From the IMG/VR virus record IMGVR_UViG_2876334352_000001: a stretch of 64,000 nt of DNA. One strand, 5' to 3'. This document shows, piece after piece, positions 1-64,000 of this stretch. Numbering within the stretch: position 1 is the first letter of the stretch; the number at the start of each line of letters is the position of its first letter. Origin of the DNA: a virus (taxonomy: Duplodnaviria; Caudoviricetes). A model generated the notes under the pieces. That model worked only from the letters and a program-made list of their open reading frames with translations. It had not been told where the DNA came from and did no database searches. Made by a program: the position numbers and the translations under genes.

Positions 1-499
1 CTCCCAAACCAAGGTTTTTGACAAAGAGCGCCGGGTCAGGAATATCTGCGCCGTGCTGGTCTTTGGCCAGCTTTTCCGCCAGCTTGTTCAACACCGTGGT
101 CGCAAAATTCGGATCGTTGCCGAGGGCATCAGCCAGCTCTTTGAGCGTATCCAGCGTCTCAGGAGCGCTGCCAGCAAGCGCCGCAAGTGCTTTGGCCACA
201 AACTCTGTCGTCGCCAGCTTCTTGCTGTTATCACTATTTGCAGGCGTAGGCGCTGTTGGCGTGCCGGTGAATGTCGGGCTGGCTTTCGGTGCGTACTGGG
301 TATGCGGGTCTGCTGCCGCGATGTGTTTCGCAAGTTCAGAACCGCCTTTTTCAACCTGTTGCTTCAGGTACAGCGTGCGGCTGGCCAGTTGTTTACCCTG
401 ACGGTTAGAGATTCCGTCAGGCCCACCCAGAACGGGGTCAGAGACCTCAATCTGGTAGATGCCTTCTTCCCACTGCGGGGTTTCAGGTAGGTTTGCCAT
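1..499 (-). CDS. Tail fibre protein, N-terminal part (runs off the window)
   Basis: Manual translation MANLPETPQWEEGIYQIE...HIAAADPHTQY...SAPETLDTLKELADALGNDPNFATT, typical P2 gpH-like repeats. Confidence 0.9.
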   Translation of the reverse strand, partial: MANLPETPQWEEGIYQIEVSDPVLGGPDGISNRQGKQLASRTLYLKQQVEKGGSELAKHIAAADPHTQYAPKASPTFTGTPTAPTPANSDNSKKLATTEFVAKALAALAGSAPETLDTLKELADALGNDPNFATTVLNKLAEKLAKDQHGADIPDPALFVKNLGLG

Positions 500-501
500 A
501 A

Positions 502-1080
502 TTAACTGCTCCCGTGGTTATAGCTGCCGTCATAGTTGACGGTGTTGTTGTAGCGAATGGCGACAGACTGATACTCCAGGCTTGCCAGATGGCAGCGGGC
601 CGGAGCAAAAGCAGCGAGCGTCTGGCGTAACAGCGCCGCCTGATCGTTAGTGATGGGCTGTTGAAGGATGACGCGATATACCGCCCAGGCTTCCGCATCG
701 CCATGAACGAAAAGCCCGTTGTAAGTGTGTTTGCCGTCGTAGCCAATCTGGCCAGTGCCTTCAATCAGATCCACTTCGCCGAAGCCGAAACGGCGGATAA
801 TTTCCCTGATTGACCACGGCGTCCCTTTGTAGCGGTGCAGCTCGATAGCGGATTTGATAAGCATGCGGCGTACATCGTCAGATTCCGCCAGCTCCCAGCC
901 ATCGCCGAACAGTGAGAACTGCTCGCCCAGCCATGGCAGCGCGGAACTGTCGACAATATCGACGAGATAGACCATCAGTACGCTCAGGTCGATGTTATCC
1001 AGCCGCCCGGCGAGTCTTCCCAGCGTTCTGAGACTGATATCACCCTCAAGCGGTGGCGGGAGTTGTAGCGGCTCAGCCAT
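502..1080 (-). CDS. Tail protein I (P2 gpI-like)
   Basis: LPWLGEQF and HRYKGT motifs; follows baseplate J. Confidence 0.85.
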   Translation of the reverse strand: MAEPLQLPPPLEGDISLRTLGRLAGRLDNIDLSVLMVYLVDIVDSSALPWLGEQFSLFGDGWELAESDDVRRMLIKSAIELHRYKGTPWSIREIIRRFGFGEVDLIEGTGQIGYDGKHTYNGLFVHGDAEAWAVYRVILQQPITNDQAALLRQTLAAFAPARCHLASLEYQSVAIRYNNTVNYDGSYNHGSS

Positions 1081-2176
1081 CGGACACCCCGGTCATGTTA
1101 AGAGTGATCGCCGTACAGTTTGCCCATTCGTTTTCTGCCACTACCTTCAGCACTGGTGTCACCAGTTCGACCTGATACACTCCGGCAACGGACAGCACGC
1201 TGATAATCTGACTGGGGACAATATCGCGCCCCAGCGTGGCGGTACGGGACGCCACCCAGTTCTGTATGGCGCTGTTGGCGTTGTCCTTTATCGAGTTGGC
1301 ATCCTGATCACGATAGATAGTGATGTTGGCTTCAATGGCGTAATCCACCTGCACAGGTGTTTTAGCCCGCACGGTGTCAGTGAGCGGCCTGACTTTTTCG
1401 TCCGAGCAGAAACTCTCTACCAGCGTAAGGATGCTGTCCTCCGGCAGGCCGGTACTGAGCAGCGGATACAGTTCTACGGTGCCGGGAACCGGGGAGAGCA
1501 CAGCGACGTCGACGATGTTGGGATGGGCCTGCATGGCATGAAAGCGGTATGCCATACGGCTTCCGGCGTTGGTGAATGACTCCGGGGCCAGTTTGATACG
1601 CTCGCGGAGCCTGTCATTGTCTTCCTGCTCTGAACCGCCAGAACTTGCCATCAGATTGGTCACCTGCAGGTCGACGTTATCAATCTCATCGAGCAACTGA
1701 CTGACCTGCGCAGGTTGCCAGCCATTGCCAGCGGCTCCCGGTTCGGTACAGGTGGCCGTGGCATTGACCAGAAGCAATCCGGCTTTCAGCACCACGTCCG
1801 TATCGGTGGCAAAAATAATGCTGTCGGAAGCGCTGACGCGGGTGCCTGCCGGAATCAGCACATCAATGGCCAGTGCCTCATCCACGGAGAACTGGAGAGT
1901 GGTGGTGGCAGGCTGCGCGGCAAGGCGGTAAACACCGACCAGTTCACCGAGGTAATCAATCATCGGCTCACGGGCAAAGGCGACCAGATTCTGTTTGGCC
2001 GCTTCCTGCGCCGCTACCCTGACCAGCATTTCGCGGTATGCCCACAGGTCAATCAACAGGCGCTCAGCCTGGGCGGGGTACAGCGTCTTGCCGGTTGCGG
2101 CTTCGTACTGTGCAATCATTTCAGTCGTGATTTTATCGGCGTCGCGTTCAATAAAATCGGGTTCTGTCAGCGCCAT
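1073..2176 (-). CDS. Baseplate J/gp47 protein
   Basis: GGSEQEDNDRLRER, AGSRMAYRFHA, VRPLTD motifs. Confidence 0.92.
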   Translation of the reverse strand: MALTEPDFIERDADKITTEMIAQYEAATGKTLYPAQAERLLIDLWAYREMLVRVAAQEAAKQNLVAFAREPMIDYLGELVGVYRLAAQPATTTLQFSVDEALAIDVLIPAGTRVSASDSIIFATDTDVVLKAGLLLVNATATCTEPGAAGNGWQPAQVSQLLDEIDNVDLQVTNLMASSGGSEQEDNDRLRERIKLAPESFTNAGSRMAYRFHAMQAHPNIVDVAVLSPVPGTVELYPLLSTGLPEDSILTLVESFCSDEKVRPLTDTVRAKTPVQVDYAIEANITIYRDQDANSIKDNANSAIQNWVASRTATLGRDIVPSQIISVLSVAGVYQVELVTPVLKVVAENEWANCTAITLNMTGVSDG

Positions 2177-2514
2177 AGCAGCTCCTGAGTCCGGGTCTGT
2201 CCGTCTGAGCCTTTCCAGCTCACCCGTAGCGTAAGATGTTCGCCGTCAACGGCGGGTTTAACCGACATAAGCTGGCAGCGAGGCTCCCAGCGGCGAATGG
2301 CATCGACGGATTCGCGCACCACATGTGGGATAGCACGGTCGATAGGCCAGTCGATATAAAGGTGCAGATTGCTGCCGAACTCCGGGCGATGTGGGTCGCT
2401 GCCGCGAGGAGTTCGCAGGATGATTTGGATGGCCTGCCAGATATCATCCAGCCCCTGGACGATTTCGCCGGGGGCCTGCAGGGCCGGTTGCCAGAATACG
2501 GAGGTTGTTTTCAT
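2167..2514 (-). CDS. Baseplate wedge W/gp25-like protein
   Basis: ILRTPRGSDPHRPEFGS...RWEPR motif. Confidence 0.9.
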   Translation of the reverse strand: MKTTSVFWQPALQAPGEIVQGLDDIWQAIQIILRTPRGSDPHRPEFGSNLHLYIDWPIDRAIPHVVRESVDAIRRWEPRCQLMSVKPAVDGEHLTLRVSWKGSDGQTRTQELLWR

Positions 2515-2520
2515 AGGGGC

Positions 2521-2563
2521 AGTATTGCCCCTGCGCGGGAACGCCGATATTAAAGGCGTTTAA
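2521..2563 (-). promoter_or_regulatory. Putative late promoter upstream of baseplate W
   Basis: Palindrome TTAAAGGCGTTTAA at 2550-2563 plus -10-like AATACT; same spacing as three other sites. Confidence 0.7.
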
Positions 2564-2569
2564 GAAGAT

Positions 2570-3166
2570 TCAGTGGGAGTGGTGGTTGGAGTTATCGCCG
2601 TCTGACAGCATGCTCCCGGTTGAATGGGCGTTCCCTTCAATCTCGACGTTGCCCCGAATTGTCGCGGCAGCACCTTCACCGCCAGAGCCTGCCATGCCGC
2701 CTTCATAGGTCAGTTTTCCTTTGACCAGCAGGTCGCCAGTCACTTCGGTTTGTGGTGCATCAATCGTGGCTTTCTGTGTTTTCACCGTCACGTCAGTGCT
2801 GCATTCAATCACTATATGCTCGATACCTCCCCGGATGGTGAGTGTATGGGAAGCGCGGTTGTAGCTGAACTCAGCCCCGTCCGCGTATTGAGTACCGCGA
2901 ACGTCTTTGTTGCCGAATGGCGGCTTGTCGACGTCGGAATACACCGCGCCAAGAATGACACCATCCTCACCGTTGGCGTCCAGCAGCACTTCAACCTGTT
3001 CTCCCACATCGGGAAGCCAGTAATCTTTGTTGTTCTGGGTGTTGCGCTGCAGTACGTTGATCCAGTTGGTGCGCATATTGTCGCACTCAGGCAGGCGAAC
3101 GCGGGCCTGAACCTTGTCGGCATCTACGGCGCTGACTGTACCGACCTGACGGGTGACGTCTGTCAT
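2570..3166 (-). CDS. Baseplate spike gpV
   Basis: PDVGEQV motif; C-terminal HSH metal-binding tip. Confidence 0.92.
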   Translation of the reverse strand: MTDVTRQVGTVSAVDADKVQARVRLPECDNMRTNWINVLQRNTQNNKDYWLPDVGEQVEVLLDANGEDGVILGAVYSDVDKPPFGNKDVRGTQYADGAEFSYNRASHTLTIRGGIEHIVIECSTDVTVKTQKATIDAPQTEVTGDLLVKGKLTYEGGMAGSGGEGAAATIRGNVEIEGNAHSTGSMLSDGDNSNHHSH

Positions 3167-4335
3167 TTATTCTTCTCCTTTATTACCGTTGAGGTGCTGC
3201 CATCCGGTTTGTAGACGGTCAGCGTCTGGGTCTTGCCGGTCTTGTTGCCTTTTTTCGCCTTGCCCTGAGTCACCGGCCCCCGCGCCACGTCCAGCTCCGT
3301 CACATAACCGCTATTGCGGTCAAAAGCGTGTCGGGCTGTAGTTATCAGCCATTGCCCGGATAACTGACCAAAACCCACCAGTTCGATTTTGTTACCCGCT
3401 GTCAGCTGTGGCGTCCCCATCAGCGTCAGGGAGCCGTTCTGCTGATATTCGTTATGGCTGGCCAGTGCGGAGTCCGCCTTGATTTTTGCGCTGTCAGGGT
3501 CGCTGACGCGGCTGTTGACCTTCAGTGAGTCGGCGCTCGTGACCTTGCCACCTTTGGTCTGTTTATCGCTTTCACTGGTGCCACCGTCAGCCTCGTAGAC
3601 AATCAGTTTTTTGCTGCTGCTCTTCTGGTGTTTCACCTTTGCGGACTTGTAGACCCGGTTGATGGTGTCGCGCAGGGAAAAGCGGGCGACATCCTGCGGT
3701 TTCAGTTGCTTAACCGGCTCCTGTGCACGAAGCGTGGCCAGATGGGAGAAAATCAGCTGGTCACTGACGACCTTCACCGCATAGCCATACTCGCTGGCCA
3801 GTCGACGCAGGAAACTGACGTCTGTTTCGGCATACTGCGTCACCCGGTCAATTTTGATGGATTCAATGCTGCCAACCAGCTTCAGCTGATGCTTTTTGGC
3901 GATACGTCCGGCAATAGCTGCCAGCGTGGTGCTCTCAAAGCCGCGACTGGTTTTAGTCCGTAAGGCGTTGTTAACCGATGTGGCCACGCCCCGGATAGCG
4001 ACAACGGACGCGGGCGAACTCACTTCGATCTCGTCTATCGAGAACGTACCGCAGGACAGCAGTTTCTCGCCCTGATAGCCCATCTTTAGCGTCAGCGTGT
4101 CACCCTTGCCCGGATACCACTTATCCAGCCACCGACCATCGGTGTCGTCCAGCTCCACCTCAATGGTGTCGGACTCGCTTTTGATGTTGTCGCTGTAGGT
4201 CACGCGGGTGACATAAGGTGCGATATCGTTAGTGATGTTCTTCTGCAGGTACCACAGGGTGAACACCGGACTCAGAACGTCGCTGATGCCGGTCAACGCT
4301 GATGCGGCCTGTGTGGTGCTGTTTACCTCAGCCAT
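3163..4335 (-). CDS. Baseplate hub (P2 gpD/Mu gp44-like)
   Basis: TQYAETDVSFLRRLASEYG motif. Confidence 0.9.
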   Translation of the reverse strand: MAEVNSTTQAASALTGISDVLSPVFTLWYLQKNITNDIAPYVTRVTYSDNIKSESDTIEVELDDTDGRWLDKWYPGKGDTLTLKMGYQGEKLLSCGTFSIDEIEVSSPASVVAIRGVATSVNNALRTKTSRGFESTTLAAIAGRIAKKHQLKLVGSIESIKIDRVTQYAETDVSFLRRLASEYGYAVKVVSDQLIFSHLATLRAQEPVKQLKPQDVARFSLRDTINRVYKSAKVKHQKSSSKKLIVYEADGGTSESDKQTKGGKVTSADSLKVNSRVSDPDSAKIKADSALASHNEYQQNGSLTLMGTPQLTAGNKIELVGFGQLSGQWLITTARHAFDRNSGYVTELDVARGPVTQGKAKKGNKTGKTQTLTVYKPDGSTSTVIKEKNK

Positions 4336-4538
4336 GGGGCAATATCCTCTTCTGTACTGGCATCGGTAGCCTCGATAACCGGAATCAATAGCAACAACCC
4401 GGAGGGCAGCACCGGCGTGATGGCCACATGCGGGTTAGCGGCGATAATTCGGGGATAACCCAGCGGGTCGCCATAGTACTGCCATGCGAGAGCGTCCCAG
4501 CGCTCTCCGTCACGGGTGACATGTTCAAGAAACATCAC
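4323..4538 (-). CDS. Tail protein X (LysM-like)
   Basis: GERWDALAWQYYG..IIAANP. Confidence 0.88.
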   Translation of the reverse strand: MMFLEHVTRDGERWDALAWQYYGDPLGYPRIIAANPHVAITPVLPSGLLLLIPVIEATDASTEEDIAPWLR

Positions 4539-5419
4539 ACACTCCTCGCCAGAATTCTGGCGGCCATGGTGCTTAACCCCGGCGACATGCGGGTGAAGGT
4601 GGTGCTGGCTGAATTAAGCTGACCAGAGACGGCATCAAGCGACGCTGCGATGTTGCTGCCGTCAACACCGCTCAGCGAAGACTGCGCCTGTTGTACATAT
4701 GTGGCCGCATCACTGGTGGCTCTGGCCAGACTGATGGCTTCGGGCATGGATTCGGAGAGCGCATTAAATGCCGGAACGCTTTGACCTAATGCCCCGGACA
4801 CGTTGCCCAGTCCGCTCATCAGCCCCGGCACGCGGGTCAGAGCGACGGCAGGGTTATCCTTCATTTTCTGTGCCACCCGAACGGCACTGATGGTTGTCTG
4901 CAAAGCAGACTGCGCCTGTCTGGCATAATTGACGCCGTCGCGGACGTACTGTGCCACCCCGGAAGGTGAAGGAACGGCACCGGAGACCGCCCCGACGCCG
5001 GGAACCTGCGTGCGTATTGCAGGCGGCTGCAGCGGGTTCTTCGGGTCGCCGATATACTCCCTTAGCGATGCAGTGGCGTTGACGGCCAGCACATTGCCGG
5101 TGCTGTCGGTCTGTTCGCTGGTCGCGGTCACGTCGGTAATGACGAACCAGCCACGATAGTCGCCATTCCCGAAGACCAGCGCCAGCGCCTGATGGGCCTT
5201 CATGGCCGTTCGCAGTCGTGCCAGCTCCACGTCGGGCACACAATAATGCTGATGGAAGACCAGGCTTATCTGGATTTCGTCCAGCTTGTCGCCGACGAAC
5301 TGAAGGCCGGGCTTTCCTTCGATGCGGGCATGTTCGGCATAATCGACCCCGAATGTGGCCTCGAAGCCGTCCCAGTAGGTAATCAGCTCAAACTCAATAT
5401 CACCCAGTACAGCAAACAT
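4535..5419 (-). CDS. P2 gpU-like tail protein with C-terminal extension
   Basis: MFAVLGDIEF..YAEHARIEGKPGLQFVG. Confidence 0.82.
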   Translation of the reverse strand: MFAVLGDIEFELITYWDGFEATFGVDYAEHARIEGKPGLQFVGDKLDEIQISLVFHQHYCVPDVELARLRTAMKAHQALALVFGNGDYRGWFVITDVTATSEQTDSTGNVLAVNATASLREYIGDPKNPLQPPAIRTQVPGVGAVSGAVPSPSGVAQYVRDGVNYARQAQSALQTTISAVRVAQKMKDNPAVALTRVPGLMSGLGNVSGALGQSVPAFNALSESMPEAISLARATSDAATYVQQAQSSLSGVDGSNIAASLDAVSGQLNSASTTFTRMSPGLSTMAARILARSV

Positions 5420-7908
5420 TATTCGTACCCCCGACGTTGTTTCTGAGCCATAAGGCGTTCCAGCATTTTCTCCAGTTCATGCAGGCTCATATTCAGTGCG
5501 CCGGTCAACCCGTCAGGCGCTGCGGTTTCTTTGCCATTGAGGTAAAACTGAGGATTAAAGCTGACCTGGATACCGCCAGACGTTCCGCCAGACGTTCCGC
5601 CACCAGTTGCAGCTGCGCCACGGCCTGAATATCCCGCAGCCATGATTTCCGGCGACGGGATACGGGGAACGTCTGGCGTCATCTCTGCGGCCAGTCGCTG
5701 GCCAGCCAGTGCTGCCAGCGGGGTGGTACGCTGCAGGCCGATAGCGGCACCCTGCGCGATGTTGTCACCAAAGCCCATGAATACCCGGCTTGGCGAATGG
5801 ATACCCAGCTTTTCTTTAAACCAGCCGCCAACGCTGTCGCCCATGTCTGTGACGGTGGTTTTGAGCGACTCCCATTTGTTTTTGATGCCGTTAATCAGGC
5901 CGTCGATAAGATGGCCACCGAAGTCGGTGAACTTCGCTGGCAGATCAACGCCGAGATATTTCAGCGCAGCCGCAAAGGCTTTATAGAGCAGACCAACCGG
6001 CGACCAGTTAATCAGCAGCTTACCAATCCCCACGACACCGCCGTTAAACGCCTCTTTAATGTCAGCCCAACGCTGTTTAAACCAGCTACTGACTGCGCCC
6101 CAGTTGCGGTAAATAAGGTAAGCTGCTGCCGCGACGGCGGTGATGGCGAGACCAATGGGATTCATCAGCAGCGCCCGGCCAATCCAGAGAACGGCACGCC
6201 CGGCGATCATAATGCCGCGAACCAGCCCTCCGGAGAGCACACCACCCAGTGTTCTGGCACCTCTGGCGACGGCGCTGAAGCCGGTCACCAGCCAGCGAAG
6301 TTTGCCGCCTTCACCCAGAGCGAGCGTAAGGCGAAGCCAACTGGATTGCAGCAGTACGATACTTTTCCAGACGTTGACAAAGGGGGAAATAAGAAGGTTT
6401 ATCCCCAGCTTGAGACCAATAACCGCAATTTTAAAAGCAATGAGCGCGGTAATAACTTTAAAAGTACCACTGACAAATTGTGGATGAGCCGCTACCCAAT
6501 GTTTTGCCCCCTGAATCAGAGGGAGAAGCTCCTGCGCCAGGGAAATAAAAGATGGAGCTAATTGATCGCCCAACGTAATAGCCAGATCGCGACTGTTGAC
6601 CACCAGAGCTTTGGTCGCTTCAAGAGGGGATTTCAGCCGCTGGTCGTAAGAGTTTCCAAGAAGATCGTTATCCGCTGCTTTGAGAGCACCGGCACGTATT
6701 TCACGGTACCTGTCCATGTTGGAAAGCATCGGGCGGACAAACGCCATGACCTGCATATCAGCGAACATCTCGCCCAGGCCGAAATTTTTTGCCAGTGCCT
6801 GAAGAGCCTCATCCCTCGCCGTATCGTTCTTTATTTTCATGGCGGATTTGAACCCGGCCAGAGCTTCAGGGCTTTTAGCATTGAGGTAGCGCTCTATGAC
6901 GCTCATCATGCCTTCAATCGGAGAGATTCCAGCAGCCTTATAACTTTCGATTGAACCCTGCAGGTCAACACCCAAATCGGCAAATTGTTTCTGAGTATCG
7001 CGGGCAAAAATTTTGGTGAGGAAGTTTTTAAAGTTATTGGCAGCTTCATCGGTGGAACCCGCACCAATTTTTGCTATCTGGAGGCTGGCACCGATTTCAG
7101 CCACAGCCTCTTTCCCGCTTGCAACTCCCGCCATCATTGGTGCCAGGGACTGCATCCATTTGACCTGATCCGGGATTTCAAATGACCCCTGGTCACCGGC
7201 ATAAGCCATAATATTTTGGACGGCACCAAAATCTTTAGCAGCACCTTTCAGTGAGTTTTGCCAGACGGCAGCAACCTTAGCCCAGTCCTGTCCAGCTGTA
7301 CGTGTCGCTGTTGCCGCACGAGCAATATCCGGCATTAAATACCCAATATCAGATACATTATCAATGTTGTCGCTGATGAGTGAACCCACTGCGTCCTGCA
7401 TGTCATCCTGGTACTGATTGTATTTAAGTGCCCAGCCTTTTATCTGTTCGGCAAGAGCATCCCGCGTTTTATCGTCATATTTTGCGGTGATCGACATATC
7501 AATCATTTTGTCTTTAAAAGACATAGACTGCTGAACTGCCGGGGAGACCGTATGATAAACAGTCTGCGCCATGGCATACGCTTCAACACCCTGACCATAC
7601 AACGCCATACGGTTGGTTTTTAGTGCATCACTGGTGGCTGATACCGCAGACAGACGGCGCTGCTGGCGTTCAACCTGTTCCATAGTTCGGCTGATCCGTA
7701 ACAGGTCGCTGTTAAGGCGCAGCATCCGGGAAGAGCCTAACTGACCATAACGTTCAGTTGCACGGGTTAAGGCGTTCTGGCGCTCCTGGAGGCGGCGGGA
7801 TGTATCATTCAGGGAGTCGAGGGCACGTCGGGTGCCGCTCACCGCTGAGCGGAAGGTGCTGCCAACCATGCCACCAATAACAACACCAACGGAAAAGTTA
7901 CTGGCCAC
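5419..7908 (-). CDS. Tape measure protein
   Basis: 829 aa, Ala/Gly rich; NPIGLAITAV and LGIHSPSRVF motifs. Confidence 0.93.
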   Translation of the reverse strand: MASNFSVGVVIGGMVGSTFRSAVSGTRRALDSLNDTSRRLQERQNALTRATERYGQLGSSRMLRLNSDLLRISRTMEQVERQQRRLSAVSATSDALKTNRMALYGQGVEAYAMAQTVYHTVSPAVQQSMSFKDKMIDMSITAKYDDKTRDALAEQIKGWALKYNQYQDDMQDAVGSLISDNIDNVSDIGYLMPDIARAATATRTAGQDWAKVAAVWQNSLKGAAKDFGAVQNIMAYAGDQGSFEIPDQVKWMQSLAPMMAGVASGKEAVAEIGASLQIAKIGAGSTDEAANNFKNFLTKIFARDTQKQFADLGVDLQGSIESYKAAGISPIEGMMSVIERYLNAKSPEALAGFKSAMKIKNDTARDEALQALAKNFGLGEMFADMQVMAFVRPMLSNMDRYREIRAGALKAADNDLLGNSYDQRLKSPLEATKALVVNSRDLAITLGDQLAPSFISLAQELLPLIQGAKHWVAAHPQFVSGTFKVITALIAFKIAVIGLKLGINLLISPFVNVWKSIVLLQSSWLRLTLALGEGGKLRWLVTGFSAVARGARTLGGVLSGGLVRGIMIAGRAVLWIGRALLMNPIGLAITAVAAAAYLIYRNWGAVSSWFKQRWADIKEAFNGGVVGIGKLLINWSPVGLLYKAFAAALKYLGVDLPAKFTDFGGHLIDGLINGIKNKWESLKTTVTDMGDSVGGWFKEKLGIHSPSRVFMGFGDNIAQGAAIGLQRTTPLAALAGQRLAAEMTPDVPRIPSPEIMAAGYSGRGAAATGGGTSGGTSGGIQVSFNPQFYLNGKETAAPDGLTGALNMSLHELEKMLERLMAQKQRRGYE

Positions 7909-7971
7909 GATGGGTATCCTCTGGGTCGGTAAATAAAAGAAGAAAAGCCGGGAAAGTGTGGGGGGAGTATC

Positions 7972-8003
7972 GAAGAAAGAAAGCAGCCATTATCCGGCTG
8001 CTA
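7972..8003 (-). terminator. Intrinsic terminator-like hairpin between the chaperone and tape measure genes
   Basis: Minus strand AGCAGCC-ggataat-GGCTGCT followed by TTCTTTCTT. Confidence 0.55.
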
Positions 8004-8008
8004 AATAA

Positions 8009-8152
8009 TTAATCCTTGTCGCCGAACTCGCTTTTGATTTGCTCTTCAGCCTGCTCCAGCCACATCTCCAGATCGTCAGTATCGAGGGCATCAATCTCCC
8101 CAGGCTGAAATCTAAACCACCTCGCCAGCAGCCCCTGTGCTTGCGTCAACAC
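8009..8152 (-). CDS. GpE'-like tail chaperone extension (47 aa, not in the ORF track)
   Basis: VLTQAQGLLARWFRFQPGEIDALDTDDLEMWLEQAEEQIKSEFGDKD; overlaps the chaperone 3' end in the +1/-2 frame. Confidence 0.75.
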   Translation of the reverse strand: MLTQAQGLLARWFRFQPGEIDALDTDDLEMWLEQAEEQIKSEFGDKD

Positions 8153-8426
8153 TTTCGCCGCTCTCGCCCATCCCAGTGACGAGCTGAAATCGTTTCTGCA
8201 ACTGCAGGTAATCAGCTAAATCCATATTGTCGAGGTCTTCCGGGAGAATGCCGGTACTGCGGGCAATCAGCGGTTCATCCCAGTCAGCCGGGTCTTTACT
8301 GATTTTGCGTACCTGCTTCAGGTCTTTGACTGTGAGCCGCTTCAGCTCAATTTGCTCAACACGAACACCGGAAGCGGTAGTAAAAGGGTGTGTCAGGGTG
8401 AAAATTGCAGATTGTGTCTGTGACAT
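8112..8426 (-). CDS. Tail assembly chaperone (gpE/Mu gp41-like)
   Basis: LKRLTVKDL..DLDNMDLADY; lies between tube and tape measure genes. Confidence 0.85.
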   Translation of the reverse strand: MSQTQSAIFTLTHPFTTASGVRVEQIELKRLTVKDLKQVRKISKDPADWDEPLIARSTGILPEDLDNMDLADYLQLQKRFQLVTGMGESGESVDASTGAAGEVV

Positions 8427-8453
8427 GTTTATGCTCCTTTGTAAGTTCAGAGC

Positions 8454-8496
8454 AGTATGTCCGGTGGTGAGGCTGGCAGATATTAAAGGGGATTAA
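8454..8496 (-). promoter_or_regulatory. Putative late promoter upstream of the tail chaperone
   Basis: TTAAAGGGGATTAA at 8483-8496 plus CATACT at the conserved distance. Confidence 0.7.
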
Positions 8497-8519
8497 GAAG
8501 AAAGGGGCCGAAGCCCCTG
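8495..8519 (-). terminator. Intrinsic terminator
   Basis: Minus strand AGGGGC-TTCG-GCCCCT followed by TTCTTCTT. Confidence 0.75.
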
Positions 8520-8524
8520 TGATG

Positions 8525-8806
8525 TCAGCGAGTGCGAAAGCCTTTGCAGTTACGCAGGAAGGCGATGAGAAGCGCCTTTCCTTCGGCTTTGCCGATGCCG
8601 GTGAACCAGTGGTCAGGTGGCTCCCATGCCTCAATCAGGTCAGCCAGCTTCCGTGCTTTAGAGCGGGTGCAGTCAATCGGGTCATTGGTTTTCTGGGTAT
8701 TAAAAAGGTTTTCCACCCCCGGAATATCAAGGAGGGTAAACCACGTACCATTTTCCATGCCTATCGAACCACAGTTCCCGCCTTTATCTTCAATCTCGAC
8801 GGTCAC
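8525..8806 (-). CDS. Hypothetical phage protein
   Basis: 93-aa ORF starting 2 bp after the tube gene stop and ending just before a terminator. Confidence 0.65.
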   Translation of the reverse strand: MTVEIEDKGGNCGSIGMENGTWFTLLDIPGVENLFNTQKTNDPIDCTRSKARKLADLIEAWEPPDHWFTGIGKAEGKALLIAFLRNCKGFRTR

Positions 8807-8808
8807 CG

Positions 8809-9330
8809 TCAGCCCCCGATATTGATGCGGTAGTCAGTCAACTGGTCAACGCCGCCGACGCGGAAGATGTTGGCCAGATAGTCCAGCTCCAGCAGCTCTT
8901 CACCATCCAGTACCTGCTTGATGTACGTGCAGGTGAAGCTGCTGGAGAACTCGGCGTTCTCGTGCTGTTTGAACGTCCCCAGCGGGTTCTTCTTGAACAT
9001 GATCGTCAGGAAGGTGACCAGCGGAATTTCGTCAATCAGCCCCTGCGAACTGTAGCGCTGGACGCTGGAACGGCACTGCAGCGCCAGCGACTTATACGGG
9101 TTCGCAGCAGACAGCATCGCGTCGCGGTAAAAGCTGTTCCACTTGATCTCGCCCTCAAGCTTGTCGAAGCCTGCCGGGAGTTCCACCTTGCCCACCATCC
9201 CCAGCGCCTTATGCTCCTGCATGGTCATGGAGACGTCAGGCAGTTTGACCTCCTCGGCCCGGCCCAGCAGGTTAGCGCCATCCAGGTAGATGTTGGCATT
9301 CGTGATGCGGTTGATCTCAATCTTTGCCAT
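8809..9330 (-). CDS. Major tail tube protein (P2 FII-like)
   Basis: 173 aa; EEVKLP and ELDYLANIFRVGGVDQL. Confidence 0.9.
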   Translation of the reverse strand: MAKIEINRITNANIYLDGANLLGRAEEVKLPDVSMTMQEHKALGMVGKVELPAGFDKLEGEIKWNSFYRDAMLSAANPYKSLALQCRSSVQRYSSQGLIDEIPLVTFLTIMFKKNPLGTFKQHENAEFSSSFTCTYIKQVLDGEELLELDYLANIFRVGGVDQLTDYRINIGG

Positions 9331-10757
9331 CAGCTATTCCCCTTCAGGGTTAACAGGTATTCCGAGGTGATCTCGGTCTCAAACGTCAGTCGCTCCAGCG
9401 GTGGTGGTGGCGTGTATTTGTAGCTCAGCAACAGGTGACCGGCGGCAAGCTCCGTCTCTTCGTTGCGGGCCGGATCAAACCAGCAGCTGAAGCCCAGCAG
9501 CGCACCGTCGCCAATCAGCTTGCGACCGTAGGCGTTGACCGACTCCGTCAGCGCATCAATCAGCGCCTGGGTAATCGGCATGTCGATGTACTGCTGGCTG
9601 AAGTAACGCAGGGACTCGTTGATCACATCACCGGTACGGCGAACGTTCTCAAAGTTGCGCATATGGGTGACCGTTGGCCATGCCGCCATACGGTTGCCCC
9701 ACAGACGCAGGCCGCTGCCGTAGCTGCTGAAGACCGTGGTGATGCCCTGTTCGTTGAGCAGGTTCACCTCGCTCTGCGGGTCGTCAATCATTGCCGACAG
9801 CTGGCGCTCCACGCCGGTGATACCCAGAATTTCCTGGTTGGAGGACGACCACCAGTAGCCCTTATCCAGGTCTACCTTGGCACGCAGACCTGCAGCACGC
9901 TGGCTCAGCGGCTCCAGCCGTTCGCTGTTGGTGGCCGCGTCGTACACCTTGACGTGCGGGTAGCACAGACGGACGCGGTCGGAGCTGGTATTGAAGTTAA
10001 TGGTGCCTTCCGGACCACGCCCTGCCAGAGCCTGCGCAAAAGTGGTACCAATCGGCGCGTCGATGTAGGTCACCGCGCCCAGCTTCTCAGCCATGGCGAT
10101 AAGCTCAACCGAGACGCTGTTCTGGGTGCAGAATACCGGGGCAATCAGAATTTTGGCGAAGTAGCCAAACAGGTTGAAGCTGTCGTTAAGCAGCTTCATG
10201 CCGGTACGGTTGCCTGCCGCGTTAACGGTACCGATGATATCAGCCGGGGTGACTTTGGTCGGATCAGCATAGTTATAGCTGGCCTTCACCGTTGCATCTG
10301 CAGCAATGCTTTTACCAAGGTTAGTAATCACCCCGGTCTGCGCATCAAGCGAGTAGTCCTGACCTTCCACATAAGGCTGACCGTCGCTGTCCGGTTTCAG
10401 TACCAGCTGCGCGACCACCGGATTAGCCAGCTGTGCCTTGCCCGTCGCCTTGTCGAATGTTACGTCTTCATCGGCCACAGCGGTTTTATGCACAGCTGGA
10501 TCAAGCACGTTAATGACCAGAACGGTGCCTGCCCCATGGTCGTAGATCGCATCCAGTGCCTGCGGAATGGTAAAGCCAGTGAGCTGGCTGCCAAACGCCG
10601 CTGCATCTTTCTCAGACAGGCACTGCACCAGCGTATTGACGTCTCCCATTGGGGCGGTACCAATCAGGCCAATGACGGCGGATTTCACCGTTTTAACCGG
10701 GCGGGCACCGTTTTCCACCTCAATGGTTTCGACGCCATGCAGATAGTTAGCTGACAT
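9330..10757 (-). CDS. Tail sheath protein (P2 FI-like)
   Basis: YLHGVETIE, WSSSNQ, GLRLWGNR, PPPLERLTF. Confidence 0.95.
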   Translation of the reverse strand: MSANYLHGVETIEVENGARPVKTVKSAVIGLIGTAPMGDVNTLVQCLSEKDAAAFGSQLTGFTIPQALDAIYDHGAGTVLVINVLDPAVHKTAVADEDVTFDKATGKAQLANPVVAQLVLKPDSDGQPYVEGQDYSLDAQTGVITNLGKSIAADATVKASYNYADPTKVTPADIIGTVNAAGNRTGMKLLNDSFNLFGYFAKILIAPVFCTQNSVSVELIAMAEKLGAVTYIDAPIGTTFAQALAGRGPEGTINFNTSSDRVRLCYPHVKVYDAATNSERLEPLSQRAAGLRAKVDLDKGYWWSSSNQEILGITGVERQLSAMIDDPQSEVNLLNEQGITTVFSSYGSGLRLWGNRMAAWPTVTHMRNFENVRRTGDVINESLRYFSQQYIDMPITQALIDALTESVNAYGRKLIGDGALLGFSCWFDPARNEETELAAGHLLLSYKYTPPPPLERLTFETEITSEYLLTLKGNS

Positions 10758-11001
10758 GGGAGTCCTCCGTTTTCACATCGCTGTCGCCGCCGTTCCTGCG
10801 CTTTGGTGACTGCACAGCCGGTGTGCTGGCGGGTTTATTCTCTTCAGATACCGGCGTCAGATGCTTCAGCGCCACCAGTACCTTCACATAGTCATGCTCC
10901 TCCGGCAGGGAAACATTCTTCCCCGGCCAGAGCAGGATTTCGGTTCCGTCCGACAGCGTGACGCCGCTGGCCGGGCCGGAATAGCGGTATTCTTTCATCA
11001 C
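10747..11001 (-). CDS. Hypothetical phage protein
   Basis: Translationally coupled in the late operon. Confidence 0.7.
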   Translation of the reverse strand: MMKEYRYSGPASGVTLSDGTEILLWPGKNVSLPEEHDYVKVLVALKHLTPVSEENKPASTPAVQSPKRRNGGDSDVKTEDSHVS

Positions 11002-11462
11002 TCGCTTTCCTCATAGTTCACTTCGGTTAACAGCGGGCCGGACGGTAAATCGCTGTCTTCGATAAAGACGCTTTCGGTTGCGAAGTCGAGAGCGTACTGC
11101 CACAGCCCCTTGACCTCACCGATAAACACTTCACGGGTCAGCCAGATACGACGGCGGCAATTCGGCGGGGTGTAGCCACCGAGGATGCGGCGGACTGCAT
11201 CCAGAACGTCAATCGCACCTCTTTTACCGTTGAGCTGGCGAAAGACCACCGTGACGCAGAGCTGGATAGTCTGAGGCTGGATCACCGCACCAATATCATC
11301 GGGTTTGTCGAAGCGCGAACCGGCATAGCTCAGCAGCAACGCCCCGACAGGATGATTCAGGCGGTATTCGGACGGCTTTTCCGGGAAGTACTCCACCTGC
11401 AGCTGGGGCAGCTTCTCGCGCAACCGGGCCAGCACCGCATCGAGGACGGGCAGAACGTTCAT
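10998..11462 (-). CDS. Mu gp37-like tail terminator/completion protein
   Basis: Position after gp36; YRLNHPVGALLLSY. Confidence 0.75.
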   Translation of the reverse strand: MNVLPVLDAVLARLREKLPQLQVEYFPEKPSEYRLNHPVGALLLSYAGSRFDKPDDIGAVIQPQTIQLCVTVVFRQLNGKRGAIDVLDAVRRILGGYTPPNCRRRIWLTREVFIGEVKGLWQYALDFATESVFIEDSDLPSGPLLTEVNYEESE

Positions 11463-11908
11463 CAGTATTTCTCCAGTAAGCCGTCGCGCCCGCCAAAGGT
11501 GGGGCGGCGTGCCCGCGCTCGGATTTCACCGGACTCAGGCACATCCTTCTGAGTGGACTGCAGCCCCAGCGTCAGCTTACCGTCGCGGATAGCCTCAAGC
11601 TGACGCCTGGCCTCTTTGTTGTCGTCTTTGACGGTGTCAGGCAGATCACCTTCAGGACGACGGACATACAGGCGGTAACGCACCAGCGTGATGGCAATAT
11701 CCCGCAGAACGGTAGGCACTTCTGCCAGCGGCAGGGTATAGCGGCCACGAAGGTGCGCATCAATCAACTCCCCGGCGTAGCGAACACAGCTGTCCACAAC
11801 CGTCACATTCACCGTGGCAGGGGTGTCGAAATCCACGACCTCGTTAGTGAGCTGAATCAGCGTTGACTCAGGCACTTGTTCCTGTAAATCCGCCAGGGTG
11901 CAGTACAT
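11462..11908 (-). CDS. Mu gp36/DUF1320 head-tail connector
   Basis: True start MYCTLADL; IDAHLRGRYTLPL..IRDGKLTLG. Confidence 0.85.
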   Translation of the reverse strand: MYCTLADLQEQVPESTLIQLTNEVVDFDTPATVNVTVVDSCVRYAGELIDAHLRGRYTLPLAEVPTVLRDIAITLVRYRLYVRRPEGDLPDTVKDDNKEARRQLEAIRDGKLTLGLQSTQKDVPESGEIRARARRPTFGGRDGLLEKY

Positions 11909-11909
11909 G

Positions 11910-12266
11910 TCACACCCCGCGCAGGATGCGGATAACGTCACCTTCGGCCAGTGCCTCATCCAGCGCAATCCCGGCAGAGATGCCCGCAGGGGTATCTTCC
12001 GTGGCGGCTGTCTGGGGAACGGCGCAGGCGTTTGCATCCGACTGGACGTTCTGCCCCTTAGCAATCGCGGCACCGGCCTCGACCGCAACAATACCCAGTA
12101 CGTTGACCGGGGTTACATCACCGGCAGCGGCATCCACCTCAGCCACGCCGAGCGCGACGGCTCCGGCCTGACAAGGTGCGTTATCGGCACCGACAAAGCG
12201 CTGTTGCATAAGCGCCGAGCTGGCCGTCACGGTAGTGGTCAGAATGACCTGCTGAGTTGTACCCAT
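11910..12266 (-). CDS. Capsid decoration/cement protein (DUF2190-like)
   Basis: Small Ala/Gly-rich protein after the capsid gene; GIALDEA..GDVIRILR. Confidence 0.75.
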   Translation of the reverse strand: MGTTQQVILTTTVTASSALMQQRFVGADNAPCQAGAVALGVAEVDAAAGDVTPVNVLGIVAVEAGAAIAKGQNVQSDANACAVPQTAATEDTPAGISAGIALDEALAEGDVIRILRGV

Positions 12267-12276
12267 GACCGTCTCC

Positions 12277-13230
12277 TTATTTCACGATGTTGGTGACGAG
12301 ATACCCGGCATCGCCACCGACCACGGCGACTTTGTAGATATCGGTATAACGGCAGTACTTCACCTTGCCGCCGACGCCATCATATTTGTCCGCCACCGGC
12401 ATCCCTTTACGGCGCAGGGTGTAACCGAATGACGGCTCATTTTCGTCGGCGCTGTCAGTGCCCGGCTGGGGTTTGCCGACGTAATGCAGCATCAGGTTGT
12501 CGCGCCAGATATCGGTCGGGACTTTGTCCTTGTTTTGCGCATCTTTCATGGAGGTCATGGATACTGGCTCGCCGATCACCACATCTTCCATTTGGAAAAG
12601 GTCTTTCAGAATTTCGATGGTGATACGCTTGCGCTCGTTAGCACCAATCGCTGCCTGAATTGCCGGGTGGAACTTCAGTAGCGACATGACGCTGGCCCCC
12701 ATGGTCATCAGGTTCGGACGCAGACCGGTAGCGTTACGTACCGCTTCAATCCCGCCCTCGATGATGCCAATCGGATCACCCTGGCCACCTGCCCAGCGTT
12801 CAGCCGCAGCCAGCGCTTTGACGTTAGCTGCACGGTAGACGTTTTTGTCCTGGGCCAGACGGGCCGCATATAGCTCGCGTTTGAGGTTGACGCCGCTGGT
12901 CACACGGCGAATGGCTTTGGCCTCTTCGTTGAACATCGACTCGGCCTGCTCGCGATAGTCCACCGGCGCGGCCAGATCGTGTTCGTTGAGAACCAGGTCC
13001 AGCTTGCCGGTTTTCTCGCGTACCAGAACGTTGCTGTCAGCCCCTACGGCACGCTCGGTGTCGTACTCAACAAAGGCGGATTTACCGAAGGTCGGAACGG
13101 TCACACCTTCCTTATCGGTCTGGACAATGGGGAAGATGCGCTCGCCGATGAACGCGGCATTTTTATAACCGCGAACGATGCTGGTCAGCACCGGGTCAAC
13201 AACGCGCTTACCCTTTAAATAGTCAGACAT
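12277..13230 (-). CDS. Major capsid protein
   Basis: 317 aa; VDPVLTSI..GY.NAAFIG; follows the protease gene. Confidence 0.85.
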   Translation of the reverse strand: MSDYLKGKRVVDPVLTSIVRGYKNAAFIGERIFPIVQTDKEGVTVPTFGKSAFVEYDTERAVGADSNVLVREKTGKLDLVLNEHDLAAPVDYREQAESMFNEEAKAIRRVTSGVNLKRELYAARLAQDKNVYRAANVKALAAAERWAGGQGDPIGIIEGGIEAVRNATGLRPNLMTMGASVMSLLKFHPAIQAAIGANERKRITIEILKDLFQMEDVVIGEPVSMTSMKDAQNKDKVPTDIWRDNLMLHYVGKPQPGTDSADENEPSFGYTLRRKGMPVADKYDGVGGKVKYCRYTDIYKVAVVGGDAGYLVTNIVK

Positions 13231-13243
13231 GTTCTCTCCTTAA

Positions 13244-14341
13244 TTACAGGCAGCGGGAGACAGCAGCGTCGTAGCTGATGCCCTCTTTTTTCGACAGTTC
13301 CAGCGCTTTCTGATGCAGCGCCAGACGTTCAGGGTCGGCTTCAGCGAACTCAGCAGACGTCGTTTTGATATCCGTGTTCACGCGGTCTTTGGTCGCGTGC
13401 TCACTGAAATTCAGTACCGGGGCAGTGCCATCCAGCAGTGTCTTAAACGCCGTGGCCAGCGGGGTTCGGGTATCGCCCTCGGCGAACTCGACAGGCTTAT
13501 CGCCACCGGCTACCGCATCAAGAATGGCAACAACAACCGGTTTTGCTGCCGGGGTCAGGCGACCCGCGCCGACCAGCTTCTCGGCAAAGGAGACGTTGTC
13601 CGCGTGCAGTTTTTCCTGCCGGGTTTTCGCTTCCTGCTCTGCCCGCTGGGCGGCTTCCGCTTTCAGACGCGTGTTTTCCGTCTGAAGCGCTTTGATTTCA
13701 TCATCAGTCATGGTGCTGTTCTCTTGTTGAGGGTTGGGATTGTGTTCACTGAAGTCCGGTTCAGACTTCCCGGTGTCGCGGTAAGCCTCTTCGCGCAGGG
13801 AGTCCACCTGCCATGAAGGAAGCACCTTGTCGGTCTCGTCCAGCCCGAACTGGGCGATCAGAAAATCGCGCAGACGGCCCCATAAAGAGGCGTTGGTGAT
13901 ATCACTCCAGTCGGCAAACTCCACGACGCCTTCTTCTTTCTCACCAAACGAAACCTGCTTAAGCCCCTTAATAGACGGTGGCTGCGCCCCCAGAAAGCCG
14001 ACATGACGCAGGTAAAGCGTGCCGGGCTTCGGGTTGTTCGGTGAGTCCGGGAGATAGAACGAGGCTGAGACCTTCTTGAAGCGCCCGTTGCCCACCAGTT
14101 CGGCAAACTGCGGGTCGAGCTGGTCAGGCTCAGCCAGCAGATCGCCGCCGTTAAGCGACAGGGATTTCACCCAGCCCCACGCCGGGTCTTCCGTTTTGGG
14201 GTGGCCAATAACGAGTGGTGCTTCATGGACGGACGGGTCATAGGCTTTCACGCAGGCGGCAAGATCGCTTTGCGTGAACGGCAGTTTCGTGCCGTGCATA
14301 TCGGTATGAGTACCGGCTTTAAAAATGTGAATGGCTGGCAT
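13244..14341 (-). CDS. Capsid maturation protease/scaffold (Mu gpI-like)
   Basis: APLVIGHP, PAWGWV, KKVSASFY, YLRHVGFLGAQPP; coiled-coil C-terminus. Confidence 0.88.
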   Translation of the reverse strand: MPAIHIFKAGTHTDMHGTKLPFTQSDLAACVKAYDPSVHEAPLVIGHPKTEDPAWGWVKSLSLNGGDLLAEPDQLDPQFAELVGNGRFKKVSASFYLPDSPNNPKPGTLYLRHVGFLGAQPPSIKGLKQVSFGEKEEGVVEFADWSDITNASLWGRLRDFLIAQFGLDETDKVLPSWQVDSLREEAYRDTGKSEPDFSEHNPNPQQENSTMTDDEIKALQTENTRLKAEAAQRAEQEAKTRQEKLHADNVSFAEKLVGAGRLTPAAKPVVVAILDAVAGGDKPVEFAEGDTRTPLATAFKTLLDGTAPVLNFSEHATKDRVNTDIKTTSAEFAEADPERLALHQKALELSKKEGISYDAAVSRCL

Positions 14342-14371
14342 TTTGCTGTCCCGCGTTACGTTGTCGGGGAC

Positions 14372-14414
14372 AGTCTGTGGAAAAAGCGTCAGCAGCGCTT
14401 TTAATCTGCTTTAG
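14372..14414 (-). promoter_or_regulatory. Putative late promoter upstream of the protease (Mu PI analogue)
   Basis: TTAATCTGCTTTAG at 14401-14414 plus CAGACT at the conserved distance. Confidence 0.65.
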
Positions 14415-14555
14415 AAAAAATCGGGGGTATCAGTACGGGGAATGTCACGCTGCGGGCGAATAGTGGTGCAAAGCGGGGGCTGTAAAGCCTTTATAAAGGT
14501 AATACAGCCCCTCAGCGGCTGGCAATGATAAATCACCCGCCTGAAGAGACAAAAC

Positions 14556-15014
14556 TCAGCGACGGGCCGCTGCTTCAAGATGGCGGACAATCGTATCGAG
14601 GATAGGGACAACCACGTCAGGCTGCAGCTCACCGTCCCCCGTCAGCGGCAGGAACGGACGGGCAGGAAGTTCAACGGACTCATTACGCCCCGTTTTACCA
14701 CCGAACTGGTGAATCGGCCCATAAACGACATTAGTGCCAACCGCTGCCTGCCGGTCGTCATGGTCGGTTGATACCGACCCCATCAGACGCCCGGTATCCT
14801 GCAGCGTTTGTCCGTCGCGCTCCTGCGCTGCCAGTGAGGGAGCCCACCCCGGACGCCCCTCATCGAGAAAGTTAAACTGCGTTTCCGCCAGCAGGGTTCC
14901 GGCGATTTTGCGCATCGCGGGTTCCAGGTCTGTGGCAGCCAGGTCCAGCGCACGGAGGCTCCGGCGCAGGGATTCATCGTTAATGGTGACATTGACCAGG
15001 TTATCAGAAGCCAT
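14556..15014 (-). CDS. Virion morphogenesis protein (Mu gpG-like)
   Basis: LQDTGRL, VGTNVVYGPIHQFGG, LPARPFL; start MASDN. Confidence 0.9.
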   Translation of the reverse strand: MASDNLVNVTINDESLRRSLRALDLAATDLEPAMRKIAGTLLAETQFNFLDEGRPGWAPSLAAQERDGQTLQDTGRLMGSVSTDHDDRQAAVGTNVVYGPIHQFGGKTGRNESVELPARPFLPLTGDGELQPDVVVPILDTIVRHLEAAARR

Positions 15015-15016
15015 CG

Positions 15017-15838
15017 TTATCCTCTCAGTTCCTGCTGTGCCAGCGGTTGAAGCGTACCCTGATAGCGGGCAAGGTCGGGACGGTAGGCAGCCCCCGGCGC
15101 ATAAGACCAGCCGACGTCGGTGGCCACCTTCGTGGTGCCGGTATTGAAGGTGGCGACGTTCTGCATCTCGCCTGTTTTCTCTGAGACCAGCTTCAGCTCC
15201 CATCCCATGGCTGAGCCAGAACCTGACACCTTCAGGCCACGGGCACGCACATCCGCCGCGCTCAGGGCAATCACGCCACAGCGGCAGCGCCAGCCGTTCG
15301 GTGGGTAGAACGCCTGCCAGAACGGGTCATCATAGCGCAGTACCAGGCCATGCAGCGCCAGATGGCTCTTGCGGGTATGGCTGTCGTTGATGCCGGTATA
15401 CATCCAGTACGGCCTGTCGTCGACGTTCTCCATCTGCTCAGCCCAGCGACCGGCGCTGTAGAGTACGGACATATTGGTGCGAAAGATGGTGTCGAGCCGC
15501 CACGGGCTGCCCTGCTGGATGGTGACCGGCTCGCCCGTTACCGGGTCGGTGGTGTCACGTGGCCCCCACCATCCCTTGCGTTGCAGTTCTGGCTCCAGCT
15601 CCTGCCGGAACCAGCGGCCTGTTTTTCCTTCATCGACAGCCTGCTGCAGTGCCCCGCGAATATCTTCCAGGATATCAAGGCGGGTCACTTTGGCGACGGT
15701 AAAGGCGCGGGCATGGGCATCCTGCCACATCTCCTCCCAGTCCCACGTGAAGCTGTACCCTTTGGACTTCAGGTAACTGATAGCCCGTTTGGGGGGCAAC
15801 GTCATGCAGTACGCCAGTTCAGCCGTTGTCACGCTCAT
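15017..15838 (-). CDS. Minor head protein (Mu gpF/SPP1 gp7)
   Basis: RLDTIFRTN and YPPNGWRCRC motifs. Confidence 0.92.
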   Translation of the reverse strand: MSVTTAELAYCMTLPPKRAISYLKSKGYSFTWDWEEMWQDAHARAFTVAKVTRLDILEDIRGALQQAVDEGKTGRWFRQELEPELQRKGWWGPRDTTDPVTGEPVTIQQGSPWRLDTIFRTNMSVLYSAGRWAEQMENVDDRPYWMYTGINDSHTRKSHLALHGLVLRYDDPFWQAFYPPNGWRCRCGVIALSAADVRARGLKVSGSGSAMGWELKLVSEKTGEMQNVATFNTGTTKVATDVGWSYAPGAAYRPDLARYQGTLQPLAQQELRG

Positions 15839-17315
15839 GCAGACGCCCCCAGACAGTTGCAACAAACATAATCCGTGCCAGCCGTTCCTGCAGGTCTTCA
15901 GCGTTCATCTGCGGGTACAGCTCGGCCAGTTCGCCCAGCAGTTCAGACGGATTGACGCCATCTTCAACCCGCTTAAACAGAGGAGCCAGTACGGGTTCCA
16001 GCGTGCCATTTAACGCGCCTCCGTTCATCAGAATATCCAGCGCGTCGTCCAGGGCCTGCTGTGCCTGAATATCGGCATCAATGGCCTCGGCAAATGACAG
16101 CGGCAGCATGTTCTTCTGGCGTTCTGACGGTGGTGTCTCGTCAATATCGCCGTCCTGCAGCTGGTACTCACGCTTGAAGTATTGCGGGGTGAAGACCACA
16201 CCGGCGCGGCTGAGTTTCTCGTCGCGGGTTGCCTGGGTATCGTCGACCGTTCCCTGTTCCCACATCTTCCAGACGGGGCTGGCCACATCGCCAAAGTTCA
16301 TCGATACCGCCATCCTGATGGCCTGATTCACCGCGCTTTCCACGATATCAGCGTCAGCGTCACGGATATCATCGGTAACCTCCAGTCCGGCCTGCGCGGA
16401 GGCGCGATTACTGTTGGCCTCGGTGGTCTGGTTCTGCCCCAGCAGGGCGATGGAGATTTCACTGCGGGCAAGCGTTATCAGGTTCTGATAAATATCGCTG
16501 CTGTCGGCCTTGCCTGCGGCCTCCTTGATTTCGATAGAGGAATCGTCAGGGATAGCGGCCACCGCGTCTTCCACCATTGCCTCCATGGAGTCCAGCAGCA
16601 GGTCAATCTCACCCTGAGCCGTCCCGCGCGGATGCTTGCCGATAACCCACGGTGAGCCGTATTTCTCGGCAAAGCGCACCCAGAACTTCATGCCGCCTTT
16701 TTTGAAGGTCACGGGCCAGAAGCACATCGACAGGTCAGGGAAGCCATACGGGTTATCGTAGGTCGCGTCCTGACGCGGTACCACGAACTTGTTCAGCGGT
16801 ACCGGCTCACCTTCCAGCCCGGCGTCTTTAGCACGAAAGCGCAGCAGGTTGTCATTGTCGAACTGGAACCACTCAGGTGGTTTGCCCACGATATCTGCGA
16901 TGCCCCAGGATTTAACAGAGCGTCTCCACATGACCTCACAGGGCTGATACCCGTAGAGAACGGCGTCGGTCATCTCGCCGATGATGCGGGACAAATCCAG
17001 ATCGTCGAGCATATCCCGGATGAAGCTGAATACCCGTGCCGGGGCATGACCGCGCTCAAGACCACGCTCCAGCGACTTGACCGCCGCCTTACGCCTGCGG
17101 ATGCAGCCGCCGACCAGCGGGTCGGTACGCAGCTCGCGATAGATGCGGATATCCCGGCCCTGAGATTTAAGAATAGGGTCAGGGTTAGGCAGGTACATCC
17201 CCAGCCCGAAGAAGTCGATGGAGCGGCTGCGCGAGGCGATCTGCTCCGTCAGCGTTTTATTAGGTTCGGCAAATTTGACGAACTCACTGGGTGAAACCCA
17301 GAGTCCACGGGCCAT
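15819..17315 (-). CDS. Portal protein (Mu gp29/DUF935)
   Basis: FAEKYGSPW and ALLGQNQTT motifs. Confidence 0.92.
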   Translation of the reverse strand: MARGLWVSPSEFVKFAEPNKTLTEQIASRSRSIDFFGLGMYLPNPDPILKSQGRDIRIYRELRTDPLVGGCIRRRKAAVKSLERGLERGHAPARVFSFIRDMLDDLDLSRIIGEMTDAVLYGYQPCEVMWRRSVKSWGIADIVGKPPEWFQFDNDNLLRFRAKDAGLEGEPVPLNKFVVPRQDATYDNPYGFPDLSMCFWPVTFKKGGMKFWVRFAEKYGSPWVIGKHPRGTAQGEIDLLLDSMEAMVEDAVAAIPDDSSIEIKEAAGKADSSDIYQNLITLARSEISIALLGQNQTTEANSNRASAQAGLEVTDDIRDADADIVESAVNQAIRMAVSMNFGDVASPVWKMWEQGTVDDTQATRDEKLSRAGVVFTPQYFKREYQLQDGDIDETPPSERQKNMLPLSFAEAIDADIQAQQALDDALDILMNGGALNGTLEPVLAPLFKRVEDGVNPSELLGELAELYPQMNAEDLQERLARIMFVATVWGRLHERDNG

Positions 17316-18838
17316 CAGTAATCCTCCAGCATACGGGCCGCCTGACGACGACGGCGTGAGCTTGCCTTCACCGGCCCTTTGTTAATTTCACGGCTGGCGA
17401 AGTACGCCAGCGCCAGTGCGATGGCTGAATCCCCGTGACGCTTTCCACTGTCAGACTTCGCTTTTGAGCGCTGTTCCGGCACGCGGGGAACGCCGTTTAC
17501 CACCTGAACGGCCCGCAGGTCATCCAGCGTGTCTTCATCCTTCGGTAAATCCACCAGGTTGCCATCTTCCAGCGCAGCCTTGACCGGCGGCATATGCTCG
17601 CGATACCAGTTTTCAGTTGGCATCACCTGCTTAACCCGGCTGGAGCCGTAGCGCTGCATGGCGTATTCGGCGAGGTAAGAGCCGTTACCACGGGCATCAA
17701 GCGCCGCGCCCATCAGGTTTGGCAGGCCGTCCATCAGGTACCAGGCGATTTGCTCCTGCTGTTTGAACGGCACGTTGCGCAGCTCCAGCACGAACGGCAC
17801 GCGGCGAACCAGGTTCTTCTCCTGCAGCAGGGGATAGTCCACCGACAGGTCACCGCTGCGGCCAAAGTCGCGACCCAGGAAAGAACGTGCGTCAGCGGGG
17901 AGCGCCTCCAGCAACGGTTTCAGATGCGTATCAAGCCACTCCTGCGTCTCGCTCCAGCGGACGTCGTCGGGCTTCAGCTCGTAACCCTCCGGGCAGGTCA
18001 GGCGCAACACCGGCGTGCCAGCCGACATACGGGACTCAATCAGGGCGCGGGACAGCCAGGCTCCGCCACCGTTGGCCGGAACACAGTCAAGCTCCTCCGA
18101 TGCACCGGCACCGTAGAATTTGTATACCGATGCCATCCACGCCTGCTCGGACGCTTGCGACCATTCTTTCCCGGTACGCAGGCAGACGCGGTGGAACAGC
18201 CCCTCGGACACAGCCTCCTGAAAAGTAATGCGGTGCACGCTGCCCCCCTGACGCCCGGCCCGGATATCACCGATAAGCGTATTGAACGGGTTGTCATCAC
18301 CGTCATGGGTGGAAATAACGCGTACTTTACCGCCCCAGATAAGCATCGCCAGCGCCGCCTTCAGCAGTTCATCCAGTTGCTCATGGAACGCCGCTTCGTC
18401 GATAACGATGATGCCCTGACGGCCACGCAGGTTAGACGGGCGGCTTGAGAGCGCAACAACGCGGAAGCCTGAATCAGGGAATTTGATGGTGTAGGTCTTG
18501 ATGTGCTTGTCGTCTTCGTCCTCTTCCCAGAAACCCTCTTCGATTTCACTGGCGGCATAGTTGAATGCCCGCGCCCACATCGCACACGCCTGGATATATT
18601 CGACGGTCATGTCCTGGTTATAGGCGATGTAATACACGTTCATCCCGCCCGCAGGTGCTGAAGAGGCTGCGGTCAGCACATCATCGGACGCCTCAGCCCA
18701 GGTGATACCAGTTCGGCGGCTCTTCTCAATCACCTTCAGCGGAGAGGTGTCAGCCACCCAGCGCTGCTGGTAGGGCATCAGAACGGCGGGGATATCCAGC
18801 GCCGAGGTATCAGGCAAAACGGGAGCAAGCTGACTCAT
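17315..18838 (-). CDS. Terminase large subunit (Mu gp28-like)
   Basis: EKSRRTGIT, IDEAAFH, GRDFGRSGD, RHGDSAIA. Confidence 0.93.
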   Translation of the reverse strand: MSQLAPVLPDTSALDIPAVLMPYQQRWVADTSPLKVIEKSRRTGITWAEASDDVLTAASSAPAGGMNVYYIAYNQDMTVEYIQACAMWARAFNYAASEIEEGFWEEDEDDKHIKTYTIKFPDSGFRVVALSSRPSNLRGRQGIIVIDEAAFHEQLDELLKAALAMLIWGGKVRVISTHDGDDNPFNTLIGDIRAGRQGGSVHRITFQEAVSEGLFHRVCLRTGKEWSQASEQAWMASVYKFYGAGASEELDCVPANGGGAWLSRALIESRMSAGTPVLRLTCPEGYELKPDDVRWSETQEWLDTHLKPLLEALPADARSFLGRDFGRSGDLSVDYPLLQEKNLVRRVPFVLELRNVPFKQQEQIAWYLMDGLPNLMGAALDARGNGSYLAEYAMQRYGSSRVKQVMPTENWYREHMPPVKAALEDGNLVDLPKDEDTLDDLRAVQVVNGVPRVPEQRSKAKSDSGKRHGDSAIALALAYFASREINKGPVKASSRRRRQAARMLEDY

Positions 18839-19380
18839 GTGGCAATCCCCAGAATTTCACGACGCAGCGCCTGTACTGCATCGGTTGACAGTCCACCCTT
18901 ACGGGCAATCTTCTCGGCGTTGCTGGCTGCCTGCTGCGCTCTGGCCCGGACTTCGGACTGGAACTTCTTGAGGTTGACGGACGCGCGGGACAGCGTGGCC
19001 ACGTTCTTCGCCACCTTCGACAGCAGCGCCACGCGCTCTTTGGGGTCAACTTCGCCTTCTTCTGCTTCCTGCAGCTGGACGATGCTCTCGAACAGCTCGG
19101 TCTGAATCAGGGCGATCACCGCCTCCGAACGCGCATCCTGATCGTCAGCCGCACCTTCGGTCAGCATCCGGGCCGCTTCGGTGGCCGCACGGATAGCGCC
19201 ATAACGGCGCTCAATCTTCTGGCCATAGCGATGGATAGCCGATTTGCTGATGACGTAACCCTGCTCACGCAGCAGAGACTCCAGCTCGTTATACCCGCTG
19301 AAGCCGGATTCAGTCAGCGCCCGCTCAAGCCAGCGACGCACATCTTCCGGCAGCTTTTCTATCGTGCTGCGTCTGGCCAT
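18835..19380 (-). CDS. DUF3486/Mu gp27-like putative small terminase
   Basis: MARRSTIEKLP..SKSAIHRYG; directly upstream of TerL. Confidence 0.85.
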   Translation of the reverse strand: MARRSTIEKLPEDVRRWLERALTESGFSGYNELESLLREQGYVISKSAIHRYGQKIERRYGAIRAATEAARMLTEGAADDQDARSEAVIALIQTELFESIVQLQEAEEGEVDPKERVALLSKVAKNVATLSRASVNLKKFQSEVRARAQQAASNAEKIARKGGLSTDAVQALRREILGIAT

Positions 19381-19691
19381 TATTCACTCCAGTACTTTTC
19401 CGGGCGGGCGATGCCGGGGCCGCATTCCACGGTGTATTCCACCAGGTCGACGCCGAGTCGGGTCAGGTCGGCAAACCAGTCGCCGGAGGGTTTTTTCTCC
19501 AGATCTACCATCTTGCGGTCGGCCAGATAATCCAGCTCACGGCGCAGCTCCAGCTGCGTGGTGTCCGGGTAGATGGCGCGGGATACATCCAGCAGCAGCG
19601 TCTCGCTGGCGGTATACGGGCGGGTTTTGTTCAGAGCAACCAGCAGACTCCAGCGCAGGGATTCCCGGCGCACGCGGGCGATATCAACCAT
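19380..19691 (-). CDS. Mu gp26-like winged-helix protein
   Basis: ELDYL..ADLTRLGVDLVE..PGIARP; start MVDIAR. Confidence 0.75.
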   Translation of the reverse strand: MVDIARVRRESLRWSLLVALNKTRPYTASETLLLDVSRAIYPDTTQLELRRELDYLADRKMVDLEKKPSGDWFADLTRLGVDLVEYTVECGPGIARPEKYWSE

Positions 19692-20016
19692 GGTGACCTC
19701 CTGTATGACGGTACTGCTGTACCACTTCCAGTTTGTTGTAGAGTGCGTCCAGCTTGGCCTCGATGACCGTCTGGCCACGGATGTAATCCTCGCGGCGGAC
19801 GTAGTTCAGCGGTAAATCCGCCTTAAACCGCATAAATTCTTTTTCCAGCTCGCCCCAGTTGGAGGCGGACTGTTGCAGCGACTGCTCAAGGGAGGCGAAC
19901 CGCGCCGCCTGACGCTCCTCCGCTTTACTGAACAGCCACTTGGCCATACCGCCGACAAAGCTCATGAAGGTGATGAGAAAGCCCACCACCGTCCAGAATT
20001 CAACCTGCAACGTCAT
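19684..20016 (-). CDS. Membrane-anchored coiled-coil protein (Mu gp25/DUF2730-like)
   Basis: N-terminal TM; LPLNYVRREDY. Confidence 0.7.
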   Translation of the reverse strand: MTLQVEFWTVVGFLITFMSFVGGMAKWLFSKAEERQAARFASLEQSLQQSASNWGELEKEFMRFKADLPLNYVRREDYIRGQTVIEAKLDALYNKLEVVQQYRHTGGHHG

Positions 20017-20666
20017 TTCTGTAATCCTTCCCGTTCGTCCAGCAGCCCGTTTATCTGGCTGCGCCAGATGCGGCACTGCTTCGCGTTGTCGATGATGTTG
20101 GCGAGGACGTCACGCTGGGAGACGCCTGAGTCGCGTAGCCAGGCGTCAGCGGCTTCAGGTTGCCCGGACGCAGCGCCAGTGCCGGTGCCAGTGGCGGCAG
20201 CTGTGTCTGAATGACCTGTGTCGACGGATGCGTTGTCATATCCAAGCGCGGCGTTGTACTGGCGCACGAAACCGCGAGTAAACACGCACTCAATGGGATG
20301 GCTCTTACCTTTTTCATCAATCCAGCGCTGTGTGACATCGTTAATTTGCCCCTGTAGTTGTTTGTTCTGGCTCTCCAGTTGAGCAATCTGCTCAAGGTAA
20401 CTGGTCTCGGCCTGCTGCCCGGCGGCTACCTGCTCCTGATACCGTTTTGCCCATGCTCGCAACGCAGCGTTCTCAAGCGTTGCCTGCTCCGTTTTGTATG
20501 TGTCGAATGCTGACTGCAACTCACTGATCGCCTTATCGCCGTCGCGCGTGGCGTTTTCATGCCCGCTTTTGTAGCCCAGGTAATAAAGTCCAATCAGAAA
20601 AGCATTTATGAGCACTGCCAGCAGCAGACTGCGCCACGGCAGATTTTTTAGCAGGTTAGTCCACAC
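20013..20666 (-). CDS. Inner-membrane spanin (Rz-like)
   Basis: GTG start, N-terminal TM, coiled coil; follows the endolysin. Confidence 0.75.
   Translation of the reverse strand: MWTNLLKNLPWRSLLLAVLINAFLIGLYYLGYKSGHENATRDGDKAISELQSAFDTYKTEQATLENAALRAWAKRYQEQVAAGQQAETSYLEQIAQLESQNKQLQGQINDVTQRWIDEKGKSHPIECVFTRGFVRQYNAALGYDNASVDTGHSDTAAATGTGTGAASGQPEAADAWLRDSGVSQRDVLANIIDNAKQCRIWRSQINGLLDEREGLQK
20051..20317 (-). CDS. Putative embedded outer-membrane spanin (Rz1-like lipoprotein)
   Basis: MKKVRAIPLSACLLAVS-C lipobox-like signal; Pro-rich; nested in another frame of Rz. Confidence 0.55.
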   Translation of the reverse strand: MKKVRAIPLSACLLAVSCASTTPRLDMTTHPSTQVIQTQLPPLAPALALRPGNLKPLTPGYATQASPSVTSSPTSSTTRSSAASGAAR

Positions 20667-21378
20667 AGCTGCCGCCCCCCCATGTGAGATAGCGCGGAGC
20701 CAGCTCCCGCAGGATGCGCTGTGGATAGTGGCGGTTCTCCCGCCAGTTGGCAGCGCTGCGCCCGGCATTCACCGTGGCGACATGTCCAAACCAGCGGGTA
20801 CTGTCCAGCCCCTGCTGTAAGGCCAGCCGTTTGTCCCGCTGTACCCAGCCCAGACCGCCGTTATAGCCCGACAGCGTCATGGCCATACGCTCACAGTTGT
20901 TGGCGGCGCTGACGCGCTGCCACAGCCAGCGGTCATAGCTGACCAGCGCCCGGATGGCCCACGCCGGATTAAACGGCTCGCGGCTGTTCAGCCCCGGCAT
21001 CAGCTGACTTACCCAGTCAGCAGTGGCGGGCATAAACTGCGCCAGCCCCTGAGCGCCAACCGGCGAAACCGCATCAGGTCGCCAGCCGCTTTCCTGATGC
21101 AGCTGTGCGGCGAAGTCAGCCACCGGCGCAGACAGTCCCCATTCAAGCCGGGCATTACGGATCACATCGTCGCGATACGGCAGCGCGGCCTGCGGTGGCT
21201 GGGCTGCGCGGGCCTGACTGAAGAAGCCGCCACACCAGAGCAGCCAGGCAATAACTAGGTTGCCAGCGAGCTGCCACCAGAAGCTGTATTTATCGTTGCG
21301 TGGCTCGCCATGCTTGATGGCGGTTACGCCCAGACCAAAGGCAAGCAGGATGATGAGGGTGATTTGAGGCCAGTTCAT
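20656..21378 (-). CDS. Endolysin, lytic transglycosylase (SLT) with N-terminal hydrophobic segments
   Basis: HQESGW, GAQGLAQFMP, SGYNGG motifs. Confidence 0.9.
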   Translation of the reverse strand: MNWPQITLIILLAFGLGVTAIKHGEPRNDKYSFWWQLAGNLVIAWLLWCGGFFSQARAAQPPQAALPYRDDVIRNARLEWGLSAPVADFAAQLHQESGWRPDAVSPVGAQGLAQFMPATADWVSQLMPGLNSREPFNPAWAIRALVSYDRWLWQRVSAANNCERMAMTLSGYNGGLGWVQRDKRLALQQGLDSTRWFGHVATVNAGRSAANWRENRHYPQRILRELAPRYLTWGGGSCVD

Positions 21379-21380
21379 GA

Positions 21381-21731
21381 TTACAGCCCCGTCGCTACGG
21401 CCAGACAGACTGCGGCAACAATCAGCGCACGGCGGATTAGCGCAGCGCAAAAGACCAGGTGAAGGCCAGTCTGGACGGGGAAGCGACCATCAGCCATCAG
21501 CCTGTCATCATGCTTCAGGTACTGACCGGGACGGGCTTTGGGGAAAAGCGAACGGTCAAGCCAGTAGCCCAGCACAGCCGCCAGCGTGATGAGCGACAGC
21601 TTGTAGACAACCACCGGCAGCTGCTGGGGCGAGACCAGACCGATGGTGCCGAGCAACAGCACAGAGGTCAGCAGCCAGCCGCTGAGACGGGGCTTTTTAA
21701 CAGGGGGAATGAATTTTTTCAGGTTTTTCAT
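21381..21731 (-). CDS. Putative holin
   Basis: 116 aa with three hydrophobic helices; first gene of the lysis cassette. Confidence 0.75.
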   Translation of the reverse strand: MKNLKKFIPPVKKPRLSGWLLTSVLLLGTIGLVSPQQLPVVVYKLSLITLAAVLGYWLDRSLFPKARPGQYLKHDDRLMADGRFPVQTGLHLVFCAALIRRALIVAAVCLAVATGL

Positions 21732-21757
21732 GGTGCGTCTCCTTGTGTGGTGGAGAC

Positions 21758-21800
21758 AGCATCACAAATGGTCGGGGAAAGGGATTTTAAACAGCGTTAA
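21758..21800 (-). promoter_or_regulatory. Putative late promoter of the lysis operon (Mu Plys analogue)
   Basis: TTAAACAGCGTTAA at 21787-21800 plus GATGCT at the conserved distance. Confidence 0.65.
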
Positions 21801-21979
21801 TAGTGAGGATGCGGACGAGAACCGCATGATGGCTTTGAAAGAACGACCAGCCCGGTGCGGTAACACCAGGCTGGTCATCAACCCACAGGTATGCACTGTG
21901 AGCCGACCAGGGTTCAGTCAGTCTCGCGAGACCAGACTAGCCTGCCATATTTTCATTGATTGCAAAAGGCTTACGGATA

Positions 21980-22744
21980 ATGAAAGAACAATCTTTACCC
22001 ATCGTCCCATGGATTGGTGGTAAACGTCGTCTGGCGAAGCATATTTTACCGTTGTTTCCGGCCCATACCTGCTATGTGGAGCCGTTCTGCGGGGCAGCTG
22101 CGCTCTATTTCCTAAAGACTCCCAGCAAGACCGAAGTCATTAACGATATCAACGGGGAACTGGTGAACCTCTATCGGGTGGTCAAGCATCATCTGGAAGA
22201 ATTTATTCGCCAGTTTAAATGGGCGCTGGTCAGCCGTCAGATATACAAGTGGCTGCAGGATACGCCGGAAGAAACGCTCACTGACATTCAGCGGGCGGCC
22301 CGGTTCTACTACCTACAGAAACAGGCGTTTGGAGGCAAGGTCGCCGATCACACGTTCGGGACCTCTACAACCAGTGCGCCGCGCTTCAATCTGCTGCGCA
22401 TTGAGGAGGAACTGTCTATGGCACACCTGCGCCTGTCGAGAACGCTGATAGAGCATCTGGACTGGCACCAGTGCATAGAGCGATATGATCGCCCCCACAC
22501 GCTTTTCTACTGTGATCCACCGTACTGGGGAACGGAAGGCTATGGTGTGGATTTCCCTATAGGTAACTATGTCCACATGGCGGAGCTGGCGCGGAGCATC
22601 AAAGGTAAGATGATTATATCGGTGAACGATATCCCGGAAATGCGGCAGGCATTCAATGGTCTGAATATTCAAACCGTTGATATCAACTACAGCCTGGCGG
22701 GTAAGCCATCACCGCGCCAGGAACTTGTGATATGCAATTTCTGA
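21980..22744 (+). CDS. D12-class DNA adenine methyltransferase (prophage)
   Basis: WIGGK, YVEPFCG, INDIN and DPPY motifs. Confidence 0.93.
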   Translation: MKEQSLPIVPWIGGKRRLAKHILPLFPAHTCYVEPFCGAAALYFLKTPSKTEVINDINGELVNLYRVVKHHLEEFIRQFKWALVSRQIYKWLQDTPEETLTDIQRAARFYYLQKQAFGGKVADHTFGTSTTSAPRFNLLRIEEELSMAHLRLSRTLIEHLDWHQCIERYDRPHTLFYCDPPYWGTEGYGVDFPIGNYVHMAELARSIKGKMIISVNDIPEMRQAFNGLNIQTVDINYSLAGKPSPRQELVICNF

Positions 22745-22756
22745 AAGGAGAAACGC

Positions 22757-23014
22757 ATGAGTTCAGCAATCAATAAGCCCAAAGCCTCATACTTAATGGG
22801 AATAACCTGCGATGAGTATGAAACTGCAGCAAAAATCTACACACTTAGCGTCAATGCGGACAATCTGGCAGAGGCGATAAGAGAGATGCAGGCCGCGCTT
22901 GAGCAGGTGGAGAAAACGCCACGAATGCTCCCTGAAAATAAGCTAAAAGGAATACTCATTGGACAGATAAGACTGACCATCAGCGCCAATCCCCAAAGCA
23001 GAAAGCCTTGCTAA
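22757..23014 (+). CDS. Hypothetical protein
   Basis: AGGAG SD; downstream of the methylase. Confidence 0.6.
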   Translation: MSSAINKPKASYLMGITCDEYETAAKIYTLSVNADNLAEAIREMQAALEQVEKTPRMLPENKLKGILIGQIRLTISANPQSRKPC

Positions 23015-23016
23015 TG

Positions 23017-23955
23017 TCAGTTTATCGGGCAGCTCCAGCTAGTCTTGTCATCAGGTGTAAATATCATCAGACAGCCCGCTCTTGGAGGTTTATTGTCTGA
23101 CGTAGGGGGTAACACCTCCATTTTTTTCTGTACTGGTGGAGCTTGCCTGATTTCTTTTGCACAACTCACAGCGCTTTCATGATATGAGTCATATTGACGT
23201 TTAATTTGTTTTAAAGCGGAACCAGCTCGTTGAGGGTCATTTGAAGATAAATCTTTAAGTGAGCTAATTTGTGTAGACCACCATTGCTGAACGTTAGCCC
23301 CCGCCATCCTGCAAGAGCCATAAGCTGGGAACATATCCCCCTCCATTACAAACTGCTTACCCTCACTCTCCAGTTGCCTGAACAATCTGGCGTAGTTAGG
23401 AAAATCATCTGGTTGCCAGTCTGTTTTTTGCTTAACCATCTGCACGATATCCCACACTTTTTTTAGATATGCGACACCAATATCTACACGTTGTTTGTCG
23501 TTTAACTTTGCAAAATCATACGGCATATAGGTTAATTCGTCGGCATTGAAATAGAACCAATAGTCGCTATCTAAATCCTGCACAACTCTATCTAGGGCAA
23601 CGGATTTACAGGCTCTTTTAGGCACTTTTATAGCTGTACCTTCTTTATTGATTTCAATGAAGCAATTATTCCCCTGAGAGAGATAATCTGCGGGTATGTT
23701 TGCATTTTCAGGAACATGAAACACGATAGTGAGCCAATGATTTTGCTCAACGTGAATATTTTCGAACTGATCTGCGTACCGATTTAACCCTGGCAGTAGA
23801 TTTTTGATAGCAGGCAACAGCTTGTTTACAGTCAAATCGTCCGTTTTTACATTGAATTCTACGGACGGAGTAGAAGGAGAATCCGATACACCATCTGATC
23901 CACTATCACAACCGACCAGCAATGACAGAGCTAAGACCAAAAACATCTTACGCAT
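23017..23955 (-). CDS. Lipoprotein moron of unknown function
   Basis: LLVG-C lipobox; AT-richer than the phage core. Confidence 0.75.
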   Translation of the reverse strand: MRKMFLVLALSLLVGCDSGSDGVSDSPSTPSVEFNVKTDDLTVNKLLPAIKNLLPGLNRYADQFENIHVEQNHWLTIVFHVPENANIPADYLSQGNNCFIEINKEGTAIKVPKRACKSVALDRVVQDLDSDYWFYFNADELTYMPYDFAKLNDKQRVDIGVAYLKKVWDIVQMVKQKTDWQPDDFPNYARLFRQLESEGKQFVMEGDMFPAYGSCRMAGANVQQWWSTQISSLKDLSSNDPQRAGSALKQIKRQYDSYHESAVSCAKEIRQAPPVQKKMEVLPPTSDNKPPRAGCLMIFTPDDKTSWSCPIN

Positions 23956-24078
23956 ATATATCCTTATGTTGTCTCTTAGAACGCTCTAACCCTATTTATT
24001 CTTTTTGTAACTTTGCCTGCGAAAGGTAGCAAAATCGACCACATTATCTTTACTCTCAGCCCCTTTTTACCAGTGTGC

Positions 24079-24417
24079 TCAACTAGCAAACTTGCTGGGT
24101 TTTGGCTGAGTGAGGACTTTGCCGACCTCAAGAATAGCCCTCCGCTGTTCGGGACTCATGTCGTCGAACGCGTCCATTAACTCTTTCTTTTCTTGTGACT
24201 CGTAAGGTGCAACAACAGGTTGGCTCCTCATCCCAGTAACTACATACAAAACATCCACGCCGATTTCTGATAGTGCAGATAACTGCACTGCAGTTGGGGA
24301 AGTGCGATCTTTCTCCCAATCTATGAAAGTTCTCTTCGCCACACCTATAGCGTCAGCTAACCCTTGCTGCGTAAGGGATAGACGTTCTCTTTCTTCTTTA
24401 ATACGTAAACCGATCAT
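24079..24417 (-). CDS. Prophage repressor (XRE HTH)
   Basis: IGLRIKEERERLSLTQ..WEKDRTSP; divergent from the Ner/Cro-like gene. Confidence 0.9.
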   Translation of the reverse strand: MIGLRIKEERERLSLTQQGLADAIGVAKRTFIDWEKDRTSPTAVQLSALSEIGVDVLYVVTGMRSQPVVAPYESQEKKELMDAFDDMSPEQRRAILEVGKVLTQPKPSKFAS

Positions 24418-24470
24418 GTGAGTATTTCTGCACTCTTAAAGTTGACTGGTGAGGAAATCTGCACCATAAT
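24418..24470 (+). promoter_or_regulatory. Early promoter with two operator repeats
   Basis: TTGACT(24442)-17 bp-CATAAT(24465); GTGAGNAWWTCTGCAC at 24418-24433 and 24449-24464. Confidence 0.8.
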
Positions 24471-24517
24471 CTATCACACATAAGGCAAACATCATTGCAT
24501 CAACAAAGGAGACAACG

Positions 24518-24706
24518 ATGACTGCAGAACAAGTCAAATCTCTCTTCCGCCAGCGCGGGGTCACTTTCACCCGCTGGGCTGAAGAAAACGGCTACAGCCG
24601 CAATGAGGTCTACCGTGTTCTTAACGGCTTCACCAAAGCTCGTTACGGCAAATCACACGAAATTGCAGTGAAGCTGGGTCTGAAACCAGATTCGAATGCG
24701 GCGTAA
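24518..24706 (+). CDS. Ner/Cro-like DNA-binding protein
   Basis: RWAEENGY..VYRVLNG..HEIAVKLGLK; GGAG SD. Confidence 0.85.
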   Translation: MTAEQVKSLFRQRGVTFTRWAEENGYSRNEVYRVLNGFTKARYGKSHEIAVKLGLKPDSNAA

Positions 24707-24758
24707 CGTTTTAGCCCGTGTAACAGATTATCACATATCGCAAAAAGGGGAATGTGAC

Positions 24759-25064
24759 ATGAGTAAGGCAAATGTATCCAGTTCTGGCTCCCGCATTCTG
24801 CGCGTTCTTAAAGCACTGCGTGGCCACGCCCTGAACGGTGTTTCTAACGGTGAACTGGCATCGGCTCTGGGCGAGTCACCGGCGAATATCAATCGTGCGC
24901 TGAATACCCTTATCGAAGAAGGACTGGCCCTGAAACTGGATAACGGACGTTTCGCCCCTGGAGTTCAGCTCTTACAAATCGCCATGGCGCACAGTACCGA
25001 GATGGCACGGGCGCAGGATCGTATTAATGAAATCAACCAGCGTGTTATGGCTGGCAGTCGCTAA
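24759..25064 (+). CDS. IclR-like HTH protein
   Basis: RILRVLKAL..SPANINRALNTL. Confidence 0.75.
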   Translation: MSKANVSSSGSRILRVLKALRGHALNGVSNGELASALGESPANINRALNTLIEEGLALKLDNGRFAPGVQLLQIAMAHSTEMARAQDRINEINQRVMAGSR

Positions 25065-25073
25065 GGAGTTGAA

Positions 25074-25985
25074 ATGGGACGCACAAAATCACAACCAGTC
25101 GAACTAATGGAAGATGCACCGCTGACCGATGGTCTCAGCGTCAATCTTAATGCTATGTCCGAACATCGCCTCGAAATCATGCAGCAGTTTGGTGATGGTC
25201 TGCCGTATGAACGTGATCGTATTGTCCATGAAACACGGTTTTATATGGCGCAGAGTGCTGAGGCCATGCTTGAAGCAGGTAAACGCCTTGTAATTCTTAA
25301 AGAAAATGAACCTTACGGCGATTTCACAAACATCCTCGAAAATGATTTGGGGTTAGCTCCACAGGTAGCACGCCGCATGATGCAGGCCAGCGTGAAATTT
25401 CTCGGCAATGGCGATGATCAACCAAAACGCTCAGCGCTGAGCGTTTTGGGTAAGACCAAGTTGTATGAACTGATGGTTCTGGATGATGAAGAACTCGATG
25501 CATTAGCTGATGGTGGTACCGTCGCCGGGGCAACACTTGATGATATTGACCGCATGACAAGCCGCGAACTGAAAGCAGCCCTACGCGAAGCGCGCGAAAC
25601 CAACGCAGCACAACAGCGCGTGCTGGCCGACAAAAACGAAAAAATCGACTCGCTTTCCACAAAACTGGAGAAGAAATCCCGTATCCAGCCGCCCAAGCCT
25701 GACGAAGAGGTGAAGAAGTTGCGGGCAGAAGTGACGGCGTTAGCGGTTGAGGCGGAATCTGCCATCGCCGTTCGACTGTCCAGCGCCTTTGAAACCCTGT
25801 GCGCATACTGCGCTGAAAACATGATTGATACACCCAGAGACTTTATGGCAGGTCTGGTCTGCCAGCTGGAAAGCACCGCACGTAGCCTGCGCTCCACATT
25901 TGACCTGCCGGATGAGCCGACAGGTAACGCCGCCCCTTCATGGCTGACTGACCCGACGCCACAGATTAACGGGCAGGAGGCATAA
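25074..25985 (+). CDS. DUF3102-like phage protein
   Basis: LEAGKRLVILKENEPYGDF; precedes the transposase. Confidence 0.7.
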   Translation: MGRTKSQPVELMEDAPLTDGLSVNLNAMSEHRLEIMQQFGDGLPYERDRIVHETRFYMAQSAEAMLEAGKRLVILKENEPYGDFTNILENDLGLAPQVARRMMQASVKFLGNGDDQPKRSALSVLGKTKLYELMVLDDEELDALADGGTVAGATLDDIDRMTSRELKAALREARETNAAQQRVLADKNEKIDSLSTKLEKKSRIQPPKPDEEVKKLRAEVTALAVEAESAIAVRLSSAFETLCAYCAENMIDTPRDFMAGLVCQLESTARSLRSTFDLPDEPTGNAAPSWLTDPTPQINGQEA

Positions 25986-25988
25986 CCG

Positions 25989-27758
25989 ATGAGTGCCGCC
26001 CTGACTGAACGACTGGTTTATGTTGCCCGCGCGGCACGTGACGCGGGGCATGGTAAGCGCGGTGCGATATATGACGCCGCCTGCGCTGAACTGGGCATGT
26101 CCCGTGCCACCCTGCTGCGCAAGCTGAAGGAGGTATCAGTGACTGACAAACGTAAAAAACGCGCCGATGCCGGGCGCAGCGCCCTGAGCCGCGACGAAGC
26201 CGCGCTGATATCTGCCACGCTACGCGAGGCCACCCGTAAGAACGGTAAGCGCCTGTATTCCATCGCGGATGCGGTGGAGACCCTGCGTTCAAACGGCTTT
26301 ATCACCGCAGGCAGAACGGACGAGGCCACAGGCGAGTTTTTCCCGCTGTCCGAGGACACCATCAGCCGCGCCCTGCGTAACTATGGCCTGCACCCGGAGC
26401 AGCTTGACGCACCGGCTCCGTCGTCTGAGATGGCCAGCCTGCATCCCAACCACGTCTGGGAGATTGATGCCTCACTTTGTACGCTTTACTACCTGAGCAA
26501 CGGCCATAAAGGGTTGCAGGTGATGGACAGCGCGAAGTTCTACAAGAACAAGCCTGCCAACATCGCACGCATCGCCAGTGACCGCGTGTGGAGTTACGAG
26601 ATTACCGACCATACCAGCGGCTGGATTTACGTTGAGTACGTGATGGGCGCGGAATCCGGTGAGAACCTCTGTTCTGTTCTTATCAACGCCATGCAGGAGC
26701 GTGGTGGCGCTGACGTGCTGCACGGCGTGCCGAAAATACTCTACCTCGACCCCGGCTCGGCGAACACCGCTGGCATGACGAAAAACATGTGCCGCTCACT
26801 GGGTATCAACCTGATAGCACATAAACCACATAACGCCCGCGCCACCGGGCAGGTGGAAAAGGCGCGTGACATTATCGAACGCAAGCTGGAGCCGGGTCTC
26901 AAGTTCCAGCCGGTTCACAGCCTGGAAGAGCTGAACGCGCTGGCGGTGAAATGGCGCAGCCACTTTAACGCCACGGCTGTTCACAGCCGCCACGGTAAAA
27001 CCCGCACGGATATCTGGCTGAAGATTACCGCTGACCAGCTGAAAAAAGCGCCATCCGTTGAGGTCTGCCGTGAACTGGCGGTGGCCGCACCTGAACTCCG
27101 CAAGGTCACATCAAAACTGCGTGTCTCGTTCCGGGGTGCTGAGTTTGATGTTTCGACGGTGCCGGGCGTACTGGTCGGTGAAAAACTGATGATTACCCGT
27201 AACCCGTGGCGCAGCGATGTTGCGCAGGTAGTGCTGACCGGCGAAGACGGCCACGAGACGTTCTTCCTGGTCGAAGAGGTCAGAAAGAACGAGTTCGGCT
27301 TTGCCGAAAGCGCGGCGGTATTTGGCGAAAACTACAAAGCCCTGCCGGAGACCCCGGCGCAGACGGCGGCAAAAGAAATCGAAGAGCTGGTTACGGGCAC
27401 CGATAACGCCACCGATGCAGCTGCTGCACGCAAGGCGAAGGCGCTGCCGTTCGGCGGGCGACTTGACCCGTACAAACATATCGACGACACCACGCTTCCG
27501 GCCTATATGCCGAAGCGCGGTCAGGCTTCAGACGTGCGCGGGCCGCGTATTGAGCAGCGTCCGCTGACCCATGTGGAGGCGGCGAAAGCCCTGCGCGAGA
27601 AGTTTGGCGCTAACGGCCATATCTGGACGCCGGAACATTACCGCCAGTTAACGGCACAGTACCCGGACGGCGTACCGGAAGCCGCTCTGGATGAGGTCAT
27701 GGTCACCCTGACCACTCCGGCCCGCAACAGCGTTATCAGCATCGTTAACGGTAACTGA
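25989..27758 (+). CDS. Transposase A (DDE)
   Basis: HVWEIDAS, LYLDPGS and GQVEK catalytic residues. Confidence 0.92.
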   Translation: MSAALTERLVYVARAARDAGHGKRGAIYDAACAELGMSRATLLRKLKEVSVTDKRKKRADAGRSALSRDEAALISATLREATRKNGKRLYSIADAVETLRSNGFITAGRTDEATGEFFPLSEDTISRALRNYGLHPEQLDAPAPSSEMASLHPNHVWEIDASLCTLYYLSNGHKGLQVMDSAKFYKNKPANIARIASDRVWSYEITDHTSGWIYVEYVMGAESGENLCSVLINAMQERGGADVLHGVPKILYLDPGSANTAGMTKNMCRSLGINLIAHKPHNARATGQVEKARDIIERKLEPGLKFQPVHSLEELNALAVKWRSHFNATAVHSRHGKTRTDIWLKITADQLKKAPSVEVCRELAVAAPELRKVTSKLRVSFRGAEFDVSTVPGVLVGEKLMITRNPWRSDVAQVVLTGEDGHETFFLVEEVRKNEFGFAESAAVFGENYKALPETPAQTAAKEIEELVTGTDNATDAAAARKAKALPFGGRLDPYKHIDDTTLPAYMPKRGQASDVRGPRIEQRPLTHVEAAKALREKFGANGHIWTPEHYRQLTAQYPDGVPEAALDEVMVTLTTPARNSVISIVNGN

Positions 27759-27768
27759 GGAGGAAGGC

Positions 27769-28935
27769 ATGCTGGTACTGAAGCAACAACTGAAAGAGGC
27801 CCGCATCCCGCAGGCGGCGGTGGCAAGAGCCGTCGCCGTTTCCGAGGCCACGCTGGCCCAGATTGTGAACCATAACGAGTGGCCCCGCACCAGCCCCGAA
27901 GAGGTACGCCAGCGTCTGGCGTTGTATCTGGAAAGTAAGGGGATTGATACAGCGAAAAGTTTTGATGCTGCACAGGGCGCTGTCACACCCCGTACAGCGG
28001 GTACTACCGATAAAACCAACCTCAGTGAGGAAGAGAACATGTTACTCAAAAAGCAGGTGTTATTTCCAGCAACCAAAAAAGCGTTTGGTCTTTTCCGTGA
28101 CCCGTTCGCCGATGAAGCCATGCAGGGCGCGGACGATGTGTTCACCACGCCGGATATCCGCTACGTGCGTGAGGCGCTGTTCCAGACCGCCCGCCACGGT
28201 GGCTTTCTGGCGGTTATCGGCGAGTCCGGTGCGGGTAAATCCACGCTGCGCCGCGACCTGATTGAACGCGTCAACCGCGAGAACGCGCCGGTGATTGTTA
28301 TCGAGCCATACATCATCGCCATGGAAGACAACGACGTGAAGGGCAAAACCCTGAAGGCGGCAGCTATCGCCGAGGCCATCATCAGCACCATCGCGCCGCT
28401 GGAGAGTATCAAACGCAGCCAGGACGCCCGTTTCCGCCAGTTGCACCGCGTCCTGAAGGACAGCAGTCAGGCGGGTTTTAGCCACGTTCTGGTGATTGAG
28501 GAGGCCCACAGTCTGCCCATTCCGACGCTGAAGCACCTCAAACGCTTCTTTGAGCTGGAATCCGGCTTCAAAAAACTGCTGTCCATCGTGCTGATTGGCC
28601 AGCCTGAGCTGGCGGACAAACTGTCCGAACGCAACATGGAAGTCCGTGAGGTCGTCCAGCGCTGCGAGGTGGTTGAACTGCTGCCGCTGGACAACAGCCT
28701 CGAAGAGTTTCTGACGTTCAAACTGCAACGCGCCGGTAAGCAGCTGTCTGACATCATGGACGCCAGCGCAGTGGAAGCCATCCGCGCCCGTCTGAGCAAT
28801 CTGGGCAGCAACCGTAAAAGCATGGTCAGCCTGCTGTATCCGCTGGCCGTCAGTAACCTGGTGATAGCCGCCATGAATCTGGCTGCTGAAATCGGGGTTC
28901 CGCAGGTCAACGCCGACGTCGTCAAAGGAGTTTAA
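27769..28935 (+). CDS. Transposition B protein (ExeA-like AAA ATPase with HTH)
   Basis: GESGAGKS, IEEAH, LIGQPEL. Confidence 0.92.
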   Translation: MLVLKQQLKEARIPQAAVARAVAVSEATLAQIVNHNEWPRTSPEEVRQRLALYLESKGIDTAKSFDAAQGAVTPRTAGTTDKTNLSEEENMLLKKQVLFPATKKAFGLFRDPFADEAMQGADDVFTTPDIRYVREALFQTARHGGFLAVIGESGAGKSTLRRDLIERVNRENAPVIVIEPYIIAMEDNDVKGKTLKAAAIAEAIISTIAPLESIKRSQDARFRQLHRVLKDSSQAGFSHVLVIEEAHSLPIPTLKHLKRFFELESGFKKLLSIVLIGQPELADKLSERNMEVREVVQRCEVVELLPLDNSLEEFLTFKLQRAGKQLSDIMDASAVEAIRARLSNLGSNRKSMVSLLYPLAVSNLVIAAMNLAAEIGVPQVNADVVKGV

Positions 28936-28937
28936 TC

Positions 28938-29207
28938 ATGAAATCCATCGCCGATATCAACCAGCAGATGAACAAGGTGCAGTCCGCCATTATGGCGCTC
29001 AACGCCATGAACACTACCGTGCAGAGCGTCATGATTGCTGGCAGTAAGCCGGTTATCCGTATCGCCCGCAACGGGCACTGTGCCCGCCTGCTGGAGCAGG
29101 GCAAAGCGAGTTATACCCATGTTGGCCATGACGGCTCAGGGCGCTTCCGTCAGGGCGTCTTTGAGTTGCATGGCTGCCGTATTACCTGGTCAGAGTCGTT
29201 ACATTAA
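28938..29207 (+). CDS. Hypothetical phage protein
   Basis: GGAG SD; in the early operon. Confidence 0.7.
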   Translation: MKSIADINQQMNKVQSAIMALNAMNTTVQSVMIAGSKPVIRIARNGHCARLLEQGKASYTHVGHDGSGRFRQGVFELHGCRITWSESLH

Positions 29208-29224
29208 CCATAAGGTGAACAGAG

Positions 29225-29836
29225 ATGAGCGAAGTAAATAAAGAAAACTACATGAAAGACCGCAAGGGGCGTCTGGTGCCGGTTGACCAGGTGTCTGACT
29301 ATGACCTTGCGATGGACTCTTTCGTTAAAGAACAGGTTGCCGCCGCGAAGGTTAAACGCGATGAACTCAGCGACTTCAAGCGTCGTGCCTTTGACGAGTG
29401 CTATGCCTGGCTTGACCTTGTGGCCGAGAAGTACGGCAGAACACGCGGCGGTGCCAAAGGCAACGTGACCTTCAGCAGCTTCGACGGTGCTCAGCAGATC
29501 ACCATCCGCGTGCAGGAAACCCTGACCTTCGGGCCAGAGCTGCAGATTGCCAAAGACCTGATAGACGAGTGCGTCACCGAGTGGTCGGAAGGCGCGAACG
29601 CCAACCTGCGGGCCATCATCAGCGATGCTTTTCAGGTGGACAAAGAGGGCCAGCTTAATACCGGACGTATTCTTTCCCTGCGCCGCGTCAAGATTCAGGA
29701 CGAGCGCTGGAACCGGGCAATGGAGGCTATATCGGAATCACTGCAAGTGGCAATGTCCAAAACCTATATTAATTTCCGGGAGAAAGATAAACACGGGAAG
29801 CTAATTAATATCCCGTTAGATATCGCTGCCATTTAA
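29225..29836 (+). CDS. DUF3164 family protein
   Basis: DRKGRLVP, GGAKGNVTFSSFDG, AFQVDKEG. Confidence 0.8.
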   Translation: MSEVNKENYMKDRKGRLVPVDQVSDYDLAMDSFVKEQVAAAKVKRDELSDFKRRAFDECYAWLDLVAEKYGRTRGGAKGNVTFSSFDGAQQITIRVQETLTFGPELQIAKDLIDECVTEWSEGANANLRAIISDAFQVDKEGQLNTGRILSLRRVKIQDERWNRAMEAISESLQVAMSKTYINFREKDKHGKLINIPLDIAAI

Positions 29837-29914
29837 TTTTAATTCAATTTCTTTTTATTTCGGCGTCAGCGCTGTGGGTTTCTGCACGCCGAAAACAGCA
29901 TTAAGGAATAAAAC

Positions 29915-30103
29915 ATGTCCATCAAATGTACCAACTGCCAGAAAGGTATCACCACCCTGAAGTTCAGCGACGCCAGCGTCATTACCTCCGGTAAGTACCG
30001 TGTGCCAGCCGTCCTCATCACGCTGGTATGCCCTCACTGCAGCCAGCATTACTACACCGAAGTTCCGGCCATGGAGTTCATCCCCTGCGAGGCAAAAAAA
30101 TGA
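29915..30103 (+). CDS. Small zinc-ribbon protein
   Basis: Two CxxC motifs (CTNC, CPHC). Confidence 0.65.
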   Translation: MSIKCTNCQKGITTLKFSDASVITSGKYRVPAVLITLVCPHCSQHYYTEVPAMEFIPCEAKK

Positions 30104-30396
30104 AAGGCATGAAATTATATAACCGCTCCACTATATACAATCTGGCCCTGAAAACCTTTGGCCCTGAAGCACAGGCGCTGAAGCTGATGGAAGAAGCCGC
30201 CGAGCTGGCCGCTGCTGCCGCCCGCAACATGAACGGACTGGGCAGTGAAGTTGATCTGGCTGGCGAACTGGCTGACGTTGAAATCATGATTGAACAGTTC
30301 CGCCTCAACGGGATGGGCCTGATGATTGATTTTCATAAGCAGAAAAAGCTGGAACGCCTTGCCGAACGCCTGGGGGTGACTTATGCCGCAGAATAA
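30100..30396 (+). CDS. MazG-like nucleotide pyrophosphohydrolase
   Basis: EEAAEL..ELADVEIM motif. Confidence 0.7.
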   Translation: MKGMKLYNRSTIYNLALKTFGPEAQALKLMEEAAELAAAAARNMNGLGSEVDLAGELADVEIMIEQFRLNGMGLMIDFHKQKKLERLAERLGVTYAAE

Positions 30397-31072
30397 TGAA
30401 AAGCTGCTGGAGAAGTTAAAAAAGCTGCTGGCGCTGGCTAAATCTGACAACCCCCATGAAGCTGCACTGGCCCTACAACGCGCCCAGAAGCTGATGCAGG
30501 CCTATAACATCACCCAGGCTGACCTCGCACTCAGCGATATTGATGAAAGCGTCAGTCACTACTGGGCAGCAGGTAGCGTTAACCCACCGCGATACATGCT
30601 GGGTCTGCTGGATATTATCCAGGTGGCATTTGGCGTTAAGTCTATTATTCACTCCGGCTTTAAACCCAGCGTTGGTTTTTACGGTAATAAAGACCGGGTT
30701 GAACTGGCCTCATATACATGGGAGGTACTGGCCAGACAATTAATCGTGGCCCGTAAAAACTATATTCGACAGCAGAATAAAAGAATCAAAAACACGACCA
30801 AGACCAGTCGTGGTGACAAGTTTGCCGAAGGCTGGGTTCTGGCCGTGCGCAGCGAGGTTCATTTATTTGCTATGTCCCGCGAAGAACGGGAGCTGGCAAG
30901 CCTCTGGCTTGAACAAAAATACCCTGACTCAGGCACAACTACGGGCCGTGGGGCCGGGAAGTCACGTGACGCAGACATGTCCCGCCACATCGGTTACAGA
31001 GAAGGGGAAAACGTCCGCCTGCATCAGCCCGTTGGCGGGCAGGAGCAGCATAAACTGAGGGCTGAAAGATGA
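30383..31072 (+). CDS. DUF2786 family protein
   Basis: KLKKLLALAKSDNPHEAALALQRAQKLM. Confidence 0.8.
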   Translation: MPQNNEKLLEKLKKLLALAKSDNPHEAALALQRAQKLMQAYNITQADLALSDIDESVSHYWAAGSVNPPRYMLGLLDIIQVAFGVKSIIHSGFKPSVGFYGNKDRVELASYTWEVLARQLIVARKNYIRQQNKRIKNTTKTSRGDKFAEGWVLAVRSEVHLFAMSREERELASLWLEQKYPDSGTTTGRGAGKSRDADMSRHIGYREGENVRLHQPVGGQEQHKLRAER

Positions 31073-31296
31073 TGTTATCGCGTAAGAAGAAAGCACCGAA
31101 CCCTTGTCGTACAGCTGCTAAATATCTTTTTGCTCGCGCCTTTTTTAAGAACGTAAGGCCCGGCATTCAAATTGGCATTATTGCTGGACGAGAGCAGGTT
31201 AAAAATTACATGTCAGGTGCATGGTGGAATAACGATCCGGTTACTACAGCCCGTAACATTCATATTAACTGGGGTGGGATTCATTATGATGGCTGA
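31069..31296 (+). CDS. Hypothetical protein
   Basis: Coupled to the upstream stop. Confidence 0.5.
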   Translation: MMLSRKKKAPNPCRTAAKYLFARAFFKNVRPGIQIGIIAGREQVKNYMSGAWWNNDPVTTARNIHINWGGIHYDG

Positions 31297-31501
31297 ATCA
31301 ATTGTATGTGCCCTGTTCTGGTATGGTCTCGTGGGGTGGTGTACTGCTGAACTGCACCGCCGCTCAGGTTTTTACTCACGTTACAGCGGTGCCGGACACT
31401 GGATCAGTTGGGCCGTTATGTTCATGTGCTGGCCTGTTGCGCTTCCTTTATATGTCGATTATATCGGTGGCGCAGGTAAAAGGAGCGACGATGATGACTA
31501 A
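31286..31501 (+). CDS. Small membrane protein
   Basis: Two hydrophobic segments; overlaps both neighbours. Confidence 0.55.
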   Translation: MMAESIVCALFWYGLVGWCTAELHRRSGFYSRYSGAGHWISWAVMFMCWPVALPLYVDYIGGAGKRSDDDD

Positions 31502-31919
31502 GCAGCGTCTTATTCAACTCATCCATATTGCCCGCAATGACCTCCAGATGGATGAGGACACCTACCGCCAGATGCTACAGGGGCTGACCGGCAAAGCCTC
31601 AACCAAAGGGATGGATACCCCACAGCTAAACCGCGTGCTGGAATCCATGAAAAATAAAGGCTTTCGCATTAAGCCTGCCGGGAAAGCCAAGTCCGGCTTA
31701 CCGCTGGATAGTCATCCGCAGTCAAAGAAAATCCGTGCGCTATGGCTTGAAATGGCTGCCGCAGGCATCGTCCGAGACAGTTCAGAGCAGGCGCTGGCGC
31801 TGTGGGTTAAACGGGAAACAGGCATCAGCGCGTTACGCTGGCTCAGCAATGAGCAGGCAAGTAGCGTGATTGAGAAACTGAAGAAGTGGCAGCGCAGAGC
31901 TGCGGGAGTGAAGCAATGA
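31491..31919 (+). CDS. gemA: Mu gp16/GemA family protein
   Basis: IHIARNDLQMDEDTYR..KIRALW..VIEKLKKW. Confidence 0.85.
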   Translation: MMTKQRLIQLIHIARNDLQMDEDTYRQMLQGLTGKASTKGMDTPQLNRVLESMKNKGFRIKPAGKAKSGLPLDSHPQSKKIRALWLEMAAAGIVRDSSEQALALWVKRETGISALRWLSNEQASSVIEKLKKWQRRAAGVKQ

Positions 31920-32305
31920 GCGACCTGAATCAGTTTCGTAGTAAAGGGCCGGAACTGTTGGTAGAACTGGCACAGCATACCTCTGAGACCGTCCGCGAGA
32001 TTATTGATATCGAACCCGCAGTTGCCGACCAGATTGGTCAGGCCGTCGCGAACCGCATGATGCAGGTCTGGGGTGGGCAAAACGTCTATTTTCCGATGGG
32101 CATGGTCTGGAAGGTCAGTCAGCGCGACCGGGAAATCTTCCTGGAGTTTGACGGACGCAACCATCACGAACTGGCCCGCAAATTCGGTGTTTCACTACAG
32201 TGGGTTTACAGCGTGGTGAAGCGGGTCAGAAAAGAAGAATTGGATCGGATGCAGGGCAAACTGTTTGATGGTGACTCTGATTCAGAGAAGGTGGAAAATA
32301 GCTAA
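31916..32305 (+). CDS. Mor/C-family transcription activator
   Basis: WGGQNVYFP..RDREIF.EFDGRNHHELARKF. Confidence 0.9.
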   Translation: MSDLNQFRSKGPELLVELAQHTSETVREIIDIEPAVADQIGQAVANRMMQVWGGQNVYFPMGMVWKVSQRDREIFLEFDGRNHHELARKFGVSLQWVYSVVKRVRKEELDRMQGKLFDGDSDSEKVENS

Positions 32306-32324
32306 GCTATTTATAGGAGGACAG

Positions 32325-32654
32325 ATGGCCAGACCAAGCAATATTGATAAACTGCCAGAGGATGTTCGTGCCGAGCTTCATAGCGAATTATCGCGCACAA
32401 ACTTCACCGGTTATGAATGGCTCTCGCTCTGGTTAGCCGATAAAGGTTACAGCGTATCGAAGTCAGCCATTCAGCGTTATGCTGTCGCGAATAAAAATGA
32501 AATTCTGGGCCTACAGCAAGAGAGTCTATTCCATCAGGCACAGCTTCGACTTAATGCGCTTGGTGTAGCGGCAACAATTTCACCAGGAAAAGACCTTGGA
32601 AGTTTGAAGAATGATGCAGATGCACTACTAAAATGGGCGTTGTTTGGTTACTGA
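32325..32654 (+). CDS. Second DUF3486-like (small-terminase N-terminus-like) protein
   Basis: AGGAGG SD; first ~52 aa align with 18835..19380. Confidence 0.75.
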   Translation: MARPSNIDKLPEDVRAELHSELSRTNFTGYEWLSLWLADKGYSVSKSAIQRYAVANKNEILGLQQESLFHQAQLRLNALGVAATISPGKDLGSLKNDADALLKWALFGY

Positions 32655-32750
32655 ATGAGTGGGGGGCATCGTCCCCCTTAATTTTCATATACTGTAAATG
32701 AATTACATAACCTTTTGTTTGTCTCTTCCCATCACGTACCATAAAGTCCC

Positions 32751-32793
32751 ATTTATCTTACGGTACCCCCTATATTTATCTCACGTCTAATCA
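32751..32793. repeat. Prophage right end with putative transposase-binding repeats
   Basis: ATTTATCTTACG (32751) and ATTTATCTCACG (32774), then terminal CA. Confidence 0.65.
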
Positions 32794-33553
32794 ACTGACC
32801 GCCATGCTTCAGTCACTGGATGAGCCAGTGGCAAAAGCAGCGAAGTCGAGCGGCAGCGATGGCATTGACGATCTGCTGGCTGGTCTGGATGACCAAATCA
32901 CCCGTCCGGTTGAAGCTGTTGCGGATGAGGTCATAAATAGCGTGGCAAATGACGACATGAGCAGTGTCTTTGAAGAGCTGGAGGGCGAGCACGAGTCCGT
33001 GAAGGTTGTTGAGCCAGGACACGATCTGGCATCCGAGCCAACAACTGAAAACGAACCTGTGATTGAAGCGCACAACAATGAGTTTAAAGGAACCGATCCT
33101 ACTCCTGCGCCTGAAGTGCAAACGACTAAAACAGAGCGGGCGCCAGCCAAGCCTCGCTTCACTTTCGAAGGCAAGGATGAAGAGTTCTTTGGTAGTGCGG
33201 GTCTGGATCGCGAGGCTTTTATCAGTGCCTTCGAGAAGGCTCCTGTGAAAGCGAAGGATAAGATCTTAAACCTTCTCAACTGGTTCAGTGGTGGTCCGGA
33301 AATTAGCGTTTATACGGTGATTGCTGTGCGCCATATTCTCGAAACCAAGACGGCGACCAGTAACAGCATCAAGCTGGCACTGATGAGCAATCCGGAAAAG
33401 CCGTATCCGCTTAACACTGCCTCAACACAGGCTGGTCAGATGATGGCGCTGTTTCCTGCTGTCGGCATCGCGACGCGTGATGGTGGAACGCTGACGCTGA
33501 ACGAAGCGTCCCCGATCATCAAGAAATTTGTAACGGAGTACACTATTGGATGA
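32794..33553 (+). pseudogene. Backbone gene, probably 5'-interrupted by the prophage
   Basis: Frame (..LTAMLQSLDEPV) continues up to the phage end; no SD before the ATG at 32804. Confidence 0.6.
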
Positions 33554-33607
33554 CCTCTTCCAGCCTAAAGAAGAGTCCTTTCTAAGATTAAACTGTATGC
33601 CGCTGTT

Positions 33608-33640
33608 GATTTGGGCGATTTTAGCCATATCGCCCAAATC
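33608..33640. terminator. Hairpin between convergent genes
   Basis: GATTTGGGCGAT / ATCGCCCAAATC perfect 12-bp stem. Confidence 0.55.
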
Positions 33641-33668
33641 GTTGTGCAGGCCTGTCTTGGAGTTCACG

Positions 33669-33754
33669 GGTAATGCTGCCAACTTACTGATTTAGTGTAT
33701 GATGGTGTTTTTGAGGTGCTCCAGTGGCTTCCATTTCCATCAGATGTCCTTCCT
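33669..33754 (+). mobile_element. IS1 left-end stub (86 bp)
   Basis: GGTAATGCTGCCAACTTACTGAT plus the start of insA, cut at the MITE. Confidence 0.92.
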
Positions 33755-34011
33755 GGGGTCGGTTTGGGAAATGGAAATTATTGTACGTTAAGAACATAAT
33801 TTAACCGTTTCTGATTGGTAACTGATTGATTTATTGTTACTGACTATCGCATTTAAGTTATTGCGCTCACGCTGTCGCATTTAGGTTGTCTCATTACCCA
33901 AACATACAGGCTAAATGCCGTATAGTGCAGGAGTACACCCTATTGCGATAGCGCGATCTGTTCAAAAAACAGGCTTAACGTACAATAATTTCCGATCTCC
34001 AAACTCACCCC
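33755..34011. mobile_element. Tn3-derived miniature element (257 bp)
   Basis: 38-bp IRs GGGGT...GTACGTTAAG, 32/38 identical; no transposase. Confidence 0.88.
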
Positions 34012-34223
34012 TTATTCACGCTGGCCAACCTGTTTCGGGCGGACCAAATGATACGTCAGTGGGAGAGATCTCACTAAAAACTGGGGATAACGCCTTAAAT
34101 GGCGAAGAAACGGTCTAAATAGGCTGATTCAAGGCATTTACGGGAGAAAAAATCGGCTCAAACATGAAGAAATGAAATGACTGAGTTAGCCGAGAAGAAT
34201 TTCCCCGCTTATTCGCACCTTCC
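34012..34223 (+). mobile_element. IS5 end remnant
   Basis: Encodes [21 protein letters not shown]; ends TTATTCGCACCTTCC followed by a CTAA target. Confidence 0.88.
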
Positions 34224-34242
34224 CTAACTTTGCAACAGTGTC
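34224..34242 (+). mobile_element. IS26/IS6-family terminal remnant
   Basis: CTAACTTTGCAACAGTGTC, one mismatch to the recalled IS26 end CTAACTTTGCAACAGTGCC. Confidence 0.65.
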
Positions 34243-34348
34243 TTATATTTTGTATAACTTAGTAAACATATTTAACCTGACAGACACCTAATAAAAATAA
34301 GTAACTGCCAGATTAAGTTTTAGCTAGTTCAATTATATGGAAATCATT

Positions 34349-35890
34349 TTATAAATCTTGGTCGAAATCATAAACTTTACCATTTTTCACCAATCGCTGT
34401 TTTTCAATAAATTTATCGTTTAGTAGTGAACAACCTTTTTTAATCTTACTTTCAATAAAGGATAACTCTAAACTAGTATCTACGAAACATTCGGATGTTA
34501 TTTTTTTATCTTTATTAATTGAAAGTTTTTGTATTAGCTCAGGATGTTGTTTATGGTATAAATCATTAAACCAAAAAAAATGAGCAATGTTATAGTTGCC
34601 TTTTGTATTACCGCCATACAACGATTTACCATCATCATAAATAGCAGTTCCATGGTCTGAAATAAAAGATAAATATGCAAGTCCATCTGTATTTTTTAAC
34701 ACATTAATGAAATCGCTTATCTGTTTATCAACAGAAAATAATTCTGAATTAGCATAGCTATTTTCTAATTTATCCTTATCTTTTAAAGATGGAGTTGAAT
34801 ATGTTTTTTCATTAAAAGATGGTTTGAAAACATCATAATTTGATGGATACCTTGTATGATACAGATAATGACTCCCGATAGTTTTATAAACTATGAGCTT
34901 TTTCTTGCTTTTATTATTTAATATTTTCTCTAATGTATTCACGTTGACATCAGATACAACATAATGATCAGCTTCATTTGCAATTAAATTTATTTCATTA
35001 TCTCCTATGTGACTTTTACTCAGATAAGAAACATACCAAGTTTCATATCCAGCCTCTTTATAAGCACTAATTATTGATGTTTCATTAAAAAGACCATTAT
35101 CATACACACCTTTTCTGGAAAGGATCATTGGTGTGGAAACTAAAGTATATGCTCCTTGAGATATTGTGTTTTTAAAAGAAACTAAATTTTCTTTATCTAA
35201 ATTTGGGGTTGTGTTTTTAGGGTAACCATTAAAATGTAAATAATCTCCTCTATTGGTTTCGCCTAAAAAAAGAACCACTGTTTGCTTATCATTTATTGTA
35301 GATTTAGAATCCCACTTGAAGTTTTTTTTATCTTTTATAATTTGTGCGTTTTTCTTAAGTTCAGATAAACCTTTATTAATTTCTTTCAAAGCTAATCCTA
35401 ATGGCTTAAAGGCGATTAACAAAGAAACAAACAGAATAATGAAAATATAAAAATGCCTTAACTGAAATTTAGAGTCTCTTTTTCCAATAAGAATAAATAA
35501 GAAGTTACATGCTATGATTAGTAGCCCTATAATTTCTTTTGTTGAAAAGAAAAAATTACTATTAATCTCATCTGGGTTAGTATCAAGAATAATATTAATG
35601 ATTTCATTTGGCACCTGATGAAAATACCAGGAGGTCATTCGATATGTCATTAAATCAACAAATAGAAGTGAAATAATAAAACTTGATATTGATAAAGAAA
35701 TAATTGAATTAATTTTTGAAATGTAACCATAGAAAAAAATAACACCAAGTATGATAAGCGTTAAGGAGTAATAAATATTACTAGCGATTATTCTATGGGA
35801 AGTATTAATTATAAAAATTAGATTAATAATACATAAAGCTATGTATATGTTTTTTTGATGGTTTTTTGAAATTTTATTGATGATGTTCAT
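34349..35890 (-). CDS. Phosphoethanolamine transferase (EptA/CptA/Opt, sulfatase superfamily)
   Basis: N-terminal TMs; LGETNR, NGYPKNTTPNL, AYT nucleophile position, GSH, SDHG. Start could be 35941. Confidence 0.88.
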   Translation of the reverse strand: MNIINKISKNHQKNIYIALCIINLIFIINTSHRIIASNIYYSLTLIILGVIFFYGYISKINSIISLSISSFIISLLFVDLMTYRMTSWYFHQVPNEIINIILDTNPDEINSNFFFSTKEIIGLLIIACNFLFILIGKRDSKFQLRHFYIFIILFVSLLIAFKPLGLALKEINKGLSELKKNAQIIKDKKNFKWDSKSTINDKQTVVLFLGETNRGDYLHFNGYPKNTTPNLDKENLVSFKNTISQGAYTLVSTPMILSRKGVYDNGLFNETSIISAYKEAGYETWYVSYLSKSHIGDNEINLIANEADHYVVSDVNVNTLEKILNNKSKKKLIVYKTIGSHYLYHTRYPSNYDVFKPSFNEKTYSTPSLKDKDKLENSYANSELFSVDKQISDFINVLKNTDGLAYLSFISDHGTAIYDDGKSLYGGNTKGNYNIAHFFWFNDLYHKQHPELIQKLSINKDKKITSECFVDTSLELSFIESKIKKGCSLLNDKFIEKQRLVKNGKVYDFDQDL

Positions 35891-36030
35891 TATTTGATAA
35901 CATAGATATAAGTAAGTAAGTAAGTTTAAAAAAAAAATCATAGGAAATCCATTATTTAATTAAAAAGCCGCTCTCGGTAATGCTGCCAACTTACTGATTT
36001 AGTGTATGATGGTGATTTTTAGGTGCTTGC

Positions 36031-36306
36031 ATGGCTTCCATTTCCATCAGATGTCCTTCCTGCTCCGCTACTGAAGGCGTGGTGCGTAACGGCAAAAGCA
36101 CTGCCGGACATCAGCGCTATCTCTGCTCTCATTGCCGTAAAACATGGCAACTACAGTTCACTTACACCGCCTCTCAGCCCGGTACGCACCAGAAAATCAT
36201 TGATATGGCCATGAATGGCATCGGATGTCGCGCCAGTGCACGCATTATGGGCGTTGGCCTCAACACGGTTTTACGTCACTTAAAAAACTCAGGCCGCAGT
36301 CGGTAA
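36031..36306 (+). CDS. insA: IS1 InsA
   Basis: [30 protein letters not shown]. Confidence 0.95.
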
Positions 36307-36728
36307 CCTCGCGCATACAACCGGGCAGTGATGTGATTGTCTGTGCTGAAATGGACGAACAGTGGGGCTACGTCGGTGCTAAATCACGTCAGCGCTGGCT
36401 GTTTTACGCGTATGACAGGATACGGAGGACGGTTGTGGCGCACGTCTTCGGTGAACGCACTCTGGCCACACTGGAGCGTCTTCTGAGCCTGCTGTCGGCC
36501 TTTGAGGTCGTGGTATAGATGACGGATGGCTGGCCGCTGCATGAATCACGCCTGAAGGGAAAGCTGCACGTTATCAGCAAGCGTTACACTCAGCGCATTG
36601 AGCGACATAACCTGAATCTGAGACAACATCTGGCAAGGCTGGGACGGAAGTCACTGTCGTTCTCAAAATCGGTGGAGCTGCATGACAAGGTCATCGGGCA
36701 TTATCTGAACATAAAACACTATCAGTAA
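36225..36728 (+). pseudogene. insB: IS1 InsB interrupted by TAG at 36516-36518
   Basis: FEVVV*MTDGWP where IS1 has W. Confidence 0.88.
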
Positions 36729-36756
36729 GTTGGAGTCATTACCAGTTCACGCGGAT

Positions 36757-36970
36757 TTAGATATTCCGATCCTGTTTCGCGCTATTCCCCTTCACAAGGT
36801 CGGCCGCCCAGGCGACGAGGTAAGCCAGAGCAAAAAAACCGACGAACCCGGCTAGTTTCATCAACCATCCATCGAGTATAAAAAGGCAACCAAAAGCCGC
36901 AAAAGCGCATAGACAGGTTGAAACCGCTTCGACCATATTTGCCGAATAAACCCTCACGGATTTCAAAATA
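36757..36970 (-). CDS. Small two-TM membrane protein (start uncertain)
   Basis: Hydrophobic pair of helices directly behind the upstream gene. Confidence 0.55.
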
Positions 36971-37606
36971 CTATTTCGCGAGGAGTTTGCAGATTTCATT
37001 TTCAATCCCTTTGCACTGAACCGGATGGCTTTCAATATACATTAGATAAGGTTCAAGTTCACTTTCAACGAGAAAGTAAACCATATCCAGATTCATGTAG
37101 ACGACCTTGTAATAGGTGATCGGGTATTTTTGCTGCATACGTCGAGATGCTCTTGCAGCTTCTTCGATCAGGCCTTGTATCATAACGATGTTGAGAGTAA
37201 AGGCTGACGCCACGCGAGTGATACGCATCATGATGTCGCTCATTTTTACCCGATTTATTATACGCTTAGCAATATACTGGGAGATGAACGCGTTTGCGCC
37301 CATACGGCTGCCCAACTTTGCATCTGAGTAATGAAGCTTATCGTTAATCGCTTTCTTACCTGCATCATCTAGTTTCTCATAGAAATCACTGATCACCATC
37401 GTAACCAGTTTCCTGACCGGCTCTTCATTCGATGCAAGATCTTTAAACGCTCTCATAAATCGCTCGGTTTCATACTCATTACGGACTTTCATCTCGCGAC
37501 CAAAGGCGCCTGACCCTTCAGCCGTTCTTACAATGGTTAAATAAAGCCCTTGTGGAACAGCCGCCAGCCCGTCAACAATTCCTTTCGCTACCAGTTTTGC
37601 ATCCAT
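36971..37606 (-). CDS. Hypothetical protein
   Basis: ~211-aa ORF; probable start MDAKLV. Confidence 0.7.
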   Translation of the reverse strand: MDAKLVAKGIVDGLAAVPQGLYLTIVRTAEGSGAFGREMKVRNEYETERFMRAFKDLASNEEPVRKLVTMVISDFYEKLDDAGKKAINDKLHYSDAKLGSRMGANAFISQYIAKRIINRVKMSDIMMRITRVASAFTLNIVMIQGLIEEAARASRRMQQKYPITYYKVVYMNLDMVYFLVESELEPYLMYIESHPVQCKGIENEICKLLAK

Positions 37607-37778
37607 AAAATCCATCTCACGAAATATGCCAATTTTGTAGGTTATCAAAACTGTATTGCTGAATAGCTAACCATCATTCTATTTCAGAAAATTCCCAGAG
37701 CCTTGAACTAAGCAGTTTAGATTTTAAAGAGTCTGAGCGTTTAAGACGCTACATAAGACCATCCATACCCAGTACCCA

Positions 37779-37830
37779 AAAAACGCGCCAGAATGCATCT
37801 CCTTTGCAAATTCTGGCGCGTTTTCTTTTT
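37779..37830. terminator. Bidirectional terminator-like hairpin
   Basis: AAAACGCGCCAGAAT..ATTCTGGCGCGTTTT. Confidence 0.55.
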
Positions 37831-37890
37831 GTTTGCTATTTGCTTTGCCAAATGAAAAAATAGGTAAGTAATTACCTAATGGGAAGAGCA

Positions 37891-38484
37891 ATGATTGCAG
37901 CTGAAAAAATCCAAAGGCGAGAGCGAGATGCCTCTCTTCGAGACCTCTGGCGCACTCCCAAATGGTTGTTTATCGCCATCCAACGATTTATAGGCACTGA
38001 GTTCGATGTGGACGTCGCCTGCAACAAGGATAACGCGCTGTTGCCCAACTACATCGGCGTTGAGCGAGATGCGCTGAAAAGCAGCTGGGGTGAGCCTGGC
38101 ACCGTGGCATTTCTTAACCCGCCCTACTCCCGGATATCTCCTTGGATCGACGCAGCCATTAGGGAACAGGCGCGTGGCGTAACGACAGTCATGCTGATCC
38201 CACAGTCCCTCGATACCCAATGGTATGAACGCGCCACTGAGTGCGCCAACGAGACCGTTATTCTGTCTGGCGGCCGTGTGGCGTTTGTGGAGCCGGATGT
38301 CGAGCTGGGGCTGGTGGAGGTCAACGTGAATCCCGGTGGCAGTATGCTGGTCATCTTCCGTGGGTTTTGTCAGGAAGCTGGGCATGTCATTAGCAAGATA
38401 TCGCTGGCGGTGATGAAAAAGCTGGGCGGTTATGATCCTGCCAATGTCATCAGAAAGAAAAGACCAGTTAAGAAGGCAGCTTGA
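37891..38484 (+). CDS. Phage-type DNA N6-adenine methyltransferase
   Basis: WRTP, FDVDVA and FLNPPYS motifs. Confidence 0.9.
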   Translation: MIAAEKIQRRERDASLRDLWRTPKWLFIAIQRFIGTEFDVDVACNKDNALLPNYIGVERDALKSSWGEPGTVAFLNPPYSRISPWIDAAIREQARGVTTVMLIPQSLDTQWYERATECANETVILSGGRVAFVEPDVELGLVEVNVNPGGSMLVIFRGFCQEAGHVISKISLAVMKKLGGYDPANVIRKKRPVKKAA

Positions 38485-38683
38485 TACCAGTCTGGGAGTG
38501 TTTCAGAACCTGCTTCCGTATATATAAATAACTAAGTACTAATTATTAATATATACAGACGCAGGCTTTTTAAGACGTGATTTCCAAACAACTCCCAGAC
38601 CGTTTTACACCTCCAGAACCCACTGGAACCCCTCTTCAGACGCTCTAGAATCGATTTTATGAACCACAGTAAGGAAAACTATC

Positions 38684-38914
38684 ATGGTATACCCGACGAA
38701 CGTCGTAGCGCTCGTTGAGAGCGATTTTCTGGCCAAAGTGCGCGACATGATGAAAGATCGCGATAAGGCTTTCAGTCTCTACGAATGGTCGCTCAAATGT
38801 CTTCATTCAGGCGAGCACAAAGAGCTGGTGGAGCAGCTGTTAGGGGAACTCATCAATGAGGTGTTTGCCCTGAACGTCCAGCTTCATGGTCGAGAAAATA
38901 ATCAATCGAAATAA
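38684..38914 (+). CDS. Hypothetical protein
   Basis: AAGGA SD; 76 aa. Confidence 0.7.
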   Translation: MVYPTNVVALVESDFLAKVRDMMKDRDKAFSLYEWSLKCLHSGEHKELVEQLLGELINEVFALNVQLHGRENNQSK

Positions 38915-38916
38915 TC

Positions 38917-38960
38917 GGTAAGTACTTACCATTTAAAACGCAGATCGCCAGTGATAAAAT
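38917..38960 (+). promoter_or_regulatory. Operator plus extended -10 promoter
   Basis: Perfect palindrome GGTAAGTACTTACC; TG-A-TAAAAT at 38952-38960. Confidence 0.65.
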
Positions 38961-38966
38961 CTACCC

Positions 38967-39400
38967 GCTTTCCGGATTGATTCCGGCAGCTCGACCTGAT
39001 GGGTGGGGGATAGCGTCACTGGCGTCAGGTTTAAAAAAGCTCACTACCAGCGTAGAACCGGCACCGTTTAGGGGTTGGGGAAGGGGGAACCAAAGTGAGC
39101 AGAGAGAAGGGTCACTTTATGATTGTCGAGTCTGGAGTGTTTCGAGAGGTTGAATCCAGTACTCCCCTTCATAAAGTGTGGGAAGATCTCGGTTCTGGGG
39201 TGCTGTCATCCATAACTTCCCAAGCCTAAGCTGGCAGTAGACTTAGGTCATAACTTTTCAGGTTATGTAACGACCAGGTTGGTGAGGAAATTTTGTACTC
39301 ACCTCCCTGGGAAAGTATTACCTGAAAAGACAACCTCTCACTTCGTTCGAGGTGAACTTCACTCACTTCGTTCGTTCAGTTCAGGTTTTATTAAAACCTG
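38967..39400 (+). ncRNA. Candidate large structured RNA upstream of RNase H
   Basis: About ten consecutive or nested stems found by eye; G-tracts; own promoter. Confidence 0.5.
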
Positions 39401-39507
39401 TTCTGGGAAGTAAGTTTTTCTTTTCTAAAAATTTTTAATATTTACACGCACGCGTGCGCACACGCGCGAGGAAAAAAATCGTCGCGGCGCGCGATTCTGG
39501 AGCCACC

Positions 39508-40107
39508 ATGACGACGAAGACACCAGACCGACAAAAAACTGGCTGCCGCTCAAAGTCCAAACGAAACCACTACCATCCCCAGACCCGATTCAAAACTCCC
39601 GCAGTCGACTTCAATCCCCACCTTAAAACCGTAAAAGTGTTCAGTGACGGCTCCTGCCTCAAAAATCCGGGCGGGCCTGGTGGCTACGGCATTGTGCTCC
39701 AGTATCGCGATGAAGAGCGCGAGCTGTTCGATGGCTTCCACAGCACCACCAACAACCGCATGGAAATGATGGGCGCGCTGATGGCTCTGGAGCGGCTCAA
39801 GTACCCCTGTAACGTCATTCTGTATTCGGACAGCCAGTATCTCAAAAACGGCATGACGCTCTGGATGAAAGGCTGGAAGCGCAACGGCTGGATGACGTCA
39901 GAGAAGAAGCCAGTGAAGAATGTTGACTTGTGGAAACGACTCGATGCGGCGGCCAGTCGACATAACGTTCGCTGGCAATGGGTCAAAGGCCATGCCGGAC
40001 ATCGCGAGAATGAGATCTGCGACCGGCTGGCAAAGATAGCCGCTTTCGCCGCAGCGGATACCCCACACAAACAAGATATCGGTTTTTTGGTTCAAAATGA
40101 TAAGTAG
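39508..40107 (+). CDS. rnhA: Ribonuclease HI with basic N-terminal extension
   Basis: [36 protein letters not shown]. Confidence 0.95.
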
Positions 40108-40250
40108 GTATTTACCTACCACGTTAAATCAGTTATCTTATCCATCGTCAGGATGACGAAGCGTCGGTAAGGCGCTGTTCCACGGATGGAACGCTCAAAG
40201 GCGGCTGGCAATGCCAGCCGCAACTCTTTCTGACATTGAATGGATTTCTC

Positions 40251-40727
40251 ATGGCACACCAAACGCCTCTCACTTCTTTCAAAAAGCGCCCCCGTTCAAT
40301 ATGCCTTGCTTTGGCTGAGTTGTTTAGCGGCCGTGTTTCCGCACGTCTTGCGCAGCTTGAAGAGCGGGTGTTTGACCTGGAGGTGCGGGCTAATGCCCAG
40401 GCCACCACGATTGCCAATCTGGGAACGATTATCGCCGTCGATAAGGCTGGCGATTCCGCTAAATCCCGGAAGCACACAGGGAAAAACAATGGAAAATTTT
40501 CAAAGAAAGCGTCTGATGCCAATGGCCTACGCGCTAATTTGGGTTTCTCTGGCCGCGGCAGCAGTTCCAGCCGGTCAGAGTCTGTTGATGCCGGATTCAA
40601 CCACTACCACCACACCATCGTCGACGACACGCCTTCCAGAGAAAGCATCTGCCGCTCTGGATGGGATGTCTCTGGACACGATTCCGGGTCGTCCTGCGAT
40701 TTCGGATCTTCCTCCTGCTCCGACTGA
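40251..40727 (+). CDS. Hypothetical protein, coiled coil with Ser/Asp-rich tail
   Basis: ORF ends SGSSCDFGSSSCSD. Confidence 0.6.
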   Translation: MAHQTPLTSFKKRPRSICLALAELFSGRVSARLAQLEERVFDLEVRANAQATTIANLGTIIAVDKAGDSAKSRKHTGKNNGKFSKKASDANGLRANLGFSGRGSSSSRSESVDAGFNHYHHTIVDDTPSRESICRSGWDVSGHDSGSSCDFGSSSCSD

Positions 40728-40736
40728 GATGAAGGC

Positions 40737-40925
40737 ATGAGATTTAGTTTTCAGAAGACTTTCACTCTGCTGGTTGGGTTGTGCGTCCTTCTGCTCGGCG
40801 GTTGGGTCATGAACCTGTTGAAGTTGATCGCCAGCGGAGATCTGCATTCCCACGCCGGGATGACACTGGCCCGCGTCGTGGGGGTATTTCTGGTGCCGGT
40901 TGGCGGCATCCTCGGATTTTTTTAA
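40737..40925 (+). CDS. Small membrane protein
   Basis: Two TMs; GWVMNL..ARVVGVFLVPVG. Confidence 0.65.
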   Translation: MRFSFQKTFTLLVGLCVLLLGGWVMNLLKLIASGDLHSHAGMTLARVVGVFLVPVGGILGFF

Positions 40926-40990
40926 CGCTGAATGGTTTCATTGTTTGCTTAAACAACTTGTTTAATCACTTAACTAATAGGGAAAAACAC

Positions 40991-41416
40991 ATGTTAGGTT
41001 TTTTAAAAAAGAAAACGCGTAAAGCGGTTGTTGAAGTGAAAAAGATGGAGAACCGCGACGCTGTAGAAGCGACCGTCTGGGGTGCATACATGATCGCTTA
41101 TGCAGACGGCAACTGTGATGCAAAAGAAATCGCTATTCTGGAGAAGACCATCTCCGCATTGCCAGCTTTCTCACCGTTCGCGGGTGAGATCGCCCAGATG
41201 AGCAGCAATATTCGTGCTCGCTATGAAGCTTCTCCTCGTTCCGCCAACACACAGGCTCTTCGGGAGCTGGCTGATGTCGCCGGCACTCCAGAAGCCGTTG
41301 ATGTGTTGTGTCTCTGCCTGGATATTGCCGATCAGGATGGCATCGGCGAAGAAGAAGAGGTTGTGCTGAAGAAAATTGCTCAGGCGCTGCAGTTATCTCT
41401 GGATGCGTACATCTAA
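40991..41416 (+). CDS. TerB-like protein
   Basis: IAYADG...E and IADQDG...E..L.KIAQAL repeats. Confidence 0.82.
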   Translation: MLGFLKKKTRKAVVEVKKMENRDAVEATVWGAYMIAYADGNCDAKEIAILEKTISALPAFSPFAGEIAQMSSNIRARYEASPRSANTQALRELADVAGTPEAVDVLCLCLDIADQDGIGEEEEVVLKKIAQALQLSLDAYI

Positions 41417-41571
41417 TGGCGGAGAAATTAAGGCTGGACGTCGTCGCCATTCTTCTCGTGCTGGTCGTGCTGGTGGACTTCACTGGCAAACTGATGTCTA
41501 TCGCGGCAGATGGCGTGTTGGTTGGATTGGCTATCTACTTTGCCCAACCTCTACTTAAAAAATCGAAGTGA
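41416..41571 (+). CDS. Small membrane protein
   Basis: TAATG coupling; two TMs. Confidence 0.65.
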   Translation: MAEKLRLDVVAILLVLVVLVDFTGKLMSIAADGVLVGLAIYFAQPLLKKSK

Positions 41572-41698
41572 TCGCCGAGGGCCACCTGGCCCTCGATTCT
41601 TCTGGTTTAACCGTTATGACGCGTTTGCCCCCCTCTTCTGAATTGTCAGAATAAAGCAACCAAGAAAACAAATTATTTTAACAATTAAGGAAAAACAC

Positions 41699-42277
41699 AT
41701 GTGTGATAAATGCACCGCCGCTAACGCTGAAGTAAAGAAGATCATTAATGAAGTCGGGGCTAAAAAACTCGTAGGGATGCTTGATTCTATAACTGGTCAT
41801 GGTGACGCTCATCCTCTGGAGCGCATCATGGCCATCGTCCAGGTCATGGATTTATTTGACGAACCAATGAAAATCCTGATGCTTGCTCGTCACTTTGGCG
41901 GGGCGTATGTGGAAGAGCAAGAACGTGCCAATAAACTGCAGGCAACCCTGAACATGATGAGCGAACCAAAATGCGCGCCGGCGCCAGATCTCTCCGGAGA
42001 CAATATCGGCATTGAAAGCAAAGAGCGGGAGATCGCCAGCCTTAAGTCTTCTTTAGGCATGTTAATTACCGCCTTTAAACTAATGGCAACCCATAATGGT
42101 TTCAAAATGCCAGAGCTAACCGGCGATGAACATCCCGCTGCTATTCGCCAGCTGCTTGGTGCGATGGCGGATAATATGGATGAAGCGAAGAGCCGTATCG
42201 AAGACATGATGCGAGAACTTGCCCACCGCCACGATCTAAATGACCAGCCGCACAAGATGCAGCAAGTCAGCCACTGA
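41699..42277 (+). CDS. Hypothetical helical protein
   Basis: AAGGA SD, promoter cassette upstream, terminator downstream. Confidence 0.75.
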   Translation: MCDKCTAANAEVKKIINEVGAKKLVGMLDSITGHGDAHPLERIMAIVQVMDLFDEPMKILMLARHFGGAYVEEQERANKLQATLNMMSEPKCAPAPDLSGDNIGIESKEREIASLKSSLGMLITAFKLMATHNGFKMPELTGDEHPAAIRQLLGAMADNMDEAKSRIEDMMRELAHRHDLNDQPHKMQQVSH

Positions 42278-42288
42278 ACCTGAAATAG

Positions 42289-42310
42289 CAAGGGGGCGAA
42301 AGCCCCCTTC
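42289..42310 (+). terminator. Hairpin terminator
   Basis: AAGGGGGC-GAAA-GCCCCCTT. Confidence 0.65.
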
Positions 42311-42405
42311 CCCTCCTCCGTAGCCCTCTGTATAGATCTTTAACGCCTTTTCTTATCTGAGATAATAAAACCAATAGGAAAACAAATTGTTTATATGGTG
42401 GGATT

Positions 42406-42564
42406 ATTAGTGCTGCGCTTTCTGTCCTTGAGTCTTTTGCTTCGAACACCGGTATCGACCACAGCAAAGAGATGAACGTCGTCCATGACATCGTGGCCGA
42501 GTGCGAGAAAGAGATTGCGTTCATGCACCAGGTTCACGACTTCACTTATGGCGACGAACGTCAC
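42406..42564 (+). pseudogene. Truncated backbone gene at the defence-island junction
   Basis: Frame SAALSVLESFASNTGIDHSKEMNVVHDIVAECEKEIAFMHQVHD follows an intact promoter cassette; ATT at the expected start; abrupt switch to AT-rich sequence. Confidence 0.5.
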
Positions 42565-42682
42565 TGGAATAAGTGTTTAAGATTTGTACTACCTACATTG
42601 GAAGTGGAAATTATTTGGTAGGGATATAAGATCATATCCCTAAGCTCTTTTAAGAAAAAACTGCTTAATAACCTAATGTAAT

Positions 42683-45600
42683 TTAAATCCTTCCTCCAAC
42701 CCCTTTAAATTTTTCGATAAACGCCCCAATTTTTTGGAATACGGTCTGCTTTTTCGTTTTGTACTGAGGATTCAGTGGACTGAGTTTTGGTAGCGTCTCA
42801 TTTAACTCCGTTCCATTTTCGGTAGCATATTCCCGTTTGAGTGATGTACGGATATAGCGCCTTGCCGCCTCTTCATTGAGGTTTTCTTCCTTAATCAACG
42901 CTTCCGCTTCCCGTTGCTGTTCACGCTGAGCATAGGTAAAGAATGCATCAATGATACTGGCCTTATCCGGCATATCATCAAGGTTAGTTTGCTGAATAAA
43001 GTCAACAATCAGACCTTCTTTGGCACGGTTGCCCAGACTTGAGCGGATTAAGCGCCTGACCTCTTCAGTCAGGGCTTCTTTACCCTTTTTCTGACGGTTG
43101 TGGTCAAAAATTAGGCCCAGAATGTAGTCCAGGTTAATCTCTTGCGACTTGAGCAGGTCAATTTCAAACACCACGTCATCCCAGTCCGTGGTTGATGTAT
43201 CCCTGTCGTTTGCTGCTTTTTCACGTCGCTGCCAGTCCCGGATATCATTGTAAGCTGAGCGGTAGTCCTGAACTTTACGTTCGGCAGGGAGGCGAATGGT
43301 TTGTAATTCAGCAAATTTTTCATCATCCACGTAGTGCTCTGCTTTAAAGGTTTCTACCGCTTCCGGGTCACTAATATCAACCTTCTGCAGGGCTTTCAGC
43401 GTGGCAAATTCATCGTAGTTTTGCAGGATGTTTTCTGCCCGCAGATATTCACCAAACAGTTTGACGAAGGCTTTTTTCTCTTTTTCACTGTCGATACTGG
43501 CAGGGTCAGGGAAGCGCTGCTCCAGCTCCGAAACAATAGACATAAAACCTCGTTTAGCTTCGCCGGTTGCCGCATCGCTAAAGCCCTGCATGTACTCTTC
43601 GTAGCTTTTTTCCAGTACCACATTCTTGGTGTTTTTGTCGCCAAAAAGTGTAATGGCATCAATGGTGGGACGCTCCAGGTCCCTGAAAGTCACGATATTG
43701 CCGAAGGTTTTGGTTGCATCATAGATACGGTTGGTGCGGGAAAATGCCTGCATCAGGCCGTGATAACGCAGGTTTTTGTCAACGAACAGAGTGTTAAGCG
43801 TCGGGGCATCAAAGCCGGTTAAGAACATTCCCACCACGATGAGAAGGTCAATATCTTGATTTTTCACTCGTTGAGCTAAATCGCGGTAGTAGTTCTGGAA
43901 GCCGTTACTGTCGGTACTGAAATTGGTTTTAAAGTGGTTGTTATAGTCATCAATAGCTGAATCCAGGAATTCCTTTGCGCTGCTGTTCATCGCGCTGGTA
44001 TCAAAGCTTTCGTCAGTAATATCACCAATGGCGCTTTGCTCTTCATTTGCAGCAAAGGAGAAGATGGTTGCAACCCGAAGGCGTTTATAGCTTCCTGATT
44101 TTTTTGCTGCTTCTTCCTGTAGTACTTTAAACGTCGAGTAATAAGCTTTTGCCGCTTCCACACTGCTAACTGCTAACATGGCGTTAAAGCCCTTGGCTCC
44201 CGGGAAAGTGCGATGTGTTTTCTGGCGGAAGTTGTTCAGTATGTACTGTGTGATTTCCTGGATGCGCAGCGGGTGAAGAAAAGCCTGCTGATTTTCCGCG
44301 GCACTGAGTTTTTTCTCGTCGGTTTCGGTTTCCAGCGCCTTAAACTGCGGGCGGACATCGTTATAGTCCACCTTAAACTTCAGCACCTTTTCATCACGAA
44401 TGGCATCGGTAATCACGTAAGAATGTAACTCACGGCCAAAAACGCTGGCGGTCGTTTCCGACCCTAATGCGTTTTGCGGGAAAATTGGCGTGCCGGTAAA
44501 ACCGAACTGGTAATACCGTTTGAATTTCTTTTTTAAGTTCTTCTGTGCTTCACCAAACTGACTACGGTGACACTCATCAAAAATAAACACCACCTGCTGC
44601 TGATAGACGGGCAGGTCAGCTTCGGCTTTCATCAGGTTATTGAGTTTCTGAATGGTTGTGACGATGATTTTGTTATCGTCCTTATCCAGGTTTCTTCTGA
44701 GGCCTGCTGTATTATCCGAACCATTGACACTGTCCGGAGAGAAGCGCTGATACTCCTTCATGGTCTGGTAATCGAGGTCTTTCCTGTCGACCACGAAGAA
44801 GACTTTATCAATAAAGTCCAGTTCCGTAGCCAGACGTGCGGCCTTAAAGCTGGTCAGGGTTTTTCCTGACCCTGTGGTATGCCAGATAAATCCACCGCTT
44901 TCGGGTTTTGACCAGTTCTTCGCTTTAAAAGAGCTGTTGATTTTCCAGAGAATGCGCTCGGTGGCGGCAATCTGATAGGGGCGCATGACGAGCAGCGTCT
45001 GGCTGCTGTCAAACACGCTGTAATTAAACAGAACATTCAGCAGAGTATGCTTCTGGAAGAAAGTGGCGGTAAAGTCCTTCAGGTCCTTAATCAGAGTGTT
45101 ATCCGACTTTGCCCAGTTCATGGTGAAATCAAAGCTGTTTTTATCCCGTTTAGTGGTACTGGCAAAGTACCGGGTATCAGTCCCGTTGGAAATCACAAAG
45201 AGTTGCAGGTATTTAAACAGGGAGTTATCGCTGTTAAAGCTTTCCTTGCTGTAACGGTGTATCTGGTTAAAGGCTTCACGAATCGCCACGCCACGCTTTT
45301 TGAGTTCGATTTGCACCAGCGGCAGGCCGTTAACCAGAATGGTGACGTCATAACGGTTAGCGTGTGAGCCGGTCTGTTCAAACTGCTGAATGACCTGCAC
45401 CTTATTGCGCAGCAGGTTCTTTTTATCTATCAAATAGATGTTTTCCAGACGACCATCATCAAACGTAAAATCACAGATATAGTCGATATGGATTTTACGG
45501 GTTTTGTCCAGGCTGCTGTCACTGGGGCTGTCGAGATACTGCTCTGCGAAACGCCGCCATTCACTTTCGTTAAACACCACACCATTAAGACGCTGAAGCT

Positions 45601-45799
45601 GGTCCCGCACATTCGCCAGCATCGCAGTCGGTGACTTAACGGAGATAAACTCATAGCCCTGATTAAGAAGGTCCTGAATCAGCTCCCGCTCAAGGTCCAA
45701 TTCGCTCTGGTAGCTGTCACCGGTATCCATAACTTTGGTGAATTTATCAAGGACGATAAAGTTATTGGATTCAGCAATAGTGTGTATTTGATGAGTCAT
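42683..45799 (-). CDS. hsdR: Type I restriction subunit R (EcoR124/type IC)
   Basis: QIELK nuclease motif, [26 protein letters not shown]. Confidence 0.96.
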
Positions 45800-45919
45800 A
45801 GCGCATCCTTTGTGCCGTCTGGCAAGGGCCGGAAGGGGGGAATGGTGACTTCCGGTGCGTAAAAAATAGTCTATATACTGACCGGGTGTTAAGGTGGCCC
45901 GATCGGTAGCAATGGTCAA

Positions 45920-47193
<1,274 letters not shown>

Positions 47194-47197
<4 letters not shown>

Positions 47198-48750
47198 TTC
47201 TGCACCTCGCAGCCTTCAATTTCAGCCACAATTGTATCAATGTCTTTACGTAACTGATCGATTTTGCTGACGGTGGTTTTTAGCTCGACATTCAGCTCAG
47301 TGATATTGACAATTTCGCGGGTATCTTTGGCTGCCACATAGCTGCTAACCGACAGGTTATAGTCATTCGCTACAATGGTTTCAAACGCGACAGATTTTGC
47401 CAGATGAGCAACATCTTCCTTGCTGGCAAATACCTGCATAATCTGGTCGATATGGGCATCGGTCAGGATATTGTTGTTAGTCTCTTTTTTGAACAGTTCG
47501 CTGGCGTCAATAAACTGAACGTTGGTATCCGTTTTATGTTTAGACAGCACCAGAATGTTTACAGCAATAGTGGTGCCAAAGAACAGGTTCGGAGCCAGTG
47601 AAATCACGGTTTCGACATAGTTATTGTCAACCAGATACTGACGGATTTTCTGCTCCGCGCCGCCACGGTAGAAAATACCGGGGAAGCAAACTATTGCTGC
47701 ACGCCCCTTAGCAGACAGGTAGTTAAGCGCATGAAGCACGAACGCAAAGTCAGCTTTTGATTTTGGTGCCAGCACACCTGCCGGAGCAAAACGCTCATCG
47801 TTAATCAGGGTCGGGTCGTCACTGCCAATCCACTTAACTGAGTACGGTGGGTTAGAGACGATCGCGTCAAACGGTTTTTCATCGCAAAAGTGAGGCTCAG
47901 TCAGGGTATTCCCCAGTCTGATATCAAATTTGTCGTAGTTGATATTGTGCAGAAACATGTTCATACGCGCCAGGTTGAACGTCGTATGGTTGATTTCCTG
48001 ACCAAAAAAGCCTTCTTCGATGATGTGGTTATCAAAATGTTTTTTCGCCTGCAGCAGCAGTGAGCCCGAGCCTGCAGCAGGGTCATAGATTTTGTTGACG
48101 TGAGTCTGACCGTGCATCGCAAGCTGAGCAATCAGCTTAGAGACATGCTGAGGTGTGAAGAACTCCCCGCCAGACTTACCGGCATTCGCCGCATAGTTAG
48201 AAATCAGGAACTCGTAGGCATCACCAAACAGGTCAATCTGGTGCTCGTTAAAATTCCCCAGTTTTAGCCCCTCAACGCCTTTGAGAACGGCGGCAAGACG
48301 GGTGTTTTTGTCTTTGACTGTGTTACCCAGTCGATTGCTGGTCGTATCGAAATCGGCGAACAGGCCTTTGATGTCGGCCTCCGACGGGTAGCCGTAGGCA
48401 GAGCTTTCTATAGCGACGAAGATACTGTTTAAATCAGCATTTAGCCTGTCGTTGGTGTTCGCTTTAGCGGCAACGTTGCAGAACAGCTGGCTCGGGTAGA
48501 TGAAATAGCCTTTAGTCCTGATGGCATCGTCTTTGATGTCATCGGTAATGATGCTGTCATCAAGTGCTGCATAATGTATGCTCTCATCCCCTGCTTCCAT
48601 GTAGCTGGAAAAATTCTCACTGATGAAGCGGTAGAAAAGGGCACCGAGTACATACTGTTTAAAATCCCATCCATCTACGGAGCCTCTGACATCATTGGCA
48701 ATGGCCCAGATTTGGCGGTGTAGCTCTGCACGCTGCTGAAGGCTTGTCAT
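47194..48750 (-). CDS. hsdM: Type I methyltransferase subunit M
   Basis: [20 protein letters not shown]. Confidence 0.96.
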
Positions 48751-48926
48751 TTTGTATCCTGTTGTATGATTCTTAAGTACTGTTATTGGCCCGATTTTAT
48801 CGCAATTTCATATTGATGACAGGCTTTGTATGTCATACGTTGCACTGAGAGTTCGTTTGCCCGGTTGTGTAGCCAACGTTCTTTCAGTCAGGCCAGTAGA
48901 AACGTTGCGCTGACGATAAATACTGA

Positions 48927-48949
48927 AGCCCCGATACTATCGGGGCTGA
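48927..48949. terminator. Hairpin after the DUF262 gene
   Basis: AGCCCCGATA-C-TATCGGGGCT. Confidence 0.5.
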
Positions 48950-48953
48950 ACGT

Positions 48954-50822
48954 TCAGTCGGTGAGAATTTCTTCATCCGTATCTATTGTGGATGGTGATG
49001 AATCTATTTTTGTTGTAAGAAATACCCGATTCAGTAGTCTTTGCTTTAGGGCGTTTCTTCGCTCATTGTAGAATTCCTGGAAGCGACTGAACTCAATATT
49101 TTCATCTGAAACTAACAGCATTGATGGAGTATAGTTGTTTGATGAGTGAGATAGCCATTGTTTCAGGGATGTATCCTGTTTACTTATATTCTGAGAGTGA
49201 TTCAGTAAATGAAGATTAGGTATGGTGTCCCAGTGTTCCGGATTTTCGTAAAAGTTGAGTTTCTCCGGTGAATTCGCAATATAATCTAATTTTTCAAGAT
49301 ATTTATTTGAAAAATGATTTCTTGGATGAAGGTGATCAATATGAAACACCTCGGTCGGATTCATTTCAGGGAACAGAAGATGCAATAGTGCGCGGCAGCG
49401 ACCTTCGCCATATCTGATATTGAGAAGGCTTTCGATGTATTCGTCGTCAAATCTGAGGTCCTTATTCGAGCCTTTGTACCTATTAATAATCTTCTCAAGA
49501 GGAAAATGAACATCTGAAAGACTATTCTTCATTACGTCTCTGATGCTCGTGAGTAGCGCATCTGCCTGGCTTCCAAAGATCCCTTTCAGAAGTACCATGT
49601 AAAACCACTGGCTAATTACTGAGCGTTCATTGTGGTTTTTATTCAGGAGATTAATCGTTGTATATAATGGGTGTCCATTGGTTTGCTTTTTGTAAAGCCA
49701 GTAGACCACAGGAATGACTGCATTTTTAGATATCAAAGACTGTGGATTGATGCCGAATCGCCTGATAAGAATAAAGGTCTCCTTGATGCAGGATTTTATT
49801 TCAGACCATTGTTGTTGTATCTTACCGACCTCCTCTGAAGTGAAGTTTTTTACTTTGAACCGGACGTCAGAGTCAATAAGCATCAGGCTGGTTTTTAAGA
49901 ACCAGTCTCTTTCAATATAAAACCCCATTTCATTATTCTGATAAATGTTTTTTGTCAGTTTATCCAGTTCTCTTCTGAAATCACCCTGCCAGTGCGCTAC
50001 CGCTATTGACATCAGTAAGTCGGAGAACTCAAGTTTTGTCCCCCCGCTGTTCGTGCGGATGAAAACATCCAGCACATGATCAATGTCCTGACTGCTCTCA
50101 TTGAAGTAGTGGATAAGATTCTCAGTTCTTATCTTGGTATAAAGTTTAAGCAGAGTTTTTCTGGAAAATTCACTGGAAATGAGTCCTCTTTTTTCGAGTT
50201 CTGGTACGACAACTTTAAATAAGATATCATCCGGAGAATCAATTTGCTCGTATTTGAATATTTCGTGAAGGCAGAACCAGTGATGTTTGTTATCGGTAAG
50301 TGAATCAGTATATTGCTTGTCGGTGAGGAACCTGAAGTTGTACTTCATCATGGGCTCATCGTCTGAGTCAAGTGGCGCTGTTAAATCGACGTAAAGCTTT
50401 CTGGGCGGCAGGATGCGATCATCCTGTGCCGAAGGCCACCACACCCGGGGTTGTTTATACGCATACGTTCCACACAGTCCAATATATAAAGATGTGAGAC
50501 GCTGCTGACCATCAATCACCGCCTTAAAATCATGAAATCCCGCATTTGTTGGTACACATGGGTTTTCTTCATTAAATCGCTGACAGTATTCTTTCAGGAA
50601 CTCATAAAATTTGTAATCGTTTTTAATACTGATACTACGGATATCCCACATCATGAAAGAGTTTATCGGGTAGTCTCGCATGATGGAATCAAATAGCAGA
50701 CATATCTGCCTGCTGCTCCAGACAAACTTTCGCTGAATTGCAGGCAGAAGATAGTGGCGTAAATTAATCGAATCTATCGCTTGTTTTATCGTTATTGCTT
50801 TTTCATACTGGCCAGCCATCAT
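48954..50822 (-). CDS. GmrSD-like DUF262 + HNH (DUF1524-like) nuclease
   Basis: LPAIQRKFVW, IDGQQRLTS, FIRTNSGGTKL; HIDHLHP..NLHLL..N. Confidence 0.87.
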   Translation of the reverse strand: MMAGQYEKAITIKQAIDSINLRHYLLPAIQRKFVWSSRQICLLFDSIMRDYPINSFMMWDIRSISIKNDYKFYEFLKEYCQRFNEENPCVPTNAGFHDFKAVIDGQQRLTSLYIGLCGTYAYKQPRVWWPSAQDDRILPPRKLYVDLTAPLDSDDEPMMKYNFRFLTDKQYTDSLTDNKHHWFCLHEIFKYEQIDSPDDILFKVVVPELEKRGLISSEFSRKTLLKLYTKIRTENLIHYFNESSQDIDHVLDVFIRTNSGGTKLEFSDLLMSIAVAHWQGDFRRELDKLTKNIYQNNEMGFYIERDWFLKTSLMLIDSDVRFKVKNFTSEEVGKIQQQWSEIKSCIKETFILIRRFGINPQSLISKNAVIPVVYWLYKKQTNGHPLYTTINLLNKNHNERSVISQWFYMVLLKGIFGSQADALLTSIRDVMKNSLSDVHFPLEKIINRYKGSNKDLRFDDEYIESLLNIRYGEGRCRALLHLLFPEMNPTEVFHIDHLHPRNHFSNKYLEKLDYIANSPEKLNFYENPEHWDTIPNLHLLNHSQNISKQDTSLKQWLSHSSNNYTPSMLLVSDENIEFSRFQEFYNERRNALKQRLLNRVFLTTKIDSSPSTIDTDEEILTD

Positions 50823-52675
50823 AAACCTCATGTGTTATATTAGCTGGCTGATTTTAATTTAAAGGGTGTAATGAGTACAGTATTTGCACAAGCATAATTT
50901 ATGCAGTGGAAAAGCTGACTGCTCGGTTTGTGTTTTTCGTTCGGGTAGACTCGCATTGCGGATGCACAAAGTGATGAAACCTGTCTTGCTATGTTTTTAC
51001 CAAAGTTAACAAGAAGTCCATGCTTTATCTTCTCGCTATCTGTTATGTCTGCCAGGTCATTACCAAACGTTACGCTGGCAGCTTTGTGACGCGTGATTTG
51101 GGGGGAATGAAGCGTGGCTACGCGTACAGACTCCCAGGCGACAGACTAATCAACGCGTTGACATTGGCGGTCACTAATTGAGGATTTCTATAAGAACTCG
51201 TTGATCGCCCCTCTTCCCTACCCGCCAACCTCATGCACTCCAGGTGTGGCAAGGCTTTTACGCACATAACACCCACAAGAAAACAAATAAATAACACATC
51301 AATGAAAAGTCAACGCTTTACCCTGATTTGGTCTCAAAAGTTGACGTTTTGCCATGTCACTTCTTATATCCGTTAAGCAGCGTACCAGAGACCAACACCC
51401 TGCGACGAAAACGCCAAAAACGACTCCTGATACCACCACAAAACAGACATGCTCAGAATGGCTCTCGTTGCGTTTAATGAGCATATAAACAAATTGTTTT
51501 AGGCAATAAGAAAACAACAAAACAAGATAACAAAGAAAAGGAACTGCCATTACCCCACACCCAGGCAATACCCACCTCTTCCTGCCAGGCTACCGAAAAG
51601 ACCAACCTCATTGCCCCAGGCTACCGACCCCATGAAGCAAATCTCGATCACCACCAAAAAGCGACAAGAGAAAGGCAATTTCTCTGAACGCCATTCCCCC
51701 AATACACGGAAGAGATACCCGGGAAGAAACTCCAGACCAGAACAGTCCCCGGCGCCATATCGTTTACCCACTCTTACCCCGAAAGATAACGCAAATTCCT
51801 GATTAGCAGGGAACGCCATTACTTCACATGCGGAGAACGACAACAGACCAGAAATCACATCACCCACACTTCCAACTCTCAAGGTGAACGAAAGGAAAAG
51901 CGCACACGCCATCACTCCATACACAGAGAAGAACTATCCCCAAAACGAAGAATACAGACCAGAGGAAAACCACAAGACAACCACCTCTACAACATCTGCA
52001 AAACCACTTACCGGCAGAGAGAAGAAAGTCGCCTTTTCTCCCATACGAATGGTCACCGTATAGAGCGCTAATTAAGAGAGATACTAGCCCCCCATAAGAG
52101 AGGTTATTCGAGTCAGGAAAGAGCACAGATATAAGAGAGAGGGGATGGAGGGGGATCGCTCCCTTTCCCGTATTTATTCAAGTCCTGATTTTATCCCCCG
52201 CAACATCCCTGCGGTCGAACGAGTGAAAGGGCTACCGCGAAAATCAATCGGGAGCGTCCCCGCAGGGGAAAGGCTGGCTGCCTGAGTGGAAACGGCTGGA
52301 GGTTTTTCGGGAAACGGCTGGGTTCCCGTCATGGAAAGGGGGCGTGTCGGTATAGAGACAAAATGCCGCGGGGACGGCTGATTCTCTGGCGGTACACCGT
52401 TTGGTGCGCGGGTGGCTTTCTTCCCGCTGCGCGCAGCTGCTGATACGTATTCTGCCAGAGCGTTCGAGGGTCACAAGCTGTTTCAGTAGGTTTTAGGGAA
52501 GAGGAAAATACTGCTCACCAGCCCTGCGGTGCGCGTTGAGAAGAATAATGTAAAAAGCGCTCCCGATACGCTCCCGGATACTCACTACTTTTCCAGTTCT
52601 CCCCGATACAAAATGCTTTTTAGCCTATGTCTTATTGCGATAATAACACCAATAAGAAAACAACGTGTTTAGACA

Positions 52676-52906
52676 ATGGAGAAAAACATTTACAAGCATT
52701 TGAACATCAGCATCACCCTTTGCGGAGAAGAGACATGTACTGACGAACTCCAGATCTCTCTGGATGACGTTATCCGCTCTGCGGATGTCGCTGGGCGCAT
52801 CGGTACGCTGATTGGCGAAGGGTATGGCGAGGGCACGTTTGATTTTCATATCGAGGGCAACGCAATGTCCGTCGCGTGGAACTGCACCACGTCAGAGTCC
52901 AGATAA
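52676..52906 (+). CDS. Hypothetical protein
   Basis: Directly downstream of a promoter cassette. Confidence 0.65.
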   Translation: MEKNIYKHLNISITLCGEETCTDELQISLDDVIRSADVAGRIGTLIGEGYGEGTFDFHIEGNAMSVAWNCTTSESR

Positions 52907-52916
52907 AGGAGAGACA

Positions 52917-53129
52917 ATGGATATGCCTGTGATTGTGGAAGTATGGAGCGTGGACTCGCTGGCCGAATGTCTTGATGGCGTAGGGCCAGCACTGACCCGT
53001 AAATTATGGTCGTTTGTACCAGCTAAGGGAGAGTCACCCAAAGGGAAGGATGTTTGGCACCTGCTGACTGATGAAGAGAAGCGGGAGTTGGTGGCCGCAG
53101 TGAAAGAGGAGTTCCCTGACGAAGATTAA
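52917..53129 (+). CDS. Hypothetical protein
   Basis: AAGGAG SD; hairpin terminator follows at about 53134-53154. Confidence 0.7.
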   Translation: MDMPVIVEVWSVDSLAECLDGVGPALTRKLWSFVPAKGESPKGKDVWHLLTDEEKRELVAAVKEEFPDED

Positions 53130-53265
53130 CGATGGCCACCAGCAGGTGGCTTTTGAGTGATTGGGGCCTGCGGCCAGCTGAATGCCGGAACGCTTCGCTT
53201 GGTGGCCGTTTTCATACTGGTATTATTTACACCAACAAGAAAACAAGTTGTTTACGGAGTGTGTA

Positions 53266-53577
53266 ATGAATACCGAGATGATTTTGAAACTGGATAAACT
53301 CCAGCCTCGCAAAGACAAACCTGCAGTACTCGGATCGATCACTTTACTGGACATTGTGGCCAACGGCACAGCCATCCGACTTTTCAAAGAGACCGTTGTC
53401 GTCTTCGGCGAAACTTCTCGCAAGCGCATCGTAATGAACGTCCGGCGCCATAGTGGGAAAGGATGGGTGGCTAAACAAGTTATCTGGCCGGAGTCAGATC
53501 TGGAGTTGGCTTTACTGGAAGTTAACAGGGTCGCCCAGCAGGAAATTCAACGCGCAACAACCCTCGCCATAGCTTAG
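53266..53577 (+). CDS. Hypothetical protein
   Basis: GGAG SD after a promoter cassette. Confidence 0.7.
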   Translation: MNTEMILKLDKLQPRKDKPAVLGSITLLDIVANGTAIRLFKETVVVFGETSRKRIVMNVRRHSGKGWVAKQVIWPESDLELALLEVNRVAQQEIQRATTLAIA

Positions 53578-53610
53578 TCATGTGCTACACAGATTAGTCG
53601 AATTTACGAC

Positions 53611-53638
53611 AGCCCCGTCGATCCTTCGGGGCTTTTTT
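53611..53638 (+). terminator. Intrinsic terminator
   Basis: AGCCCCG..CGGGGCT followed by TTTTT. Confidence 0.75.
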
Positions 53639-53696
53639 GTATTGTAGGTACTTACCTACGGCGATAGTATTACGACGCATTTACATGGAGGTAAAA

Positions 53697-54104
53697 ATGA
53701 GTTTGACCAAAGAAGATTTAGTATTTGACCCTTACTACGCATCCAGCACTGACGAAGAAGGCAATAAACTGGCCCAGCTGACCGTTCAGTTCCGTGATGC
53801 CTCGGCTGTTCCGCATGTGACCACTCAACTGGCCCGAACAACTCTTAAGCGTGATCGCTCGAAGGTTTATGCCGTCGGCGAGCAATCAGTGAAAAATGGT
53901 TCGGACACTCTGCTGGCCGCCATTGAAGCCTATTATCGAACAGACCCGAAGACCATTTTCGAAAACCTGATGGCACAGGTTCAGGATATGATCGAGGGCA
54001 ACCTGGGCGCCAACAATACCTGGGTTGGTTCATACGGCATAACCATTGTGTCTGGCGGCTCTCTGGAAGAGTATCTGCCTGAGTCCGTCTACAACGTCCA
54101 GTAA
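53697..54104 (+). CDS. Hypothetical protein
   Basis: GGAGG SD; operator upstream; terminator at 54113-54137. Confidence 0.75.
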   Translation: MSLTKEDLVFDPYYASSTDEEGNKLAQLTVQFRDASAVPHVTTQLARTTLKRDRSKVYAVGEQSVKNGSDTLLAAIEAYYRTDPKTIFENLMAQVQDMIEGNLGANNTWVGSYGITIVSGGSLEEYLPESVYNVQ

Positions 54105-54226
54105 ACCAGCCAATGGCGCGTAACCCGCGCCATTTTTCCCCAACCCGTAAACAAGTTGTTTTATACCTTTTCTGAGTTGCGATAATAACACCAATAAGAA
54201 AACAAGTTATTAACGAAGTAGAGGAA

Positions 54227-54607
54227 ATGTTCATGGGACTTGATATCTATATTGAGACGCAGCCAAAAAACGATCTGAATAACGAGGCATCCAGAAAGCA
54301 AGTTGGCTACTTCCGTAAGTTCAATGCTCTCGTTGGGTGGATGAACCGTAACGTAGGTGAAGTTATAAATTGTGAACTTTTAGAAGTTACGATGAATGAT
54401 ATTTGTGCTCTCAAGGCTGATTTGATTCGTCTAAACGAAAGCAATTGTGAAGAGTATCTGCCTACCCAGGAAGGGTTTTTCTTCGGTAGTCAGGAGTACG
54501 ATGAAGGGTACTGGAATGACGTGGAAGAGCTGAAAGAGCTTGTGGATGAGCTGATTAAAAATCACGACTTCTACAATAACAGACTGACATTTTGCGCCTG
54601 GTGGTAA
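54227..54607 (+). CDS. Conserved acidic phage protein
   Basis: MGLDIY..YFRKFNAL..GFFFGS.EYDE.Y. Confidence 0.75.
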   Translation: MFMGLDIYIETQPKNDLNNEASRKQVGYFRKFNALVGWMNRNVGEVINCELLEVTMNDICALKADLIRLNESNCEEYLPTQEGFFFGSQEYDEGYWNDVEELKELVDELIKNHDFYNNRLTFCAWW

Positions 54608-54609
54608 AT

Positions 54610-54891
54610 ATGACTGATTTCACCATCTCCCCGAAAGCTGAAAACGTATGGCTGGAATCCTGGCTCGACCTGTCGCCGGAAGAGCAGCAGGAAATGGATC
54701 ACATTGAACAGGACGAACAATGTGATGCCCGCTTCTTCCGCTTTGAGGACAGCGTTTATGACATTGCCGACTTCATGCGCGATGACCGCTTCCCGGACTG
54801 GCACGCAGGATACCCATTAAATGCTTTCGCCATGCTGATGATCCGCGTGGATGGCTCCGGCGATACCATCGACGTCGGTCTGCTCCACTAA
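54610..54891 (+). CDS. Hypothetical acidic protein
   Basis: Starts 2 bp after the upstream stop; hairpin follows. Confidence 0.7.
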   Translation: MTDFTISPKAENVWLESWLDLSPEEQQEMDHIEQDEQCDARFFRFEDSVYDIADFMRDDRFPDWHAGYPLNAFAMLMIRVDGSGDTIDVGLLH

Positions 54892-55096
54892 GAAAACGAG
54901 GCCACCCATGCTGGTGGCCTTAAATGACCATCCTGTTTCCCGCAGGCTAAAAACACCCACCTCTTACCGCCAGGCTACCGAACCACCCACCGACTTCCCG
55001 ACGGCCACCAGCTGCCGAAACAGAACGCTTGGACGCCTCACACCCACTGCGATAATTAAACCAACGAGAAAACAAGTTGTTTAAAGGATTATCACA

Positions 55097-55579
55097 ATGA
55101 ACTATATCGCCACTGTAAACACTCCCGCGCATGGCACCATCTCTGTCACATACTCCGACATTGAAAAGAACATCCTGGGCGCCTGGCGCGAAGAAGAGAC
55201 CATCCAGCTGTCCGGGAAAGAGAAGCAGCAGATCGCCAAAGACATCATTTGCAACCGTCGATTCACGCGGGTATTTGAGAAAGCGTATGTGGTAAATTCT
55301 GGGTTTGGAACATTTGTCTTCCCGGTGCGCTCCGGGAGATTCTGTCAGTCCAAGCTGACTGAGTTTGCCTCGCAGATCGCTATCTGGATTAAGACTCAAT
55401 CGTCGTTCGATTTTAGCGATGATGAAGCAATAGCGCAGGGTATGCGGATCGCCAACAATGCAATTAAATACAAAAACATCACGTATGCCGCTGGCGTTGA
55501 CTCATGGAAACTGTTTTGCGCTAACTTTATGCTGAATGTATTCGCCAGCAATCGGATTCACATACTGGCTGGCAAGTAA
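55097..55579 (+). CDS. Hypothetical protein
   Basis: AAGGA SD after a promoter cassette; terminator at about 55586-55611. Confidence 0.72.
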   Translation: MNYIATVNTPAHGTISVTYSDIEKNILGAWREEETIQLSGKEKQQIAKDIICNRRFTRVFEKAYVVNSGFGTFVFPVRSGRFCQSKLTEFASQIAIWIKTQSSFDFSDDEAIAQGMRIANNAIKYKNITYAAGVDSWKLFCANFMLNVFASNRIHILAGK

Positions 55580-56239
55580 GAGGGGAGGGGGCTGGAAATG
55601 CCCCTTTCTTTCCGTCCACCAGCTCCCGCAGGGAAGATTTTCAGAAACGGCCAGAAGTCCATCAGGACAACCGAAGGGAAACGGCCAGGGAATTTTCGGG
55701 AAACGGCTGGGGTCGCCTTCAGGTAGAAACAGAGCGGGAGATGCCCAGAATCGTATCAGCCATCACGCGGAAAGAATCAGCGGAAGCTGGTGGGCGCTTT
55801 AACCCCTGAGCCATACAGACAGCTTTCGCTACGTGATTATGTGCATCAGTGGGTAAGCCACCGCCAGCGCGCAGACGTCGCGCCAACGTGATAATCATAT
55901 GCCAGCGCCAGCACGTCATGCCAGTATTGCCGACACGCCCCGAAAGAAAGCGCATCGCCACCAGCAGACACCAGCAGCACCCATCACCAGATAATCACAT
56001 CCACAACCACATCAGATCTGCCATGCGCTAAAACGCAACACCTCGCACTGTGAGCGCTCGTTATTGTGGGTAATGGGTATGTATTGGGAAGGAATAAAAC
56101 GCGTCACAGTGGCGCTTTTTAATGGGTTTATTTTCGTGATAGCTGGTGGAGAAAAGACAATAAAAAATGCGCCATTATGGCGCGCTTGATATGATAAGCA
56201 GAAACAAAAAAGCGCCCATAGTGGGCGCTCCTTCGTTAG

Positions 56240-56890
56240 TTATGCTTTGAATGCTTCAGCGAGGTAGTTGTAGAAATCATTTTTGATAAAGCGATATTGC
56301 TGTGATCCGTTTTTCGCTGCGCCCATTCCTTTAATCTTCTCAACCAGTCCGAGACGTTCACACAGGTTGATAAGCTGGTTGGCTTGCGTATAGCCAGCGT
56401 CCGGTTTCAGCTCGTTAAGTTTTTTCGCTTCGTTCATCAAATCGTATACAGCACCATTTGTGAACGTGTCGATCTCATCATTAATCATTTCAATAAGAGC
56501 AAACACGCGAGAGCCAGACATATCTGCAACACTGTAAACGCATTTGCCAGACTTGATAGACTTCACCAGGTAGACAAGTTTTTCCAATGAATAGCTGTTA
56601 GCCATTGCTTCGCGGAAAAAGACTTCTGGCGCTTGTTTGCTTGCTTTAATAGCGTAGTAGAAGACGCCAGCTAATTTCTCATCGTTTACAGCGTTCAGCA
56701 CGTTATTGGTGAAGTATGCAAGCTTAGTAGTAGCAGCCAGCATGTTAGCTTTATCTGCTTTAGTGTGGGTGCCATTCTGATAATGATTGTTATAAGTCTG
56801 AGTAGCGTTATCAGCGTTAATCTGTAATTCGTTAGCGATAACTACAGCAGCGTCGATGATAGCTTTTTTAGAGATAGATACGTTAGACAT
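56240..56890 (-). CDS. Hypothetical protein, possible C-terminal winged helix
   Basis: 216 aa; QLINLCERLGLVEK..YRF. Confidence 0.7.
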   Translation of the reverse strand: MSNVSISKKAIIDAAVVIANELQINADNATQTYNNHYQNGTHTKADKANMLAATTKLAYFTNNVLNAVNDEKLAGVFYYAIKASKQAPEVFFREAMANSYSLEKLVYLVKSIKSGKCVYSVADMSGSRVFALIEMINDEIDTFTNGAVYDLMNEAKKLNELKPDAGYTQANQLINLCERLGLVEKIKGMGAAKNGSQQYRFIKNDFYNYLAEAFKA

Positions 56891-57159
56891 GATTTTAATC
56901 CTTACTTAAAATTGAAAATAATTTCGTTCTATCGTTAGCGTGTTTGCTTTCGATGGGTGTAATTATCGATATTCGGTTTTTTAATGCAAGTACTTTTTCA
57001 AAAAAATATAAAAAAATTTTCTTCAATAAAAATCAAAGTCTTAGAAATAAATCGCATTTGGTCGAAGGTGTTCCCTAAATAAATTCCCTGTTCGGGGTTT
57101 CACCCTTATATATTTAATCGGGATACGGGAAATAAATATAAAGGGGAATGACCCATAAA

Positions 57160-57185
57160 ATAATAACCGGACTTAGCCGGTTATT
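57160..57185. terminator. Terminator hairpin
   Basis: AATAACCGG-acttag-CCGGTTATT. Confidence 0.65.
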
Positions 57186-57197
57186 ACCCTTATAGAT

Positions 57198-57728
57198 TTA
57201 AAACGGGATAATGCGCTCTACCCAATCGAAGAGAACAATCGTTCGCCCGCGCTCGCCTGTCTTCATTGTGACCTGACAAGCATCAACGCCCAACGACACG
57301 CCTTCTATTTCACGGCCGTCCGCCATGTAGACCCTTATAGATTTTTGTTCATTGTGCGCCTTGCGACAAATTTTGAAGAAGTCGCGGCGAGACGGCTGAT
57401 TGTTCACATAGTCCGGATGTACGGTAAGCCTGTCCACAATCCCCCCATCTACTTCTGGAGGTATAATAGTTTCAATGGTGCTAACCCTCTGAAGCGGAAG
57501 GCGAACTCGACGCTCTTTGCTTCCTGGAACGGGAGAAAGATCGAGTTTGTTGCGTGATTGTAGTGTCCCCTGTACGTACATGTTGAACACTTGTCCATCT
57601 TCCATCGTGACCTTCACAGGCACAGAACGTGCTCTCCAGAACATCAAGGTATGCTCCACATGAGAATAGTCTCTGGGCCAGACCTCAGCAGGGATGCCGT
57701 AGGTAATATCAGTAATTTCGTTGGGCAT
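57198..57728 (-). CDS. Hypothetical protein with two Sm/Hfq-like segments
   Basis: VPVKVTMEDGQVF and SIRVYMADGREIEG..GVD. Confidence 0.55.
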   Translation of the reverse strand: MPNEITDITYGIPAEVWPRDYSHVEHTLMFWRARSVPVKVTMEDGQVFNMYVQGTLQSRNKLDLSPVPGSKERRVRLPLQRVSTIETIIPPEVDGGIVDRLTVHPDYVNNQPSRRDFFKICRKAHNEQKSIRVYMADGREIEGVSLGVDACQVTMKTGERGRTIVLFDWVERIIPF

Positions 57729-57772
57729 AATGTGTGATTGAATGAGCAAAACGAGTAAACCACCGCTTTTGG

Positions 57773-58132
57773 TTAATTGTAACCTATTTCTTTACAGCTC
57801 TCTTCGAAGACCTCTTTGGGCAAAACATTAAGGTCTACCGGGACATTTTTTTCCATCTTGACGATACTCTTGTAGGGGATCTGGACCCAGCGATAGCCTG
57901 TATAGGCTCCATAAGCATTAACGGCATTTAGTTTGAAGCAGTAGGTAGGTTCGCTGTCGATGTAAGCGGGAAATTGGTATTTTGTTGAATCTGGATCAAG
58001 CAGATTCGGCTCAAGAGTTTTCTTTATATAATCTTGCTGCTCTGACGTTAGAGGTTTTGCTGCGAACGCTGCTGTAGAATAAAAAATAGGCAAAGCTAAT
58101 AATAGTGAAATCTTAATCTTATTCATATGCAT
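57773..58132 (-). CDS. Secreted protein
   Basis: Signal peptide ending AFA; LLDPDS..C..NAVNAYGAYTG. Confidence 0.7.
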   Translation of the reverse strand: MHMNKIKISLLLALPIFYSTAAFAAKPLTSEQQDYIKKTLEPNLLDPDSTKYQFPAYIDSEPTYCFKLNAVNAYGAYTGYRWVQIPYKSIVKMEKNVPVDLNVLPKEVFEESCKEIGYN

Positions 58133-58170
58133 GATCCTTTTGTATGTTTAGGGGACTAGGATATCAGATA

Positions 58171-58746
58171 TTATACAAGAGAAAAATATTCTAAAACTGA
58201 CTGCTTTGTGTTGTTTTGACGTCCTGAGTTTGGCAAGCCCGACTGGTAATGCACACTCGATAGTTTACCTTCGGATCCCGTAGGCAAAAGAAGCCGGTCT
58301 TTTAATTCAATAATGAGCTTCCACAGGCATTCTTCTTTATCAACTTTCACAGAATAACCAACACCATTTTTCGGAGTTCTTTTGGATTTGGTAGGGATTT
58401 TAAAAGCGTTAAAGTTGGAGCTTAACTGAATGTGCCCAAGAGATATGCCCTCTATCTTGTCAATGAGAGGTATCAATTTTGTAACTTGGAAAGGAAAGAT
58501 CACCAAAGAGTAATCATCATGTCTTGAACAATTTTCAGGTGAAATTATGTAAACATGGAATGGATCGATATTAGGACTCACAATTGAGCCTATCTGTTCG
58601 TCGCCGAAATAGAACCCTCTTGCATGTTCTTTGAGAGCAAGCTCTTTTGCTCGTTGTATTCTAATGCCATTGTTAAATAACAAATCATTTGGTTTGTTAA
58701 TTGCATTATTCAAGACGGTTATAAGTTCTATGTTTGAAAGAGCCAT
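58171..58746 (-). CDS. Hypothetical AT-rich protein
   Basis: AGGA SD; 191 aa. Confidence 0.7.
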   Translation of the reverse strand: MALSNIELITVLNNAINKPNDLLFNNGIRIQRAKELALKEHARGFYFGDEQIGSIVSPNIDPFHVYIISPENCSRHDDYSLVIFPFQVTKLIPLIDKIEGISLGHIQLSSNFNAFKIPTKSKRTPKNGVGYSVKVDKEECLWKLIIELKDRLLLPTGSEGKLSSVHYQSGLPNSGRQNNTKQSVLEYFSLV

Positions 58747-58855
58747 TTCCTACCTCAACCATTTTCTTATTGCGAGAAGGCTACTCAGAAATTATGGCTA
58801 ATCAAAATATTTTTTAAGCCGGAGGCGACAGAAATTAAAAATGTGGTCTTCATCA

Positions 58856-58884
58856 CATACCGGCTCTCGCATGAGCCGGTATGT
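58856..58884. terminator. Hairpin
   Basis: CATACCGGCTC-tcgcat-GAGCCGGTATG. Confidence 0.6.
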
Positions 58885-58890
58885 TGATTG

Positions 58891-59445
58891 TTATTTACTC
58901 AATGCCTTATATTTTCCGGCGATCAAGCTTTCTCCCTTCTTAGTAATTGCAAAACCAAATGGTAATTTGCTGTTTTTGCGCAACACACCTTCAGCAAGCG
59001 CCTGATCAGTTGGTAAAACAGATGAGTTGTCCACCCACCCCATAAGCGCAAGAAAATTCAACAGCTTCATGCTAGAGATATCTAATTTTTGAGCGATATC
59101 GGGAACACCAAGAATTTGTCTGCTTTTGCTTTTCGGGGCTTCGCTAAATATTTTTGAGTTTTTTGGTGTCAACAAAGTGTCTAAGGTATTAAAAAATCCT
59201 CTTGCCGATTCTGATTTGATAAGACCTGAATCCGCCATATCACACGCCACCCTATACAGGACGTTGCTGTTATTCATGAACGGATATTTTGCAAGAAATT
59301 CTGCGAACGCATTTGCGCTTTTGACTCCGCATTTGTAGTCTAAAGGATTGTCCACACGCCAGAAAAAAGCGTTATTTTTTTTAGCATCGTAAACATCTAC
59401 AAACGGAAGTTCTTTAATATAGCTCATCATGTGCTCCTTTTTCAT
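58891..59445 (-). CDS. Antirepressor-like protein (KilA-C/ANT-like C-terminus)
   Basis: DIAQKL..KLLNFL..GW..PT..A..G..ITKKG pattern. Confidence 0.55.
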   Translation of the reverse strand: MKKEHMMSYIKELPFVDVYDAKKNNAFFWRVDNPLDYKCGVKSANAFAEFLAKYPFMNNSNVLYRVACDMADSGLIKSESARGFFNTLDTLLTPKNSKIFSEAPKSKSRQILGVPDIAQKLDISSMKLLNFLALMGWVDNSSVLPTDQALAEGVLRKNSKLPFGFAITKKGESLIAGKYKALSK

Positions 59446-59492
59446 TGGACGAGCACATGATGAACTTTGAAAGAAGGGGAAAAAGAGAAACT

Positions 59493-59771
59493 TTACGGTA
59501 ACCGTTTAAGGATATCTTCCAAATCCTCTTTGGTCATGCCCGAGTTTTCATAAATCTTCATGACTTTTTCGCGCGCTTTTGCTGACGCTTCAAGCGCCGT
59601 TGCGCTCTTGTCGAAATCGGCCATCGTCATGTTGCTCAACACCAGATTAATGATGTCGGCCTTTGACAGCCTTATGTTGCGATCTCGCAGACGTCCCTGA
59701 AAAGACTCCAGTTTGTCGTTCGCCTTCTCGGTCAGTTGAACCTGACAGTGTATAGCGCGTTTGTCACCCAT
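59493..59771 (-). CDS. Hypothetical small protein, possibly DNA-binding
   Basis: Follows the helicase by 2 bp. Confidence 0.65.
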   Translation of the reverse strand: MGDKRAIHCQVQLTEKANDKLESFQGRLRDRNIRLSKADIINLVLSNMTMADFDKSATALEASAKAREKVMKIYENSGMTKEDLEDILKRLP

Positions 59772-59773
59772 GC

Positions 59774-61333
59774 TTAATCTCTATTCAAAACAGTAAAATC
59801 AAAATTGCCACCTACCGGCAACACCCCCTCAGCGAATCCGGGCGTTGTGTCTATTATGTTCTTCCGCTCATAGGAGTGTGACATAAGATATTTATTACTT
59901 ATATCAATGAAGTCGGTAATGAAACACACATTTGCCTTATTTTTCTTGGCTCGAAGACCACGCCCAACCCGCTGACGCATTTCGACTTCGGCCTTGCCGC
60001 CTCCAGCCAAAATGACAGCACCCACGCTCGGAACGTCTACGCCGACGTCCAGTATGGTTGAGCCGATGAGGACATCTATCTTGCCCGTGGCCAGACTGTT
60101 TAACTTAGTCTGTCTGGTAGCCTGGTTGGACTCACCATAGATGAAATCGACTTGCAGACCGCTCTCTTTCATCATCTCCATCAGGATCTGCCCATGCCGT
60201 TTCAGACGCACCAGCGTCATGCAATTCAGCCCGTGACGTTTATACATGAGAGCCTCACGTACTATTGCTTCATTGCGTGCCAAATTGTAAACGATGCCCA
60301 GCTGATAGGCTTTCTGGTACGACGTACCCATGCCGACCCGGAAGTTCAGATGTTTGGATGCAAGCTCCGACCGGATACGGACATTGTCCGGAGTGTAAGC
60401 GATTTTATGATACAGGAAGTAAGGTTTCGCAAGGATGCCTCGATCAATGAGATATTTCTCCGTGACTTTGATCTCTATTCTGCCCGCAACGGCCATCAGG
60501 CGCATGTTGGCTTCGGTCGAGTCTTTCATGAAAGGCGTGGCTGTCAGCGCAAGACGATAGTCGGCGTTTACGCAGAGGCGGGCGATATCGTAGAAGTTCG
60601 AGCCGGACGATTCATGCGCCTCTTCCAGAATGAGTAGCGAGACACTGGAAAGGAATCGTTTTACCAGCTCCCGGCGCTTGAGATGGTGGTTCTTCTTCTC
60701 AGGCGTTGCGTCCCGCGGCGGCTCTTCGAGAAAACTGGCCAGTGTCTGCACGGTTGCCACGTTGATGTGGCGCGAGACCTGAAATTCACCCGAACCGATA
60801 ACGCCCACCTTCTGACCTTTCAGCCACGGCTCTCCATTTTCAGCGCGGTAGTCGATGGATTTCTGGAAATTCTCCGCCATCTGGAACATCAGGACGGAAC
60901 GTGTGGTTAAAAACAGCGTCATCCGACCAATTCGGGCAGCTGCCTTGCACGCGACGTTGGATTTCCCGCCGCCAGTGGCAATCTGCGCAATCATCATCCC
61001 TTCGCGCACCAGCGTTTCCACTGTCTGATCCTGATATGCGTAGTCCGGGTTGTACGGAAATGGGTTAACTACCGGATTGGGTTTGCCAAGCGCCGGCACT
61101 TTATCCTTGCGTACATGCACGCATTTAATGCCCGCTTTGTTCAGGTTTGCAGCCACTGGCTTTGCGAATCCTGCTGGGAACGCATTTTTGCTCCAGTTGA
61201 ACATCGTACTGGTGCCTTTCCAGTCACCTGCCTCCACTTCGTAGCTCAACATCTCCTGAACAAGTCGTTTTACATTGTCATCAGCGCCAGAAATAAGCGC
61301 ATTGACCGCATTCGATACAATCCGAACTGTCAT
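59774..61333 (-). CDS. Superfamily 2 (DEAD/DEAH-type) helicase
   Basis: ATGGGKS, EEAH, TATP, GVDVP, QRVGRGLR. Confidence 0.92.
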   Translation of the reverse strand: MTVRIVSNAVNALISGADDNVKRLVQEMLSYEVEAGDWKGTSTMFNWSKNAFPAGFAKPVAANLNKAGIKCVHVRKDKVPALGKPNPVVNPFPYNPDYAYQDQTVETLVREGMMIAQIATGGGKSNVACKAAARIGRMTLFLTTRSVLMFQMAENFQKSIDYRAENGEPWLKGQKVGVIGSGEFQVSRHINVATVQTLASFLEEPPRDATPEKKNHHLKRRELVKRFLSSVSLLILEEAHESSGSNFYDIARLCVNADYRLALTATPFMKDSTEANMRLMAVAGRIEIKVTEKYLIDRGILAKPYFLYHKIAYTPDNVRIRSELASKHLNFRVGMGTSYQKAYQLGIVYNLARNEAIVREALMYKRHGLNCMTLVRLKRHGQILMEMMKESGLQVDFIYGESNQATRQTKLNSLATGKIDVLIGSTILDVGVDVPSVGAVILAGGGKAEVEMRQRVGRGLRAKKNKANVCFITDFIDISNKYLMSHSYERKNIIDTTPGFAEGVLPVGGNFDFTVLNRD

Positions 61334-61415
61334 AAAGCTCTTTCCTTCGTGCCTTTTGTATGTTAATTGGCTATTATAGTAAGTAATTACTTATGCAATG
61401 GATTGTATCAGAAAT

Positions 61416-62096
61416 ATGGATGTGAAAATTACCATTATGCAGGTGGAAGTCGCCAACCTGCGTCCGAATCCCTGGAATACCAACTCTGTTGGGGCGCAAA
61501 ACTTCGAAAAACTGAAAGGCTCTATCGAGAAATTGGGCTTTTTTAAGCCAATTCTCGCGCGGGAGCTGGACGGCGGCTTTTTTGAGATCCTCGGCGGCGA
61601 ACACCGCTGGCGGGCAGCGATGGAACAGGGCATTTCAACGGTTCCCGTCATCTCCGTGGGCAAAATTAACGACCTGGTGGCCAAACAGATGTCCCTCGTC
61701 GATAACGAGCGCTACGGCGAAGACGATCAGGTCGCTTTGCAGCGCTTAATCGAAGAAATCCAGTCTGAAATCGACTACCGGTTGTCCGATATCGCCCCGT
61801 ATGACGACGAAATGGCGGCAACACTCGCCAAAGCGTCCGTTATCGATCTTGAAGCGCTGGAAGCGCTCTCCCGTGGCGATGACGAGCCGGTCGATGAGGA
61901 CAAACGCGAGAAAACCGAGCGAGTCGGCGCTGAACACCAGACGATGCGCTTCAAGGTGACGTTTGATGCGTCAGATCGCGTCGCCGACACCATCAAAACC
62001 ATCATCAAAGAGCAGGGAATCAATACCGGTAACGAAATGGAGAACGCCGGGGAAGCCCTGGTGTGGCTGGTCGACTACTACAAGGAGCGTATGTAA
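61416..62096 (+). CDS. ParB/Srx-like N-terminal domain protein
   Basis: LRPNPWNTN, ILGGEHRWRAA. Confidence 0.85.
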   Translation: MDVKITIMQVEVANLRPNPWNTNSVGAQNFEKLKGSIEKLGFFKPILARELDGGFFEILGGEHRWRAAMEQGISTVPVISVGKINDLVAKQMSLVDNERYGEDDQVALQRLIEEIQSEIDYRLSDIAPYDDEMAATLAKASVIDLEALEALSRGDDEPVDEDKREKTERVGAEHQTMRFKVTFDASDRVADTIKTIIKEQGINTGNEMENAGEALVWLVDYYKERM

Positions 62097-62764
62097 TGAC
62101 CAAAAACTTTGAAATCGTCTATCGAAACCCGGCAGAACTCATCCCGTATGAGATGAACGCCAAAAAACATGACGAACAGCAGATCCGCGATCTGGCGGCC
62201 GCCATCAAAAAGCGCGGTTTTGACCAGCCGATCACGGTCGACAAGCACGACGTCATCATTACTGGCCACGGTCGTCGCGAGGCGGCACTTCTGGCTGGTC
62301 TGGAGCGTGTGCCGGTCATCGTTCGCGACGATCTGAGCGAAGAAGAAGTGAAGGCGAAGCGTCTGGAAGACAACCGCCTGGCCAGTATTGACTACGACGC
62401 CATCAAATTGCAGCAGGAACTGGAATCCCTGGTGCTGGGCGACGTCGAGGTCTTCGGTTTTGAAGAGCGCGAGCTGAACGTGCTTGTCGGCAGCATGACC
62501 GAAGAGATGGAAACCGGCTCTCTGGTGCTCAATCTGGGCGAAGAGACGGAACGCCAGAAAGAAGAGCACACCGAGATCAGTCGCGAAGTGGCCGCTGAAG
62601 AAGTCCGCGTCATCGACGTATTGGGCTTTAAAACGCTCCCTGCTGGCTCTGCCATTGTGGTTGGGGATTTGCTTGCCCACATGGAAGAAATCACGGGAGA
62701 GAGCGGGGTAGACGCTTTCGTGGCGTATGCGGAGAAAGTTTCTTCTGGGGAGCTGGCTGCATGA
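62096..62764 (+). CDS. Second ParB-like protein
   Basis: LIPYEMNAKKH, GFDQPI, GHGRREAA, EDNRL. Confidence 0.88.
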   Translation: MTKNFEIVYRNPAELIPYEMNAKKHDEQQIRDLAAAIKKRGFDQPITVDKHDVIITGHGRREAALLAGLERVPVIVRDDLSEEEVKAKRLEDNRLASIDYDAIKLQQELESLVLGDVEVFGFEERELNVLVGSMTEEMETGSLVLNLGEETERQKEEHTEISREVAAEEVRVIDVLGFKTLPAGSAIVVGDLLAHMEEITGESGVDAFVAYAEKVSSGELAA

Positions 62765-63399
62765 GCAAATACACCATCAACGTATCGTTTCAGACCCGCG
62801 TGAACAAAACCACGCGCACGCTGGAGATTGCCGAATCGTTCGGTCTTGGCCTGGACGAAAAAGAGTGGACGCTTTACGACAATCTGGAGCTGGAAGTGAA
62901 GCAGGGCGATGTGGTGTACATCACCGGCCAATCCGGTTCCGGTAAATCCGTTGTGCTGCGCGAGCTGCAACGCCAGATGAAGGATGAAGGGCTTTCTGTA
63001 GCCTCCATCGATGACTTTACCTTCGACAATGAGGTTAACGTCATTGACCAGCTGGGCAAAACCACCAGCGAAGCGCTGGGGCTGCTGTCTATGGCGGGAT
63101 TGAATGACGCCTATCTCTTTGTGCGTAAGCCATCCGAGATGTCTGACGGTCAGAAATACCGTCTCAAGATCGCCAAGCTGATCGAGTCAGGCGCCAAAGT
63201 CTGGGCAGCCGACGAATTTGGCGCTGTTCTCGACCGCGTAACCGCCCAGGTTGTGGCGTCGAACCTCCAGCGTGCCGCCCGAAAGGTTGGCGCGACGGTA
63301 ATGGTGGCGACGACCCACGAAGACCTGAAGAACGCGCTGCGCCCGGATATGCAGATCACCAAGCACTACAAAGAACGCGTGAAGGTGGAATATGCCTGA
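62761..63399 (+). CDS. Stand-alone ABC ATPase (COG2401-like N-terminal part)
   Basis: GQSGSGKS, MSDGQKYR, DEFGAVLD, TTH. Confidence 0.88.
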   Translation: MSKYTINVSFQTRVNKTTRTLEIAESFGLGLDEKEWTLYDNLELEVKQGDVVYITGQSGSGKSVVLRELQRQMKDEGLSVASIDDFTFDNEVNVIDQLGKTTSEALGLLSMAGLNDAYLFVRKPSEMSDGQKYRLKIAKLIESGAKVWAADEFGAVLDRVTAQVVASNLQRAARKVGATVMVATTHEDLKNALRPDMQITKHYKERVKVEYA

Positions 63400-63646
63400 T
63401 TTGAAGATCGTAGAGCTGAAGCCATCGAAAGAGGCTGACAACAACAACGTTGAAGTCATCCGCCTGCTGGAAGAAGCACTCCAGTACGCCAGAGAAGGCA
63501 AAAGCCAGAGCCTGGCACTGCTGATGATCAACAACGACGGCAGTGTGCTGGATTGCTGGCATAACGGTGGGCGTCCATACGTCATGGTTGGGGCGATGGA
63601 ATCGCTTCGCCTGGACTTCATCAATGCCAATATCGAGCGTAGGTGA
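63392..63646 (+). CDS. Hypothetical protein
   Basis: Overlaps the ATPase stop; in the operon. Confidence 0.65.
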   Translation: MPDLKIVELKPSKEADNNNVEVIRLLEEALQYAREGKSQSLALLMINNDGSVLDCWHNGGRPYVMVGAMESLRLDFINANIERR

Positions 63647-63651
63647 TCGAC

Positions 63652-64000
63652 ATGACAGGCATCATCATCAAACGCTACCGCCCGGAAGAGTTCCCGCGTC
63701 ATCTGGACTTTCTGGAGCGTATGACCGTAACCAAAGGCACGGTTGAAGACTGGCACGCGCTGAAGTCGCTGCACTACAAGACGGATGGTAAGCCGTTCGC
63801 GCCAACGTATTACCGCTGCGAACTGGACGACCGGCTGGTGGGCGTCGTGGTTATGGCTTACCCGAAACTGCTGCTGGCGCCTCGCCATCGCATGTTTCCT
63901 AAGCTGAAGCCAACCACCAATACCACCGTGGCCAACCAGTATTGGGGCCGGTACGTGAACAACAACTTTGCGGTGATCAGCCGTTCCGTTGTTGACACTC
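63652..64000 (+). CDS. GNAT/Mom-like acetyltransferase, partial (runs off the window)
   Basis: Manual translation MTGIIIKRY..LKSLHYK..LVGVVVMAYP..ISRSVVDT; AGGTGA SD. Confidence 0.65.
   Translation, partial: MTGIIIKRYRPEEFPRHLDFLERMTVTKGTVEDWHALKSLHYKTDGKPFAPTYYRCELDDRLVGVVVMAYPKLLLAPRHRMFPKLKPTTNTTVANQYWGRYVNNNFAVISRSVVDT

Follow-up and report, generated by a model that had tools for sequence, protein, structure and literature searches.

A structured non-coding RNA gene ahead of rnhA in SSU5/pHCM2-type phage-plasmids

The block that precedes rnhA in this phage-plasmid is a gene, so far unannotated, whose product is a non-coding RNA with extensive folding. The gene occupies positions 38967-39413 on the + strand of the window (the whole 64,000-nucleotide stretch analyzed here, IMG/VR record IMGVR_UViG_2876334352_000001), which gives a product of ~445 nt with both ends predicted, and it stands out by its conservation, by covariation and by the expression of its homologues. 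We regard its RNA nature, its strand, its fold, its expression in lysogens, its non-coding status and its independence from rnhA as established. The fuller explanation that we favor, a stand-alone structured RNA of the dormant state that forms a family outside Rfam specific to SSU5/pHCM2-type phage-plasmids, is in our judgment probable. Clinical isolates of E. coli, Klebsiella, Enterobacter and Salmonella often harbor such phage-plasmids, some of which carry resistance genes. As the best-conserved sequence in the compared stretch, and one expressed in the dormant state, the RNA offers a handle on their maintenance or on the decision between plasmid life and lysis.

Conservation, fold and coding capacity

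Conservation of the RNA block is 0.92-1.00, compared with 0.78-0.90 for the flanking coding sequences. An intergenic query containing the RNA (38917-39460) matched 688 PLSDB plasmid records; 12 phage records carry the RNA as well, and nearly all of the RNA-carrying records, plasmid and phage, are at least 88% identical. Among 401 species-representative genomes of the order, a BLAST-type search turned up no match. At gathering thresholds no Rfam family matched anywhere in the window, GOLLD, ROOL, OLE, raiA, tmRNA, RNase P and 6S included; a cmscan of 38850-39560 with E up to 10 gave a chance miRNA hit and nothing else, and ARAGORN called neither a tRNA nor a tmRNA in 38000-41000. Our literature search found no description of the block, and its 12-nt repeat in no paper in a relevant sense. 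A new phage ncRNA had been one of the readings offered by the initial annotation, and it is well borne out: the block covaries, is more conserved than the coding sequences on either side, has a conserved promoter, yields a discrete transcript in lysogens and belongs to no Rfam family. In being several hundred nt long, multi-domain, conserved, carried on a mobile element and of a role not evident from sequence, the RNA resembles ROOL, GOLLD, OLE and raiA; it differs from them in having no Rfam match, in belonging to one enterobacterial phage-plasmid group and in having its own predicted promoter and putative regulator box. It is also smaller than ROOL and GOLLD.

The covariation set comprised 54 distinct homologues, a 127-pair structure and 6852 pair cells, 99.5% of which are paired. 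Compensatory changes affect 13 pairs, with 158 cells changed on both sides, and the covariation score of 0.106 compares with 0.067 for shuffles (none of 500 reached it) and with a maximum of 0.028 for slid controls. Compensatory changes thus preserve the helices and no reading frame is conserved, the combination that defines a structured ncRNA. Read as − RNA, 87.9% of the cells pair, against the 99.5% obtained as + RNA, and the + strand alone accommodates 815 G.U cells and 14 majority G.U pairs; it is because of these 14 pairs that the gene is assigned to the + strand. Taken alone, the window sequence folds better than 100 of 100 shuffles on both strands (z of −4.5 for + and −4.3 for −). The stems drawn by the initial annotation are, with one exception, where it had placed them and recur in the RNAalifold consensus; for its twin stems with repeated loops, the consensus favors an alternative pairing instead.

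All domains described here are read on the + strand. The 5′-terminal hairpin P1 (38967-38990) has 5 of its 8 pairs changed on both sides: its sequence is almost wholly different among lineages, and the hairpin is always formed. In hairpin P2 (38993-39031, 15 pairs) all cells are paired, with three compensatory pairs, in 9, 12 and 8 sequences, and one U.G pair that becomes U-A in 12 sequences. Helix P3 (39039-39100) encloses a small hairpin and an invariant G-rich loop (39077-39087); in 13 sequences one of its U-A pairs is C-G instead, and the G-runs are unchanged throughout the alignment. In the E. coli lineages the first G-tract (39071-39074) is interrupted, and a four-tract G-quadruplex in the P3 loop is unlikely, only two G-tracts being conserved. 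Next comes a branched hairpin domain with a 10-pair closing helix (39113-39178, helices 8-11), in which one C-G becomes U-A in 3 sequences, and then two hairpins (39179-39222 and 39224-39248, helices 12-14). In the second of these, 15 sequences have U-A for one C-G pair, and a G.U pair is replaced by G-C or A-U.

The most conserved 3′ half of the RNA barely varies, so its fold is not probed by covariation. It contains a long, nearly invariant hairpin of 23 pairs (39255-39328, helices 15-16), on which covariation is silent either way, and a twin module (39334-39379), invariant in 54 of 54 homologues, with two copies of the 12-nt repeat at 39338 and 39363. The first copy is located in the loop of a 4-bp hairpin. 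In the alternative RNAalifold fold, the second copy pairs with 39344-39355, and a long-range helix between 39102-39112 and 39333-39339 closes the central domain. The 3′ hairpin (39375-39407, helix 18), in which one pair goes from U-A to G-C in 7 sequences, is followed by a short conserved tail and then by a variable U-rich run, which together make a possible, non-canonical RNA end.

Conservation of this kind could in principle be due to a small protein, and the initial annotation had raised a 44-codon ORF (39095-39229, + strand) as a caveat. The ORF is real in this window: most lineages, this one included, keep it open, and in phage Cyrano it carries the annotation CYRAN_81. Its reading frame, however, is not conserved, as it is frameshifted by indels of 1-2 nt or stopped in at least five lineages (the L064/L058/L059 group, L025, L061/L062, L033 and L070), and the nucleotides downstream of the breaks stay nearly invariant. 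Further ORFs at 38977-39153 and 39279-39413 span indel columns too, the block is conserved above the level of real genes and without silent-site decay, and a Pfam search gave no match. That the 44-codon ORF or any other small protein accounts for the conservation is therefore scarcely credible.

Promoter and transcription in the dormant state

The promoter scan predicts an extended −10 element of the TGnTAnnAT type at 38952-38960 on the + strand, a weak −35 at 38932-38937 and a transcription start near 38967. Four positions of the −10 hexamer (T, A, A and T) are invariant in the 54 homologues, across all lineages, despite diverging flanks, and the covarying hairpin P1 begins at the predicted +1. 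A 14-bp perfect palindrome (38917-38930) has its center ~43 bp ahead of this start. At up to 3 mismatches it is matched 7 times in the window, where 1.1 would be expected, and its TAAGTA core is kept at the same position in all lineages; from this pattern it is likely to be the binding site of a regulator, whether repressor or activator. The operator-like box and the extended −10 had both been noticed in the initial annotation, and both are present in the sequence.

The RNA is made while the phage is dormant, as lysogens of homologues show. The expression data were obtained with homologues that share ~95% identity in the block and not with this plasmid itself. In a published RNA-seq study of lysogenic E. 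coli LF82 (PMC9928086, Tables 1 and S1), CYRAN_81, an annotation internal to the block, exceeds the local background 12-fold, with log2 values of 6.8-10.35 against 3.1-5.8 for the upstream gene and 2.6-5.0 for rnhA. An abundant small-RNA piece of 141 nt (39012-39152, + strand) was found as a contig in a public ncRNA-Seq run, at a depth of 4205 compared with 91 and 156 in the adjoining contigs (27-45 times). The right end of this contig continues into a 3′ adapter in sense orientation, which places the piece on the + strand; the string, which recurs in 788 papers of the literature searched, is the 3′ adapter of Illumina small-RNA libraries. Of four RNA runs, three gave one long contig spanning the region and are uninformative on transcript ends, and the literature on pHCM2 transcriptomes yielded nothing useful.

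The rnhA gene, the cargo slot and competing readings

Behind the RNA lie an AT-rich run (39414-39444), the least conserved part (pairwise identity 0.49, many indels, variable length), then an alternating purine-pyrimidine (CA/CG)n tract with an A-run (39445-39478) at the boundary of a variable cargo site, and then rnhA (39508-40107, + strand), the order that had been described for this region before. The (CA/CG)n tract varies in length, being expanded in L062 and shortened in L012, and similarity to the window ends at ~39456-39478 in L148, L161 and L162. The product of rnhA is an RNase HI extended at its N-terminus by ~40 aa of basic character, with a full-length RNase_H domain (Pfam PF00075 at 3.2e-46, residues 41-179, profile positions 3-140 of 141).

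Together, the RNA and rnhA are carried by 604 PLSDB records over at least 80% of the query, and rnhA is adjacent in roughly 88% of RNA carriers. The gene is nonetheless absent or truncated in L148, L161, L162 and L073/L077, and its place is taken by TIR-NLR (7.9e-166), by JukA/JukB (6e-65 and 3.5e-12) or by ORFs of unknown kind. Identity of the RNA remains at 91-99.8% in the lineages with rnhA missing, truncated or replaced. A close rnhA homologue is also found elsewhere without the RNA. Judged from these comparisons, rnhA is a neighboring, swappable cargo and not an obligatory partner of the RNA. The RNase HI had been called dedicated, a description that does not fit several lineages that keep the RNA, and its independence corrects the idea of RNA and RNase HI as a single machine. 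The slot behind the RNA, where TIR-NLR or JukAB replaces RNase HI, should be useful for mining defence genes.

The same slot suggests that the block might be a cis-acting leader that gates read-through into the cargo by attenuation, the abundant RNA then being the terminated leader. Such a leader would account for the fall in RNA level, at least 12-fold, from the block to rnhA in lysogens, and the scan predicts no separate promoter ahead of rnhA. TIR-NLR and JukAB lie directly behind the RNA in the same orientation, and genes for defence have to be expressed during dormancy. However, the cargo ORFs of L161 and L162 are on the opposite strand with the RNA 98-99.8% intact, and one leader would need to serve unrelated cargo. 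A size of ~445 nt and ~9 domains is far beyond the needs of known attenuators, and at the 3′ end of the + strand RNA we found neither a called intrinsic terminator nor a canonical terminator/anti-terminator alternative. We consider the leader unlikely.

A DNA-level element, with iteron-like protein-binding repeats or with a role as the recombination boundary at the cargo hotspot, and with only incidental transcription, would fit the two exact 12-bp direct repeats, 25 bp apart, in the invariant block, as well as the cargo breakpoint and the length-variable alternating tract just downstream. It is very unlikely, as the helices are kept by compensatory changes and the G.U pairs are strand-specific, the abundance of the RNA speaks against incidental transcription, and 400 conserved bases are more than a boundary element requires.

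The initial annotation had inferred a repressor-controlled R-loop or RNA-primed lytic origin with its own RNase H. At such an origin an R-loop would form where the transcript enters the AT-rich or alternating-tract DNA behind it, and the end left by an RNase HI cut would start the leading strand, as with ColE1 RNA II or T4 oriF/oriG. The RNase HI of such an origin could be the phage's or the host's, and the host enzyme could substitute. The order of promoter, folded G-rich RNA, AT-rich run and Z-prone tract fits an origin, and the RNA sits among genes of replication and nucleotide metabolism (nrdB, thyA, DHFR, an exonuclease and Dam), besides its frequent adjacency to rnhA. ColE1/pMB1 RNA II is similar in its folded ~450-550 nt, its G-rich segment, its direction towards an AT-rich region and the RNase HI nearby. 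The parallel with RNA II weakens elsewhere: a scan covering sigma-70 consensus sites only, a weak test, predicted no minus-strand promoter within 38960-39800, and thus none of the antisense RNA I type; the carrier plasmid is typed IncFIB in PLSDB, with its maintenance replicon elsewhere and no rep gene within 9 kb of the RNA; and rnhA is dispensable across lineages. GC skew makes no turn at the locus, a weak test in a mosaic window.

T4 oriF(uvsY) and oriG are comparable in having a promoter followed by a readily melting AT-rich stretch in a region of replication genes (Kreuzer and Brister 2010, PMC3016281), and a drifting AT-rich sequence is permitted in a DNA-unwinding element (PMC3016281). 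The twin module, moreover, also occurs in T4-like phages, intergenic beside uvsY/uvsW, where T4 has oriF; these T4-like loci are probably one orthologous locus rather than separate instances, and another myovirus has the module between tail genes. T4 origins need neither a specific transcript sequence nor a fold (PMC3016281), which leaves 400 nt conserved base by base, loops included, unexplained, and the AT-rich run lies ~450 nt from the promoter, behind a conserved folded RNA for which the T4 model has no need. Unlike the T4 origins, the locus also makes its RNA in the dormant state, as an abundant and discrete species of lysogens and not only on induction. Loss of rnhA, dormant expression and the IncFIB replicon elsewhere thus speak against the proposed origin, which we hold to be unlikely, and the RNA probably does not serve as a replication primer cut by RNase H.

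A role in the dormant state and the twin module

Our best guess is that the block encodes a trans-acting regulatory or protein-binding RNA of the dormant, lysogenic or plasmid state, and not a primer. As a stand-alone gene of ~445 nt, it would be transcribed from its own promoter of weak −35 and extended −10. The transcript would open with a protective 5′ hairpin, fold into ~9 helical domains and accumulate in the dormant plasmid state, at least partly as candidate processed pieces, and it would work independently of rnhA. The invariant twin-repeat module and the G-rich loop are the putative contact surfaces.

Like P1/P7 c4, P4 CI and N15 CA, it is encoded by an RNA gene of a plasmid prophage and expressed in lysogeny, and its repeated loops are possible seeds. 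In SSU5 the RNA is upstream of a co-oriented operon containing an anti-repressor gene, an arrangement shared with leader-derived immunity RNAs; it is at least 5 times longer than these. There was no Rfam c4 match in 38850-39560, and a search of the window's 27 kb of backbone gave no target complements. Type III toxin-antitoxin systems of the ToxI type are similar in combining a promoter, an abundant RNA, a partial stop and a protein gene at about one tenth of the level, but here two 12-nt repeats stand in place of a tandem array, and a swappable RNase HI in place of a ToxN/AbiQ-type toxin. When seven loop segments were compared by RNAduplex with 204 translation-initiation regions of the same 27 kb backbone, the results were within the range of shuffled queries, and downstream no complement of the repeat with up to 2 mismatches was in a plausible place. 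In the nearest available genome, an 11-mer complement occurs 4 times, versus 2 times for the control.

The twin module itself has a wider distribution. The 45-nt module of the RNA is found beside uvsY/uvsW in some T4-like phages, in another myovirus it is located between tail genes, and its local-hairpin form recurs with different stems in unrelated phages. It might tentatively be seen as a portable functional unit that phages exchange and that recruits a common factor, of host or phage origin, acting on RNA-DNA hybrids or RNA 3′ ends, with the SSU5 RNA as the delivering scaffold, although we give this little credence. Such a unit would combine a hairpin, in which the 11-nt pyrimidine-rich loop is fixed and the stem varies freely, with a repeat of the loop sequence behind it. 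The settings of the module are next to RNase HI in the SSU5 type, next to the R-loop helicase UvsW in the T4-like lineage, and in the other myovirus. An association with tRNA genes was checked and not confirmed. The 12-nt repeat as a universal motif was mostly rejected, as the majority of more than 120 metagenome loci are (TTCG)n-type microsatellites or tandem arrays, and the bacterial instances lie between unrelated housekeeping genes. In the metagenome scan, only 31 of 218 instances of the repeat are in stems of at least 4 bp, compared with 2% for the control.

Structure, conservation and promoter of the RNA

The block between 38967 and about 39413 on the + strand encodes a structured RNA of about 450 nt that has escaped annotation, has its own promoter, and is made in the dormant state; no description of it was found in Rfam or in the literature searched. 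Apart from the twin stems with repeated loops, every stem listed in the initial annotation is present and belongs to the consensus that RNAalifold derives from 54 distinct homologues. On either strand, no shuffled version folded as well as the single native sequence (z −4.5 and −4.3). Across 61 distinct aligned loci, pairwise identity was 0.92-1.00 within 38990-39400, compared with 0.78-0.90 in the flanking protein genes and a drop to ~0.5 in the sequences immediately outside the block.

Covariation supports this fold: in a 127-pair structure, 99.5% of 6852 cells are paired and both sides have changed in 13 pairs (158 cells), giving a score reached by none of 500 shuffles and four times that of any slid control. 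The signal is concentrated in six places, namely the 5′ hairpin (38967-38990), whose sequence differs in each lineage with the hairpin always kept, P2 (38993-39031), P3 (39039-39100), a helix at 39113-39178, a hairpin at 39224-39248, and the 3′ hairpin (39375-39407). No variation at all occurs in the long hairpin 39255-39328 or in the twin-repeat region 39334-39379, and covariation therefore neither supports nor contradicts their folds. A 7-nt G-rich word occurs twice: the copy at 39179-39185 pairs with 39216-39222 in the consensus, and that at 39403-39409 sits in the conserved 3′ tail. The second copy could compete for the partner 39216-39222, which suggests a possible switch or pseudoknot at positions that are all invariant. 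In another candidate pseudoknot, the G-rich loop 39081-39087 matches 39164-39170 over 7 nt, again at invariant positions only.

G·U pairs occupy 815 cells and are the majority state at 14 pairs, and reading the alignment as the minus strand lowers pairing from 99.5% to 87.9%. The block is not coding. At least five lineages break the 44-codon ORF that had been raised as a possible cause of the conservation, through frameshifting indels of 1 or 2 nt at 39134-39140 or an in-frame stop, with the downstream nucleotides almost invariant, and two other ORFs of 44-58 codons likewise cross indel columns. Explanations at the level of DNA or coding sequence are, taken together, very improbable.

The extended −10 element noted earlier is borne out, as the T, A, A, and T of the hexamer and the adjacent TG are kept in every lineage amid differing bases, and the predicted +1 is the start of the covarying 5′ hairpin. 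Upstream, a 14-bp palindrome (38917-38930) occurs seven times in the window against 1.1 expected, at other gene boundaries too, and every lineage retains its core about 43 bp before the predicted start. This recurrence and fixed placement indicate that the "operator" of the initial annotation is probably a regulator site, with nothing to mark a repressor specifically. Members of the family at gene boundaries of the phage-plasmid backbone (37863, 38917, 40103-40120, 53643, and 61378, also 10319) are likely to be sites of one regulator controlling several early units.

Carriers and expression in lysogens

From about 36.7 kb onwards, the window is an SSU5/pHCM2-type phage-plasmid backbone. The composition of 1-36700 differs strongly (55-60% GC, then a 35% GC island near 33-37 kb), so the window is a mosaic of this backbone and other mobile DNA; according to other entries of the initial annotation, an IS1-flanked phosphoethanolamine transferase lies there. 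The 544-nt stretch 38917-39460 is 100% identical in an Enterobacter hormaechei plasmid and has matches in 688 PLSDB plasmids from Klebsiella, Escherichia, Enterobacter, Salmonella, Citrobacter, and Cronobacter, nearly all predicted to be non-mobilizable and, among the matches listed, mostly ~105-120 kb. [quoted passage not shown] SSU5 and Cyrano share the order Dam methylase, 76-aa ORF, gap, RNase H, and two small ORFs, which an anti-repressor gene follows in SSU5.

Within the homologous block of Cyrano lies an annotated ORF, CYRAN_81, which reached log2 values of 6.8-10.35 in ten LF82 transcriptome samples, whereas the ORF upstream stayed at 3.1-5.8 and RNase H at 2.6-5.0 (PMC9928086, Table 1 and S1). 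An excess this large over both neighbors indicates that the RNA is discrete, abundant in lysogens, and not co-expressed with rnhA. Nine public RNA runs contain about two thirds of the words sampled from a 721-nt stretch, and one ncRNA-Seq run yielded a 141-nt contig (39012-39152) at depth 4205, with adjoining contigs at 91 and 156. The right end of this contig runs on in sense orientation into what we take to be the Illumina small-RNA 3′ adapter, providing independent support for the + strand. This points to a processed fragment, present in abundance, that ends in the loops of P2 and P5; coming from contigs, these ends are hints only.

Together, covariation, strand-specific G·U pairs, the kept promoter, the lack of coding capacity, and expression in lysogens uphold the earlier proposal of a new phage ncRNA. 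The RNA would act in trans or bind a protein in the dormant state, a reading that we consider probable, in an estimate that includes its firm parts. A leader gating read-through into the genes behind the RNA is quite unlikely. No targets complementary to the RNA loops were found in the window or in the nearest host genome.

The cargo slot and the origin model

The gene behind the RNA, rnhA (39508-40107), had been described as dedicated to it; its product is an ordinary RNase HI that carries a basic tail at the N terminus. Of the 130 loci that have the complete RNA and 750 nt or more beyond it, L148, L161, and L162 lack rnhA altogether, and L073 and L077 retain only its C-terminal half; RNA identity is 91-99.8% in all five. 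Similarity to the window breaks off just behind an alternating (CA/CG)n tract with its A-run (~39456-39478). In L148 and L161 it picks up again near 40015; no downstream match was found within the 9.4-kb locus of L162. The cargo is a full-length TIR-NLR defense gene in L148 (5790-8671; PADLOC 7.9e-166), JukA and JukB in L073 (1065-2992), and unknown ORFs on the opposite strand in L161 (893-2394) and L162 (7601-9408). Replacement by varied cargo next to an intact RNA identifies ~39456-40015 as a cargo and defense hotspot, in which rnhA is the commonest, swappable occupant. RNA and rnhA together cover at least 80% of the query in 604 of ~690 PLSDB records matching an RNA-containing intergenic query, and in records such as H120 and H121 the RNA part alone matches (≥98.5%). 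The reverse also occurs: an rnhA with 84% protein identity lies in another context in L063 and L069, where the RNA is absent. These losses, truncations, and separate occurrences argue against a dedicated enzyme. The RNase HI genes of L063 (3001-3522) and L069 lie among tightly packed genes of another phage background; a long ORF would be expected but is not listed, so the gene may be broken.

L148, L161, and L162 share a ~25-nt junction motif directly behind the A-run. The tract at 39445-39470 keeps its alternation and varies in length (expanded in L062, 10 nt shorter in L012), behaving like a Z-DNA-prone microsatellite at the hotspot boundary. At 39482-39494, the minus strand carries a GC-rich hairpin and then a T-run, resembling a terminator of antisense transcription running from the slot towards the RNA gene.

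An RNA-primed origin of replication would suit the geometry, a folded G-rich RNA leading into a drifting AT-rich run among replication genes. However, typing assigns the carrier plasmids to IncFIB, no rep gene lies within 9 kb of the RNA, and the promoter scan predicted no antisense promoter at the locus. GC skew shows no turn at this point, which is uninformative in a mosaic window. A promoter and an unwinding element suffice for T4 oriF/oriG-type origins, whatever the transcript sequence (PMC3016281), which leaves 400 nt conserved base by base unexplained. We regard such an origin as unlikely.

The twin module

Two copies of a 12-nt repeat (39338 and 39363) lie within a 60-nt stretch invariant in all homologues. 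In the fold that RNAalifold favors, the second copy pairs with 39344-39355 and the central domain is closed by 39102-39112 with 39333-39339, whereas the initial fold placed the first copy in a hairpin loop closed by 4 bp. An IMG/VR scan for two copies within 5-30 nt returned the expected SSU5-type loci and unrelated AT-rich phage contigs, where the 11-nt loop is unchanged but sits on stems of 4-6 bp that are quite different. One phage copy differs from the window module at four positions, all in the spacer and one a compensatory stem change; SSU5-type phages (E 7e-9) are its sole matches in 50,697 phage records. The AT-rich contigs are T4-like. In four related lineages the module occupies a long non-coding gap next to a small ORF, uvsW, and uvsY, and another myovirus carries it between tail genes (sites in this set: L094:9032-9245, L144:1880-2111, L135:1103-1137, L248:560-706, and L257:4528-4563).

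In metagenomes, most occurrences of the bare repeat belong to (TTCG)n-type microsatellites or tandem arrays, only 14% of instances are in stems of at least 4 bp compared with 2% of random positions, and bacterial instances sit between unrelated housekeeping genes. Weighed against this background, we treat the phage-to-phage match as real but unexplained; it favors a local hairpin for the first copy. Because the T4-like cases probably represent a single orthologous locus, the sharing is not evidence for an R-loop role. The layout in those phages is a fixed 11-nt loop on a variable stem, the second copy, and then a U-rich tract. T4-like contigs sometimes hold two modules on opposite strands ~140 nt apart, and a conserved non-coding core between the two modules is common to L094 and L144.
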